A stretch of DNA of 64,000 nt from Sphyrna mokarran (lineage: Eukaryota). The translations under genes and the position numbers were made by a program. Shown one piece after another: positions 1-64,000 of this stretch. The stretch covers positions 28,954,001-29,018,000 of the forward strand of contig JAGIQG010000027.1 of assembly GCA_024679065.1 (NCBI GenBank), given 5' to 3'. Each line of letters starts with the position of its first letter. Position 1 is the stretch's first letter. Under the pieces are notes generated by a model. The model was given only the letters and a program-made list of their open reading frames with translations, was not told the DNA's origin and did not search any database.

Positions 1-80
1 ATACTGTCAGATCTGCTGAGTATTTCCAGCATTTTCTGTTTTTATTTCAGATTTCCAGCATCTGCAATAATTCTTTTGTA
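1..80 (+). mobile_element. 3' tail fragment of a Penelope-like element (second family)
   Basis: gatctgctgagtatttccagcattttctgtttttatttcagatttccagcatctgc; related copies at ~16595-16705 and ~54100-54270. Confidence 0.5.
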
Positions 81-325
81 TCATGTTTTGCTTTTTTTTT
101 CATCTCGCACTGAAACCGAAAACATCTACTGAATTTATTTTAACTATTATTCACTTTGATTGTATGCTTGGGAAAATAAAGTATTTTTCATTGTGATTCA
201 TAATAAAAGTAATTTGTCACCTTGTAAATACAGTATTTGTTATTTAAATAAAGGTACTGTTTATAAATGGCATTATAGATTAAAGGAAAGCCACTGACAA
301 CTTCCTTTTAAGGTAATAATTTTCA

Positions 326-343
326 ACACACACACACACACAC
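326..343 (+). repeat. (CA)n microsatellite
   Basis: acacacacacacacaca. Confidence 0.9.
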
Positions 344-499
344 AAAGACATGCTAGACATATTTGAAGACAGCTTCAATTTTTCATTGCATGTTTTACTT
401 GCCTTTATAGTGGCCGCATAGAGTCAAGCAGATGATCCAGGGCACATTGTCAAAATACACAGAAGCTTAAGACAAAGGTGATGTATGGTGAACAACAAA

Positions 500-1815
500 C
501 AGAAATGAGTCCTTGTGCAAAAAAAATTTTGGGTATGCAGCTGGCTTCAAGCTACAAATTGTGTCATTTGCTAACTTGTCAAACAACTTCTTTGGAATTA
601 GGAGGAATTTGCCCTGAAGACAAACAATATGTTCCTTGGAACAGGGACCAACCACTGATCTGAATTTAAGAAGCATATATTGGAATAGGTCTTCAAATCA
701 CCAGAATATATATATACACTTACATGGGCCAAATGTGAACAAATTAGTTTGTGTAGCTGCATTGTGGAATGAAAATTACTAGTGTGGCAGAAGATCAAAA
801 TCACCCCCAACTACCGAAAGATTTCTTCCAGAATTTCCAATTTCAAACTATTCCTCAGATAATAGCAAAACCATGAGTACCCTATAAATGCTCAACAATT
901 TCAATATGTCCAACAGCCAAACTGGAGTAGAATGGTTCATAAGCAGTTTTAGTGAAAACTGCAGGATACAAGAAGATTCATAATCATACTAGCTTGCGTG
1001 GCTGATGGGATGAAATTAAAGCCTGTGGCAATTTTTAAATGTAAAACTATGTCAAAAAGCAAGTTCCCTGCAGGGAATTATGTGCATAACAATAGTTGGA
1101 CGGCTGAGGGTGATAAGTTGTAAATCAATTGTATGGAATTTATGTTGCAATTACCAATGTAAAGAATTCAGCTTATTTACACATAGGTCACATTCTGATC
1201 CCATATAATCAAATAGATCATGAGGTGTCCAAAGAAATAACACCCAAAGTCTAGTTATACCAGTGACCAAATGATCATAGTTCAATTTTTTTAAATATGT
1301 GCTTCAACAGATGGGGTTGCATGGTGGCAGTGGTTAGCACTGCTGTCTCATAACACCAGGCATGCGGGTTCAATTTGGCCTCGGTGATTGTGTGGAATTT
1401 GCATATTCTCTCTGCATCTGTATGGGTTTCTTCTGAATACTCTGGTTTCCTCCCATACTCCAAAGATATGCAGGTTAGATTGATGGGTTATGCTAAATTG
1501 CCCTTTAGTGTCAGGAGGACTTGTAGGGTAAATATTCGGGGTTATGGAGTCTGGGTGGGATTGTTGCTAGTTTGGGCTTGATGGGTCAAATGACCTCCAT
1601 TTACATTGGAGAGATTCTATGAAACTATTTAGAACCATGTTTGTACTGAATAGAACAGAAAAATGTTAGATGGAGAAAAACCCTTCACGAAGAGTGGGAA
1701 CATGTGCTGCCCTGCTTGATGTTTTCTTGCGGTTTTGTTGTCAAATCATGTGATTATTTAATGCACAAACTTATAAGATTATCCAATTTAGTGGAATGGA
1801 AATTGATTGAAGATG
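500..1815 (+). mobile_element. Degraded pogo-family (POGK-like) DNA transposase, interrupted by a SINE
   Basis: Frameshifted fragments YAAGFKLQIVSFA (Brinker-DBD-like), VLVKTAG, IILACVADGMKLKPVAIFKCKTMSKSKFPAG (~980-1075), MLDGEKPFTKSGNM (~1665-1705). Confidence 0.7.
1312..1622 (+). mobile_element. HE1-type V-SINE
   Basis: tRNA-like head GGTGGCAGTGGTTAGCACTGCTG...GGGTTCAA, V-domain tgtggaatttgcatattctc...ggtttcctcccatactccaaagat, CR1-derived tail. Confidence 0.85.
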
Positions 1816-1819
1816 ATAT

Positions 1820-2697
1820 TGTTGTAGAGGGATGATTCTGAAACCAAGTGTCAGATTTGATCCAGTGAGTCCATGTATGACATTAGTGTACCTTTAAGAG
1901 ATTTTTAAAAAATTATTATCTCTGCAGCTCTCTCAGCTTCACTGTTTCTCAGCTCACCATCTGTTTGTTTCTTCTCATTGTTGCCGGGCTGACCACAATG
2001 AGTCATTTTATTGTTCCTTAAGTGGGTTAAATGGGGTCTGTATTTGTTTACTCTGGCGTTTGTTTTATGGTCCTATGTTTTATTGTTAGGAAGATCATGG
2101 GTTCTAGTCAGACTTTTTCTTCCCAGGAAATTCAAGGTTTCATTATCTGTTTTTGCTAACTGCAGTTTTATTGTTAAAAGGGATAGGAGGCTAAAATGTG
2201 TTTTCTCTCTCCCTGTTGTTTTGGAGATTTACTGGTTATCTGAAGAAGTTACTTTTCTATAGTGAAGACTCTACACTTAATAGCTCAACTAGTAGTTCAG
2301 GATTGTTTTATCTTCAACTTGTTCTGAGTGAATTCAGAGGATTGCAAACTTCAACCAAAGGACTCAGTATTTAGTATCATGTGAGCATTAATCTTTGCTG
2401 TGTTGAACTGTTTAAAGGGTTGGTTTCGATTAGGACACCTTTTATATATATTCATTAAGGGTTATATGTTATTGTGATTGTTTTGCTTTTGTTTTAATTG
2501 TTAGAAATTATTGCCAATTTTCTTTCCATGTGTTAACTATATTCTTAAATAAACTTTTTAATAAAAGCTCCCTCATGGTATTTGAATCATACCTGAAGTG
2601 AAACATGTCATGCTTATTCTAGCCAAATTCAAGATGCAAAATTTATGATCCAGGCGAGCTCCACAGAACACTTCAGCTTTTGACCTGACCCATAACA
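1820..2697 (+). mobile_element. Probable solo LTR
   Basis: Ends ...ctgacccataACA, TATA-like and AATAAA signals in the 3' half; 5' boundary and TSD uncertain. Confidence 0.4.
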
Positions 2698-3282
2698 ATC
2701 ACGATGTCAAAGTGACTCAGAATGAATATGATTTACCCTTTCACAATGATTGACATTTCTAAAAAATGTTTTCATTGTACTAAAGACACTCTTGAAGAAT
2801 GACCTAATTCAATAAAATACATTATGTTAATTTACTTTGAATAATTGGGGTATTTTTCCATTTCAAAAAAGGGACTACCTACACCAATAGTAGCAATTCA
2901 ATTTTATACTTTGCATGTAAGCCACCTTAAGAATTTTTTTGAGGCTTCAAAGGTTGACTTCTACAGCACAATTAAGGAAAATAAGCAACCTGTGACTTTG
3001 AATAAGTAGCTAATGAGTTACAGGAGTAAAAATGACATGTCTTTACTTGTATTATGTGCTTGACACTACATGTCTGCTGAAGGCGGCAGTGGTTACCTAT
3101 AGAGTTTTTTTTCAGGATCTTAAATGATGTAGTGTTTTTTGAAACTTTCCAATTTTATCTCAATGATTTCAAAATGTGGTATTTGAGCGAGTTTACATAA
3201 ATACTTTTGAAGATCTAAGAGAAAACATTGGGCAGTCCTACAAATATGAATTGTTAATTCTGGTAATTGTATCAACCATTCA

Positions 3283-3965
3283 AGTCAATTTGGATGCTAG
3301 AGGGAGTTTTTTCATACAGAGGGTGGTGGGGGCATGGAATGCGCTGCCAAGTGGAGGCAGGGACTCTGGAGTTATTTAAGAGATACTTAGATGGGCACAT
3401 GAACAGAATGGGAGTGGAGGGATATAGAAAACGGATTTAAAATAGGAATCATGAGCCTTGGGAGTTCCCTGGGAAGTTGTAAATTGTCAATGATATTGAT
3501 GTATTTGTTTTATCCTACAGGTACTTCGGTCCGGTTTGTTGTCTTACAAGGGACATACATACGATGGGTCGTGAGAGGGCTGCTCTTGGATTTTGAGAGT
3601 ATTATAGTGCTTCACATCATTACTGTACGCTTGACCTCAACCACTTGATGGGCAACACGACAGCTCAGTGACTATCGCGCTGCTGTGCAGATACATGGAT
3701 TTGGGCTTGTGTCTGTGGGAGTTTGCGCATTCTCCCATGCTTGCGTGGGTTTTCTCCGGGTGCTCCGGTTTCCTCCTACATCCCAAAGATGTACTCTTAG
3801 GCTGACTGGCAGAACAAATTCTCCCTAAATTGTTTCAAATTTAGTTCTATGCATAAATCTATAAACATAGACAGGGATCATGGATAGAAGTGGGGACATT
3901 GAGGTGGCGGCGCAGGCTCGTCGGGCTGAAGGGCCTGTTTCCAGTGCTGTTTTGTTCTTTGTTCA
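3283..3965 (+). mobile_element. 5'-truncated CR1 LINE with long V-SINE-containing 3' UTR
   Basis: ORF2 end (NLDARGSFFIQRVVGAWNALP), ~530-nt UTR matching copies at 56840 and 62403, (GTTCTTT)n end. Confidence 0.88.
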
Positions 3966-6900
3966 ATTTGTTATGAGCAACAGCTGGGATCAATTCAACA
4001 TGAATAGTCTGCCTAAGGAAGAACTTTACGAATTATGATTGGTAAAGATTGAAAATGTTTAGGTATTTCAGGTTTACATCATGTGTCCAGTACCTGGAAT
4101 CTCTTGCATGCCTTATTTAAATAAATAAATAGTATTTTTTCCCTAATCTTTTGTCGAAGTAATTGTATAACTGAAGGGTGATGCACTGAAGGCTGGTTTT
4201 GATAAATGATATGAAATCAGCAACAGGGCTCTACACATTGGCTGTTTGTTTGCAGACTTCAGCAATGAGTTGTCGCACAGATGCTATCTAACTTTTAAAA
4301 TATAAAGATACTAACATGTTATAAAAAGAAAACCTCAGAACTGTAACCACCTTTTAAGTGGTATTTTACCCTGAATATAATGCTGAAAATTCTGACTAAA
4401 ATAGATAAATCCTGTCAAACACCGGTAAATTTTGGCTTTGAGAGGAAATCTTGAGTAATAAAAGCCTAATACCATAGCCATTGAAATTATTGAACATAAT
4501 ATGCAAAAATTGTCAATAGAAAAATGACAGATTTCAAAGTTGGTAGTGGAGTTACTTCTCAGATAGAAGTTTGTTAGTTAAGGTATATTCTTCTCAAAAT
4601 GCTTTTTGGCCAAAATAAAGCATTGGAATAAGCCCAAAATGGGATACTTTGGATTTTGTTTCTCTCTCTTTTGAGGACCATGAATTGGATGTGGAATTTG
4701 GTTTTTGTAGTAAGCAACAAATGGATTTGGGTTTGCCTGGCCCACTCTGAGAACTGGCTTTCTATCTTTAAGGATGTATTTAAAAAAATCTTCTCAAAAT
4801 ACATTTGGGTGCTTTAAAAGTCTCATTAGATATTTCCCCTAAGTGTGTTAAAATGATTTTCAAATATATGTTGAAGTTAGACCAATCATCAAATTAATTG
4901 TGTTTGATTCTTTTAATCTCAATATTACTTCCATGCTAAAACTGCACTCAGATTTTCTTTAGCTGGAGTCTTTCATTTTGCCAATTACAAATTTTCCATC
5001 TTCACATTTTAAATACCAGCTGATTATTTTTCTCTACTATAACTGTGATGATAGAATTAATTTTATCCAAGTTAAATATTCTATTATTTTACATTTTTAT
5101 AATGATTAATAAAAAGAAATTAGATCAATATTTAATTTATTTAATGTCACATTTCCAGTAACTTATACAGTTCATTAAAATATATCAACCTTTAACTTAG
5201 GAAAATCAAAAATTTCACATTTTCTTTGATACAAAGTCAACTTCTTAAATATTAATTTGGAACTTGGATTAACTCTTCTCATTTATAAATGACATTGTTT
5301 CAAGTAGTTACTACATTTTTTTAAATTGCACAACCTTCTGTTGACTCCTCATGAGGTAACAATTTCAGCAGTTGTGTATTACATTACCGAGTATTTCATT
5401 GATCACATAAAACATTTTAACATCTAGGAGGTTTCTCATACTGTATTCCTGATCAACTTATCAAGCATATGACAAAGATATGTTCCTTTCATTCATTAAT
5501 CTAAACTAGCGTTCAATTTATACACTCAAAGGTCAACGAATTCTAGTTCCTCAAGGTAATTGTTAAACACAAATTATCATTTAAAGATATCTGATATATC
5601 ACATTTATTTTTGACATATCTTGACCTAGCTTAAATATAATTGAAGACTGCATTTAATGCCTTCTAGATAACCTCAAGATGCACTAATAAACAATATATT
5701 TAAAATTGATTTCAAGAGAAATTGTTTTAACCTTAAAGATATATATCATTTCTTGAAGTTTATTAAATTCTTTGAGCAATTGGAAGAAATTATTAATTTC
5801 ATGCCATCTTCTGTAAATCAGAACATACTGTATTTCTAAATGACAATCACACTGGATATAGCCAATTAAACGTTTGAGGTATTTCAAAATTGAAATTCTG
5901 AATGAATTGCTGACATCTTGATAGTAATTTAGGATTGAATGTGTCAAAATCATTTAATGTATTAATGTATTTAATGATTTTAAGATATTTATAAACATAT
6001 TCAATCATTGAATTTGAGAATGAATGACAATTTGGGATGCCAAATAATATAGCAATAAATCAAGTACAATACTGTCAAATTAAAAGCAAATTACTTTGGT
6101 TACAAGAATTGAGTGTTCTGCTAAAGTTGCTAAACATCTACTGTTGTATCTGCTGCTGACACAATATCAAAGCATGGGCACATTTATCAGACTTATATCC
6201 TCTAGATTTCAAATGAGAAATGTAGAACAGCTCACTGTTTCAATATAAAACCTTTGAACAGTACCAGAGATCTGCTCAATATGGAAAATAAGCCACCAAC
6301 GTTTATAGGTTGTATACATTATAAACAAGCTGCCTCAGATAAATACATTCAACGAAATACCTGCAACAAAGTAAATTAATATTCTTACTAAATTTAAAAA
6401 TAACTTCACGTAATGTACTTCAAACTTGGTGAATGTTAACATTTCAAAGACAAAAAAATCCATAAAATCATTACATCTAGACTGTTGAATAATGCATTAT
6501 TTCTGTAGCAAAATAAAACACATACTTTAGTTGGTACAACATGTGCTACAAATATCCTTAATAGTATAATGTCATTTCCATATTAAATAGTACTTTTCAG
6601 GCTTTTGCTAATGAAGCAGCAATCCTTGTAACAAATATATTGTTTTGAGTTTGAAAAGGTACAGACTATTTGTAAACCTTGCATGCTTCATTTTACAAGG
6701 TTTTGTACCATTGCATTTCGTTTTTTGCATTCCTATTTTCTTTCCTTTGAATTTTTATGTTGTTGCTGAAAGTTATCTTTCTGTGATTAGCATTATTGAA
6801 ATGCTATTGGTTAATTTCTATAATTATGTTGTGTAGGTGTTTATTTAGTACAGAATCTGTTATTCTATTACAGCATATAACAACACAATCAATTGTGGGT

Positions 6901-7049
6901 TTCAATTTCATCAAATAATGCCATCATGTATCCTCCCACTAAATTGGCACAAGCAAACTAAAATAATTGAAACTATTTGAAATGATTTTTAACCTGTTTA
7001 TAAATAAAACATGCATCAACGAACAGTGATATACGAAATATTAACCACT

Positions 7050-7330
7050 CATAGCACCCTCAAGGGCCCAATGGCTAAAGCCATTTTCCAGAAAGCATTA
7101 AGCTAATACAGACTAGAAAGTCCCAGAATTTGTTTGTCCCTGGTCTATGCTGAATTAGCTAATCTAGCCTTGGCAGCACTTTTGGTACCCTAATATTCCT
7201 TAGGCTAGTGAAAGGTTCCTGCTCCTGCTTGCTATCCATTGACCTGTTCTGGAAAGTTTGTTTATGGATATTAGATGGGAATAAAATCAGACTTTATTGT
7301 GGTGGCCTTCATGACAAACTGATCTACCAA
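7050..7330 (+). mobile_element. Ancient tRNA-derived SINE (AmnSINE2/MamSINE1-like)
   Basis: cagactagaaagtcccag...ctggtctatgctgaattagctaatct...ggttcctgctcctgcttgctatccattgacc resembles recalled consensus; highly diverged. Confidence 0.4.
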
Positions 7331-8629
7331 AACACTACACCAAAATTCAGATATGAAGGATATATGTTTGTAAGTTAGTGTAAAGCTGCTGCATATAATA
7401 GAGTAGAAGTCAGAAGCTTCAGCAGGCAAAGGTAACTTGGGGAGGGAAAGGGGAAGAGAGCAGGAATACACACAGTACTAAGTCTAGGCAATAAAAACTC
7501 CTAACATTATGACTGCCTTGTGCTTGTCATTGTGCACCTTATGTCACAATTGTTGATTATTAGTGCATAGATAATATGCATCAATGTAACACTCATCGTT
7601 GGTAAAGAAAATCTCAACTCTAATTGAAGTGTTTCAAGAAATTAAAAGAATAAATAAGAATACTAACAGAGTGTATTCTCAGGCCGTAATTCCATCCCCA
7701 GTATCAGATTTATAAATCTTTTATAAATCTTGTTTGCAATCTGACACTGCCTAAACGCAAAATGAAATTATTGCCTTCCAATTACTTCTGGGTATCTCTC
7801 TCATTCTCTGCATAAATGTGAAAAGACTGCACTAATAATGAATGGTATTTGCCACTGAATTATCTTTAATATTAGATTAATATTTCCAGGTCTCTGAATT
7901 ATATGATACAAAGTCTATGATCTTTGCACATTATCTGAAACTCCAATTATTTAAATAGAGGGTCTAACCAGATTAGGGAGATATAAATAAGAACAGAACC
8001 ATTAAATCTAAACTATGATAAACTTTTACATAACAGGATAATTGCAGTATACAGTATTTAATTAACCTCCACTTATGTAGTGGCATTAATTTTTTTGATT
8101 TAGACTGATTGTAAGCTCTCGAAACCTGCACTTTGGTGCAATTATTGCTCACTTTCACCAAACAGAGGTTATCTTTTTGATCATGTTAAGAAAGCCATGA
8201 CCACTTTCATAAACTTTGTATACAATAAATAACAAACATTTTACAGAAACTAAAACAAACGTTACATTAAAATTTCCTGACTAAAAAGCTTTAGTCACTC
8301 TGATTGGAAAGATTTGACAAGAACAGTTCGCCAAAACATAGGGTAAAATTATCTTGTTAAATTATGGTAGTGAGATTTTTAAATAAGCTTTATATCACTT
8401 GTCTCAATATACAGAGATGTATTCCGATGCATGCTTGGCCACAAGCTGCACTGCTTATAATAACTTTCAGGACAGACTCTGCATTTTGGCCTTTTTCCCC
8501 TGAATGTTTTCTTTTTAATTAATTTGAATTAGTGATTGCTGCAATTTAACAATTCACATGTTAGTAGCTTAAAAGATAATGATAGAATCATTTATTTTAA
8601 GGCTTTTCGATCAATTTTTTCCCTGTTTT

Positions 8630-8917
<288 letters not shown>

Positions 8918-9020
8918 TCAGCAATCAAACAATTTAGTACACAGTAGTGGACGAAATTGGTAACATTGTCACACTTAAGTGCTACAATAAACTATGTTTG
9001 ATGATTGTTTGATGTTGATC

Positions 9021-9320
9021 ATGTCGGGTAGAGGGAAAGGTAGTAAAGGGCTTGGTAAAGGTGGAGCCAACTAGCACGCAAAGTGCTCTGCGACAATATT
9101 CAAGGCATTACCAAGTCTGCCATCAGGCATCTGGCTCGCCGCGGAAGCGTCAAGTGTATCTCCGGCTTGATCCACGGGATGTTGAAGGTGTTTTTGGAGA
9201 ATGCGATCAGGGACTTGATGACCTTCATCGAACACGCCAAGTGCAAAAATGGTAACTGCCATGGATATGATGTATGAGCTTAAAGTGCCAGGGTAGGACC
9301 CTGTATGGCTTTGGTGATTG
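9021..9320 (+). pseudogene. Histone H4 pseudogene in MEIOC intron 7 (antisense)
   Basis: [16 protein letters not shown], premature TAG, frameshifts, [27 protein letters not shown] deleted, [20 protein letters not shown]. Confidence 0.93.
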
Positions 9321-9659
9321 CGGACAGTGTAAAGGGGAACAGACTAATGTATGCAGAGGCCAAGTAGAAGTTGAACACTTTCCACCAGACAAACAAAAAT
9401 TACATGATTAATCAATAAGATCTTGAAATTACCTTGTGCAAACATAAGTATCTAATCACTGTACATCTCTTCGTCTCTCTTTCATCTTTAAGATGTTCCT
9501 TAAAATCTACTCCTTTGACCAGATTTGATAAATGTTGTGAAGGTGACATTTTGATGAGTGCTTTGCAATGTTTTAACATCAAAGATGTTTATTACAGATA
9601 CCTGTTGCATAGAAATCTCAGAACTTGTTAAATTTCTTGGCTTACAATTTGAATTATAG

Positions 9660-10270
9660 GGCTGGATGTTTTAAAGGAAACAGGAAGGTTGAGCAGGAAA
9701 CTTCTCAAACTATCAGACCAATTTTCCATAAATGCCCACTGCAATTTTGCTCCGGGAAGATGGGAGCAGGATGGAACAAAGCCCGAGGTAGCACTGAAAT
9801 TGGGCAGATGGCCGCTCACTGGCAAATCAGCCCAATTTTAATGATGAATGTCAGACCCTCAAACCCTGTATCCCTCCACTCAGTCTAACTTGGTTGGGTG
9901 TGAAACTACAATTTGGCTGGCCATCATCTTTATGTAGTGAGGAGCTGCAGTCTGGGATATCTCCAAATGATCCTGAGCTGTAGAAATTCAGTACCATGGT
10001 GATCTTCAATGTTATAGGCAAAGGATGCTCATAACTTCCCATCAGGTTCAGCTCCCCTCCATCCTGCCATACTGCTCTCTGACAGCCTTGCAGAAAAGGT
10101 GTAGTGTTCAGTTGCTCCAACATTTGCAGGAAGTAAAGCCCTCTGATTCAGACCCTCTCCAGTAAGTAGTGTATTATACAGTCAAGTGGCTGGTTAGATG
10201 CCCAGCATCCTCCTCATCTGTTTCCCCTGTTTCCAAATCTGGCTGCATCTCTTTCCTTCTCTGATGCTCA
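9660..10270 (-). mobile_element. PIF/Harbinger transposon remnant
   Basis: ORF 9851..10123 contains HPLPITLKITMVLNFYSSGSF, matching the Harbinger LPVAVKVTVALNFYASGSFQ motif; element boundaries approximate. Confidence 0.6.
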
Positions 10271-10604
10271 TCTCATTTGACGGTCTCAAGGCCTGAGCGA
10301 ATGAGGCCCACAGCAAATTGCTACACAGTTCTCAGGGCCTTCTACTATTTTCCTATCCTCCAACTCTACTCTGTAAAAACTAAGTGTCCATCGAGAAAGA
10401 CACTCAATCAAACTAACTCTGCATGGATGCTGACTTTGGCTTGCCTGAGCTGTCTATGCAGATTCACTTTCCCTACAAAGCCACGTTATCTCTCAATGCT
10501 GCCAACTACAATCATAATTGACCTTTCGCTGCCCAGGCTCTCAAGCTCCTTTGTTCTTGTCTGCAACTTGTCTGGTCACTTAGCTTCTGACCTTAGTTCA
10601 AAAG

Positions 10605-11915
10605 AGTTGAAAGCCAAAGGTGAGGTGAGGTGACAGTGACTGTCTTTGATATCAAAGCAACATTTTGAGTTGAGTATGGCATCAAGGAGCCTTAGCGAAA
10701 CTGGAATCAGGGGTAAACCCTTACTGTTTGGAGTCATACCTGGCATAAAAGAAGATGGCTATGATGGTTGTGTGTGTGGTGATGGTGGGAGTCAATCATT
10801 TCAGCTCCAGGACATTACTTCAGGAATTTGTTAAGGTAATGTCATAGGCCCAACTATCTTCAACTGCTTCATCAATGCCCTTCTTTTCATAAGGTCAGAA
10901 GTGAAGGTATTTGCTGATCACTGCACCATCTACAACATGAACATCTCCCTTTGACACTTAATGGCATTACCATTGTTGGCACAGGTGTAAGGTGAGAGGG
11001 GAGAGATATTAAAGGGTCCAAAGGGGCAATTTTTTCATACAGAGTGGGTGAGTGGCTGGAAAAGGCTGCCAGAGGTAGTAGAAGAGGAGGGTGCGATTTT
11101 TAAAAAAAAAAAAAATTTTTTTTTTTTAGAAGGTTACTTTGGTAAGATGGCTATAAAAGGATATGGACTAAACATGGGCAGCTGGGACTAGCTTAGTGGT
11201 TAAAAACAAAGGGGCAGAAGGACAAGTTGGGCCAAAGTGCCTATTTCCATGCTGTCAACCTCTATGACTGAATCCCTACTATCAGCATCCTGAGGGTTAT
11301 TATTAACCAGAAACTTAAATGGACTAGCCAGATAAATACTGTGGCTACCAGAGCAAGTCAAAGGCTATGACTCCTATGGCAAGTAATTCATTTCCTGACT
11401 CCCCAATGCCTGTTCACCATCTACAAAGCATAAGGAAACAGTGCCTGGATGGGCGCAGCTCCAGCAACATTCAAGAAGCTGAATATCACCCAGGACAAAG
11501 CAGTCCTTGTTGCTACCCTTTTTACACTCATTCAATCCCCCCATCACTAATGAACAGTCACAGCTATGTGTGCAAGCTATAAGATATACAGCAGGAATAC
11601 ACCAAAGTGTCTTCCGCAGCACCTTCCAGATCCATAATGATTACCATCCAAAAGAAAAACAGAAGAGGGTACTTGGGAATACCACCATGTGGAAGTTCCC
11701 TGACAAGTCACTCATCATCCTGACTTGGAAATACATCACCATCCCTTCACTGCTGTTGGGTCAAAATCCTGGAATTCCCTCCCTAACACCGTGGGTATAC
11801 CCACACCTCAGGAACTGCAGTTCAAGAAGGTAGCTCACCACTAGCTTCTGAAGGCAACTAGAGATGGTCAATAAATGATAGGCCTCACCAGTGATACTGA
11901 CATCCTGTCAGTATG
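10605..11915 (+). mobile_element. Old CR1-clade LINE (RT to 3' end) with a nested CR1 3' fragment at ~10976-11268
   Basis: Decayed RT motifs (ITSG..GNVIGP, VFADHCT); host sequence resumes at ~11269 after the nested tail. Confidence 0.75.
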
Positions 11916-12484
11916 AGTTTACAAAAAAAACATAAAAGTAGAAAATATTGGTAAAGTGCAATTAGTTGTCTGTTATCTTCTTGCTTAGTTTCCTCTTTAG
12001 CTTGCATTTTTGCTGCCTTTAAGAATGGCTTTCCCCTGCTATTCCTCTGGGAATATTCCCCAGTGGCATGAGCACGTCATGCTTCCCCCCAATATTATTA
12101 ACATATTCAATTGCTTCCTAACCTTTCTCTAATTTGCTGGCAAAATCTTGTCCACCATTTATACATTTTTGAAAGAATGTTTAGCTTCTTAAAGTCTACA
12201 AAAAAAGCAAAAAAACCCACAATGGCAAGAATAAATATGATTTTTTTAAAAAAACTGTGAAAGATAAGCAATTTCAATAAAGATTCCACTTATCAGTATT
12301 GACACCAAATCAAGCCGTCATATGCAAGCTAAATGTCAATACTTGATATCTTTCAGAAACATTTTTGCCACACTGATACTGGTTCCCCAAAGAAGGCCTT
12401 CCATTCACAAAATGTAGTTATAAACAACTTATGCAGTGAATAATTTAAGTTCACTGCAGGTTGTTTTTGTACTTGTTATCCTCA

Positions 12485-12733
<249 letters not shown>

Positions 12734-13389
12734 CTATTAATAGAAGATTTATGCACCTATTAATCAAGTAGCAAAAAATGTGCTTTTACTTTAGTGGTAC
12801 AGTATTGTAAATTCCTACTTAAGCAGAACTGTATGTTAAAAGAAGTTACAATTTGTACAATTATTTATGCATGTATTTATATTACTATTTTTACCTGACA
12901 CACCTGCAAGAATAAAACATATAGGTGTAAGATGATTTCCAGTTAATCAAAGCTTGTAAAACTTAACATGTAAATGTTTTTTGTGTAACATGTGACAGCT
13001 TCATATCTTAATGTAGAGGTTAATGGAAAAGATGAGCAGTGTGAAATTAGTTTATGGAAATTCTCTACACGATTAGTCCTTAATCCCAAACAAGGATATT
13101 TGAAGCAATGCTGAGGTGACAACCAAATCTTGGTTCCCAACTAAAATAAGGTTTGATTTATTCATAACAGATTAGTCACAAAGGGCAAGATACTTTATCA
13201 TATACCTTTTTGCTACATCCAAAATAATACACAATAATTTACTAAGTTCAGACTACCTTTTAATAAGGTTGTATAACAATACAAAGACAGTGCATGCTTT
13301 GAATGGTTTACACTAATATCCTCACCCCAGCACTCTTGTATAAAATCCAAAAAATATTCTCATTGAATAGCCCAACCTTTCAAACTACT

Positions 13390-13610
13390 TTTTAAATGTG
13401 GATGAAAATGCTGTGTGCAATGCCAAAAAAGTCATTGCCACTGAATGGGAAGTTGCTAGTTGCCAGAAATTAATGGTTATTATCACTTTCAAAGCCATAG
13501 TTAGAACAGTTGGAACATCTGATGATTCCTTTCAATTTGTTTCTAGCGCTCTGACACAAAGCTTTCTGGGCCACTTGAACCTGCAAGAACTGTTGCACTG
13601 ATAACCTTCC
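13390..13610 (-). mobile_element. Harbinger transposase remnant
   Basis: Minus strand LTMALKVIITINF-ATSNF...FGIAH, same motif as at ~9980. Confidence 0.45.
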
Positions 13611-14094
13611 ATATCATACACAGAATCTCTATAGCCTCTCCTTGTATGTGCATTAACCTACATCGCATCTATTTCTCTGATATGAAAGTCCTATACCACA
13701 TATATGGTGCAATAAAACCACAATGCTGTGAGAATGAGAACTTTTTATCTTGATTGACTTCACTGGGAGGAAAAAAGTACTAGTTTGCATCTTTGTGCTC
13801 GATAGTAAGTCATTCATTGGCAGTGATGAAAGAAAAGAAAAATTGAAAAACCCTCCAGAATGAGCAAAGCACCAATCACAGAAGGAATTAGTGTACGTGA
13901 TGCCCATATCCCACAAATGAATAAGAAAACCCACTGTGTATTCTTTCACTTGGGCAGGAGATCACAAATGGAGATTCCTATTAAGACCACAAACTTCCAA
14001 ATCAGAAATAGCATAGGAAGATATATTGACAAAGTAAGAGACTGCATAATATCATCACTGGTATGATGTTGTATTAGCAAAACTGAATAAAATG

Positions 14095-15020
14095 CAGGAA
14101 CGCAGTAATTAGGAATAGCTTATTCAGCCGCATGAATCTGCTCTGCCATTCAGGTAGACCACGACTGAACCTCTACCTTAAAGCCACTTCCCCACAATTT
14201 CCCCATACTCCTTTATGTCTTTACCAACTAGAAATCCATCAATCTCTCCCTTGAACGTATTAAATCACCAAGCCTCCAGGCTCTCTGGGGTAGAAAATTG
14301 CAAATATTTACTACCCTTTAAGTGAAGAAATTCCTATTCATCTCAGTCCTAAATAGTCTAATATGAGTTTGTCCCATGATCCTAAACCACCACCTCATCT
14401 CAAATACCAACCTCACTCCAAACCAGTGGAAATATCCTTCTTGATATACTACGGACCTTCAGAAAATTGCTGTCTCACCAGTACGTATTTGCTGCTTAAC
14501 AGATGTTCATACAGACTAAGACCGCTACTGGTAATATTAGAAATTAAATGAATGCTTAATGCATTTGTATGGAATTCCAATGCTCATTATTTTAATAAAT
14601 AATCAATCGCTCTGAAAAATTAACCAAGGATAAAATCTATTTCTAGTAACAAATGTCACATTTTTGAAAGTATTTATTCAGGTAGTCAGATCAGAATGAC
14701 AGGATAGAAACAGGGCATTTGGTTCATCATACTCGTGCTGGCTTTTCACTCCCTCAGTCTTTTCCCATTGCTATGCATTATTTCCCTTTCAGGTATTCAT
14801 CCAATTTCCTTTGTAAAATTACTATTGAATCTACTTCATCCCAGAAAATTAAGTAAACCTTCTATGCATTGCTTCTAAATTAATTATATCTTTTTTCATA
14901 CAAGGCGACTAAAACTGTATAGTATTCCAATGCCCTAAAATGTCTCTACTTTTATATCCCATTCCTCTTTCAGTAAATGCCAACTTCCATTTGCTTTCTT
15001 AATCACTTGCTTTATCAGCA
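14095..15020 (-). mobile_element. Two decayed CR1 3'-end fragments (~14095-14450, ~14690-15020)
   Basis: Reverse-complement CR1 tail motifs (ctctggggtagaaaattgcaaa...agtgaagaaattcc). Confidence 0.55.
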
Positions 15021-15469
15021 GGCTCTGCAAACTCTTGGAATTTGTGGCCTGAAATTATGCAATGGAATACCAAGTTGCTCTGAGTTAGTCTGAAATTTCT
15101 TCTGTTGTTTTAGCAAAGGTTAAACTATGTAATATTTGCAATAACTTCAGGACCTTCAAATCAGTAGTTTCAAACATTGCAGATGATATTCTAAAACACC
15201 AATCTGTTATTCAACAAAGTGTATTTATTGTGGACATTTAATTTCAATTCTTGGCTTAATTGTTCTGTTATTTCTTTCAGTTGTCAATGTCTTTATTAGC
15301 CAGGAGATTTCATGCAGCTTATACATCATTTTGATTATGCTGATGAATTAATAATTCTGAAATAATCACTCCAAATATTATCACTGGAAAGTAACTGTCA
15401 ATATATAAACTATCTTTGTCCATTCGCCTTAAAATCATTGCCTCTGGTTTTTGACCCTTCTGCCAACGG

Positions 15470-15777
15470 TCAATGAGAATAGATGGCAGATGGAATTCAA
15501 TCCTGATAAATGCGAGGTGATGCATTTTGGGAGAAAGAATGTAGGGGGGAGGTATATGATAAAAGGTAGACCTATTAAGAATATAGAAACACAGAGGGAC
15601 CTGGGGGTGCAGGTGCACAAGTGTCTGATTGGCAAAAGAAATTTTTCCTAAATTGTGTCAAATTTGGTTCTAATGCATAGATCTACAAACATAGACAGGC
15701 ATCATGGCTAGAAGTGGGAACATCGAGGTGGCAGCGCGGGCTTGTTGAACCGAAGGGCCTGTTTCTTGTTCTTTGTA
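15470..15777 (+). mobile_element. Internally deleted copy of the V-SINE-tailed CR1
   Basis: RWQMEFNPDKCEVMHFGRKNVGGRY...QVHK joined directly to the distal part of the long 3' UTR. Confidence 0.85.
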
Positions 15778-16156
15778 TAACGGAATATTATTCCCTAACA
15801 GTCAAGATAATTTTCTAATTGCAGATCAGAAATGTAATCTTTCAGTGAAAATGTAATCAAGCATTTGTACAGTGTTTTTCACTTACAGGAAATATAACTA
15901 AAAGTTTGGACTGACACTGTACTTGGTGCCAAAATAAGCACTTCAAATCTAACACTCTTATACCACCGATAATAAAAATTTGTTATTACTTGTTGGTTTT
16001 AGAGCCGGGAAACCTATTAAATTATGAATGTTACTTTTTGCCCGCTTCTGTCCCTATACTGACAAGTTCTTATCTTTCCTATTTTCCCCATCATATCAAG
16101 CAGCAACTTCATGATCTGCTGAAGAAGGCAAAGAATTGTTGCTTATATTTAATCTG

Positions 16157-16597
16157 TGTAGTAATTCAGCCAAATACCAGTTTTCCATCGCCAAAGACCC
16201 TTTATTACGTATCAAAGGACCTCCGCTCATTCAATTATCAGTAGACTTCATGGGCTTTTATGATCATCATAACATGCCTCCCCAGCACCCTCACCCAAGA
16301 AGGTCCTTTCCATCGCTTAGTGAGCATTCGGAATTCCATCAAAGACGGACTGGGTCCGACGGCATAACTGAGTAGGGGACCTTCATTTCCTGAAGGTGTT
16401 TTGCCGTAATTTTTCAATCAGCCTGCGTAATCATGAAACCCATGCAGAACATCTCCAACCATTTGATGTGTGTATCTACCATATTTAAAAACATGGAAAC
16501 TAATAAAGGGCCCTGTAAAGTCCACAGGTACACACTTGATCTTTGTTGTCAATGTACTAATTCAGCCAAATACCATATTCCCATCACCAAAGATCAT
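16157..16597 (-). mobile_element. Internally deleted Ty3/Gypsy LTR retrotransposon
   Basis: 3' LTR TGTTATG...AATAAA...ACTACA (16274-16157) after a purine tract; matching 5' LTR end at 16597-16553; PBS-like TTGACAACAAAGAT; integrase fragment VDFTGPF/MFLNMVDTHIKWLEM/IEKLRQ. Confidence 0.72.
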
Positions 16598-16705
16598 CTA
16601 GACTTGAAACATCAGCTCTTTTCTCTTTACAGATGCTGCCAGACCTACTGAGATTTTTCAGCATTTTCTTTTTTGGTTTCAGATTCGCAGTAATTTGCTT
16701 TTAGC
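16595..16705 (+). mobile_element. Penelope-like tail fragment (second family)
   Basis: gacttgaaacatcagctc...acagatgctgccagacctactgagatttttcagcattttc, similar to 1-80. Confidence 0.55.
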
Positions 16706-18639
16706 CACAACAGTAATCCTGGAAAGAGATGCTGAAGACATCAACACTTCCAGAATCACCACAAGGACCTGAAGTTCAATGCAGGAAATGATTTTGTGAG
16801 TGGATCAGGATAGTAAGGGTGAGATGCACATTTTCCTATTTCCATTTATATATGCATTTACATTGCTTTTTAATACTTGCCCCCACCAACAAGAATACTG
16901 AACTCCTCTTCTCCCACATTCTGTTTCCTCACCACATAAAATAGGTCATGACACAGTTATTCTTCTTGTTATAACACTTGCCTGCTGTTTTTATTCTCAA
17001 CAGTCATAAACAACAGTCTGGGTTCATCTACTGATTATAAAGCCTTTTATTCTTCTACTAATTATTTTCATAATTTCTCACTGTACTCATCATGCAAAGA
17101 GGAACTTATTATTCTTAATATCTGTTACTGTTCTCATCTTGCATGTTCATGAGATTAAAAGCCTCATACAGATATTACTTTACAACAAATAAATAGTAAG
17201 GACAACATTTTCCAGGCTCTGGGGCTATTTGAATGTATTGGTGAGAGCTGGGAAAATAGGTAGGAAGTTTCTCAGGGGTAAAATGTGAATTAGCTACTCC
17301 CACCACAGCCCTTGATGCCACTAATTAAGGGCCCCATTGGGTATTTTACTGGCAGGAGAGGCTGCAGCCAGAGACTCCATTTTCTGAACTGGTGGGTCAC
17401 AAGTATCTGAGGATGCTTCCTACAATCCAAAGATCCAACTGGGAGTGTTCCTCTGATTTGAGGGGTTTACCACCTTCTCCTCTCTTAAATAATTGTTTAT
17501 TTTTACAGAGAATATCTCCATTCTGTGACACCTTCATGATCTCTTTCTTGCCTCAGAAGTGCTCTCATCTCCTGAACAAACTTTAGAAACATAGAGCTTA
17601 ACAGCACAGAAAGAGGCTTTCATATCTGCACCGGCCACCAAGCATCTACCTATTCTAATCCCATTTTCCAGCACTTGGCCTGTATGCTCAGGCATCAAAA
17701 CCTTGTGACTAGGCCAACAGAATCAGGAACCTGTCCACCATCCTTCATAGAATGGACAGCACAGATGTAGCCAATTAGAATGATATCTCTGGAAAAATAG
17801 TTCTTGCAAATCTGGCTCATAATAAATTTTAGATACCCATGTCAGGCTCCTGAGGCCTTGGGAAAATTCTTTCCTAACTTTCAAGAGATAGTAGCCCACA
17901 AAAGAGGACCTAAACTAAGGTGGTGGACTATCTCTAATAACTCTTTACTCAAAATAAGATATTGGAGTCAGAAGTCTTTTAGATAAGAAGACCTGCACAA
18001 GCTCACAGAGGGTGACTGCCTTTTTATTATTCCAATTCTCAAAATATCATGCATCTAGATCATGTGACATCTTGCTGCTGTCTAACACTGTTAATTATCA
18101 TTTTTTTGTTAACTGGTATCTCCATAGTATTTTCTGTCCTCCTTTAGGTTATGATGAAGCTATAGCTTAGAGAGAGAGCCCTCTCTGAGGAACACTGTCA
18201 TTCACTTCAGTTTTTCCAAATGCTAGAAATCAGCAGGCTGGCTAGAATAATTAATGAGGTATAGGGGGAATGACACAAAAGAATTCAAATTGCTCTTGTG
18301 AACAGGAACATAGAACAGTGGAAAGGGAAGACAGAACATGATTTGCCAGAGGGTAAATTTTGGTCCTACCCAGACTAGAGAGGTTTTCACAGTCATCGGA
18401 GGCCCAGACTATGAAAAGAGACTCCATGACATATACAAATGATTCTGGGAGTATTAGGTTACTGTAACAAGTTACTGGAACATATTTACACTAGTTTCAT
18501 TTGAGTGTACAACATTTTAGCCAGTGGTCTGAGCAGTCTGTAACCTACTATGGTGTACAAATCCACCTATGACGTCTGCCAGAAGTCTGGATTACAAGTT
18601 GAAGTAGCTTTGATCAAAACTCTGACCTGATGCAATTTA

Positions 18640-19060
18640 GGCACAAAAGATATGCCACTTAGCCCCTTGAGCCTGTTCTATCAATTAGATCATGGCTGAG
18701 CATTTTACCAGCTTTGGTTCAACATTTCTTTAATGGCCTTACCTAACAAAAAAATTCTAAAACCTAATTTTAGAAATTTAACAGTGGAAGTTTCACTTTT
18801 CCTTTGTCTTTTCTGTGAAGTGTTTCCTGACATCCCCTTTTCTGAGTTCCTCCACTAAATGAAATAATTACTCTCGACCCAACCAAATACTTCAATCACT
18901 TTAAACACCTCAAATAGATTATTCTTTAATCGCCTATATTTGAAAGAATACAAGTACTTTGAATAAAATAGAATAATATAATTCTGGTAAATCTGTGCTG
19001 TACTCCTTCAATGTCCAATATATCCATCCTGAGATGTGCTGCAGAACTGAAAGTAGAGTT
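18640..19060 (-). mobile_element. Decayed CR1 3' fragment
   Basis: ORF 18926..19120 LRMDILDIEGVQHRFTRII. Confidence 0.6.
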
Positions 19061-19931
19061 ACCAACATTTACATCAGTGTTATCCAAATTCACCACATGG
19101 TGAGTGTATTTGCCAAACACATGGCAAATTGGTGCTGTTCCTTTTTAGAGCTACATCATACTGAGTTTTGTTAAAAGTTTCAGCAGGGGATTCCAGTACT
19201 CACTAGACTACTACTTGTTACCCATCCATAACTGAGCAAGGAAGAATTCAACTTCAAGAAAGAAACAAACAAAAGACTGTCGTTTGTTACCTTCTCTGTT
19301 CCTGTTCTCTCTAGGTGTTTCTGATGAGATATTTGATTGTGCTCTGTGAAGTGCTGTGAAAGTAGCATCCACCACTTTCAGAAGGACAACAGCCCAAATG
19401 CTCGTTTTGGAAATGGCATGAGTTAGAACATATGCGAAGCAAGGTTCAGAACGTTGAAGCAACTGTGTACAGACTTGCCGATTATTTTCTTACCCAGGTT
19501 TCTGAATATAATAGGAACACTTTTTTCATGAAGAAATTTTGTTTTTGAAATAAACTATGAGGAACAATTTATTTTATTAAGAGATTGCCAGCATCCTAGT
19601 TAGCAGCCAGTTAGAGTGTAAATAGCAGGCTTGCCTTACAGAAAAGTTGAATGTCAAAATCTTTTTGAAGCTGTTCTCTTGCTTCTAACAATAAGTGTAT
19701 TATTCTTGATTACTTGATTTTGATTATTTTCAATATACTGCACATTTGTATTATACTGAATATGGTGATTGTCTCAAGTTTGACAAGCATTGAAATTGTA
19801 TTGGATAATACTGATTGACAGTGTTCTTTCTTATCCTTGGCAATGTGTGTACAGGGCAAATGATGGTTACCATTTCCCATTGCCAAAGGAATCAATTATG
19901 TTTTAAGTGCAATTACTGTCATTATGTCCTA

Positions 19932-20010
19932 ACACAGTAAGAAGTCTGACAACACCAGGTTTAAGTCCAACCGATTTATTTGATAGTAAACTCAGAAGCT
20001 TTAGAGGTGT
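19932..20010 (-). mobile_element. Penelope-like terminal fragment (same family as the 51.6-53.5 kb palindrome)
   Basis: cacagtaagaagtctgacaacaccaggtttaagtccaaccgatttatttgatagtaaac. Confidence 0.8.
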
Positions 20011-20499
20011 TTCGAGCTCTGTTGGAAGTCCATAATTGAGAGATAAGACGGATCAGAATTGGAGAAAATTCTTAAGCATCTGCTGCTGTTTTAGCATGCA
20101 AATAGCTTGCTCAATTAATACTACTATACTTCCATGGCTATCATTGTTCCAGCTTGCAGTTAGAGTTTATGGCTGTTGGATAATTTTTTTTATAATCCTT
20201 TTACTCTGCCCATCATTGGTAATCCTTAACCTCTAATTTCTGTACTTGGTCAAAAATGTGGAATTTTTGGCCCAATTTAGCATAAATGCATTATGTCTGC
20301 TACCAATGAACCATGCACACACCAGCATACTCTGATGAAGGTCACACACCAGTGGAACATTTAGAGAATAGCAGCCCTTGCTATTTGTAAAAGGTCCTGG
20401 CTCGTGTGCTTGTTCCTTAGTTTCATATGAATACAGTCAATAATAACTTGCAATTGGAACTTGGCAATTGTTGCAAATCACATTGCAATGTCACATTGA

Positions 20500-20700
20500 C
20501 TGGTGGCACTTATGGGTAAATACTGGCATCTGTTGTTCTACATAGGTATGTGCAACTGTCAGGCTAATATATGCCATGAACCTGATACGTAGCTAAAGGA
20601 CAACAAAGCAATAAAAATTGAAGGCAACTAATACTGTGATTGCTACTGACAGTGATAAGATGTCAAAGAAGGTCACAGCTTCTGTTGCAGAAGATCTAGT
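20500..20700 (-). mobile_element. Harbinger transposase remnant
   Basis: Minus strand SLSVAITVLVAFNFY; heavily decayed. Confidence 0.35.
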
Positions 20701-21850
20701 TTTTGATGGGAGAATCTGAGCCTTCTTAAATATGATCCACTAGCAAGCTTTTTCTAACTGATCTACAGAATGTATATGAAGAGTAGGGTCATTTCTGTAC
20801 AAACACTCTCATGTGTGGTACACTTATAGCAATTGCTGCATATCCAGCATGCTTATCTTCCTCTGCTGCTCCTCTTCTTTGTGTAATTGGGTTCTTAAAA
20901 TTAATCCCATTTGTACATCTTAGCACACATCTTCCTGCAAGGCTAACAAAAATCTTCAGGAAATCTCTACTATATTCAATTCTGGAGTTGTAAACATTTC
21001 CACATTACTCAATTTCAACAAATGTATTCACTGGCTTGAATATTCTGGATGATGGGCTTCCCATTTTCCAAAATGTTGGCAGGTAAAAATATCCCTGCCC
21101 ACTCTGTCTTGCAGCCATTTCTTACTCAAATGAGTAACAATGGTCAGTGGGCAGGACCTTCGCTACTTGCTTAGGAAGAAGTCTCGGCATAGAGGACTGC
21201 TGGCTAATCATCTCTCTCGTCACTGAAATGATATATATGCCGGTTGCAGTGGACAGACAAGGAAGCTTAAGAGGATGCCAAGATTAAAGTCCCAGGATTG
21301 GATGGCAAGTACGTTTTTGGGGTTTTGGGACTCTGAGGTGGGGAGATGAGGGAAGAGAAAGCCTCAGAATGTGTCTCATTATCTGAGCAAGACAGAGCAC
21401 AGTTTATTTTCTAATTTGTGTGTGTGTCCTGAGTTTGAAGAGTTTAATAACAAAATGTCTTATTCCTAGCATTGACATCTCTTCCCTTAAAGGGAGATAA
21501 ACAATCAGGAATTAAAAATTATTTATCTTTGTTCGATTACTTATTTCTCTAGTTTCATGGTTAGCTCAAATCTGAATTCGTTACTATTTTGTTAGCAATT
21601 AGTTAAAAAAAAAGCTACTAACTGACAAACAATAAAACATTCCAATGGTTAAGGAATATTACAGTAATTATGTGCATAATAAATTGTGTGCAAAAATAGC
21701 AGATTTATGATAACTATGGTCAATTAATGATAAATCTACTTTGGTCTATATGTAACTAAAGTTTGAAAAGCAACACAAATTTTAAATAGAAAATGTCTGA
21801 ATTATACCTAAGCAGATAAACAAATGAAATATCACCAATTAACCAATCTA

Positions 21851-22057
<207 letters not shown>

Positions 22058-23384
22058 TTAAATTTACAAAAGAGAAAAACATTTTCAGGTGACAATTTAG
22101 CAGAAGTTTTTACTGAATTGTCAAACCAGAAACCTGACACCCATACAATATGACAATGACACAACCAAAAAATGAGGAAAAAACCCTATCATATCCATTC
22201 TTTTATAAATGATGTAAAATTTGTGCAATTTTGCACTCATTTTAGCCTGTGTGGAAGATTATAAAATATTGTACTTGCATATTAAAGGGTATTTCTGATT
22301 TTAGGCTGAGGCATGATGTTGAAGCAAACTATAATGACCTTCAGTCTGACTGTGCGACCTGATTTGAGATTCTGGCATTATGTGCTTGAAGTAGGAAAAA
22401 TGTCATTTTCAGCAATAAAATCTCTCTTGATAAGAGAGATTTAAAAGGGCATAATTATGGAGGGGAATAGAATATAAATATTCCAGATATTTAATGGAAA
22501 GGAAATAAACTAATTGTCAAAAGAATAGGTTTCAATAGCAAATCAAACAACAAACTATAATATTTCCCTGTAATATGTCCAATACAGGTAAGCATTAATC
22601 TACAACTTTGTCAGAACTCGTAAAATTTGGTATGGAGAATGAATATAAAATAACATGGATGACAAATTTCTGCAATGAGGCATATTTATTCCTTCCCAAG
22701 AATGCCTCTAGGAAAATCAGGTAGAATATGACTTGGACACAAGTTCCCAAATTTCTGACTTATGCCAACATGCTCTCCATCAGATTGAGTCTGGGAAAAT
22801 TAGATTCCTGATCTCTTGTGATGACAAAAGAGAGAGAAAAAACAAACAAGTACCAATTTTACTTATGCTATAAATTTCACTAATGTACCAAAAACATTCA
22901 GATCTGTGGATTTTAAACAATCATTTAAAAATTGATTAAATGGCATTGATAAAATCCATCAATTGAAATAAAGAAACATTAAATCATAATTCAGATTATA
23001 CTGCAATACACATAAAACACAACCATGGACAAAAGGATGAAATAGAATATTTATAAAAAAATGTTAAAACTATGCAAGCAAAACATCTTACAATGACAGG
23101 TGTGTACTATAATGGAAATGTGGTACAATTTGAGGTGAAAGTATCCTGATTCGCACCAAATGAAAATCCACCTCCCTTGTCATAAAACAGATGGTAATAC
23201 AAAACAAACTTAGTGGGAAGCATATTTTTGAAACAGCACAGCAAATTTGCAATACTTCAAAAGTAATGTTGAAACAAGCAGAGATTTAAAGTAAAGCATT
23301 AATCTCTGTTGGGTATATAGCTACTGGAATAAATCTAGGTGGAGACTATGCAACTCACTTCATTATTCCTGTATTTTAAAAAAA

Positions 23385-23615
23385 TTATTTCACAGAATGA
23401 GTGAATCCTTGCCAGGCAGGTTTTAATTGCTCATCACTAATTGCCTTGAGAAGGTGCATTCTTGAATCACTTAGTCCATTTGATGTAGATACATCTACAG
23501 TGCTGCTAGGGAATTCCAAGATTTTAACCCGGTTATAGTGAAAGAATAGCAATTTAATTTCAAGTTGTGATAGTGTGTAGCTTGCAGGGGAACTTGCACA
23601 TGATGGTGATCCCAC
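23385..23615 (-). mobile_element. 3' end of old CR1-clade LINE (family of 10605-11915)
   Basis: Reverse-complement similarity to ~11680-11910. Confidence 0.6.
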
Positions 23616-23857
23616 AGATGGAATTTTAGGAGCTTTTTTCCAAAGTGTCAGGAGGGCATGAAACTGGGAGGGTTCCAGGTCCGCTTTTTGGCTGTGTTTT
23701 CAGGCCCAAACTTATGCACTCTAGTTTTTAAAATTTTGGACAAATCCATGTCTTGTTACAGAAGACAATGGTGGGGTTTAACGTACTCAGCCTGTGGAGA
23801 GAGATACTATGCATATGCAGACCTCTGATACAGAGAGAGAGCTGTCAGGTCCCTACT

Positions 23858-23920
23858 ATGATGTAGAGATGCTGGTGCTGGACTGGACTTAAACCTGGTG
23901 TTGTCAGACTTCTTACTGTG
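23858..23920. mobile_element. Collapsed Penelope-like palindrome scar with TSD
   Basis: Left terminus atgatgtagagatgctggtgctggactgg fused to right terminus acttaaacctggtgttgtcagacttcttactgtg; flanks ggtccctact / ggtccctgct. Confidence 0.75.
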
Positions 23921-24299
23921 GTCCCTGCTATAGCAAGCAGCTTCAACCAGCACCCCATCCCCTGCAACTGCAGGGGCCTACAGCCCAAATGCAGCCACCA
24001 CCGCCAAATCCAATTGCACTCCTGCATCCCCTGCCCAATCTATTGCATATAGAGTGGCAGGGGGCCCCCCCTCTCCCTCCAGATTCGACCCCCATTGACT
24101 CCTCACCCCAAAAAATGGCCCCACAGGCTCCACTCCCTGGCATTACCCCATGGTCCTGCCTCCTGGCACTGCCCAGCAGGCATTACCCAGGTGCCAGGGT
24201 GGGAATGCCCTCCACCCCCATCCCTCTTACCCCACCCCTCCTTCCTCCTCCATCCCACCCCTTCTTCCCCCTCCCTGCCAGAATTGGTACATTTCTGCA

Positions 24300-25560
24300 T
24301 TCCTCCGAATTCAGTAAAATCAATATAAAGTGGTGCTACCAAGAACTGAATGCAGTGCTCCAGATGTCATCAAACCATAACTATCTGCAACTGTAATATA
24401 ACCTCCGTCCTTTTCTTTTACAGCCTTCTGTTAGCTAGATTGTAGTAAATTCTGTACATGGATCCTAAATATTTTTGTTCCTCTGGTTTCTAGCTTCTTA
24501 CAATTTAGAAAATACTCTGATTGATCTTCTTTTGTTCTAAGCGGATGCTCCCACTTCCCAAAGTTGAAATCCATCTGTAAGTTTTGTCAAATCACTTAAT
24601 CTATCACTGACCCATTGCAATGTTCCATTCCCCATGCTACTCACTGAGTCAGCTAATTTAATGTAATCAGTGAACTTGAACATGGACTTTCTACCCCTTC
24701 AGAGAAGTCATTGATAAATATTGCATAGTGAAAAGTTCAAGCTATAGAAGATTCCTGGGGGGAGATCAGAAGTTATATTCAATCAAATGGCGTTCGTAAT
24801 CATTATGCGTATCCTCAGTCTTCAAACTAATTTGCAATGTCCAATGGTTGCTCCCAGTTCCATTATTTTCTTCCCTAATAGTCTCTCTGGTGAAACCCTG
24901 AATCATGGGGGAATATAGAATCATGGGGGAATATAGAATCAGGGGGACAGCAAAGGGTCTCCCATTTAATATGAAGGTGGAGACAAATTTCTTCTGAGGA
25001 TCTTTAATCTGTAGAATTCACTTCCACAGACAGCAGTGGAGACCTGGTCATTAAATATATACAAGGCTGAGCTAGTCAGATGTTTTGATTGACATTGGAG
25101 TCAAAGGTTTTGGGAAACAGGCAGGAAAATGAAGTTAAGACATAATGAGATCAGGCATGAAGCAGGCTTAATGGGAATAAATGTCCTACTCTTGCTCCTA
25201 TTTCTTGTGATTATGAAATTGTTGAATGTCTTTTGAAGCTGCATATAAATGACATCAGTACGCATTCCCTTACTTTACATGTCGTTAAACTCTTAAAAAA
25301 ATTTAACCAGTTTGGTTAGAAATACTTTATCCTTTGCAAATTCATGCTGGTTCTTTGATCAATTTCAATTTGTCAAGATACTCAGTTAATTGTCTAATAA
25401 CTGGCCCACAACAAACACAAGACTACTAAGTCGATAATTTCTTGGTGTTTGTGTCTTCAACCCTTCTTAATTAGAGAGTTACCTTCAGAGTTTTCCAGCC
25501 AAAAGGTAACAACTCTCGAATCAAGAATTTTAAAAAAACAGGACTCCATCTCCAATTTCC
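24300..25560. mobile_element. Decayed CR1 (minus) with a nested plus-strand CR1 tail (~24900-25215)
   Basis: ccaagaactgaatgcagtgctccag..., aaagttgaaatccatctg; 18-bp tandem duplication gaatcatgggggaatata at ~24900-24936. Confidence 0.55.
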
Positions 25561-26427
25561 ACACTTACTTGATTTCCAAGATTGTGTTTTAAATAATTAA
25601 GTTCTGGAGATTTGTCAATATTCAGTCTTTTTACCCAGAATCCATAACAACAGATAAAAATCTCTGACCCTGTAATAAAGCTATGTCAACACAATCCCAG
25701 AGACAACAGCTTTTATCTGTCATTGTGCACATCAGTACAAAAGCCATTACATAACATTAGATAATATTTACTGCACAGAAATAAGCCATTCAGCTCAACC
25801 AGTCCAGGCCAGTGTTTGTACTTCATTTGAGCCTCCTCCAAATCTTACTCCATCTAAATCTACCATTCTCATCCTCCATTTTCTTCAGCTTTATATACTG
25901 GCTTTGCTTCCTTAAATTAATTTATACTATCTGCTTCAATAAATCCCTGAAGTAGCAAGTGCCACACACACACAAAAACTGTTTTTTCAAAAAAAAAAAC
26001 ACATTGCTATTTTGTCCTCATCTCCATATCCCCTATGCTAAGTTTTAAAGCACACATTGAAGGCAGACTATAATCGTAATTTGTCAGTATCTGTGGTTTC
26101 AAGGAGAAATTTGCATTTGTTACATTGTAAGTTATTGGGAATCATCAGTAGTGTCTTTTTTTTTTAAAAAGAGGTGCTTGTAGCTTTCACTGTAATTCAT
26201 TGTCAAGGTTCACTTCATTGCTGGACCAAGTAATACTTCATTATATGCCGAAATAAATGAAATATTTACTTTGAGCCACTAGATCATATATAGCTATGAG
26301 TTCTTTGATCATTCATATGGCCTACAAGAGGGTTCAGTTCTGATATTTAAAAAGCAAAAAAAAACCATAGGAATTTGTCAGTTAGTTCAATATCACTTAT
26401 AGAAAAGTGATAAAAAATTAGGGATGA

Positions 26428-28420
26428 TTATAGAACATTGAGAAACTACAGCATAAACAGGCCCTTTGGCCCACAAGTTGCGCTGATGATATCTGTACCT
26501 ACTAGACTTACCTACAACCCTCAATTCTATTAAGTTCCACGTACTCATCCAGAAGTCTCGTGAAAGACCCTATCAAATTTGCCTCCACCACCACCACCAG
26601 TCGATTCCACTCACCCACCACCTGATATCTCCTCCGTATCTACTCTCCAGCACCTTAAACCTGTGTCCTCTCATAGCAACCATTCCAGCCCTTGGAAAAA
26701 GCCTCAGAGAATCCATCCGATCTATACCTCTCAACATTTCATACACTTCTATCAGGTCACCTCTCATCCCTCGTCTCTGTAAGGAGAAAAGACCGAGCTC
26801 CCTCAACCTATCCTCGTAAGGCATGCCATCCAATCCAGGCAACATCCTTATAAATCTCCTCTGCACCCTTTCAATAGCTTCCACATCCTTCCTGTACTGA
26901 GGCGACCAGAACTGAGCACAGTATTCCAAGAGAGGTCTGACTAGGGTCTTATAAAACTGCAACATCATCTCCCGACTGCTAACCTCAATCCCTTGATTGA
27001 TGAAGCCTCCTTAACCACATCCTCTACCTGAGAGGCCGATTTAAGAATCCTATGGACCCAGACCCCAAGGTCCTTTTAATCCTCTACACATCGAAGAGTC
27101 TGACCCTTGATATTATACTCCTTTATCCCATTTGGCCAGCTAAAATGAACCACTACACATTTATCCAGGTTAAAGTCCATCTATGGTCTTTTTTTTTTTG
27201 CTTTTTAAATATCAAGATGATCTGCCCAGCCTAGCATCCTATCTATGTCACACTGCAAATTCTGACATCCGTCCAAACTATTTACAACACCACTAACCTT
27301 ACCATCCCATCCCTCCACTTCCTCATGCAGGTCATTTATGTAAATTACAAACAGCAAGGGTCCCAGAACAGATTCCTGGGGCACTCCACTGGTGACTGAC
27401 CTCCATGCAGAAAAAGACCCATCTACAACCACTCTCTATATTCTGTGGGCAAGCCAGTTCTGAATCCACAAGGCAACACCCCTTGGATCCCATGCCCTCT
27501 CACTTTCTCAAGAAGTCTTGCACGGAGGACCTTATCAAACGCCTTGCTGAAGTCCATATAAATCATATCTATCACTCTTCCTTTGTCAATGTATTTAGTC
27601 ACATTTTCAAAGAACTTAAACAGGCTCGTAAGGCACGATCTACCTTTGACAAAGCCGTGTTGACCACTACTGAGCATACTAAATTTCTCTAAATATTCAT
27701 AAATCCTGTCCATCAACTTACCAACCACTGAGGTTAGACTCACTGGTCAATAATTTCCTGGGCTATCCCTCTTCACTTTCTTTAATGAAGGAACCACATT
27801 TGCAATCCTCTGGAACCTCTTCCGTCTCCATCGACGATGCAAAGATCATCACCAGAGGTTTTGCAATCTCTTCCCTGGCTTCCCACATTAACCTGGGGTA
27901 CATCCCATCTGATCCTGGTGATTTATCTATCTTGATGCTATTCAAAACTTCCAACACATCCTCTTTATTAATGTCCACATACTCAATCTTTTCAGTCCAC
28001 CCCAAGCCTGCAGTACCACCATCCAGATCTTTTTTAAGCGTGAATACCGAGGTAAAGTATTCATTAAACACCTGTGCTATTTCTACCGGTTCTGTACAAA
28101 TTTTCCCACCTTCACATTTTATAGTTCCTATTTCTTCACATCTCGTCCTTTTACTCTTCACTATTTGTAGAATGCCTTAGGGTCTGCCAAGACCTTCTCA
28201 TGACTCCTCCTGGCTCTCCTAATTTCCTTCTTAAGTTCTTTCCTATAAACTGTGTACTCCTCTAGATCCGTAACATCCCCTAGCTCTCTGAATCTTTTGT
28301 ACGCTTTAGTTTTCTTTTTGACTAGGTTCATTACAACTTTCGCGCACGTGGTTCCCGTAACCTACCAAAACCTCCCTGTCTTATTGGAACATTGTTATGC
28401 AGAACTCTAGACAAACATTG
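26428..28420 (-). mobile_element. CR1 LINE, 5'-truncated ORF2 with frameshifts
   Basis: ORFs 26573..26968, 27205..27432, 27423..27743, 27763..28161: KSPGSDG, QHGFVKGRSCLTSL, DFSKAFDKV, SGVPQESVLGPLLF. Confidence 0.92.
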
Positions 28421-28429
28421 AGGGGATTG

Positions 28430-29250
28430 GCAGTTATTGAAAAATCCCAGCATGAATTTAGAAAACATAGGTTATTCCTCAATAATCTGAATTTTTTAAG
28501 TAATTATGAAATTGCTTTCGAAACCAGATGCTAGTCTGGTTTATAACGTCAAGTGAGGTTTCCAGAAAAGGACCATACAGAAAACAGTTGAGAAAACTAC
28601 ATTAGCAAGTCAATTTCAAAGTCCTACAGGAACTCGGGATTGGGTTGCTCCTCTTTCAATATCTTCAAATATTTTGGATGAAGATATCAATTGAACCATT
28701 CACAAATCTGCTAATGTATATACAAGATAGCAACTTGCATGATGTTAGTTCTGGTGAATTTAGATAGGGAAATGCACATGTAGAAGATATAATTCAAATA
28801 TTAATTGCAATGGATTTAGGGCTGGATAAGTTCTTGATGAATGATTGGAGGGGATCTGGGGTCATAATGAATAGAAAATTGAATGTCTATAAGCCAGTGA
28901 GAAAGCAAATATATTTCAGGTTGAATTAGACAATACAAAAAAAATCCAATACTGAGATCGTACAAAAGCTGGTTACAGCCAAATTTTTAAAAAAATGATT
29001 TAAATATAGTGGGGAATATCAATATCTAGAACAGAGTGATCAAAATGTTATTCAAGGTTAGGGATATCAGTTGTTAATGTATTGTTTTAAGGAATCCATT
29101 TTTTCATTGGGGCAGTGCAACATTAGGAAAGATGCAAGTGACCCTTAGAATGATGAACAAAATAGATTTAGCTCTGGCTGAGTTAGATAAGGAGTGGGAG
29201 AATAAAATAAAAGTGTTAAGTTAGATTCAAGGATAAAGTACTTCTTTACA
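28430..29250 (+). mobile_element. Very old CR1 RT remnant
   Basis: gtcctacaggaactcgggattggg...ctctttcaatatcttc (VPQGS.LG..LF-like). Confidence 0.4.
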
Positions 29251-29289
29251 ACTTATTTACTCATTACAATCTTATGCAGAAACAGAGCA

Positions 29290-30215
29290 CAACATAGCAA
29301 ATTTTGTGAATACTAATAGGTGGGAAAACAGAAAGTGAAGAGGATGTAAAGATTTTCAATGGATATGGATAGGCTAGGAGAATACACCAAAATTTGGCAG
29401 ATGGAGTTTAATGTCAATAAGTCTGAAGTTCTCCATTCTGGCAGAAAAAAAAAATAGAAAGGCAAATTATTACCTAAATGGAAAGCAGATTCAAAATACG
29501 TCAGGGCAGTGGGATCATGGGTTCACGAGTTGCAGAAAGTTGATATGCAGGTGCAGCATGTAATAGAAAATGCAAATGGGAAGTTGGCATTTATTGCAAA
29601 AGGACTGGAGTATAGAAGTAGAGAAATGTTGTTGCAATTGTATAAAAGGGTGTTGGTGAGGCCATATCTGGAAAATTGTGTCCAGTTTTGGTTTCCTTAG
29701 TTGAGGAAGGATGTGGTGCCATTGGAGGCAGTTCAGAAGAGGTTCACCAGATTGATTACAAGGATGAAAGGTTTGATGTCTAAGGAGAGACTGAACAGTT
29801 CGGCCTTATACATGATGAAATTTAAAAGGATGAGAATAGATCTCATTGAGGTATATGAAATATTAAAAGGGATTGATAGAGTAAATGTAGGCCAAACATT
29901 TCTTATGGGGCAACCCCGAATAAGAGGTCACAAGTGTAAATCAAGAAGCGGTAGATTTGAAACTGAGATGAGGAGGACTATTTCTCACAGAAGATGGTGA
30001 ATTTGTGGAATTTGCTGCCCCATTGTACAGGTGAATCTGAATCATTGAATGGTTTCAAGGGGATAAGATATATTTCTAATAAAAAAGAGATAAAGAGATA
30101 TCGAGGATAGGTGGGGAGAAGACCAGGGAGAGATCAGCTATGATCTGACTGAATGGCGGAATAGGTGCTAAGGCCTGAATTTGTCTACTTCTGCTCCTAA
30201 TTCCTCTGTTATTTT
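29290..30215 (+). mobile_element. CR1 LINE 3' portion
   Basis: ORFs 29509..29700 and 29701..30000 (LVRPYLENCVQFW, LEAVQKRFTRLI) plus tail. Confidence 0.88.
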
Positions 30216-30500
30216 CATAGAGTTGGTGAGATTTAGAACATATTGCCAAAATATTTAGTACGTAATAATATCATGTAGATCTTTTAAAGGAATGTCTTGA
30301 CGGAGGACATTTCAATGGTAAGGTAGCTAGATTAATGATACTCAGCAAATACTGTAATTTCCTAGTCCTTCCTTGATAGCTTAATATTTTTTTAGAAATT
30401 GCCCCTTACAGGAGATTGCACTACATGAAATGGGCGGTGTGGTCAAAGACAGAGGGTTTTTTAAAAACCCCTAACAGGGGGTTTAAGTAGAATGTTAAAA

Positions 30501-31094
30501 TGTAACGAATCTCAAATCCTGTCTACTACTTGTGTCGAGGGAAGCAGGCGCCTCCCTCATTTGAATAGTTTAAGACCATGTCTGAAATTTTACCACACTG
30601 TCTGCCGCAGGAATTGGAGTGGGCAAGTGGAAGATCCATTTGCCTCGGGCCGTATTTTATGGTTTTGGGACAAGCGAAGCCATAAAACCGGAAAACAAAA
30701 TTAATTTTGTCTTCAGGTTTAATCCTGCAAGATTGCTGTGTTATATAGCTTTGCCTTTGGGCAAGAATTCCCAGTTTTCCCCTCAACTTTCCCCAGGTTT
30801 TTCCGATCACTCACTCTGCTCCTTGGTACTCAGGGCTTATCCAGCAACTGCCAATTAGTTAGCTGCAGCCAAGATATGGAGCCAAAGAGTGTCAACAGCA
30901 GCATCTCGAGTTATATCCATTCTTTCAGTTTTCCCAAATGTAAAACTACACCCAAACTCACCACCCTGTTAATACTGGTAGCAATGAATCACCTTGTTTG
31001 GGAAAACATGTCTCATCTATGTTGCATGCTCATCTGGAACCTGTGCTTCCAGTCTTTATTATGATTTTCCAAGGCTTGTGAACAATGAATTACA
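30501..31094. mobile_element. Possible solo LTR
   Basis: TGTAA...TTACA inverted termini around a 594-bp segment with more CpG than the flanks; no clear TSD. Confidence 0.35.
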
Positions 31095-31337
31095 TGTTTT
31101 GCTTTTTTAAACTGAGTCTGAGATGTTCCTTATAATTGATCTCTTCAAATAGGAGGCGGGGGGGGGGGGGGGGGGAAATTTGTTTTCATACTGACAATAA
31201 AATTAAGGATTTTTTTTTAACAATACTCAAGAAATGCATTTTTCACAAAAAACAGGAGTAGAGAATAAAAAGTACTGCCATAGACTTTCTTCCCCTTAAA
31301 ATAATTAAGCTTTAATGCCTTCAACAAATCCATTTAC

Positions 31338-33267
31338 CTTTTTCCTTTCTTTTTCCAAAGCCCTCCATTGTTCATAGCACTCTTCCAGCCGAATATGAAG
31401 TTCATTGGCTGGACCGCTGCGATTTTTCATAGGTCTTGGAAATCCAAAGGGCGGTATAAATCCATAAAGGGATGCATCTCCATAAAACATATCATTGAAA
31501 AGAGGATACAAGTGACTAAACTCTTCATAAGGAAATAACTCACTGGGATCCATTAATGAAACAACAGGGTGACCAAACTGAAGGTTAGCTCCTGAAGCAA
31601 CACCACGTGGACCAAGTTGTGAAATATTGTGGTTTCGTCTAAAGTCACCCATCATGTAGGGACTGGAAAAAGAAGCTGATGAACGAGTCATATAATTTGT
31701 TACACTACTGCTGTCTCCAGCTCCTTGTTGGGAATTATTATTATTATAATAATAAGACTGGGCACCTATTAAATCTCTGTACATGCTCTGCGAAAATTCA
31801 TCATCCTTTTTTTTCACATCTTCATTCAAATCATAATGGCAGTTTTGCTGTTTAGTTTGATAGCTAGGATATTTGTTTGTAACATATTGTTGAGATGATG
31901 AACTCCCATGAAATCCATTTACTTGTTTTCCATTTTGACAATTCTTCTCAATTGGTGATTCAAAGTACATATCTCCACTAGCTTTATTTTGCCCTTCAAC
32001 ATGTGTACCTGGCTGAACCCGTTCCACATTATATGTGAATTCACTACTAGAAACCTTGGAGTTGTCCTGACCATAAATTCCTGTGGATCTCTGGAAGTAA
32101 GCACTACTATTTTGAGAAAAGGACATGGATGACTGATGAGAAGATGGACAGAAAGAATGGGATGATGTTTTAGAGGCAGGAGATGCTTGATTATTGAGAT
32201 CTGATGAGTTGTCTGGTTTCCCAAATGAAGTAGTAGTGGTAGTTTCAGAACCAGAAGTAGCCAATTTTGTCCAGGATTGTCTGTTTTGGTAAGACTCTCC
32301 AGAATACACAGATACTGGCAATGCGTTTAATGGCTGAACATACTCAGACTGTGGTGAAAAATGATCATAATTAGAATGTTGTTGTTTTTCAAAGGCTTTC
32401 TCAAAGTCACTTCTAATTGGGCAAAATGTATGTGGATTTCTTCCACATTCAGATGTACACTTCTGCGCCAAATCATTACCTAATCCCATTTCCTTTGGGA
32501 GCTGTTTTTCACTCAAGCCTGATGATGATTTTACACAGTATTTTAAAGTATGCTGGTCAATATTTAACTCATCAAACCCCTTTTGTGCTTGTTTCCCTTT
32601 GGGCACTCTATTACATGTGTCCATTTCGATCACTGGCAATTCTGGTATACAATCAGAAGTAGTCTTTCCATCTGCAATGTTAAAATTCACAAATTTGTTC
32701 TGTCTGAATTTACTGCCATGTAATTGTTCCATGTATCTGTTGCCAGTATTGCTGTTATAAGAATTTCTGGAATTATGCAGAAAAGGAAACAATTCTGTTG
32801 ATGTCTGACTGGATGGAGTACCAACTTCTTTATAATCTCCCCCATCTCTACCATACAGGTGTATATCTGTTCCTTGTTCTCTAACTGATACTGGTAATCC
32901 TACCTGGAGTTTGGAACAATTCTTCACATAGGGAAACTCCTGAAAGTTCATCTTAGTGCTATCAGTGGACTGAAAAGGAATGCAATCGGTAGCTTCTTTC
33001 TTTGAAGGAAACATCCATTGCTCTGTCAGATCCAAATCATCAAATCCTAAAAAATCTTCCATATTTATTTTTTGTTGAGAGACTAAATGACTATCCTGTT
33101 GGTACTGTGGTTTGTCAGATGTTGCTATGGATTCTTTTGAGTTAAAAACTGGCTGTGAATATGATGCATCTACTGGCTTTTTAGACTCAGATGAGTGATC
33201 TAGATGTTCTGTATATCTGTTCGTTGTGGAAGACCATATTGATCTTAACAAGTTAGAGGAGGTATTT
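31338..33267 (-). CDS. MEIOC: MEIOC large coding exon 5 (low-complexity region to start of coiled coil, RSGPANELHIRLEECYEQWRALEKERKK)
   Basis: 1930-nt open exon within ORF 31305..33386; tcttttgttttag| acceptor, AAG|GTAAAT donor; phase 2-0. Confidence 0.96.
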
Positions 33268-33607
33268 CTAAAACAAAAGATACGTTGCAAAAAACTGATT
33301 AGACAATAGTTAAAATAGTCAAAGGATAATATGCAATGTACAATATTTTGTTCTGAGTGTAGTGATGAAACACACTGAGGAACCAATGCACTACATCACA
33401 GCAGTGGAGCAATGCACACCACTGAATTGATTTGGCTGTAATGCTGCAATGAGACAGGCCAGTGCAGGAGATACTAGGAAAGTCAGCCAAAAATAATGTG
33501 ATACATCATTTTATGCCAGCTCACAGTGGCAATGAATCTTAGGCCGTTCAGCTTTTCAGCTGTACCCAGATTGTCTAGCAGGAATAGAAATCAAAATATC
33601 AGCTTTA

Positions 33608-34586
33608 AGCTTATTAGTGTCACAAATAGGCTTACATTAACACTGCAATGAAATTACTGTTAAAATCCCCTAGTTGCCTCATTCTGGCACTTGTCTGGGT
33701 ACATGAGGGAGCATCTAACATAGCCAATTCACCTAACCAGCATGTCTTTGTCTGTAGGAGGAAACCAATGTAGACATGGGGAGAATAGAATCATAGAAAA
33801 ACTACAGCACAAATAGGCCCTTTGGCCCACAAGTTGCACCAATTTTATCTCTACCTACTAGGCTTACCTATAATCCTCAATCCTATTAAGTCCCATTTAT
33901 TCATTCAAGCCTTTTAAAAGATCCTAACAAATTTACCTCCATCACCACCGATGGCAGCCGATTCCACTCAGCCACCTGAGTGAATGAACTTATGCCTGAC
34001 ATCTCCTCTGTACCTACTCCCCAGCACCTTAAACCTGTGTCCTCTTGTGGCAGCTATTTCAGCCCTGGGGAAAAAGCCTCAGAGTCTATCTAATCAATAC
34101 CTTTCATCAGCTTATACACCTCTATCAAGTCCCCTCTCATCCTTCGTCTCTCTAAGGAGAGAAGATCGAGCTCTCTCAACCTATCCTCATAAGGCATGCC
34201 ACTTAATCCAGGTAACATCCTTGTAAATCTCTGCACTTTTCAATGGCCTCCACATCCTCCCTGCAGTGAGAGGACCAGAACTGAGCACAGTTCTCCAAAT
34301 GGGGTCTGAATAGGATCTTATACAGCTGCAGTATCATTTCCCGACTCCTAAACACAATTCCTCAATTGATGAAGGCCAGTACACCATATGCTTCTTAAGC
34401 GCATCCTCTATCTGCAAAGAGGATTTGAGAGTCCTATGAACTCGGACCCCAAGATCCTTCTGATCTTCCATGCTGCGAAGAGTCTTACCCTTAACATTAT
34501 ATTCCTAATGAGCACACATAGTGACTCAACCTGGGAACTGAACCCAGGTCCTTGGCACATGGCAATACTAACCACCATGTTGCCCT
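33608..34586 (-). mobile_element. V-SINE (33608-33786 + 34508-34586) split by a CR1 3' fragment (33787-34505)
   Basis: SINE tail ttattagtgtcacaaataggcttacattaacactgcaatg and head gaacccaggtcc...actaaccaccatgttgccc flank a CR1 similar to 26428-27110. Confidence 0.8.
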
Positions 34587-34640
34587 GGGAGGCCTAACTC
34601 CCCCAAAAATTTCTTAAATATGCATATGTATAAAAACTTA

Positions 34641-34781
<141 letters not shown>

Positions 34782-36445
34782 TTAATCACTGTACTAAAAT
34801 GCTCAAACTAGAATCAATGGGACCAACGTATAATGTACAAAAACAAGAAATTTGGATTGATTGAGTCTAAACAACCACAACCAAGTTTAGTTGGACCTTC
34901 TTTTCTGAAAGGTATGCAATTATTTTTAACTGTTAAATTTCAAATATAAATTTTGAAACATAAGTAGATCTAACTCAGTAAGTTAGATGTTTTAAAAGTG
35001 GGGAGCATTATGCCATTTAATACATAATTTAACATAGGCAGAAATAAATTGGCTATATTTTTATTATTTTTAAAACAAAAATGAGATGCCTATATTTGAA
35101 CTTTAAAAAGGGGAGAGAAAAGACCATTAAGCTTGCCCCATTCAGAACAGTATATGACTTTTACCCAACACCTAATGAGGCCAAATGACACAAAGAAATA
35201 AAAACATGCAGCCAATTCAGACTTAACCCTAGAAATTTCCCTCCAAACACAGGAGTCAATCGAATAAATTCCAGGAAGTACCTCAAATGCAACTAATAAT
35301 CACTTATCCTCTAACTGGAAATGTGTTATTTTCTCAGAGCTTGCTGTATGTTTTTATTAGGAAGTTAGACTCCTCCTCTAGTGCAAATTTCAGATTTGTG
35401 TAAATTAGCAACGAAATTTTATGAAGTAAAAAAATTGTGGCATCTAACTCTGCTTATGTTTGTAACCTTTTATTTGATCTATTCATCGCAAATTGCTGAT
35501 CTACCAGAAAGAAATAATTGCTTCATCAATTTAAGAAGTGTGAAAATATTCTCTGAAGTTTGCAATAATCAATATAATCCTAACTTTTGGGACTTATTTT
35601 CATAACTCACAAGCTCTATAGTTAGATATTATTTGACCACATTCCTGAAGTACCTCAATGTCCCACACTATTTACTGAAGTGAAAAAGAAGCTAAGTTAT
35701 GTTGCTCAGGATGTTTCTTTTATGGTTAAGAAATTAATTTTTCATTTATGCTTTTCTTTCTTAGAAAACAACATACTCAGAGACCTCCTGCGCACTTTCT
35801 CTGCCTCAATGCCTGTCAAAACTATTTGTTTAAATTACTTGATTCTTTACTCTATGACATGCCACATCATATCATCTAGACACTAGGAAATAAGACATTA
35901 GTGGTGACGCAAGATTGTAATTTGTAAAGTATAATGAAGCTAGAAGTAACAGGTAATGATTGAGAATTTCTTTCCAGCTTTTGTCTTTGGACTTTATGGA
36001 CTCAAAACTCAAAAGCTGTTGCCTAAAGAAAAGAAATTCGAAGAACAGTTCTAGGGTCAGACTTGAATTTCTGCATGTGTTTGACTGAAGACACTAGATA
36101 CAGTAAAAGCTATGGGCCCTGACAACATTTCGGCTGTAATTCCTTTTAAAAACATACAGCAAGCCATAAGAAAATAACATTTCCAGTTAGAGGATAAGTA
36201 ATAATTAGTTGTGTTTATGAGGTACTTCCTGGAATTTAGTCAATTGCCTTCAATAGTTGGAGGGAGATTTCTTGGGTTAAACCTGAATTGGCTGCATATT
36301 TTTGTTTCTTTGCATCATTCGGCCTTAAGTATTGGGTAAAAACCTTAGATTTTGAAAGGTCTATGTTCCTAAATTAGCTATGCCCCAAGCCTAGATTTTC
36401 CATTTAGATTCTATTTAGTTTCCATTTACATTCTAGATTTTCCAT

Positions 36446-37390
36446 TTTGTAATTTTTATAAATGATCTGGATGAGGGTATTGAAGGATGGATTAGTAAAT
36501 TCGCAGATGACACTAAAGTCGGTGGAGTGGTAGATAGTGAAGAGGGGTGTTATAGTTTGCAGAGAGACTTGGACAAGTTGCAGAGCTGGGCCGAGAGGTG
36601 GCAAATGGAGTTTAATGTGGAAAAGTGTGAGGTAATGCACTTTGGCAGGAATAATAAATGTGTAGAGTATAGGGCTAATGGTAGGATTCTTAGTAGTCTT
36701 GATGAACAGAGGGATCTTGGTGTATATGTGCATAGATCCCTGAAAGTAGGCAGTCAAGTCGATAAGGTTGTTAAGAAGGCATATGGAGTCTTAGCTTTTA
36801 TTGGTAGGGGGATTGAATTTCGGAGCCGCAACGTCATGTTGCAACTGTACAAAACTCTAGTGCGGCCGCACTTGGAGTATTGTGTGCAGTTCTGGTCCCC
36901 ACATTATAAGAAAGATGTGGAGGCATTGGAGAGGGTACAGAGGAGGTTTACCAGGATGTTGCCTGGTATGGAGGGCAGGTCTTATGAAGAGAGGCTGAGG
37001 GATTTGAGGTTGTTTTCGTTAGAAAGGAGGCGGCTAAGAGGGGACCTAATCGAAACATATAAGATGATTAGAGGTTTAGATAGGGTGGACAGTGATAGCC
37101 TTTTTCCTAGGATGGAGAAAGCTAGCACGAGGGGACACAGCTTTAAATTAAGGGGTGATAGTTATAGGACGGATATCAGAGGTAGGTTCTTTACCCAAAG
37201 GGTGGTTCGGGAGTGGAATGCCCTGCCTGCAGCAGTTGTAGATGCGCCAAGTTTGGTGGCGTTTAAGAGGTTAGTTGATAAGTATATGGAAGAGAAGGGA
37301 ATGGTTTAGTTTGGAGGGGCATTGCTTTTTATATTGGTCGGCGCAACATCGAAGGCCGAAGGGCCTGTTCTGTGCTGTAATGTTCTATTA
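36446..37390 (+). mobile_element. Young 5'-truncated CR1 LINE with an uninterrupted ORF2 C-terminus
   Basis: KFADDTK followed by open ORF 36527..37309; short (~80 nt) canonical 3' UTR ending gggcctgttctgtgctgtaatgttcta. Confidence 0.95.
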
Positions 37391-37394
37391 CAGC

Positions 37395-37730
37395 TACAGT
37401 AACCTGACATTGTAAAATTTGTGCACGAATATCCTGTCCACAAAAAGAACAAATCCAGTCCGGCCAATGACCTACTCTCATCACAGTCATTTTAAAATGA
37501 TGGAAGGCATCTCTTACAGCAGTACTAAGTGGATCTTATTCAGCAATAAACTGCTGACCATTGTTGTTTGGATTTCTACACGGGCTTTATTGGCTTGGTC
37601 CAAACATGGACAAAACAGTCAAATGCCAGAGATAAGGCGAGAGTGACTACTCTAGACAAAGAAGCATTTCACTACGTGTGGCATCAAGGAACCCTAGCGA
37701 ATCTGTAATCAGAGGGAAAACTCTCCGTCA
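37395..37730 (+). mobile_element. Old CR1-clade RT fragment
   Basis: gtgtggcatcaaggaaccctagc...gagggaaaactctcc, same family as 10605. Confidence 0.6.
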
Positions 37731-38359
37731 CATCCAGTTGAGGTCTGACCAATATTCTATACAAGTTGCAGAACTTTTCACTATTGTCAGGGTTGTTTAT
37801 CTTCATTGTAGATATCAATGGATCATATGACAGCTTCACTGCAAACTGTAGCACACTCCCATCTGAGAAGTGGTCAGGGTCTATTTAGTATTTCCATCTG
37901 GTAGTTCTGATTGCATCTAAATTTACACCACTTTTGTGACAAAATATTAGTTATAAAAGGTAAAGAGATAAGAAAAGCCTTTCCTTTTGGCAGCCACCAG
38001 TTCGAAACAACAGTTTTGCACAGTGGTAGATTTCAGATAGAAAACCTAGGATTAGGGAATTCCTGACTTCATTAATGTGGATGATACTTGGGTGCATGCA
38101 GAGTCCAGGAACTCCTTTCATTATGCACACATCAATAAAAGTACCTTGGCATTCATACATTCATCCTCAGACAACAACTCATTTACTTCCATGACTTTTG
38201 AACACAGCACTAGTTCTGAAGGTGTACTTGGAAATGATCATAACCCAAGGACAACGGGCCACTGAAGGAACTTTAATTGCAGGGGGGGGGGGGGGGGGGG
38301 GGGGGAGAATAGCAGTGGTCGAGATAGAGTTAGAGGGTGAGTATAGGTCATAGGAATGT

Positions 38360-41300
38360 CACTAGGACACAAAAAGGTACAGCACAGCAACAGGCCCTTT
38401 GGCCCTCCAAGCCTGTACCGATCATGCTGCCCTAACTGAAAAAAAAACATGTTTTGCCTGTCTGGTCCTTATTCCTCTAATACCTCCCAATTCCTGGCCA
38501 TCTAGCTGCCTCTTAAATGTTGCTAATGTGCCTGCTTCTACCATCACCTCTGATGGCGTGTTCCAGGCATCCATCAATCTCTTTGAAAGCCATCTCCCAC
38601 ACATCTCTCAAACTTTCTCCCTCACCTTGAGCATGTGTTCACTTGTAAGTGAAATTTCGACCTGGGAAAAAGCCTCTGACTATTCACTCTGTCTACGTCT
38701 CTCAATTTTGTAGATCTCTATCAGACCTCCCCTCAGCCTCTATCTTTCCAGTGAAATCAACCTCTCCTCAGCCAATGCACAAAAAAAAACAGGTAACATC
38801 CTGGTGAACTTTCTCTACACTCTGTCCAATGCTTCCACTTCTTTCTGGTAACGTAGTGACCAGAACTGCATACAATACTCCAAATGCAGCCCAAGATCTC
38901 ATACAGCTGCAACATGATTTCCCAGCTCTTGTATTCCTGTCCCAGCTAATAAAGGCTTCCTAATCACTTTGGTCACTCGTATTGCCATTTTTAGTCAACT
39001 GTGGACCTGCATGCCTGGATTCCTCTATGTAAATGTCAGAACCCTTGGGAACGTTTACAGTATAATTCACACCTAAATTTATCTTCCAAAATGCATCACC
39101 TCATATTTGTCCAGATTAAACTCCATCTGTCATTTCTGTGCCCAAGTCTCCAATCTATCTATATCTTATTGTATCCTCTGACAATCCCCTGCATCCTCAG
39201 AAAATCCAGTAAGAAGTCTGACAACACCAGGTTTAAATCCAACCGATTTATTTGATAGTAAACTCACAAGTTTTTCACCCTCAGGTGAAGAAAATCCCCA
39301 GCACTATCAGCAACTCCACCAATCTTCGTGTCATCCGCAAATTTACAAATCAGATTCCCAACAATTTTGCGCCAGATCATTTATATAAACTACAGAGGTC
39401 TGAGCACTAACCCTGTGTAACACCACTAGTTATAGATCTCCATTTTGCAAAACCACCCTTCCACTACTACTGTCTTCTATAACCAAACTAGCCATCTAGT
39501 CAGCCCACCCCAAATCCCATTTTAGTTTTTGTACCAGTCTGTCATATAGTACCTTGTCAAACACCTTACTGAAGTCCATATAAACTACATCCACAGCCCA
39601 TCCCTCAATTATCTTTGTTCACCGCTTCAAAAAATTCAATCAAGTTGGTGAGACATGACCTTCACTGTACAAAACCACACTGCCTGTAACTAACCAGTCA
39701 GTTTTCTTCCAAACGTGCATATATCCTGTTCTTTAATATCTCCTCCAAAAGCTTCCCCATCACTGATGTCAGGCTCACTGGCCTATAATTTCCTGCTTCC
39801 TTTCTTAAACAAGGGAACAAAATTGGCAATTCTCTCCAATCTTCTGGAACCTCGCCCATGGTCAAAGAGGATGTGAAGATACCTGTTAAGGCCCCAGCTA
39901 TTTCTTCCCTTGTCTCCTGCAGTAATCTGGAATAGATCCCATATGACCCTGGGGACTTGTCTACATTAATGCAATTTAGGATACCCAACAATTCCTCCTT
40001 CAATATACTGATACTCTTTAGAGCGTTCTTCACATACCTATCCCTGACTTCAACATCCGTCATGTCCTTCTCCTTGGTGAACTTGGTAAATACCAATACA
40101 AAGTATTCATTAAAGACTTTACGCACTTCTTGTGGCTCCACGCATAATTTCATTCCATTGTCCTTGAGTGGGCCTACTGTTCTCTTGCCACCCTCTTATT
40201 CTAATATATGCGTAAAAAAACCTCAGGTTTCTCTTGACCCTAAAGACATTGGCCAAAGATATTTCATGGCCTCTTTTAACCCTCCTAATTCCATCTTTAA
40301 GTTCTTTTCTGCTTTCACTATACTCAAGGGCTTCATTAGTTTTTAGATACCTAGGCCTAATTTTTCCTTTTGACTAAGCTTACAATTTCCCTTGTCATCC
40401 AGGGTTCCCAAATTCTGCCATTTCTATCCTTCATTTTTGCAGGGATGTGCCTGCTCTGCACTTCAATCAACTGGCCTTTAAAAGCATCTCACATGCTAGA
40501 TGTAAATTTGTCTTTAAATAGCCATTCCCAATCCACACTCCCCAATTCCTGTCTAATTTGGATATAACTGGCCCTCACCTGAGGGTCACTCGACCGTAAC
40601 CATGACTACCCAAAATCTTATAGAATTATGGTTGTTAAGCCCAAAATGCTTTCCCACTGAAATATCACCTAGCCCAGCTCATTCTGCAAAACCAAATCTA
40701 GTATACTCTCCCTTCCTGATTGGATTGTCAACATACTGCATCAAAAAGCCCTCCTGGATACATGTAACAAATTGCTCTCTGTCTAAGCCCTGGACATAAG
40801 TGGGTCCCGTGTGCAGGAAGTTAAAGTCACTCACTAGAAATACCCTGCTTTTTTCACACCATGTCAGTATCTGACTACACAACTGCTCTTCTGTCTCCTG
40901 CGGGTTGTTGGGAGTCCATATACACTCCCAACATTGTGATTTCACCCTTTCCATTCCACCCATAATGCCTCACAAACCCCTTGTGATCCAATGTGTCCAC
41001 CCTCAACACAGCTGAGATATACTCCCTAATCAGCAGTGCAACTCCCCCACCGTTTTTTTGTTTTAGACAGAACAGAAGGGAAAACAACAATATCCTGCAA
41101 TGTTAAGCTGCCAGTTCTGTCCCCCTTTTAACCATGTCTCTGTAATTACAATATCATAATTCCATGCAACATCCAGGCTCTCAGTTCATCTGTTTTACCT
41201 GTTATACTTCTCACATTGAAGCAAGCATACTCCAGACCTACAGTCTATGCCTGCTCTTACTCTGCGCTATGTTTATCTCAGTCTCACTACCACCAACCCC

Positions 41301-41490
41301 CCCCCCCCCAAACCATGTCCCTACACTTACTGGCATGCTGATCCAGTTCCCATCCCCATGCCACAATAGTTTAAATCCTCTTGAAAAAAAAACTAACAAA
41401 ACCTCTCACCAGGATATTGGTGACCACTAGTTCAGATGCAACCTGTTTAGGTCCCATCTTCCCTAAAAGGCATCCCAGTGATCCATGTAA
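38360..41490 (-). mobile_element. Decayed long CR1 (APE endonuclease + RT + tail)
   Basis: GGGVALLIRE, LVSDFN, KSPGSYG, NYRPVSLTSVMGKLLE in ORFs 39698-41090; tail at ~38365. Confidence 0.9.
39194..39290 (-). mobile_element. Penelope-like terminal fragment nested in CR1, with TSD
   Basis: cagtaagaagtctgacaacaccaggtttaaatcc...tcaggtgaag; flanks acaatcccctgca / aaaatccccagca. Confidence 0.78.
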
Positions 41491-42252
41491 CTAAAACTCT
41501 AAAAGTAGAAGCCCTGGTGTACTACCCATTTTAGTTGCTATTAACAAGCTAGAAAAGTAGTTGATAAAGGATGCCAAAGAACTGGAAAGTTGAGAAATAT
41601 TTGGTGTATACATTGAAATATCACAGCTTCTACACAAGGGGGTTATGCACAGAAAGGGACTTCCAGATGGCATACATAAGGCTAAATCAAGACTAGTGGC
41701 TCAGAGTTTCACAGAGAGACTTGGTGATCAACAGTAAAAATATTTCTGTTTCAGCGCAAATCTATACCAACTGAATGAGTTTTACCATTCACTCTCACTT
41801 TTTTAAGTATTATTGGTTTCCTTGTTTGATTTTTTTGTAATAGTATTATTAAGGAACAGTTAAAAGATAAACTTTATGACACTGCTCTGTCCACTCTGAC
41901 ATATAGTAGTGAAATTATTTATTTTGAATAATCTGTTTCACAATTGAATCAAAGATGCAAAGACCTTTTAATCCATGCTGTTATATCTTCAAGCTGGATA
42001 AATTTGTATTGTGGTCTGGTGAATGATCACATCTCAGTACAGGACAGTGAGTTGAGCTGTTCACAAATTTTGGTTTGTGCACACAATCCCCTAAGTGTCC
42101 AGGCCATCAGGTAACTGAACCAGAGACAATTGAGTGGCACAATGGTTAACACCTGGATCGAGGTTGAGTTGTGCTATCACAGGACCACAAAGATTGATCA
42201 CAGACATGAATAAATAAACTCACGTTCAGCTAGAAGTCCAACTATATGGAGA

Positions 42253-42473
42253 CAAAGAACAAGAACAAAGAACAAAACAGCACGGGAAACAAGCCCTTTG
42301 GCCCAACAAGCCCACGCCGCCACCCTGATGTTCCCACCTCTACCCGTGATCCCTGTCTACGTTTATAGATCTATGGATTAAAAACCAAATTTGAGACAAT
42401 TTAGGGAGAATTTGTTTTGCCAATCAGCCTAAGAGCACATTTTTGGGATGTGGGAAGAAAACGGAGCATCCGG
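42253..42473 (-). mobile_element. Distal 3' UTR fragment of V-SINE-tailed CR1
   Basis: Close match to 56840-57050. Confidence 0.85.
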
Positions 42474-42893
42474 TTGTTTGACATGGGCACAAAGCATCAG
42501 TGACATTTTTATTACTTTTCATAACAGCTGAGATATATTTGGGTTGAAAATGACTGGAAAAAATTATCCAGGGCCATCTTAGTTGGCTGCACTTTAGACA
42601 TAATACCTTTTGGATTAGAAATTTAGATTGTGTTTTCTTGTAATTGTCTAATGCAATTTATTTTAGCCAACATCAGTGACCTTTTAAAAAAAAAGTCTCC
42701 AGTAGTGGGAATTCAGCTTCCAGAAATGGTGTGATGCTACATTGTGCTAAATTAGATCAAACGTGGCAGAATCCAATTAAAATCTCTGCTTCCAAAGATC
42801 ATCAACCACAGAGAACGCTAATACATGAGACAGTCTTTTAAAATGCTTATCTGACACATCCACTGAAGACTGTGGAAAATGAAATTTAATTCT

Positions 42894-43332
42894 GAATTTG
42901 TTTTGCCAATTAGCCCAAGAGCACATTTTTGGGATGTGGGAGGAAACAGGAGCACCCAGTTTCCACACGTGCTCCGTGTGGAAAAACCCCACGCAAGCAC
43001 GGGCCACAGACACAGGCCCAAATCCATGTATCTGCACAGCACAGCGATAGTCACTGAGCTGTCATGTTGCCCATCAAATGGTCCAGGTCAAGCATACACT
43101 AACGACGTGAAGCACTAGGATACTCTCAAAAAACAAATCTAAGAGCAGCCCTCTCACAACCCATCGCGTGTATGCCCCTTGTTAGACAAAATGCATCACC
43201 AAAGCACCTGTAGGACAAAAACAAGCACATCAATATCATCATCTATTTACACACTTCCCAGGGACTCCCAAGGCTCGTGATCCCTATTTTAAATCAGTTT
43301 TCTATACCCCTTCATTCCCATTCTGTTCATGG
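42894..43332 (-). mobile_element. ORF2-end / proximal 3' UTR fragment of V-SINE-tailed CR1
   Basis: Close match to 56985-57413. Confidence 0.85.
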
Positions 43333-43399
43333 CTGTAAATAATTAGATCAGTAAAATGTTCTGAAGGGGAAAAATCCTTTAATTTCAGAAATGGAATGA

Positions 43400-43710
43400 C
43401 ATACTGGCAAGCATTGCTGCCTTTCAGCGCCAAGGACCTAGACTCAGTTCCAGCCTCAGGTCACTTTCTGTGTGAAGTTTGTACATTCTCTCCATGTCTG
43501 CCTAGGTTTCTACGGGTGCTCTGGTTTCCTCCCACACTCCATAGATGTGTGGGTTAGGTTGATTGGCCATGCTAAATTACCTCTTAGTGTCAGGGGATTA
43601 GCTGGGTAAATGTGTGAGAATACCAGGATACGACTTGGATCAGATTGTCAGTGCAGACTTGATGGGTCAGATAGCCTCCTTCTACATCGAAGGAATTGCA
43701 TGATTCTATA
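43400..43710 (+). mobile_element. HE1-type V-SINE
   Basis: tRNA-like head remnant, V-domain, gattctata tail. Confidence 0.85.
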
Positions 43711-44569
43711 AGATGTCAGAGTGGACTTCCCCCATTGCGGGAAAATTGAACTTGAAGATTTTCTTAGCACTTCTGGCAACATATTCTTTAGAATGAAAAT
43801 TGATTGATATATAAACTGCATTTTTGCATGGTGAGAAATTTCACAGGGAAATGTTTGTCAAACTAGATGAAGCTTGTGTTACAGAAGAGAAAGTGTAGAA
43901 AATAAACAAACGTTATGGGTTGAATGATCAAGGATGAGTTATTTCTGTTAAGTCCATTCTGTTAAAAACTGGGTTGTACTCAGCTAAAAGCAAAGCCAGT
44001 AATGTTCTATTGGTATCACAAGGAGAAACTGGCAAGTATCTTTATGTTGCTCACTGATGATTTGAGCAATGAGTGATAAATAAAGTAAGAGTTTAAGGTT
44101 GGAAGACATGCTTCAAGAGCATTTAAATACATAAGTTTATAGGGTCAGACAGATTGAACATTACGCAAAATAAGTCAGGACTGATCTGGAATCAACCATC
44201 TTATTTAGAAAATGTGGATTGTATTCCAATAAATTGAGGCATATCCTCACAGGTGAAACAGACCAATTAAAAAGTCTGACTGGACAATTGAATAGGTTGT
44301 GCACATGACAAATCTGATGCTATTTATGATGTACCGGAACTGAGTACTCCAACAAAAAAATACAATTGAGCAAGTTCTGAGAGCAAAGAAAACATTAAGA
44401 AATTAAATTCAGAGAAAAGTACACTCAAAAGTTTCCAACATGGGATGATCAAGAGCAAGTGAAGTTAGTGGTTTTTTAGCAGTGCTTCACATGCCAATCT
44501 TTCAAATAAGACATCACTACAGCAGTCATATTCTCGGTGGGAGAAAAGTAACAAGAACTATGTATAGGC

Positions 44570-46640
44570 TTGTAAAGCCAAAAACCTAAACAGGGCCTTC
44601 AGCCCAAATAGTCCATGCTGTCCAATTTTTAACCACTAAGCTAGACCCAATTGCCTGCATTTATTCCATATCCCTCTATACCCATCTTTCCCATGCATCT
44701 GTCTAAATGCTTTTTGAAAGACAAAGTTGTACTAACCTCTACTACTGCATTTGGCAGCTCATTCTAGACATTCACCACCCTCAGTGAAAAAAGATGTCCC
44801 TCTGTGTCCTTTTGTTTCTCTCACCTCAGCTTAAATCCATGCCCTCTAGTTCTAGGCTCCCCTACCCATGGGAAAAGATATTGACTATCCAACTGATCTA
44901 TGCCCCTCATCATTTTATAGACCTCGAGAACATCATCTCTAAGTCTCCCATGCTCCAAGGAAAAAAGTCCCAGTCTATCCTTATAACTCAAACCATCAAG
45001 TTCCAGTAGCATCCTAGTAAATCTTTTCTGCACTCTTTCTATAATAGGGTGATCAGAACTATACACAATATTCCAAGTGTGGCCATATTAACGTTTTGTA
45101 CAATTTCAACAAGATATCCCAACTTCAGCATTATTCTGGCCAATGAAACCAAGCATGCCGAACGCCTTTTTTAATCAACTTGTCCACCTGTGACTCCACT
45201 TTCAAGGAGCTATGAATCTGAATTTCTAGATTTCTTTGTTCTATAACTCTCCCTACCATTAACTGATTAGGTCCTGCCCCAATTCGATATACCAAAATGC
45301 ATCACCTCACATTTGTCTAATTAAACACCATCTGCCATTCATCAGCCCATTGGCATAATTGATCAAGATTCCATTGCAAACCTAGGTAACTTTCTTCACT
45401 GTCCACTATGCCACTAATCTTACTGTCATCTGCAAACTTACTAACTGTACCTTCTAAATTCTCATTCAAATCATTAATATAAATAACAGATAACAATGCA
45501 CCCAGCACTGATCCCTGAGGCTGGTCACAAGCCTCCAGTTTGAAAAACTCTACATCCTCCCTCTGTCTTCTGCTGTCAAGTCAATTTTGTATCCATGTGC
45601 AACCTCATCCTGGATCTTGTGAGGTTTAACCTTATGCAACAACCTATGTGGTACCTTGTCAAAGGCCTTGCTAAAGTCCACGTAGACAACATTGACTGCT
45701 GTGCTCACATGTACCTTTTTTTGGTTACCCCTTCAAAAAAACTTAAAATTTGAATAACATGATTTTCCACTCAAAGCTATGCTGACTGTCCCTAATCAGT
45801 CCTTGTCTCTCTAAACTCCTATCGATCCTGTCTCTCAGAATACCTTCTAATAACTTACCTGCTACAGCCATTAAGCTCACTAGTCTATAGTTCCATGGCT
45901 TTTCATTGCAGCCCTTCTTAAACAAAGGCACAACATTTGCTACTCTCCAATCTTCAGGCACTTCACCCGTGGCTATCAAGGATTCAAATATCTCCGCTAG
46001 GGGACCTGCAATTTCCTCCCTAGCCTCCCACAAAGTCGTGTGATACATTTCATCAGATGCTGGGGATTTATTTACCTTGATGTGCTTTAAGACTTCCAGC
46101 ACTTCTTTTCTCCAATATGGACACTCCTTAAGACATCACTATTTATTTCCCCAAGTTCCCTAACACACATGCCTTTCTCAACAGTAAATACAAATGAGAA
46201 ATATTCATTTAGGATCTCACCCATCTCTTGTGGATCTGCACAAAGATGACCATGTTAATCCTTAGGAGGCCCTACTCTCTCTCTCTAGTTACTCTTTTGT
46301 CCTTTATGTATTTGTAACTTTGCACATTCTCCTTTGGCTTATCTGTCAAAGCAATCTTGTGTCCCTTTTTGCTCTCCTGATTTCTCTCTCAACTCTACTT
46401 CAACAACCTCTATACTTGATCCACTTGATCCCAGCTGCCAGTGCACATCATATTCCTTCTTTCCCTTTTTGATTAGGGCCTCAATAGCCAGAGTCTTCCA
46501 GGATTTCCTACTTCTACCAGCCTTGCCCTTCACTCTAAAAGGAATATGCTTACCCTGAACCCTGGTTAACACATTTCTGAAAGCCTCCCACTTACCAGCC
46601 TCTCCGTCTGCCGACAGACTCCCTCAAATCAATTTCTAAA
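44570..46640 (-). mobile_element. CR1 LINE fragment (~2 kb)
   Basis: ORFs 44821..45066, 45317..45508 (SKFADDSK), 45743..46102 (PEDWRVANVVPLFKKG). Confidence 0.9.
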
Positions 46641-47164
46641 ACTTAAACATTTTAAGGGAAATCCTATTCTTTGAGGAAAACATTTCTATTGAATGTTATG
46701 CAAATAATAGTTCTCTATGGGATAATGTACATTCAATGAAGAATGTAACTGAAAAAAGGTTAAGGATTGATTGTGCTGGCAAAAAATGTTAGAGAGAAAG
46801 AGAGATCGCCAAGATAAAATGGATCAATACAAATCATCAGTTATAAAAAGGGAATATTTGCTCAAAGAAATTGTTGGAGGTCCTCGTAGAGGGATGTCTT
46901 GTATTATAATGGTTTAAAGAAATGTGGGAAATCGCTTATTTTGAACTTATTGAGTGTTACAAAATTGTTTAAAGAAAGGAGAATCTGTTAATGTTCTGTT
47001 AATTAAGTACTTTGGGCACATTTGATTTTTTTTGTTAGAATCCCACCAGAGCCTTTCACCCGCTCATTAGTTTATTTTATTGATTTGATTTTTGTTTATT
47101 AAAAAGTGCATAAACAGGAGAATAGCTGGGACACTGGGGTGGCAGATGAGACCAAAGTAAATAA

Positions 47165-48270
47165 ACTTTCTGTTAAAGAACATCCGATTTGAACCTGCTC
47201 TGCCTTTCAGCGAGATCAGATCTGTTGTGGTATCCTCTCCACTTTCCTGACTGCACCCATAACCCTTGACTAACAAAAAATCTATTTAACTCAGCCTTGA
47301 ACAAATTCAGTGACACAACCTCCACTACCTTCTGGGGTAGATAATTCTACACAGATACTCAAAAGAAAAACTCCTCATTTCTGTTTGAAAAGCGAGACCT
47401 CTTATTCTTAAATGATATCTTTGAGTTCTAGTGTCTCCCACAAGAGAAAACATCCTTCTGGTAGCCATCCAGCCAATCCCCTCAAGATTTTATATGTTTC
47501 AATAAGATTCTGCTTACTCTTTTAAACTCCTAGGAGTATAATTGGAGCACAATAACTCTTTCTTCATAAGAGAAGTCATTCATCCCAGTAGCATAGGAGA
47601 CCAAAACTATACACAGTACTCCAGATATGGTCTCACCAATGCCCTGTACAGTTGCACTATAACTTCTCTAATTATATATTCCATTCCAATAAATGCTAAC
47701 ATTCAATTTACTTTCCTAATCACTTGCTGTACCTGCATACTAATTTTGTGATCCATATACTAGGAGACACAGGCCTTTTTGTACCACCCAGTTCTGCAAT
47801 CTCCATCTATTTAAAGAGTATACTGCTTTCTATTTTTCCTGCCAAAACGAACCCAAGTCATATTCCATCTGCAAATTTTACGCTCATTCACTTAATCTGT
47901 CTTTATCCTTTATCAGCCTCCTCCTCCTAAGGACTTATTTTCTTAACTATGTTGATCCCATTGGTAAATATAGCTACCATATATTGTCTCTTTATAGAGA
48001 TCATTGATATAAACTTATATAGTCGAGGACTCAGCATTGACCCTTGTGCCATTCTACTACTTACGGTTTGCCAATCCAAAAAAAGTCCACTTACTTCAGT
48101 CCCCACTTCCTGTCTGTTAACCATTCCTTTATCTATGCTAATTGATTACCCCTCACACCATGTGCCCTTATCTTGTGCATAACCTTTGTGGCAACTTCTC
48201 AAATGCCTTTTAGAAATCCAAGTACACCATGTCTAATGGTTCACCTTTATCCACCGTGACTATTACCCCG
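47165..48270 (-). mobile_element. Decayed CR1 fragment
   Basis: ORF 47927..48124 WQTVSSRMAQGSMLSP; CR1 tail motifs. Confidence 0.7.
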
Positions 48271-48622
48271 TCAAAAAAAAAAAACAAACAAAACGGGACA
48301 GTGTTTTCTCTTGTGGCAGATACTAGAACTTATGGACATCATAACGGGGAAGGTTCTGTGCCTTGGTTTTGACTTCATCAACCAAGTTGGATCTTGTTAA
48401 TACAGGTATCCGTACTTTCCATTTTAAACTATGATGATTTGTTTCAGAGTAGAGCAAAACGAAGAAAAATGATTTGGTAAACTAAAGCTCCAGGGATTAA
48501 ACTAATCATCTTGTATGCAATAATTTTACCCTCAGAAATGTAATCATTTCTAATATCATGTCAATAATTTACAGGTTTCAAAACATGCACTAGAATTTAA
48601 GTATAAAATAGATAGTTCTCAC

Positions 48623-48771
48623 CGGTTAGGATTATTCTGGAACCCAACAAGTTGCTTATAATCATCTCCAGATGTTGACCAAGGAACATAGAACAAGGAG
48701 GAATCAGGAGTGGTCGACACTGATGCAGTGTAGGGTTGATGTGAATCTATATTTTCTTCATACTGAGATAC
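48623..48771 (-). CDS. MEIOC: MEIOC coding exon 3 (VSQYEENIDS...DSSLFYVPWSTSGDDYKQ...)
   Basis: ttag| acceptor, |GTGAGA donor, 149 nt, phase 0-2; conserved DSSLFYxPWSTxGDD motif. Confidence 0.9.
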
Positions 48772-49267
48772 CTAATTCAGATGCAAGACCAAATATTAAA
48801 GCTTTTGAAACGCAGTGATCTAGACTATAAATATTAGCCCTTCCAAGATAAATAGGGTAGATCTGCATTCTACACACAGTGCTAGTTAAATGAAATCAGC
48901 AAAATAATTGTCCATACTGTCAGAAAGAGTAGCTTTTAAATACTGTACAAAACAACTTAAATTTGTAAAGCACCCTTAACTTATTAAAATCCTGCAAGAA
49001 ACTTCATAGGAACATTATAAAGCAAGATACAACACTGAGTGACAAAGAGATATCAGCAAAAAAATACTGGCATTGCCAGTGATCTTAAGTAGAAGCACAA
49101 ATAAAGAAAGCCAATTCAGATGGTTGTCTCATGTCCACATTTTCAGAATCACAATGGTTACAATGTAAGGAGCCATTCGGCCTGCCATGTCCATGCCAGC
49201 ACAATGCCCAAAAATATTTTAATAAATTCTGATAAAAGGTAATCAATATGAAGCATGAAGGCCTGGT

Positions 49268-49567
49268 ATCATAGAATAACAAAATCACTACAGTATATAA
49301 GGAGGGCCTATTGACCCTACACTGATAGCAATCACACCAACACCCTATCCCCATAACCTAATGTATTTACCCTGTTGATCTGTCTGAGGCAATTTAGCAC
49401 GATCAATGCACCTAACCTGCACACTTTTGGACTGCGGGATAAAAGCAGAGCACCTGGAGAAAACCCATGCAGACACATGAAGAATATGCAAACTTCACAC
49501 AGACAGTGACCCAAGGCTGGAATTGAACCTGACACTATGAGGTAGCAGTGCTAACCACAGTGCCACT
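49268..49567 (-). mobile_element. HE1-type V-SINE
   Basis: Reverse complement of GTGGCAC.GTGGTTAGCACTGC head and V-domain. Confidence 0.85.
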
Positions 49568-50209
49568 GTATTGTTTTTTATTTTGCAAGTCCCTGCTCGG
49601 AAGCCAATCTTGGCAAATTTGGCTCTCACTCAAGAAGGGAACGCTCTAGAGGACACAGCTCCAGGAGTAGAAAGGGTACCTGTAGCTGTGTTAATGGGAG
49701 CATGAGATTCCAGATCTTGGGGTGGAGCAAATAAAGTGTCCAAACATCAGAGATGCAGACATGCAAGAACGTAAGCACAGAGCACCACTCTTGCTGCATG
49801 ACATATGGAGGCAATTCTCCCATCCCACTGTGCTGCTTTTGACCAGGAAATTCGAAGGAAGTTGTTTTGCAGGATGCCAGCTGGGCGCCACGGCTGCCAC
49901 AATTCTCCTGCAGCTAGATTCCCGACACTGTCAGCTCCATGCCAGAAATTGGCACACAACTGAATGAATTATGGTAATTTGCAATTCTTTTACGCATCAT
50001 TTACGGGCCTGTAACTGAAATCTCCTGGCCTGCTCACTTCTCTCTCAGCAATCCCCCTCCTCCTTGCTCCACAAATGCCAGGAGGTTTTCACGCGAGTGG
50101 TGTTTAGTATAATTCCCCATTTGCAGGAAGCTGTAGCTCAACCCTGCTGGATGGAAGTCTCCCTAGGCACTACCACCCTGGCAGAACCTGCTTTGGCCCC
50201 CCTACTCCC

Positions 50210-50510
50210 TTTGGGCAGTGCATCTCGAACAAGGGGACATCGCTACGAGGCTTGAGTTGTATAAATTTTTTCTTGCAGAGTGGTGAACCTCTGGAATTCT
50301 CTATCCCAAAGGATAGTAAAGGCTGGATCATTAGGAGTATTTAAAGAGGAGATGGATAAATATGATAGATAGAGGAATAGAGGGCTGTGGGGAAATGGCA
50401 CAAAAAAAGGAGTTGAGGCAGTCATTGATCAACATTGATCATACTGAATAGCAAAGCAGGTTTGAAGAGCCTGGTAGGCCACTCACACAAGAACAAAAGA
50501 AATAGAAGCA
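50210..50510 (+). mobile_element. CR1 3' fragment
   Basis: cagagtggtgaacctctggaattctctatccc (RVVNLWNSL). Confidence 0.7.
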
Positions 50511-51155
50511 GGTGTAAATTCAACATTTTTTTGAATGCTTTGGCTGGAACATAACTGGTATATTAACTAACAGAAAGTACAAGTTCATAAAGGTGAGGGG
50601 AAATTGGAACCTTAGTGAATGACAGGACAGTGATAAATTTCTTCAATTAATGGAATTTCTGGATTCAGAAATGGCAGGGGGAGGATAGATTAGAATCAAA
50701 ACAGAAGAGAAGGTAACGTTAAAAAAAATTGCATTGGAGAAAGAAAAAGGTGGCTAAAGAAAAATAATAAATTTCTAACATACTCATCGCAGGAAAGAGG
50801 CTCACCTTTAATATATATTGCTAAAAGAGTACTCATACTGTTCATAATGAGTTCTAACTTTGTGTTTAGTAGGCACATGATTATTTAATTGGCAATTAAT
50901 GTGGAATTCCAGCAAACTCTTAAAACAAAATGGGGATCTTAAGGAGCATCAAATAGGAATTTCTGAAGACTCATGTCTCTTCTTACAGGCTAGGGTGATT
51001 TGTGCACTACTGATGCCATAATTCATGAGTGTTATTTTACCAGGTAGATTTGGCTCATACTTGAATGCCATTGTGTCAACTTACTATATTTCAAATGCTT
51101 TCGTAACCAAAGATACAATGTATTCTAATTAGAATTCAGAAAATAACATTCTTAC

Positions 51156-51281
51156 ATGTGTTTTATAAGGACTGAAGAACGAATTGCAGTTAGCCAATGA
51201 ATCACTGAATACATCTGTTGATCTGCTGTTGACATCAATACCATTGTAGTAACGATTCACACTTTTCAAAATAGTTTTTGG
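51156..51281 (-). CDS. MEIOC: MEIOC coding exon 2 (PKTILKSVNRYYNGIDVNSRSTDVFSDSLANCNSFFSPYKTH)
   Basis: ttttctctttttcag| acceptor, |GTAAGA donor, 126 nt, phase 0-0; resembles recalled mammalian PKVAF...NR...TDVF. Confidence 0.85.
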
Positions 51282-51394
51282 CTGAAAAAGAGAAAACCCT
51301 TATGAACTTTGGTCATTGGGTATTTTAAAATTATTAACTTAAAATGACTAATAAATTTTAATCAGAGAAAGGAATATTTTTTATGAAATATAAA

Positions 51395-51595
51395 CAAAGA
51401 ACAAAAGTATAGCACAGGAACAGGCCTTTCGGCCCTGCAAACCTGAATTGATCATGACATCCTAACTAAAAAAATTTACTCGGTCCATACTCCTCTACCC
51501 ATCCGGATGCCTGTCAAATGTTGCTAATATGTCTGCTTCCACCATATCCTTTGGCAGTGCGTATCAGGCACCCACCACTCTGTCTGAAAAGCTCC
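51395..51595 (-). mobile_element. CR1 tail fragment hosting the Penelope insertion (continues 53451-53490)
   Basis: gcacaggaacaggcctttcggccc...ctctgtctgaaaagctcc | ccccagacatctctc. Confidence 0.7.
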
Positions 51596-53450
51596 ATGAT
51601 GTAGCGATGCTGGTGTTGGACTGGGGTAAAACACAGTAAAAAGTCTGACAATACCAGTTTTAAATCCAACTGATTAATTTGATAGCTTTTGGCTCTATGG
51701 CCTTCATCAGGCGAATGAGGTGTTCTGGTCTCCAAAAGCACACATATCAGCACAGACAGTTTACAGATTACTGATTAGAATGCGAATCTTTACACCGAAC
51801 CTGCTATTCAAGTCTTAAAGTGGCTAACAATGTGAATGGAAGGAGCACTGAGCACAGGTTAAAGGAGATGTGTATTGTCTCCAGACAGCACACTAAGTGA
51901 GGTTTTTTGCTAACCCAGGCAAGTCATGGGGGTTACAGATAGTGTGACATGAAGCCAAGATCCCTGTTAAGACCGTCCTCATGCGTGCAGAACTTGGCTA
52001 TCAGTCTCTGCGCTGTCGTGAAGGCCCCCTTGAAGAACGTTTACCCGAAGGTCGGAGGCCGAATGCCCATGACCGCTGAAGTGTTCGCCAATAGGAAGGG
52101 AACAGTTTTGCCTGGTGATAGTGGATGAATGAACATCACTCGACAGTCGTAGTGTCTGCATGGTCTTCCCAACGTACCATGCTTCAGGACATTCTTTCTT
52201 GCAACATATTAGGTAGACAACATTGGCCGAGTTGCACGAGTATGTACCGTGTACCTGGTGAATGGTACTCTCACGTTTGATGATGTCATCCACGTCGATG
52301 ATCCGACATGTCTCCCAGAGGTTGCTGTGGCAGGGTTGTGGGGTATTGTGGTCACTGTTCTCCTGAAGGCTGGGTACTTTGCTGCGAACAATGATCTGTT
52401 TGAGGTTGCACGGTTGTCTGAAGGCGAGAAGTGGAGATGGCCCTAGCGAGATGTTCATCATCATCATCAATGATATGTCGAAGACTCCGGAGAAGATGTC
52501 GTCCAGTGCTTTGTTGTCCAGTACTTCTCCGGAGCGGAAGAGCTACAGCATCTTCTCCGGAGTCTTCAACATATCATTGATGATGATGAACATCTCACTA
52601 GGACCATCCCTACACCCCCACTTCTCGCCTTCAGACAACTGCGCAACCTCAAAAAGACCATTGTTCGCAGCAAAGTACCCAACCTACAGGAGAAGGGTGA
52701 CCACAATACCACACAACCCTGCCACAGCAAACTCTGGGAGACATGTCAGATCATCGACGTGGACGACATCATCAAACGTGAGAGTACCATTCACTAGGTA
52801 CACGGTACATACTCTTGCAACTCGGCCAATGTTGTCTACCTAACATGTTGCAAGAAAGGATGTCCCGAAGCATAGCACATTGGGAAGACCATGCAGACAC
52901 TACGACAGTGGATGAATGAACATCGCTCGACAATCACAAGGCAAAACTGTTCCCTTCCTGTTGGCGAATACTTCAGTGGTCACGGGCATTCGGCCTCCGA
53001 CCGTCGGGTAAACATTCTTCAAGGGGGCCTTCACGACACACGACAGTGCAGAGCCGCTGAGCAGAGACTGATAGCCAAGTTCCGCACGCATGAGGATGGT
53101 CTTAACAGGGATCTTGGCTTCATGTCACACTATCTGTAACCCCCATGACTTGCCTGGGTTAGCAAAAAATCTCATTTAGTGTACTGCCTGGAGACAATAC
53201 ACACCTCTTTAACTTGTGCTCAATGCTCCTTTCACTCACATTGTTAGCCACTTTAAGACTTGAATAGCAGGTTAACTGTAAAGATTTGCATTCTAATCAG
53301 CAATCTGTAAACTATCTGTGCTGATATTGGAGCTATTGGAGACCAGAACACCTCATTCATCTGACGAAGACCATAGAGCCGAAAGCTTGCGTGTTTACTA
53401 TCAAATAAATTGGTTGGATTTAAAACTGGTGTTGTCAGATGTCTTACTGT
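51596..53450. mobile_element. Palindromic Penelope-like element: two head-to-head GIY-YIG/3'-end arms (51596-52498 minus; 52549-53450 plus)
   Basis: GIY-YIG motifs NVVYLICC..C...WYVGKT..LR; arms are reverse complements; TSD (t)gaaaagctcc at 51585-51595 and 53450-53460. Confidence 0.92.
53355..53393 (+). ncRNA. Minimal hammerhead ribozyme motif in the PLE terminus (degenerate mirror copy at 51680-51715, minus)
   Basis: CTGACGA-agaccatagagcc-GAAA-gcttgcgtg; mirror copy CTGATGA-AGGC catag a GCC-AAAA. Confidence 0.55.
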
Positions 53451-53524
53451 GAAAAGCTCCCCCCAGACATCTCTCTTAAGCTTTGCCCAAATATGCAATC
53501 CCTATGACTGTCTACCTTCAGATA

Positions 53525-53740
53525 CATCATGAATCACAGACTCACATCCCATCACTGAGAATCTTGGATACAGCCCAGACCCCATCACTGTGAGAATCAC
53601 AGATACAAACCCACACTATATCACTATGAGAATTACAGGTATAGACTCACACCCCATCACTGTGTGAATCACAGACAGAGACCCACACCGCATTACTTTG
53701 AGAACCACAGATACGGATCCACACCCATCAGCTATAAGTG
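53525..53740 (+). repeat. Degenerate 36-bp minisatellite, about 6 units
   Basis: Unit like GAGAATCACAGATACAGACCCACACCCCATCACTGT. Confidence 0.85.
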
Positions 53741-54099
53741 ATTTACAGCATGTTTTCACAAGATATTGACCATCTCCTACTACTTTGATTTTCCTGGTGA
53801 GATCAGTGAACTTTTCAGCATTGAGAAGCCAAATGAGCATCAGAGGACCGGCCAGCACCAGCTTCTTCCATTCAATCCGGATCAAATTCTTCGTAAGCTT
53901 CTATCCCTGGGGGTCAACTCTGAATTACCAGCATTTTTTAAAAACCAATAACACTTCCAATTTGGGACTTTATTGATTCTATATGCACAGAAACACTGAA
54001 ATGATCCACATTGTTTAAAGTCACAAACTACTACATTTTACTGTAATTAGTTTAGCAGTGCAACAGCAACAAATTTTACTCCATTCTAGAAGTGAGATC

Positions 54100-54270
54100 A
54101 AAATAAAGGATGCAAATAATGCTGGGAATCCAATACTAAAGACAAACAGCAGAATCTGAGAGGGGAAACAGAGTAAATGTTTTGGATCAATGACTTTTCA
54201 CAATTGCCGCTTGATGAATGTCTCCAGCATTTTTTGTTTTCATGAGATTTCCAGCTACCACAATATTTTT
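54100..54270. mobile_element. Decayed inverted pair of second-family PLE tails
   Basis: tgcaaataatgctgggaatc... versus ...tctccagcattttttgttttcatgagatttccagc. Confidence 0.45.
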
Positions 54271-54886
54271 AATTTGTTTTAATATTAGAATGAAATTCAC
54301 AAAAGTAATTAGCACTATAAATCCAAACAATCTGAACATCCTTCCAGCATGCCCTCTTTGACTTTGCCATTATTCTTGATTATACCTTTTTGAAGCATCA
54401 TGAATAATTTAACAACAAACATTGCACATGAAACATTTGTAAGTATTACTCTTGCTCAGTGGCAAAGGATAGAAAACACTCTCTCAAGAACTGGACTCTG
54501 ATCTGGGAACAACAAGACTTTTTCCACAACAGCTGGTTAAAGATAACCTAAAGTCAAGTACAACTTTCTTACAGTAATAGCGAAGCCTGAATAACTGTCA
54601 AAGCACTCTTTTAACATGTGCTGCAACAATGGGAAAACCCAAACTTGGATAACATTCAGGCTTGAGCTAATAATTTGCACCACATAAGCCCAAAGGCCAT
54701 TTCCAACAAGAAAGGAACTATCTACAACCAACCTTTGACATTCGATGGCACTATCCATCACTGAATCCTTCAGCATGTCATATAGTGTATCAAAAAATAA
54801 CCCATTTTATACATGAGACATCTGGAAACCATTGATCATGCGTGAAAGAGACTGAAAAGATTAATACCAGTTTTAAAAATCACACT

Positions 54887-55210
54887 GTTAGCACTGCTCC
54901 TTCACAGCTCCAAAAACCGAGGTTTGATTCCCGGCTTGGGTGACTGTTTGTATCGTATTTGCACATTCTCCTTGTGTCTGTGTGGGTTTCCTCTGGGTTC
55001 TCCAGTTTCCTCCCACAGTCCAAAGACGTGCGAGTCAGGTTGATTGGCCGTGCTAAAAGAAATTGTCCTTAGTATCCTGAAATGCGTAGGTTAGAGGGAT
55101 TAGTGGGTAAAATATGTAGGGATGTGGGGGTAGGGCCCGGGTGAGATTGTGGTCAGTGCAAGCTCCATGGTCCAAATGGCCTCTTTCGGTACTGTGGGGT
55201 TTCTATGATG
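54887..55210 (+). mobile_element. HE1-type V-SINE
   Basis: gttagcactgct...ggtttgattcccggcttgggt, V-domain, ttctatga tail. Confidence 0.88.
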
Positions 55211-55346
55211 ACTGAATGGCAGAGCTGATACAGAGGCCAAATGGCCTAATTCTGCTCCTATCTGGTAGGGTCTAAACCATCTCCAGAACTGACAAACCAA
55301 TGGAAGGCAGCTTTTTGGGGGGGGGGGGGGGGTGAGGGGCTTCCAC

Positions 55347-55404
55347 CACGTGACTGGTGAGCGGGTTCAAGAGGTCAGAAAGGCGGCCATCCCCGCGCAT
55401 GCTC
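55347..55404. promoter_or_regulatory. Intron-1 module: E-box CACGTGAC, DR2 RARE, NRF1-like site
   Basis: CACGTG 55347-55352; GGTTCA-ag-AGGTCA 55364-55377; GCGCATGCTC 55395-55404. Confidence 0.5.
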
Positions 55405-56059
55405 GGGCTGGCTACCGGAGTCAGAGAGCCGAGCCGGCCGCTCCAAATAAACCCTCGCCCCTCTGCTGATTAAAATATTAAAAACATTATCACGCACACT
55501 TCGTTTGAAATGACACTTCCAAACCGAAACCAACAAGAGTTTGGCTAAACCGGGGTAATTTCTTTTTACCCCTCCCCTCACACAAACATTTCCACATCCC
55601 CTTCACAAATGCGCCGCTAATGCGTCGGAGAGAAAACTCGCACCCAAATCCAAAAGAGGTGAACAAAGTTAAAACTGCTCCGTATTAATTGATTCGCTCG
55701 ACGCACGAACTCTCCACGAGGTGTTAAACCATCATGCTGCATCCTGTACTGACAACCAACATTTTTTAACACCTTCAACTTGTTCTAGGAAATGCACAAT
55801 TGGGATGGAGGAATAATTTTTTAAAAAAAGTTTATAGAAAATTAATGATGGTAAGAGTGAAGGCATTAGTTGCTCTTGTCTCGATGTCCAATTCGATGTC
55901 GTTGTAATCTAAATAACTGGGTGTTTTACATCGAAAAAGGGCTTGTCTTCCTCTGGCTGAAATATACGAGGCCGGAACTTGAACATTTAAATAAACCTAA
56001 AATTCCGATCAACAAACAGCAAACTGCCCCCACTTGCCACACAAGAGTGGCCGCCTCAC

Positions 56060-56065
56060 CTCCAT
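56060..56065 (-). CDS. MEIOC: MEIOC coding exon 1 (2 codons, Met-Glu)
   Basis: cacacATGGAG|GTGAGG donor inside the CpG island; phase 0 joins exon 2 to give MEPKT...; unspliced read-through gives MEVRR, like the recalled human N-terminus. Confidence 0.7.
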
Positions 56066-56414
56066 GTGTGCGCGGTTCGGCTGGAAAGAGTGGGGTGCCC
56101 TCTCTGAATTGTTTTTTCTCCGGGCAGAGGGACGGGAATCAGCCGCGGATCACGAGTGGGTTGACTTTCGACGCCGGAGTGGCCCATCTGCCGCTTCTCT
56201 CCCCCTTCCTTCCCTCCCTTCTCTCTTCACTGACTGATGGCCAGGGACCGTTAAGGGCTCGGCCAATTCGTGCCCGCGCTCGCGCGCCGAACGGACGACC
56301 ACCCCTCGCGCCCCTTCCCGCGCTCGCCGCGAGCCTCCATCGCATTGGTCAATGGGGAAGCTGTGGGGGAGGGGGAGCGCGAGGGGGAGGGGGAGCGCGA
56401 GGAGGAGCAGCAGC

Positions 56415-56482
56415 AGCCTCAGGCGAGCACGAGCTGAGGAGGAGACTTCCAACGTGCGAGCTCGAGGCACTTTTCACCTCAG
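56415..56482. promoter_or_regulatory. Cluster of STRA8-type CNCCTCAG motifs
   Basis: CTCCTCAG (minus, 56434-56441), CACCTCAG (plus, 56475-56482), near-match AGCCTCAG (56415-56422). Confidence 0.5.
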
Positions 56483-56839
56483 TACCAACGCCTGTTCCCA
56501 GCTTTCACCCCCACGTCGGCCGGTGACAGGAAAGTGGGCGGGGTGTCATTGGCCAGGGCCTCCAATCTGATTGGGGGGGGGAGCCGCAGCGTCCTCCTAT
56601 TGGCTGGCGTGTGCAAAAGGGGACGGGGTGTCGCTGGCCAGGGCTGCCGATCTGATTGGGAGAGAGCTGCAAAGTTCTCCTATTGGCTGAGAGGTGAACA
56701 GCCCCGCCCCTCCGTCTCCGCCCCGCCCTCTGTGTGACGCGACAACGCGCGAAGCTCCAACGAAAAAGTTCCTGGCGCGAGGTAAGTAATCGGCCAACAG
56801 TCAGAAAGAGCTTCGAATTTTTTAAAGAGAAGCTATTAA

Positions 56840-58200
56840 GAACAAAGAACAAAACAGCACGGGAAACAGGCCCTTCGGCCCAACGAGCAAGCGCCGCCTC
56901 CCCGATATTCCCATCTCTACCCGCGATCCCTGTCCATGTTTATAGATCTATGGATTAAAAACCAAATTTGAGACAATTTAGGGAGAATTTGTTTTGCCAA
57001 TTAGCCTAAGAGCACATCTTTGGGATGTGGGAGGAAACCGGAGCTCCAGGAGAAAACCCACGCAAGCACGGGGAGAATGCGCAAACTCCCACAGACACAG
57101 GCCCAAATCCATGTATCTGCACAGCACAGAGATAGTCACTGAGTTGTCGTGTTGCCCATCAAATGGCCCAGGTCAAGCATACACTAACAACGTGAAGCAC
57201 TAGGATACTCTCAAAAAAAATCCAAGAGCAGCCCTCCCACGACCCATCGCGTGTATGCCCCTCGTTAGACAACAAGGTGGACCAAAGCACCTGTAGGATA
57301 AAAACAAGTACATCAATATAATCATCTATTTACACACTTCCCAGGGACTCCCAAGGCTCATGATCCCTATTTTACATCAGTTTTCTATACCCCTCCATTC
57401 CCATTCTGTTCATGTGCCCATCTAAGTATTTCTTAAATAACTCCAGAGTACCTGCCTCCACCACGTTACTTGGCAGCGCATTCCATACCCCCACCACCCT
57501 CTGTGTGAAAAAACTCCCTCTAGCATCCAAATTATACCTTACCCCCTTCACCCTAAGCCCGTGACCCCTCGTGCTATTTGAGTCCATCCTAGGAAAAAGC
57601 TTAACCCTGTTTACTCTATCAATCCCCTTCAAAATCTTGTACACCTCTATCAAATCTCCTCTAAGTCTACGTCTTTCTAAGGAAAACAGTCCCAATTTGC
57701 CTGATCTCTCCTTATAATTCGGACCTTCCATACCAGGCAGCATCCTGGTAAACCTCCTCTGCACTCTCTCCAGAGTCTCCACGTCCTTCCGGTAGTAAGG
57801 CGACCAGAAGTGGATGCAGTATTCCAAATGAGGTCTAACCAGTGTTTTATACAACTGCAACATTAAAGGCCAGCTCTTGTACTCTATACCCCTTCCTATA
57901 AAGGCTAACATGCTATATGCTTTCTTCACAACCTTCTCCACTTGCTCTGCCACCTTCAGAGACTTGTTCACCTGCACCCCCAGGTCCTTCTGCGTTTCTA
58001 TATTCTTAATAGGTCTACCCTTTATCATATACCTCCCCCCTACATTCTTTCTCCCGAAATGCATCACCTCACATTTATCAGGATTGAATTCCATCTGCCA
58101 TCTATCTGGCCAGGCTACCAGTCTATCTATGTCCTGCTGTATCGTCTGACAATGCTCCTCACTATCCGCAAGTCTGACAATGCTCCTCACTATCTGCAAG
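56840..58200 (-). mobile_element. Young 5'-truncated CR1 with V-SINE-containing 3' UTR
   Basis: Open ORF 57372..58199 (ORF2 C-terminus) plus ~530-nt UTR; 28-bp tandem duplication at the 5' junction. Confidence 0.95.
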
Positions 58201-58612
58201 TTACTGTATCCTCCATATCATAAATCTCAGGCAACTGTTCTCAACATGAGTAACCGTTGTATATATCTTTACAACCAATAAATGTGCCAATCCAAGTCAA
58301 AACAAAAGTGCAAAGCCATTGAGATTTACTTTATTTACTAGTGTCATAAGTAGGCTTATATTATCAATTCAATGAAAATTTGAGGCTTAGTTTGGAACTT
58401 AATGTAATACCATTTTGTTTGGGGCTTTGCTTACCCTAGATTTTCAGGCTACAATCCTTTATGCCTGGAAAAGCAGCCAACCCTACCTGGAAATGCAGAC
58501 AAACTTCATATCCTTATGCTCCAGCAACAATCATTCCAATAACTGTCATGATTTTTAGCTCTTGGGAAAAATCAGCGCTTCCACAATTTCTCATAACTGA
58601 GCAATATGGGTC

Positions 58613-58890
58613 AGCAGGGTGGCACAGTGGTTAGCGCTGCTGCCTCAGTGCCAGGGACCCGGGTTCAATTTCCAGCTTGGGTCACTGTCTGTGTGGAGTT
58701 TGTATGTTTTCCCACGTCTGTGTGGGTTTCCTCTGGGTGCTTCAGTTTCCACCTACAATCTGAAAGATGCTGGTTAGGTGCATTGGCCATGCTAAGTTCT
58801 CCCTTAGTATACCCAAACAAGCACTGAAGCGTGGCACCTAGGGAATTTTCACATTAACTTTATTGCAGTGTTAACGTAAATCTATATATG
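58613..58890 (+). mobile_element. V-SINE with alternative tail
   Basis: GGTGGCACAGTGGTTAGCGCTGCTGCC...GGGTTCAATT head, V-domain, tail cacattaactttattgcagtgttaacgtaa (same type as 33608). Confidence 0.85.
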
Positions 58891-59109
58891 ACCCTAATAT
58901 AAATAATCACAGAAGTTAAGAGCTTATTATGAATATTATGTGTGTGTATGTATATTATATATACTGTGTATATATGTGCACATATATACACAGTTTTTTG
59001 CCTTTGTTGCTTGTGGTGAAAGGTCAACTGTTTGTTGTAGAATTCCATCTCCATCCTGAACTTCATTTTCATTGAAAAATTGGAGAAAATGAAAGTTTGT
59101 CAAACTTTG

Positions 59110-59285
59110 TAACTGACAGACATTCCTTAAAGACATTAATGACCCTGATAGGTTTTTACGACGTTGCACGGTTGCATGATACCATTATGGAGACTGGTTT
59201 ACAATTCTAGGTTTTCTTAATTAATTAATTGTATCCTTGTAGCATTAAACTTGGCCTCTGGATTTCTGGTCCAGTGATAATAATT
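59110..59285 (-). mobile_element. Deu-type SINE fragment (SacSINE1-like)
   Basis: Minus strand tcactggaccagaaatccagaggcc...aaaaacctatcagggtcattaatgtctttaagg. Confidence 0.6.
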
Positions 59286-59955
59286 GTAAATTTATTACTC
59301 AGTTAGTGGACATCGAAATGATCCCCAAATTTCTTTCTTAGAAAATAAAAAGTTGCCAAGTTAAGTTACTCCTTTAAAAAAAATAAGTTTACATGTGCAT
59401 TTTTTCCCCTACTCTTACCACTGGGAGTTGTAATTGGCTTAAACCATTCTTTGAAAATTCCAGATCAAATCAATTTATAAATTCAAACAGCTCCTGTACT
59501 TTAAATATTCCAAAACAATTGTTGCCCAGAGCTTCTGGATTTGAATAACTCTATCAGACGCAAAACTAATTGGTTGTCATGAAGATAACTGAACAAGTCA
59601 CCCAGCCTGTGTTTATTTGAATATTGCTCAGCTTATCCTTCAGGCTTTAGAGTCAAAACTTAAAAGTTGTTAAATAGATGTTAAAGGCAGCTCAATGTAA
59701 ACAGATTTTAAAATGATTATTTTTGTCACAACCCCCCTCCTCCCAACAAAATAAGGTTTTTAACCTTACTATTAGTACAAAGCTGGGAATTAACGATTTT
59801 TGTCATTCGAGCTTAGGAAAATGTGGGAGATTAGCCAACTCACTAAACAGAAATGGTGTTTGAACTGTGACCATGCTTCAAGAAACAATTCACTGGCTCC
59901 ATCTCTACTTTAACAATCTTAATCATATTATTAATTAGTCCTTATCACGTGTTTT

Positions 59956-60145
59956 AGGGGAGATAGTGGTGTAGTACTATTGTCACTGAACCAGAAATCC
60001 AGAGGCCAAGGCTAATGCTGTGCGGACATAATTAATTAATTCTAGAAAACCTCGAATTGAAAATCAGTCTCTGTAGTGGTATCATGGAACTACCATCCAA
60101 TATCATTAAAAACCCATTGGGGCTGTTAATGGTCTTTCAGGAATT
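59956..60145 (+). mobile_element. Deu-type SINE fragment (SacSINE1-like)
   Basis: gggagatagtggtgtagtactattgtcactgaaccagaaatccagaggcc...aaaaacccattgggg. Confidence 0.6.
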
Positions 60146-60919
60146 TGTGAGACACGGAAAGCTACAAAAATAAGTCATTTGTGCCATTTATGAGCACCAG
60201 TAGAAATGTGTTGAATGTATAGAATATTGCTATATTAATAATGCATGCATTTTGAAAGCAAAAATGGAAGGCTTTACAAACTATCACCAACAATCATGTT
60301 CCTCTAATATAAATGGAGGAGTTGCAAGGTACAAGTAATAATTTAATAGAATACTGACTGTGTGTCATGATAGAATTTTCCCCAGTAATGAAATGAGCAG
60401 ATTTCTGACTGTAGTCATGACCTTACCAGATACAGTATGAGATAACTGGCTCAACACTAAGTGACAAAAAGCATAATGAAATCTATTATATTAGATGTGA
60501 ACAGAAATACAATTTTCACAAAGTTTGATCCACTTAGAGGCTTTCTTTTGACTCACACAAAGGTTGATTTCCGGTTGGAGGCAGTTCTGTGAATGTAAAG
60601 AATGCAATCTTAATTCAGGTAACTGTTGAAGGTTCATTCACTAAATCTTCCCATACAGCATAGCAAGGCTAAAGAACACACTCAAGCACTTGCACAGAAG
60701 ATATAAAATTAAATGAATGCCTATATCAAATGAAGGTTATAAACTATCATGTTATCTATTTTCATATGTAAATGATTGTAAGAAACTACTTACATTAAGT
60801 ATACACAAGTAGATTTCAGCATTTCACCCATTGACATTGCAGTCAGTGTTCCGAGCTGTTTTGGTATTTTAGTTAAATATTTGATTTACCTCCTGTATTG
60901 TGTGAAAAGTAAAAGAAAA

Positions 60920-61770
60920 AAAATAGCAGAAATTCACGATAGGGCCTTTTAAGCCTGCTCTTTATTATTCACTATCATGTGCTTCAATTTCGTTTCCTGT
61001 CTGCTGTCCGGACCACTTGGTTCCCTGAAAGATTCTTTGTCTAATTCAACTTAAGTGTAGTCAATTATGGAACATCACAACCCTCAGAGATAGAAAATTC
61101 CAAAGATTCACAATCCTTCTGAGTGAAAAAATTGATCCTCAACTCAGTTCTAAATGATCCACCATTATCTTAAGACTTTGTCCTGATGTTCTGAATTCCT
61201 CAAACAGGGAACCAATTTCTAATATCGCCAATAGTGAGTTTTAATATGGAACTGTATTAAACATGAGTTAGCTCTGAGCAAGATTTAGCATGGTTCTGAT
61301 CACCATGCTAAAAGAAAGATGTGATTATGCTAAAGCATTTTTATAAGAATGCTTCGTGAATTGAGAATTTAGTTATGAAGAAACATTGAATAGGTTTTTG
61401 TTGTTTTCTCTGGAAAAGTGGAGACCGAGAGAATCTCTAATACATGCAGATAAAATTATGAGGGGTTCTAGATAGAGTTGCTTTGTTGAGGGCCCATTAC
61501 TAAAGGGCATAGATTTAAGAGATTTAGAGAGAACTTTTTTCAACTAGATGATGGTAGGGTTCTATAGTTCATTGTCTGAAAGGGTAGTAAAGACAGAAAC
61601 CCTTAAAACATTTAAAAGCTACTTAGATGTGCATTAGAAATCCAAAAAATCTACAAGGCTATGGACTAATAGAAGAAAGTGAAATTAGGCTAGATGATTC
61701 CTTGCCAGCTGGTGCAGAAACGATTGACAGATAGACCTTATTCTATCATGTAAACTTCTATAATAAGAAT
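60920..61770. mobile_element. Two decayed CR1 3' fragments (minus ~60920-61230; plus ~61250-61770)
   Basis: gatagaaaattccaaagattcacaatcc; gttgttttctctggaaaagtggagaccgagagaatctctaa. Confidence 0.55.
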
Positions 61771-62402
61771 GTTTTAACAAAATATACAAAACACAATCGG
61801 TAATGTTAATGGCTCAAATTTACATTTTTATAGTATTCTTCTTTAAATGCAGGAAGACATTACGATGGACACAGGAATCCTTTGTCTATTTTCTGCTTTG
61901 ATTTTAAGTAGAGTCAATCTGAATTTGTTATTGGCTGCGTCTCCAAAAATGTTTGATTGAAGTTTTCTTTATTGTTAGGCAAAATATGTAGATGGTTAGT
62001 GCACTTGGCTGACTGCTTGTTAATTAAGCTTGTTGAATTAGTCAGTTAGAAAACTCAAATAGGATTTCTTTGTTGTTTCAATCCAAGTCAGGCCACAGAA
62101 AATGTAGCCCATTATTTCTGTCCATGAGGTCTCTTGCATGACCACTATGTGAATGTATCTTAGTGATGAATGTTTAAAATGGCATTTAATTTATCATCAA
62201 GTTCTAAACTTCTGACCACCAATTTATTTTCCAGGCCAGTAACACACAGTTTGCTATACAATCAATGACTGCTGAAATAATGCTTGTTAATGCCAATCTT
62301 CAAAGAAACTGCTTTTACATTAAACAAAATCCTTGTAATTCCAGGACTCTGTTAAGTCCTGAGTTTTCTGTTGCCATACCTGAAATACTTGCAGATGGCA
62401 AT

Positions 62403-64000
62403 AAAGAACAAAGAACAAAACAGCATGGGAAACATGCCCTTTGGCCCGGCGAGCCCGTGCCGCCACCCCAATGTTCCCACCTCTACCCATGATCCCTGTC
62501 TATGTTTATAGATCTATGGATTAAAAACCAAATTTTGACACAATTTAGGGAGAATTTGTTTTGCCAATTAGCCTAAGAGCACATCTTTGGGATGTGGGAG
62601 GAAACCGGAGCACCCGGAGAAAACCCATGCAAGCACAGGGAGAATGTGCAAACTCCCACAGACACAGGCCCAAATCCATGTATCTGCACAGCACAGCGAT
62701 AGTCACTGAGCTGTTGTGTTGCCCATCAAATGGTCCAGGTCAAGTGTACACTAACGACATGAAGCACGAGGATACTCTCGAAAAAGATCCAAGAGCAGCC
62801 CTCTCATGACCCATCGCGTGTATGCCCCTCGTTAGACAACAAGGTGGACCAAAGCACCTGTAGGATAAAAACAAGTACATCAATATCATCTATTTACACA
62901 CTTTCCAGGGACTCCTAAGGCTCGTGATCCCTATTTTAAATCAGTTTTCTATACCCCTCCATTCCCATTCTGTTCATGTGCCCATCTAAGTGTTTCTTAA
63001 ATAGCCCCAGAGTACCTGCCTCCACCACTTTACTTGGCAGCGCATTCCATACCCCCACCACCCTCTGTGTGAAAAAACTCCCTCTAGCATCCAAATTATA
63101 CCTTACCCCCCTCACCCTAAGCCCGTGACCCCTCGTGCTATTCGAGTCCATCCTAGGAAAAAGCTTATCCCTGTTTACTCTATCTATAGCCCTCATAATC
63201 TTGTACACTATTAGATCTCCTCTAAGTCTACGTCTTTCTAAGGAAAACAGTCCCAATTTGCCTAACCTCTCCTCGTAACTCAGACCTTCCATACCAGGCA
63301 GCATCCTGGTAAACCTCCTCTGCACTCTCTCCAGAGTCTCCACGTCCTTCCGGTAATAAGGCGACCAGAGGTGGTCTAACCAACATTTTATACAACTGCA
63401 ACATTAAAGGCCAGCTCTTGTACTCTATACCCCTTCCTATAAAGGCTAGCATACTATATGCTTTCTTCACAACCTTCTCCACTTGCTCTGCCACCTTCAG
63501 AGACTTGTTCACCTGCACCCCCAGGTCCCTCTGCGTTTCTATACTCTTAATAGGTCTACCCTTTATCATATACCTCCCCCTTACATTCTTTCTCCCGAAA
63601 TGCATCACCTCACATTTATCAGGATTGAATTCCATCTGCCATCTATCTGCCCAAGCTACCAGCCTATCTATGTCCTGCTGCATCGCCTGACAATGCTCCT
63701 CACTATCCGCAAGTCCAGCCATCTTTGTATCGTCTGCAAACTTGCTGATCACTCCACTTACTCCCTCTTCCAAGTCATTTATATATATTACAAATTGAAG
63801 AGGTCCCAGTACCAAGCCCTGCGGCATACCACTAGTGACTGACCTCCAGCTAGAAAAACACCCTTCCACTATTACTCTCAGTCTCCTATTACTAAGCCAG
63901 TTACTTATCCATCTAGCTACCTGTCCTTGTATCCCATGAGCCTTGACCTTCTCAACTAACCTCCCATGAGGGACTTAAACGCCTTCAAACGCCTTACTAA
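62403..64000 (-). mobile_element. Young CR1 with V-SINE-containing 3' UTR (runs off the window)
   Basis: ORFs 63228..63869 (SKFADDTK) and 62936..63343; small deletion near LVRP causes the frameshift; highly similar to the 56840 copy. Confidence 0.95.

Follow-up and report, generated by a model that had tools for sequence, protein, structure and literature searches.

MEIOC and its repeats

The window, i.e., the whole 64,000-nt stretch of Sphyrna mokarran DNA that was analysed, carries the gene MEIOC on its minus strand, as recognised by a Pfam match (PF15189) and by the 92–93% identity of its large exon to the MEIOC of Heterodontus and Scyliorhinus. Exons 2 to 8 were placed by tblastn with full-length orthologues. 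The coding part of exon 1 appears to lie at 56065-56060, adjoining a GC-rich island, judged from the orthologues, of which three of the five inspected encode proteins starting with ME-PK.

56060..56065, minus strand: putative coding part of MEIOC exon 1 (ATG GAG, then a GT donor)
51156..51281, minus strand: MEIOC exon 2
~48770-48620, 34750-34641 and 33270-31337, minus strand: MEIOC exons 3, 4 and 5
~22009-21869, 12733-12554 and 8872-8633, minus strand: MEIOC exons 6, 7 and 8

With exon 1 in this position, intron 1 extends over 51282-56059 (4.78 kb), and an insert derived from a Penelope/Poseidon-type element (PLE) at 51596-53451 falls within it, 314 nt upstream of the exon-2 acceptor. The original prediction, made from the DNA alone, had placed the insert in MEIOC intron 1, and the exon mapping bears this out, exon 1 being the one deduced piece; a neighbouring gene as the host is ruled out by the same mapping.

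Further repeats surround the locus. A minisatellite with a period of 36 nt lies just right of the insert at 53538-53730, and two closely related LINE 3′ fragments (56840-58217 and 62406-63974) are situated upstream of the MEIOC promoter island; an inverted relative of these fragments, with 87% identity, is found at 3287-3964.

Anatomy of the palindromic insert

The insert comprises 1,856 bp and consists of a head-to-head pair of 5′-truncated Penelope/Poseidon-type 3′ ends, bounded by a TSD and embedded in a LINE fragment:

51403..51584, resuming past the right TSD to ~53500, minus strand: host CR1-type LINE 3′ fragment, colinear with copies in the window
51585..51595, plus strand: left TSD copy TGAAAAGCTCC (9-nt core 51587-51595)
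51596..51631, minus strand: PLE tail of 36 nt, at the family's distal terminus, in the left arm only
51632..52502, minus strand: left arm, a 5′-truncated PLE 3′ end co-oriented with MEIOC; stop codon at ~51935-51933
51676..51704, minus strand: dead minimal-hammerhead-type motif in the left arm (motif level only)
52120..52145, minus strand: micro-inversion of 26 nt in the left arm, seen as a direct repeat of 52904-52935
52498..52508, no strand: junction, with a GTCGT overlap followed by a short templated duplication
52509..53451, plus strand: right arm, a longer, tail-less 5′-truncated PLE 3′ end with two in-frame stops
53355..53398, plus strand: minimal-hammerhead-type motif in the right arm, antisense to MEIOC (motif level only)
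53450..53460, plus strand: right TSD copy TGAAAAGCTCC

Each arm is ~870–900 bp long and contains the linker, the GIY-YIG region, the stop codon and the pLTR of a PLE. Aligned to each other (left, 52498→51632, minus strand; right, 52549→53451, plus strand), the arms are identical at 788 of 862 positions (91.4%), with 46 gap columns. Self-comparison and arm alignment thus agree with the palindrome of two ~900-bp head-to-head arms that had been proposed. The right arm terminates at the proximal terminus TTACTGTG, and the 36-nt extension is limited to the left arm, as had also been claimed. We compared the insert with contigs, of DNA or of unknown kind, from X1, which is possibly the window's own source and so not independent, and from the relatives X2, X3 and X4. 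In 258 X1 and 149 X2 contigs, loose ends with unrelated flanks coincide with position 51595, which identifies the tail end as a family-wide terminus.

A minimal hammerhead ribozyme in the pLTR is described as a PLE feature in the available text of PMC4209133. The candidate motif of the left arm retains CUGAUGA and stem II, GAAA has become AAAA and 12 nt are lost downstream; that of the right arm reads CUGACGA, with one mismatch in stem II, GAAAGCUU and a visible palindromic AAGCUU. An Rfam search at E≤10 returned no hammerhead match and the MFE fold contained no ribozyme structure; the five matches obtained at this threshold were all under the gathering score, and the one to MIR408 reflects the hairpin alone. 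Both the AATAAA hexamer and the hammerhead core are lost in the left arm, which is co-oriented with MEIOC; the right arm keeps them, as do two other copies. This loss from the MEIOC-sense arm could reflect tolerance filtering or chance.

Target site and junction

The sequence TGAAAAGCTCC occurs exactly twice in the 64-kb window, at the two ends of the insert; by chance, an 11-nt match is expected at 3e-7 per position and a 9-nt match at 5e-6. A single TSD around the whole unit was part of the original prediction and is found, with a length of 9–11 nt instead of 10–11, the initial two bases (TG) being equally attributable to the element end. Because two other copies in the window carry 9-nt TSDs, 9 nt is the simpler length. 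When the insert and one TSD are removed, the reconstructed empty site aligns without a gap at the junction to LINE copies at 38498, 57452 and 63016. Copies at 38373-38609, 57452-57544 and 63016-63108 run colinear with the host LINE fragment; RT-related ORFs contain the second and third of them. The target is therefore located in a putatively CR1-type fragment, as the earlier analysis had stated.

At the junction, the arms share five nucleotides, GTCGT (52498-52502), that are assignable to either of them, and 52497-52507 copies 52512-52522 at 10 of 11 positions. The join accordingly consists of a 5-nt microhomology and a brief templated slip. The following stretch, 52509-52548, is coding sequence by which the right arm extends further 5′ (FVVQYF...), and it aligns to PLE relatives from 52510. 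What had been taken for a separate spacer of ~50 bp is thus mostly coding sequence of the right arm. GTCGT and ACGAC, separated by ~45 nt, also form a short inverted repeat at the junction, the loop of which has right-arm orientation.

None of the 32 contig pieces listed spans the junction, a circumstance that would suit an assembly artefact created by a chimeric fold-back read. We consider this explanation negligible, as the arms differ at 74 positions and carry polarised indels, unlike a duplicated read, and as both TSD and tail obey the rules of the family. A strand-switch joint in X1 (52502/52544) was rejected as support for the junction, since any continuous family copy would give the same signal.

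Element family, subfamily and age

The arms have 70–87% identity to the C-termini of proteins with RVT_1 and/or GIY-YIG domains (P0011, P0016 and P0030), and Pfam searches with the reading frames of the arms alone matched none of three frames. The PLE features found are a C-terminal GIY-YIG domain downstream of RT (via the relatives), an inverted truncated copy, a one-sided tail of 30–40 bp and a TSD. The Cys/His zinc-knuckle motif of the linker was matched by 13 of 24 PLE proteins, all 13 of which read CK; both arms read WE at this place, with the loss of one Cys. By domain and termini, the insert itself being without RT, we assign it to a dead shark element of the EN+ Penelope/Poseidon type.

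An inverted 5′-truncated copy, a one-sided 30–40-bp tail and a TSD constitute the standard architecture of EN+ PLEs in the accessible parts of PMC3846280 and PMC8557442, so that the premise that PLEs produce inverted copies and extensions of 30–40 nt is documented. As far as the units of Adineta Pen2/Pen2a, Penelope and Naiad are described there, they share with the shark insert the head-to-head arms, the tail at one end, the 9–11-bp TSD, the short repeat at the junction, the microhomology-type deletions and the 5′ truncation. In contrast to them, the shark insert has no full ORF or tandem body, its arms of ~0.87 kb each reach ~600 nt into the ORF and enclose a loop of ~45 nt, and its host is a meiotic gene. 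The insert, the outline of which is well preserved, is hence ordinary in kind and represents the usual footprint of Penelope-type elements. Among the papers covered by a literature search, as judged mainly from their listings, there was no description of a shark PLE palindrome, of this locus or of PLE dual priming; the available portion of 10.64898/2026.07.22.740005 contains nothing on inverted inserts, and none of the papers listed on shark MEIOC deals with intron 1 by its title or the start of its abstract.

The family is represented by 68,835 contigs in X1 and by 21,044, 22,609 and 8,065 contigs in X2, X3 and X4, respectively, where summed contig depths are not equivalent to copy numbers. 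Among the 40 of 151 difference rows listed, three fall within the arms, and at all three both arms carry the X1-majority allele. At position 51911, the alternative letter accounts for 4.5% of the depth in X1 and for at least 99.8% in X2–X4. The listed alleles therefore suggest that both arms come from one subfamily, dominant in the X1 lineage and rare in X2–X4; an origin of the arms from different subfamilies, which had been named as a point against a common insertion, is not what these rows indicate.

Orthologous flank contigs differ from the window at 31 of 488 letters in X2 (50884-51371) and at 64 of 716 in X4 (50702-51417), and both end before the insert; among the pieces listed, none from X3 covers this flank. 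Since this flank divergence is of the same order as that between the arms, the insertion is old and probably postdates the splits from X2 and X4. Elsewhere in the family, five of the 15 joints listed (from a total of 109) are strand switches, with depths of 19–70, in X1 and X3. Located at other positions, these joints suggest that fold-back-like copies recur and that MEIOC is one source among many.

Motif scans gave no match in viral contigs and two in metagenomes, which with 23 aligned nt are attributable to chance. In one public protein, P0035, a PLE linker/GIY-YIG piece is joined to the C-terminus of a cytochrome P450; this fusion is probably a gene-model artefact or an exonised PLE.

Divergence and decay of the arms

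The arms show 7.9% mismatch and, in addition, six structural lesions; with the micro-inversion left out, 65 mismatches remain over 828 positions (K2P 0.084). All six lesions lie in the left arm: insertions of 3 and 1 nt, deletions of 8, 20 and 12 nt, and the 26-nt micro-inversion, which neither gained nor lost bases and spans RQRMNEH, a conserved endonuclease helix. No indel is private to the right arm, polarity having been set by the proteins of relatives, other copies in the window and contigs. The concentration of indel and inversion events in the tailed arm (6/6) has P=0.03, calculated post hoc. Amino-acid changes number nine in the left and 15 in the right arm among 173 codons (P=0.31). 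Substitution decay is thus symmetric between the arms, and the 6:0 split of lesions is something that plain clock-like decay does not predict.

CpG loss amounts to ~38% per arm, and stops and frameshifts are present. Compared with the consensus of 15 relatives, 25 of 173 codons deviate in common in both arms. Common CpG-type changes, among them the replacement of Arg by Trp at the conserved RQRMN position, were observed three times with 1.4 expected (P=0.17). As parallel decay suffices to explain this number, we discarded these changes as proof of a single donor RNA. The arms have decayed independently since insertion, and on the sequence at hand an origin of both from one RNA is not proven.

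Probable origin in one insertion event

Further PLE copies in the window share the termini of the palindrome:

23858..23920, no strand: second insert of 63 bp with PLE ends, in MEIOC intron 5
39208-39288: solo tail-less PLE 3′ stub with a perfect 9-nt TSD AGAAAATCC, beginning at a partly deleted hammerhead motif
19931-20003: solo tail-less PLE 3′ stub ending at the same terminal base as the stub at 39.2k

Across the window, TTACTG(TG/TGTT) is where four tail-less ends break off, and a pair of inverted ends has the ATGATG tail end in common as its start. Counted from the start-codon position in the hammerhead core, these two termini are at +88 and +124 nt. A TSD was looked for around the 19931-20003 stub and none was found. 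The 63-bp insert combines an inverted tail piece with a direct tail-less 3′ end, has few shared bases at the join and arms that do not overlap, and is flanked by a 9-nt TSD with one mismatch (GTCCCTACT/GTCCCTGCT). It thus has the same two ends as the main palindrome and is a minimal twin-priming-like product.

That the palindrome was made in one event, as originally predicted, is very probable, given the single TSD, the clean empty site, the X1-majority alleles shared at all three listed rows, truncation points only ~50 nt apart and a microhomology junction. Alternatively, one subfamily could have inserted twice at this spot, or an inverted duplication could have followed, the TSD then matching by chance; this view could draw on the ~8% sequence difference and the structural differences between the arms, as well as on the tendency of PLEs to insert in their own pLTRs (PMC11167929, in its accessible text). 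Nevertheless, such a history is very improbable: within ±10 nt, a unique perfect TSD of 9–11 nt would arise by chance with P of ~1e-4 to 6e-6, there is no TSD inside the unit, the junction lies in coding sequence and not in a pLTR, the two truncations fall close together, and a second insert shows the same two ends.

Dual priming and fold-back as proposed mechanisms

We favour dual priming over fold-back as the likelier way in which this insert was made. In this proposal, the GIY-YIG endonuclease would have nicked both strands of the CR1 remnant, 9–11 nt apart, and the 3′ end of each nick would have primed reverse transcription on sense element RNA. On the top strand, synthesis would have started at the distal site and yielded the tail; on the bottom strand, it would have started at the proximal site, which lies 36 nt further upstream, and yielded the tail-less arm. 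Both cDNAs may have halted after ~0.9 kb, and their free ends may have been joined via the 5-nt microhomology and templated slip, as in microhomology-mediated repair. Gap filling would then have left the TSD, after which the arms decayed independently. Anatomy, TSD, empty site, junction and decay are observed here, along with the fold as a computed prediction, whereas nicking and extension of two strands and the start sites are taken from in vitro work on Anolis Poseidon (PAc); dual priming itself, the repair join, editing and neutrality are our inferences.

In that work, as far as the accessible text of PMC11167929 reports, both target strands were cleaved and extended, a dimer was predicted, and two RT start sites bound the tail, with initiation at +111–118. 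The shark element resembles PAc in the C-terminal GIY-YIG domain, the hammerhead-type motif in the pLTR, the AT-rich target and the two termini bounding the tail, which lie at +88/+124 here. It differs in that the PAc data come from in vitro reactions without joined palindromic products, and in that the shark element is dead. The 63-bp insert at 23858-23920, with its same two ends, fits dual priming as well.

The alternative of one event through self-priming is unlikely. An antisense RNA or the first cDNA would fold on GTCGT/ACGAC and be copied into a hairpin, with the tail of the template arm trimmed at integration. Head-to-head junction palindromes have been ascribed to self-priming on an antisense template (PMC3846280) and the tail to resolution by the endonuclease (PMC8557442), according to the parts of these papers available. 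The inverted repeat at the junction, ~45 nt apart and with a loop in template-arm orientation, suits this course, and so do the six of six structural changes in the would-be copy arm: if the left arm were the copy strand, its slips and micro-inversion could be explained. Yet an exact trimming of 36 nt would be required, the PAc experiments explain both termini as RT starts on sense RNA on either strand (PMC11167929, accessible text), and the solo tail-less copies at 19.9k and 39.2k, which involve no fold-back, reach the same terminal base. A simpler version, self-fold-back of a single cDNA without trimming, was rejected: it cannot supply the tail, since the loop belongs to the tail-less arm.

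Dual priming has a parallel in LINE-1 twin priming, in which both target strands prime cDNA and the products are joined by microhomology in opposite orientation, yielding non-overlapping segments of one RNA, i.e., an inversion. The insert in MEIOC intron 1 likewise has the marks of two strand-primed cDNAs in opposite orientation with a microhomology join. Unlike L1 inversions, however, its arms overlap by ~860 nt, so that two RNAs, a tandem RNA or re-copying would be needed; only the 63-bp insert at 23858-23920 consists of non-overlapping inverted segments as in L1.

Taken together, we regard a neutral, dual-primed insert of Penelope/Poseidon type, made in one event, as the best explanation of the whole, with a probability of roughly 0.65. 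What Poseidon does in vitro, priming on both strands and starting RT at two sites, would thereby be connected to a product found in a genome, complete with TSD, tail and repair junction. Shark genomes with their very many copies make a count-based test of dual priming versus fold-back possible. A tentative and rather doubtful reading of the 6:0 lesion asymmetry is that the tailed arm was made second, by strand-displacing synthesis; if it is true, such palindromes record in the genome how the second, still unsolved half of PLE integration proceeds.

Predicted hairpin and possible function

On the MEIOC strand, the insert is predicted to fold at -1,514.6 kcal/mol with 818 pairs between the arms, compared with -526.7 kcal/mol for a stretch of intron 1 that matches it in length. 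The predicted uninterrupted helices of at least 21 bp number 16 and total 592 bp, the longest having 72 bp. From this fold, a duplex is expected whenever intron 1 is transcribed: the MEIOC pre-mRNA should form an interrupted duplex of ~820 bp that is then spliced out. Thus, the ~850-bp hairpin originally predicted for the pre-mRNA is retained in its extent by the 818 pairs, but it is not continuous, as the left-arm lesions interrupt it.

Intronic duplexes of vertebrates are mainly ADAR substrates, and the vertebrate germline relies on piRNAs. With 91% over 862 aligned bases, the arms exceed the ≥65% identity used as a criterion for inverted copies in the same pre-mRNA (PMC5625713). By analogy, incidental A-to-I editing of the hairpin is plausible. 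In its accessible text, the same study describes hyper-editing of a palindromic Harbinger in Xenopus and, massively, of Penelope in lizard, and it detected hyper-editing in the brain of the elephant shark; the Harbinger and lizard Penelope repeats resemble the present insert as long, tight vertebrate transcript duplexes with a short loop, the shark duplex being a predicted one.

The original prediction went further and saw in MEIOC a possible stage-specific source of dsRNA against the family. In such a case of co-option, the hairpin of a meiotic-entry gene would be diced to siRNAs against the family or a lineage-specific subfamily of it, or tune the processing of intron 1, and be kept by selection. 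The predicted duplex of 818 pairs with its 16 helices of at least 21 bp would be suitable, zebrafish meioc marks meiotic entry (PMC13637641, available text), and neither the hammerhead motif nor the AATAAA hexamer survives in the MEIOC-sense arm, as if it had been "disarmed". A precedent exists in transgenic D. melanogaster, where, in the accessible parts of PMC3681739, siRNAs were mapped to inverted portions of rearranged Penelope copies. Like the shark insert, those copies are rearranged and contain a long inverted repeat from which dsRNA could arise; they are, however, young and near-perfect, and their insect host possesses a dedicated siRNA pathway, whereas the shark insert is 8% diverged, intronic and in a vertebrate. 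Moreover, the Drosophila Penelope siRNAs silence inefficiently according to the same source.

Two tests for selection on the palindrome were null. Pairing bias on the MEIOC strand (G-U 29 vs A-C 19, P=0.19) was assessed on 48 transitions and is a weak test; its non-significant G-U excess points in the direction expected of selection. Homogenisation of the arms, measured by the longest identical run of 72 nt (P=0.13, again a weak test), was not detected. These results, the 7.9% mismatch and six structural lesions, and a huge family with recurrent strand switches, through which many loci could make such dsRNA, all speak against co-option, as does the handling of vertebrate duplexes by ADAR and of the germline by piRNAs; we consider co-option improbable. 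That the insert has no selected host function is highly probable and neutrality the most likely state; MEIOC as a special dsRNA source against the family is unlikely. The idea of siRNAs or editing is also less novel in view of its precedents in Drosophila (PMC3681739) and lizard (PMC5625713), as far as these are described in the available texts. Should small RNAs or an effect on MEIOC splicing be found, the intron of a meiotic gene would be serving as a timed, transposon-derived hairpin, an instance rare among vertebrates.

Two other inverted pairs occur in MEIOC. The close pair 35159-35363/36140-36341 in intron 3 (207 nt, 83% identity, ~780 nt apart) is a weaker dsRNA candidate than the palindrome. 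The pair 49393-49530/54920-55057 (138 nt, 74%) flanks both exon 2 and the palindrome and could favour looping or back-splicing of exon 2.

Follow-up and report, generated by a model that had tools for sequence, protein, structure and literature searches.

A family of CR1 LINEs in the 64 kb stretch of shark DNA analyzed here (the window) carries the V domain of a V-SINE, preceded by a relic of the tRNA-type SINE head, in its 3′ untranslated region (UTR). We consider it probable that this ORF2-coding family captured a V-SINE a single time and then amplified. Fixation of the capture before amplification is supported by the junctions, which are the same in all four informative copies. The direction, from SINE to LINE, is indicated by the relic head standing before V and by the other CR1 3′ ends, since the seven that we examined run from ORF2 straight to the tail and have no V domain. 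The reverse capture proposed in an earlier, sequence-only reading, of a SINE into the UTR of a LINE, is to this extent supported.

Copies of the CR1/V family and their common layout

A blastn search with the UTR of copy A recovered it at all six spots where the earlier reading had placed it (E 0 to 2e-35; 82–92% identity to copy A), and the family totals ~4.5 kb of the window. The six matches amount, however, to about five insertions, since two of them, D and E, are probably one. Copies A, B, C and D have a single layout of ORF2 stop, 214-nt linker, relic tRNA-type SINE head and ~118-nt V domain, followed by a CR1 hairpin and TGTTCTT repeats that are intact in three of the four. The end of ORF2, the linker, the head and V stand in one register throughout, and a shifted junction, which had been named as the check on a single capture, was found in 0/4 copies.

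Copy A (56838 to ~58174, minus strand) is 5′-truncated and has a short tandem duplication at its 5′ junction. Its ORF2 3′ end (57372..58174) is free of stops for ~266 codons and has 63% amino-acid identity to the CR1 at 36.4–37.3 kb. After the ORF2 stop (57374–57372) comes a 532-nt UTR that reaches 56840 and consists, on the same strand, of the 214-nt linker (57158..57371), the relic tRNA-type V-SINE head (57099..57157, with the first 33 nt recognizable), the V domain with its usual 3′ extension (56981..57098), a 76-nt post-V segment (56905..56980), and a CR1-type terminal stem-loop with TGTTCTT repeats (56838..56904), made of an outer stem and a GGGCC-GAAG-GGCCT hairpin. The ordinary CR1 3′ end at 36437..37390 (plus strand), with its stop at 37309 and no V domain, has a UTR of ~80 nt, which confirms the difference in UTR length noticed earlier. 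Likewise, the ~200 nt of unique sequence reported after the ORF2 stop corresponds to the linker, which is unmatched in the window outside the family.

Copy B (62403..64000, minus strand, continuing past the window end) is the longest, with part of the RT domain, a complete UTR and a 20-nt frameshifting deletion. Copy C (3287..3964, plus strand) has ~150 nt of ORF2 with an 8-nt deletion and a complete UTR, and belongs to a second subfamily. Copy D (42894..43331, minus strand) comprises the last 40 nt of ORF2, the linker, the head and V, and stops within the V extension; its V domain has lost 16 nt and gained 22 nt, the insertion making an inverted repeat within V (42950–42990, minus strand). 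Copy E (42261..42475, minus strand) holds the 3′ half of V, the post-V segment and the tail. D and E overlap by 68 nt, as a duplication, have one private change in common, and are separated by 418 nt of unique sequence (42476–42893) that matches nothing elsewhere in the window; E is probably the 3′ part of D, the two forming one broken insertion. The deletion, inverted insertion and break in D, together with the 68-nt duplication, resemble repair by template switching.

Copy F (15479..15765, plus strand) belongs to the same subfamily as C. At a CTGA microhomology (4 nt) it passes from 150 nt of ORF2, 95% identical to A, directly into the terminal ~140 nt of the UTR; ~950 nt are deleted and only ~21 nt of the V segment are left. 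The statement that the UTR recurs six times is not confirmed as it stands, D and E probably being one insertion and F an ORF2 piece plus a UTR end with most of V gone. Because F joins family ORF2 to family tail at this microhomology, ORF2 and tail were once on one molecule. Over 1341 columns A and B share 92.5% identity, and C is at 87%; C and F share four derived sites relative to A, B and E (139 columns), indicating at least two subfamilies.

Head, V domain and tail in the UTR of the family

The first 33 nt of the head match the published head of the frog V-SINE Pyad at 23–24 of 33 ungapped positions in A–D (hand count; 23/33 in A). A match of 24/33 has a binomial probability of 1e-8, or 3e-6 allowing 270 start positions, and seven of the nine differences between the majority-state head and the frog consensus are transitions (hand count). 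The A box is altered at both ends and the B box is absent, with an exact match to either box (consensus patterns) in no copy, and the spacing from head to V is ~19 nt shorter than in the frog V-SINE, the B box falling within the missing part (hand count). An HMM built from the six decayed free heads of the window did not detect the relic, and its summed local scores against the free heads were reached by 235–471 of 500 shuffles. Among 13 sliding 30-column profiles, only the 5′-most one, which covers the A box, placed all four relics high (ranks 7, 8, 10 and 14 of about 128,000 positions). The tRNA-like head described in the sequence-only reading is thus degenerate and without its B box, as had been said, but it is recognizable over 33 nt only and gives no signal in the HMM and local-score tests built from the window.

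Since the A box is changed, the B box is missing and no copy starts at the head, the captured SINE is dead as a Pol III unit. Two defining features of V-SINEs are lacking, a tRNA-derived head with A and B boxes (there is a 33-nt relic and no tRNA call) and movement as a head-to-tail unit of its own (0/6 spots begin at the head), so the family is not a V-SINE member. To describe the LINE as carrying its own parasite is therefore an overstatement; with a dead Pol III promoter the insert is better called a passenger module.

The V domain itself is identified with certainty in copies A and B from its sequence, and its length falls within the 80–120 bp of V-SINE V domains. The V_HCD consensus agrees with copy A at 72/87 columns and with copy B at 75/87 (hand count; alignment in the supplement of PMC6887750), bearing out the V-domain assignment made earlier. 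Each of the two is 63–75% identical to the V domains of five free SINEs in the window (copy A, 66–74%), and the majority rows of the family and of the free SINEs agree at 92/113 columns.

Beyond V, the terminal hairpin reaches 24–25 bits with a model of seven CR1 tails, and no more than 2.9 bits when the model is built from four free V-SINE tails. With its outer stem and inner hairpin present, it is the CR1 stem-loop tail that had been claimed. The description of the insert as a whole V-SINE is likely; it is borne out for the V domain and the 33-nt head, while the tail, of CR1-LINE type and not that of the free V-SINEs of the window, may have come with the SINE or have been the LINE's own. Over 12 tails, 88% of 139 cells are paired, compared with 27–50% when the pairing is slid; covariation was not above shuffles (58 of 500), and z-scores for the folding of single tails are about −1.

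Because the tail is unlike that of the common free SINE, either the donor was another SINE or only the head and V were taken. We give a slightly better than even chance to a complete SINE as donor, from a subfamily with no free copy found in the window; insertion of head and V in front of the LINE's own tail is possible, though less likely. The post-V segment is unlike that of the free SINEs and weakly like the ORF2 end of a CR1 at 51393–51590, in collinear alignment (0–15 of 300 shuffles as high in five copies, for a match picked from 12 comparisons), and the tail of this CR1 is also the closest to the family tail. Such a likeness would follow if the 3′ part had originally been taken from the end of another CR1. 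The match was the top window hit for only one of three copies, and an HMM of CR1 ends gave no detection. A half-hairpin relic lies directly before the head in A (57191–57163), B and D (1–6 of 1000 shuffles); it was seen with two of five models only and is absent from C, and LINE-tail models found no complete old LINE tail in the linker. These two features, each obtained only after several trials, would favor a whole SINE of another subfamily, as weak hints of which neither is robust. Skate V-SINEs probably end in a hairpin of the CR1/V-family type.

ORF2 and the spread of the family

We propose that a V-SINE entered a master CR1 a single time, in sense orientation and at the end of the LINE's 3′ UTR, and that this CR1 was amplified afterwards. 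The join could have arisen by a template switch during target-primed reverse transcription, with the reverse transcriptase (RT) starting on the tail of the SINE RNA, copying as far as its 5′ end and then jumping to the LINE RNA, or by insertion of a SINE at the 3′ end of the LINE. Both routes agree with the starting point of the relic, which is where V-SINE heads naturally begin. The LINE transcript would run through the SINE and ORF2 would begin reverse transcription at the terminal hairpin, leaving V in every copy longer than about 260 nt; it is established that CR1-type LINEs require their 3′ end for recognition (PMC3747384). In the master lineage the head would have decayed and V remained near consensus, while the family, encoding its own ORF2, would have passed through at least two subfamilies.

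In this single-capture account V is most likely a passenger, and mild constraint on it is possible. It is unlikely, in our judgment, that the family is an autonomous CR1 lineage in which an entire V-SINE was captured, the Pol III promoter of the SINE was lost and V has been kept by selection. Selection could act through RNA stability, RNP assembly or template switching, with the LINE-borne V offering a homology platform for tail exchange between V-SINEs and LINEs; this reading, which we likewise doubt, adds to the single-capture explanation and does not replace it. V is 83–86% identical to the V consensus, against 70–73% over 33 nt for a head that has lost ~19 nt, and MER6 also lost its head and retained V (PMC6887750). 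Between copies, however, the dead head is just as well conserved as V, the folding of V is nothing unusual (z −0.54), and the seven other CR1 3′ ends lack V. Changes specific to copy C fall at 6/148 positions in ORF2, 7/160 in head plus V and 1/49 in the tail, and at 24/251 in linker plus post-V. The rate was lower than in linker plus post-V for ORF2 (P = 0.05) and for head plus V (P = 0.057; 0.033 with indels), but V alone gave P = 0.14 and 0.12, in a test of one copy with regions chosen afterwards. These rates would agree with ORF2 and V having been constrained in the master lineage.

A non-autonomous composite, in which a truncated or internally deleted CR1 joined to a V-SINE would depend on a promoter of the host or a borrowed one for transcription and on another CR1 for copying in trans, seems to us a shade less likely again. 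It would suit the contents of the window, where no full-length copy, endonuclease or ORF1 was found (copy B leaves the window at 64000), and internally deleted CR1 derivatives have been described (PMC6740152). Contrary to the earlier statement that the youngest copies have open ORF2 ends, ORF2 is open in one of the three copies with more than 100 nt of terminal ORF2 (A, ~266 codons); B has lost 20 nt and 3 nt in two deletions, C 8 nt in one. All three deletions are, however, private to single copies, and copy B, whose ORF2 is at least 1 kb long and includes RT motifs, meets no stop ahead of its private deletion. Between the subfamilies, moreover, ORF2 has gathered fewer changes than the linker, which again speaks against a composite.

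The evidence for selection on ORF2 is borderline or absent, as a composite would have it. A and B differ by 21 amino-acid changes where 25.7 are expected under neutrality (P = 0.048 in a simulation keeping substitution types); the same simulation gave P = 0.076 for A–F and 0.73 for A–C. By codon position there was no third-position excess between A and B at non-CpG sites (11/245 vs 20/499, P = 0.85). A Nei-Gojobori pN/pS of 0.39 for A versus B was set aside, being inflated by transitions. The claim that the family spreads V autonomously therefore holds insofar as V has spread with the LINE; autonomy is less secure, with no full-length copy, one open ORF2 and selection that is borderline by simulation and nil by codon position. 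The A/B differences in ORF2 are also asymmetric, with A in copy A and G in copy B at 13 of 36 sites and the reverse at two (57375–58172 in A, 62939–63713 in B; not polarised), which could be editing or a subfamily difference.

The RT of copy B matches RVT_1 (Pfam, E 5e-17), and among the matches listed the relatives of the family ORF2 are CR1-type RT proteins, about 40–79% identical, from sharks, rays, birds and turtles; the label CR1 clade rests on these protein matches and on the tail. No relative at 80% identity or more was present among the best 120 of 1786 longer proteins or the best 120 of 452 proteins of similar length, the best in the matches listed being 67% and 79%, respectively. In an ORF2 tree (drawn open), A, B and C cluster together, separate from the six further CR1 fragments included (support 88/99); copy C fills 30% of the columns.

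It is very improbable that V is native to the LINE UTR and that V-SINEs took it from there: SINE bodies can derive from LINE UTRs (PMC5786205), but a tRNA-type head relic stands immediately before V, the other CR1s of the window have no V, and V-SINEs reach as far as bivalves and cnidarians (PMC4824008). Independent SINE insertions beside CR1 fragments, or local segmental duplication, are refuted within the window: CR1 fragments and V-SINEs are dense there and one CR1 lies inside a V-SINE at 33.6–34.6 kb, yet the 214-nt linker, degenerate head and 3′ end are common to the copies with identical junctions, which rules out independent insertion, and unrelated flanks, different 5′ truncation points and both orientations mark them as retrotransposed copies of a structure fixed in the master. 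By eye, no target-site duplications were found around the family copies.

Related systems and genomic setting

The family works like a CR1 LINE and shows the CR1 features that could be tested, namely an RT related to CR1, 5′-truncated copies with a common 3′ end, and a 3′ stem-loop followed by short tandem repeats (TGTTCTT in A, B, C and E). Shark CR1-clade LINEs as described (HER1 and the consensuses of PMC13343379) are alike in the ORF2 C-terminus, 5′ truncation, terminal stem-loop and short repeats, and the family differs from them in its 532-nt UTR with head relic and V domain. CR1-group elements make up 22–34% of elasmobranch genomes (PMC13343379); the main text of that paper uses ‘UTR’ once, for a 5′ UTR, and ‘SINE’ once. 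The HE1 element of sharks and rays is a V-SINE partnered with HER1 (PMC3747384). With V-SINEs such as HE1, Ac1 and DANA the family shares the V domain and the 5′ part of the head; unlike them it has no working A or B box and no start at the head, and its V always lies downstream of ORF2 and the linker. Its tail is also unlike those of the four CR1-tailed free V-SINEs of the window.

The closest described case is MER6/MER6A, an Ac1-like V-SINE captured in a Tc1/Mariner MITE (PMC6887750). There too another mobile element captured a V-SINE, the head was lost and the carrier spreads V, and the MER6 V segment agrees with copies A and B at 92/104 and 93/104 columns, respectively (hand count; supplement of the same paper). 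However, MER6 is a non-autonomous mammalian DNA transposon, whereas the shark carrier is a retrotransposon with ORF2 in which V is part of the RNA template, adjoining the RT recognition hairpin. Two retroelements are joined by RT template switching or nesting in Alu/L1 (PMC13174262) and L1-BovB (PMC6036668) chimeras. Those are individual insertions as described, whereas the shark chimera is an amplified family. Some BovB lineages, reportedly noted by Walsh and colleagues in 2013, carry incorporated SINEs; they would be a LINE precedent, though not one for a conserved domain.

As a general matter, LINEs that have taken up SINE or tRNA-like pieces are known (PMC5786205), and conserved SINE domains are stated not to have been found in LINEs (PMC5804259; PMC5786205). 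The shark family is a sequence-level counter-example to the latter statement. We found no report of a LINE-borne V domain in the literature searched, beyond whose reach most subscription papers lay, and so abundant a family may well exist as an uninterpreted consensus in Repbase, Dfam or the 2026 elasmobranch CR1 consensuses. What preserves SINE body domains such as V through hundreds of millions of years is a standing question, which the family lets one approach in two ways that SINEs by themselves do not: by comparing how fast V changes with the rates of the surrounding UTR and of ORF2 in different LINE subfamilies, and by measuring cis retrotransposition once V has been deleted. If V is a neutral passenger, the family is a good example of mosaic element evolution, though of modest weight. 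If the lineage is autonomous and V is selected, a conserved SINE domain works inside a LINE, which would be a natural substrate for V-mediated tail exchange between SINEs and LINEs and a ready system for testing V function by retrotransposition assay. For annotation, truncated copies of the family will be taken for V-SINEs, and where a shark transcript has a V domain, this LINE may be its source.

The minus strand of the window encodes MEIOC (Pfam match), whose coding exons run from 51281 down to 8633 and whose large exon is 92–93% identical to the Heterodontus francisci and Scyliorhinus canicula proteins, 87% to a skate protein and 84% to a chimaera protein. A probable first coding exon at 56065–56054 (minus strand; ATG GAG, then a GT donor) would complete the MEIOC ‘ME-PK’ start, with its acceptor at 51281, and sits in a CpG island where CCAAT- and GC-box-like motifs recur (56100–56790). 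A GTAAGT donor on the plus strand at 56782 suggests a divergent transcript near the MEIOC start; the terminus of copy A lies ~57 nt past this donor and ~770 nt upstream of the start, oriented toward the promoter. Splice-acceptor-like sites (pyrimidine tract, CAG/G) occur in the linker at 57308–57290, 62875 and 43225, all on the minus strand, and three of the 12 strict acceptor-like matches in the window are in family copies; the site in copy C has a one-base deletion. Copy D, with the site at 43225, lies in sense orientation within a MEIOC intron.

No tRNA genes were called in the window (ARAGORN), Rfam gave no match at E ≤ 1 in the family and one weak, unrelated match in the window, and a blastn search of plasmid sequences gave no match. 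Three loci found in a scan of prokaryotic genomes, at 40–59% identity, were rejected as not belonging to the CR1/V family. CR1-type RT proteins 62–67% identical to the family ORF2 also occur under bacterial names on short contigs (P0042, P0122, P0124) and are probably contamination from host animals.

Many other CR1 fragments lie in the window, together with six free V-SINE copies of two types that have head and V in common and differ in their tails, a local example of tail exchange. CR1-type hairpin tails are found at 1316–1634 (plus strand), 43392–43712 (plus), 49278–49575 (minus) and 54880–55210 (plus). An unrelated tail is found in the best-preserved copy, at 58608..58905 (plus), and at 33608–33786 (minus) in a copy that is split (33608–34590, minus); here the nesting is the opposite one, with a CR1 fragment (33785–34506) between head and V. 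An isolated SINE-head-like fragment with an exact A-box match lies at 42124–42172 (plus strand), just past the 3′ end of copy E. A rearranged element at 51620–53460 has terminal repeats of ~70 nt that recur four times, with short related repeats at 19933–20002 and 39201–39274. Pfam gave no match at E ≤ 1 for its translations (51982–52542 and 52474–52794), which we take to recall the GIY-YIG endonuclease of Penelope-like elements. Finally, two long inverted-repeat pairs, at 59122–59282/59978–60144 and 35159–35363/36140–36341, are 78% and 83% identical, with arms about 0.7–0.8 kb apart, and are possibly MITE-like DNA elements.
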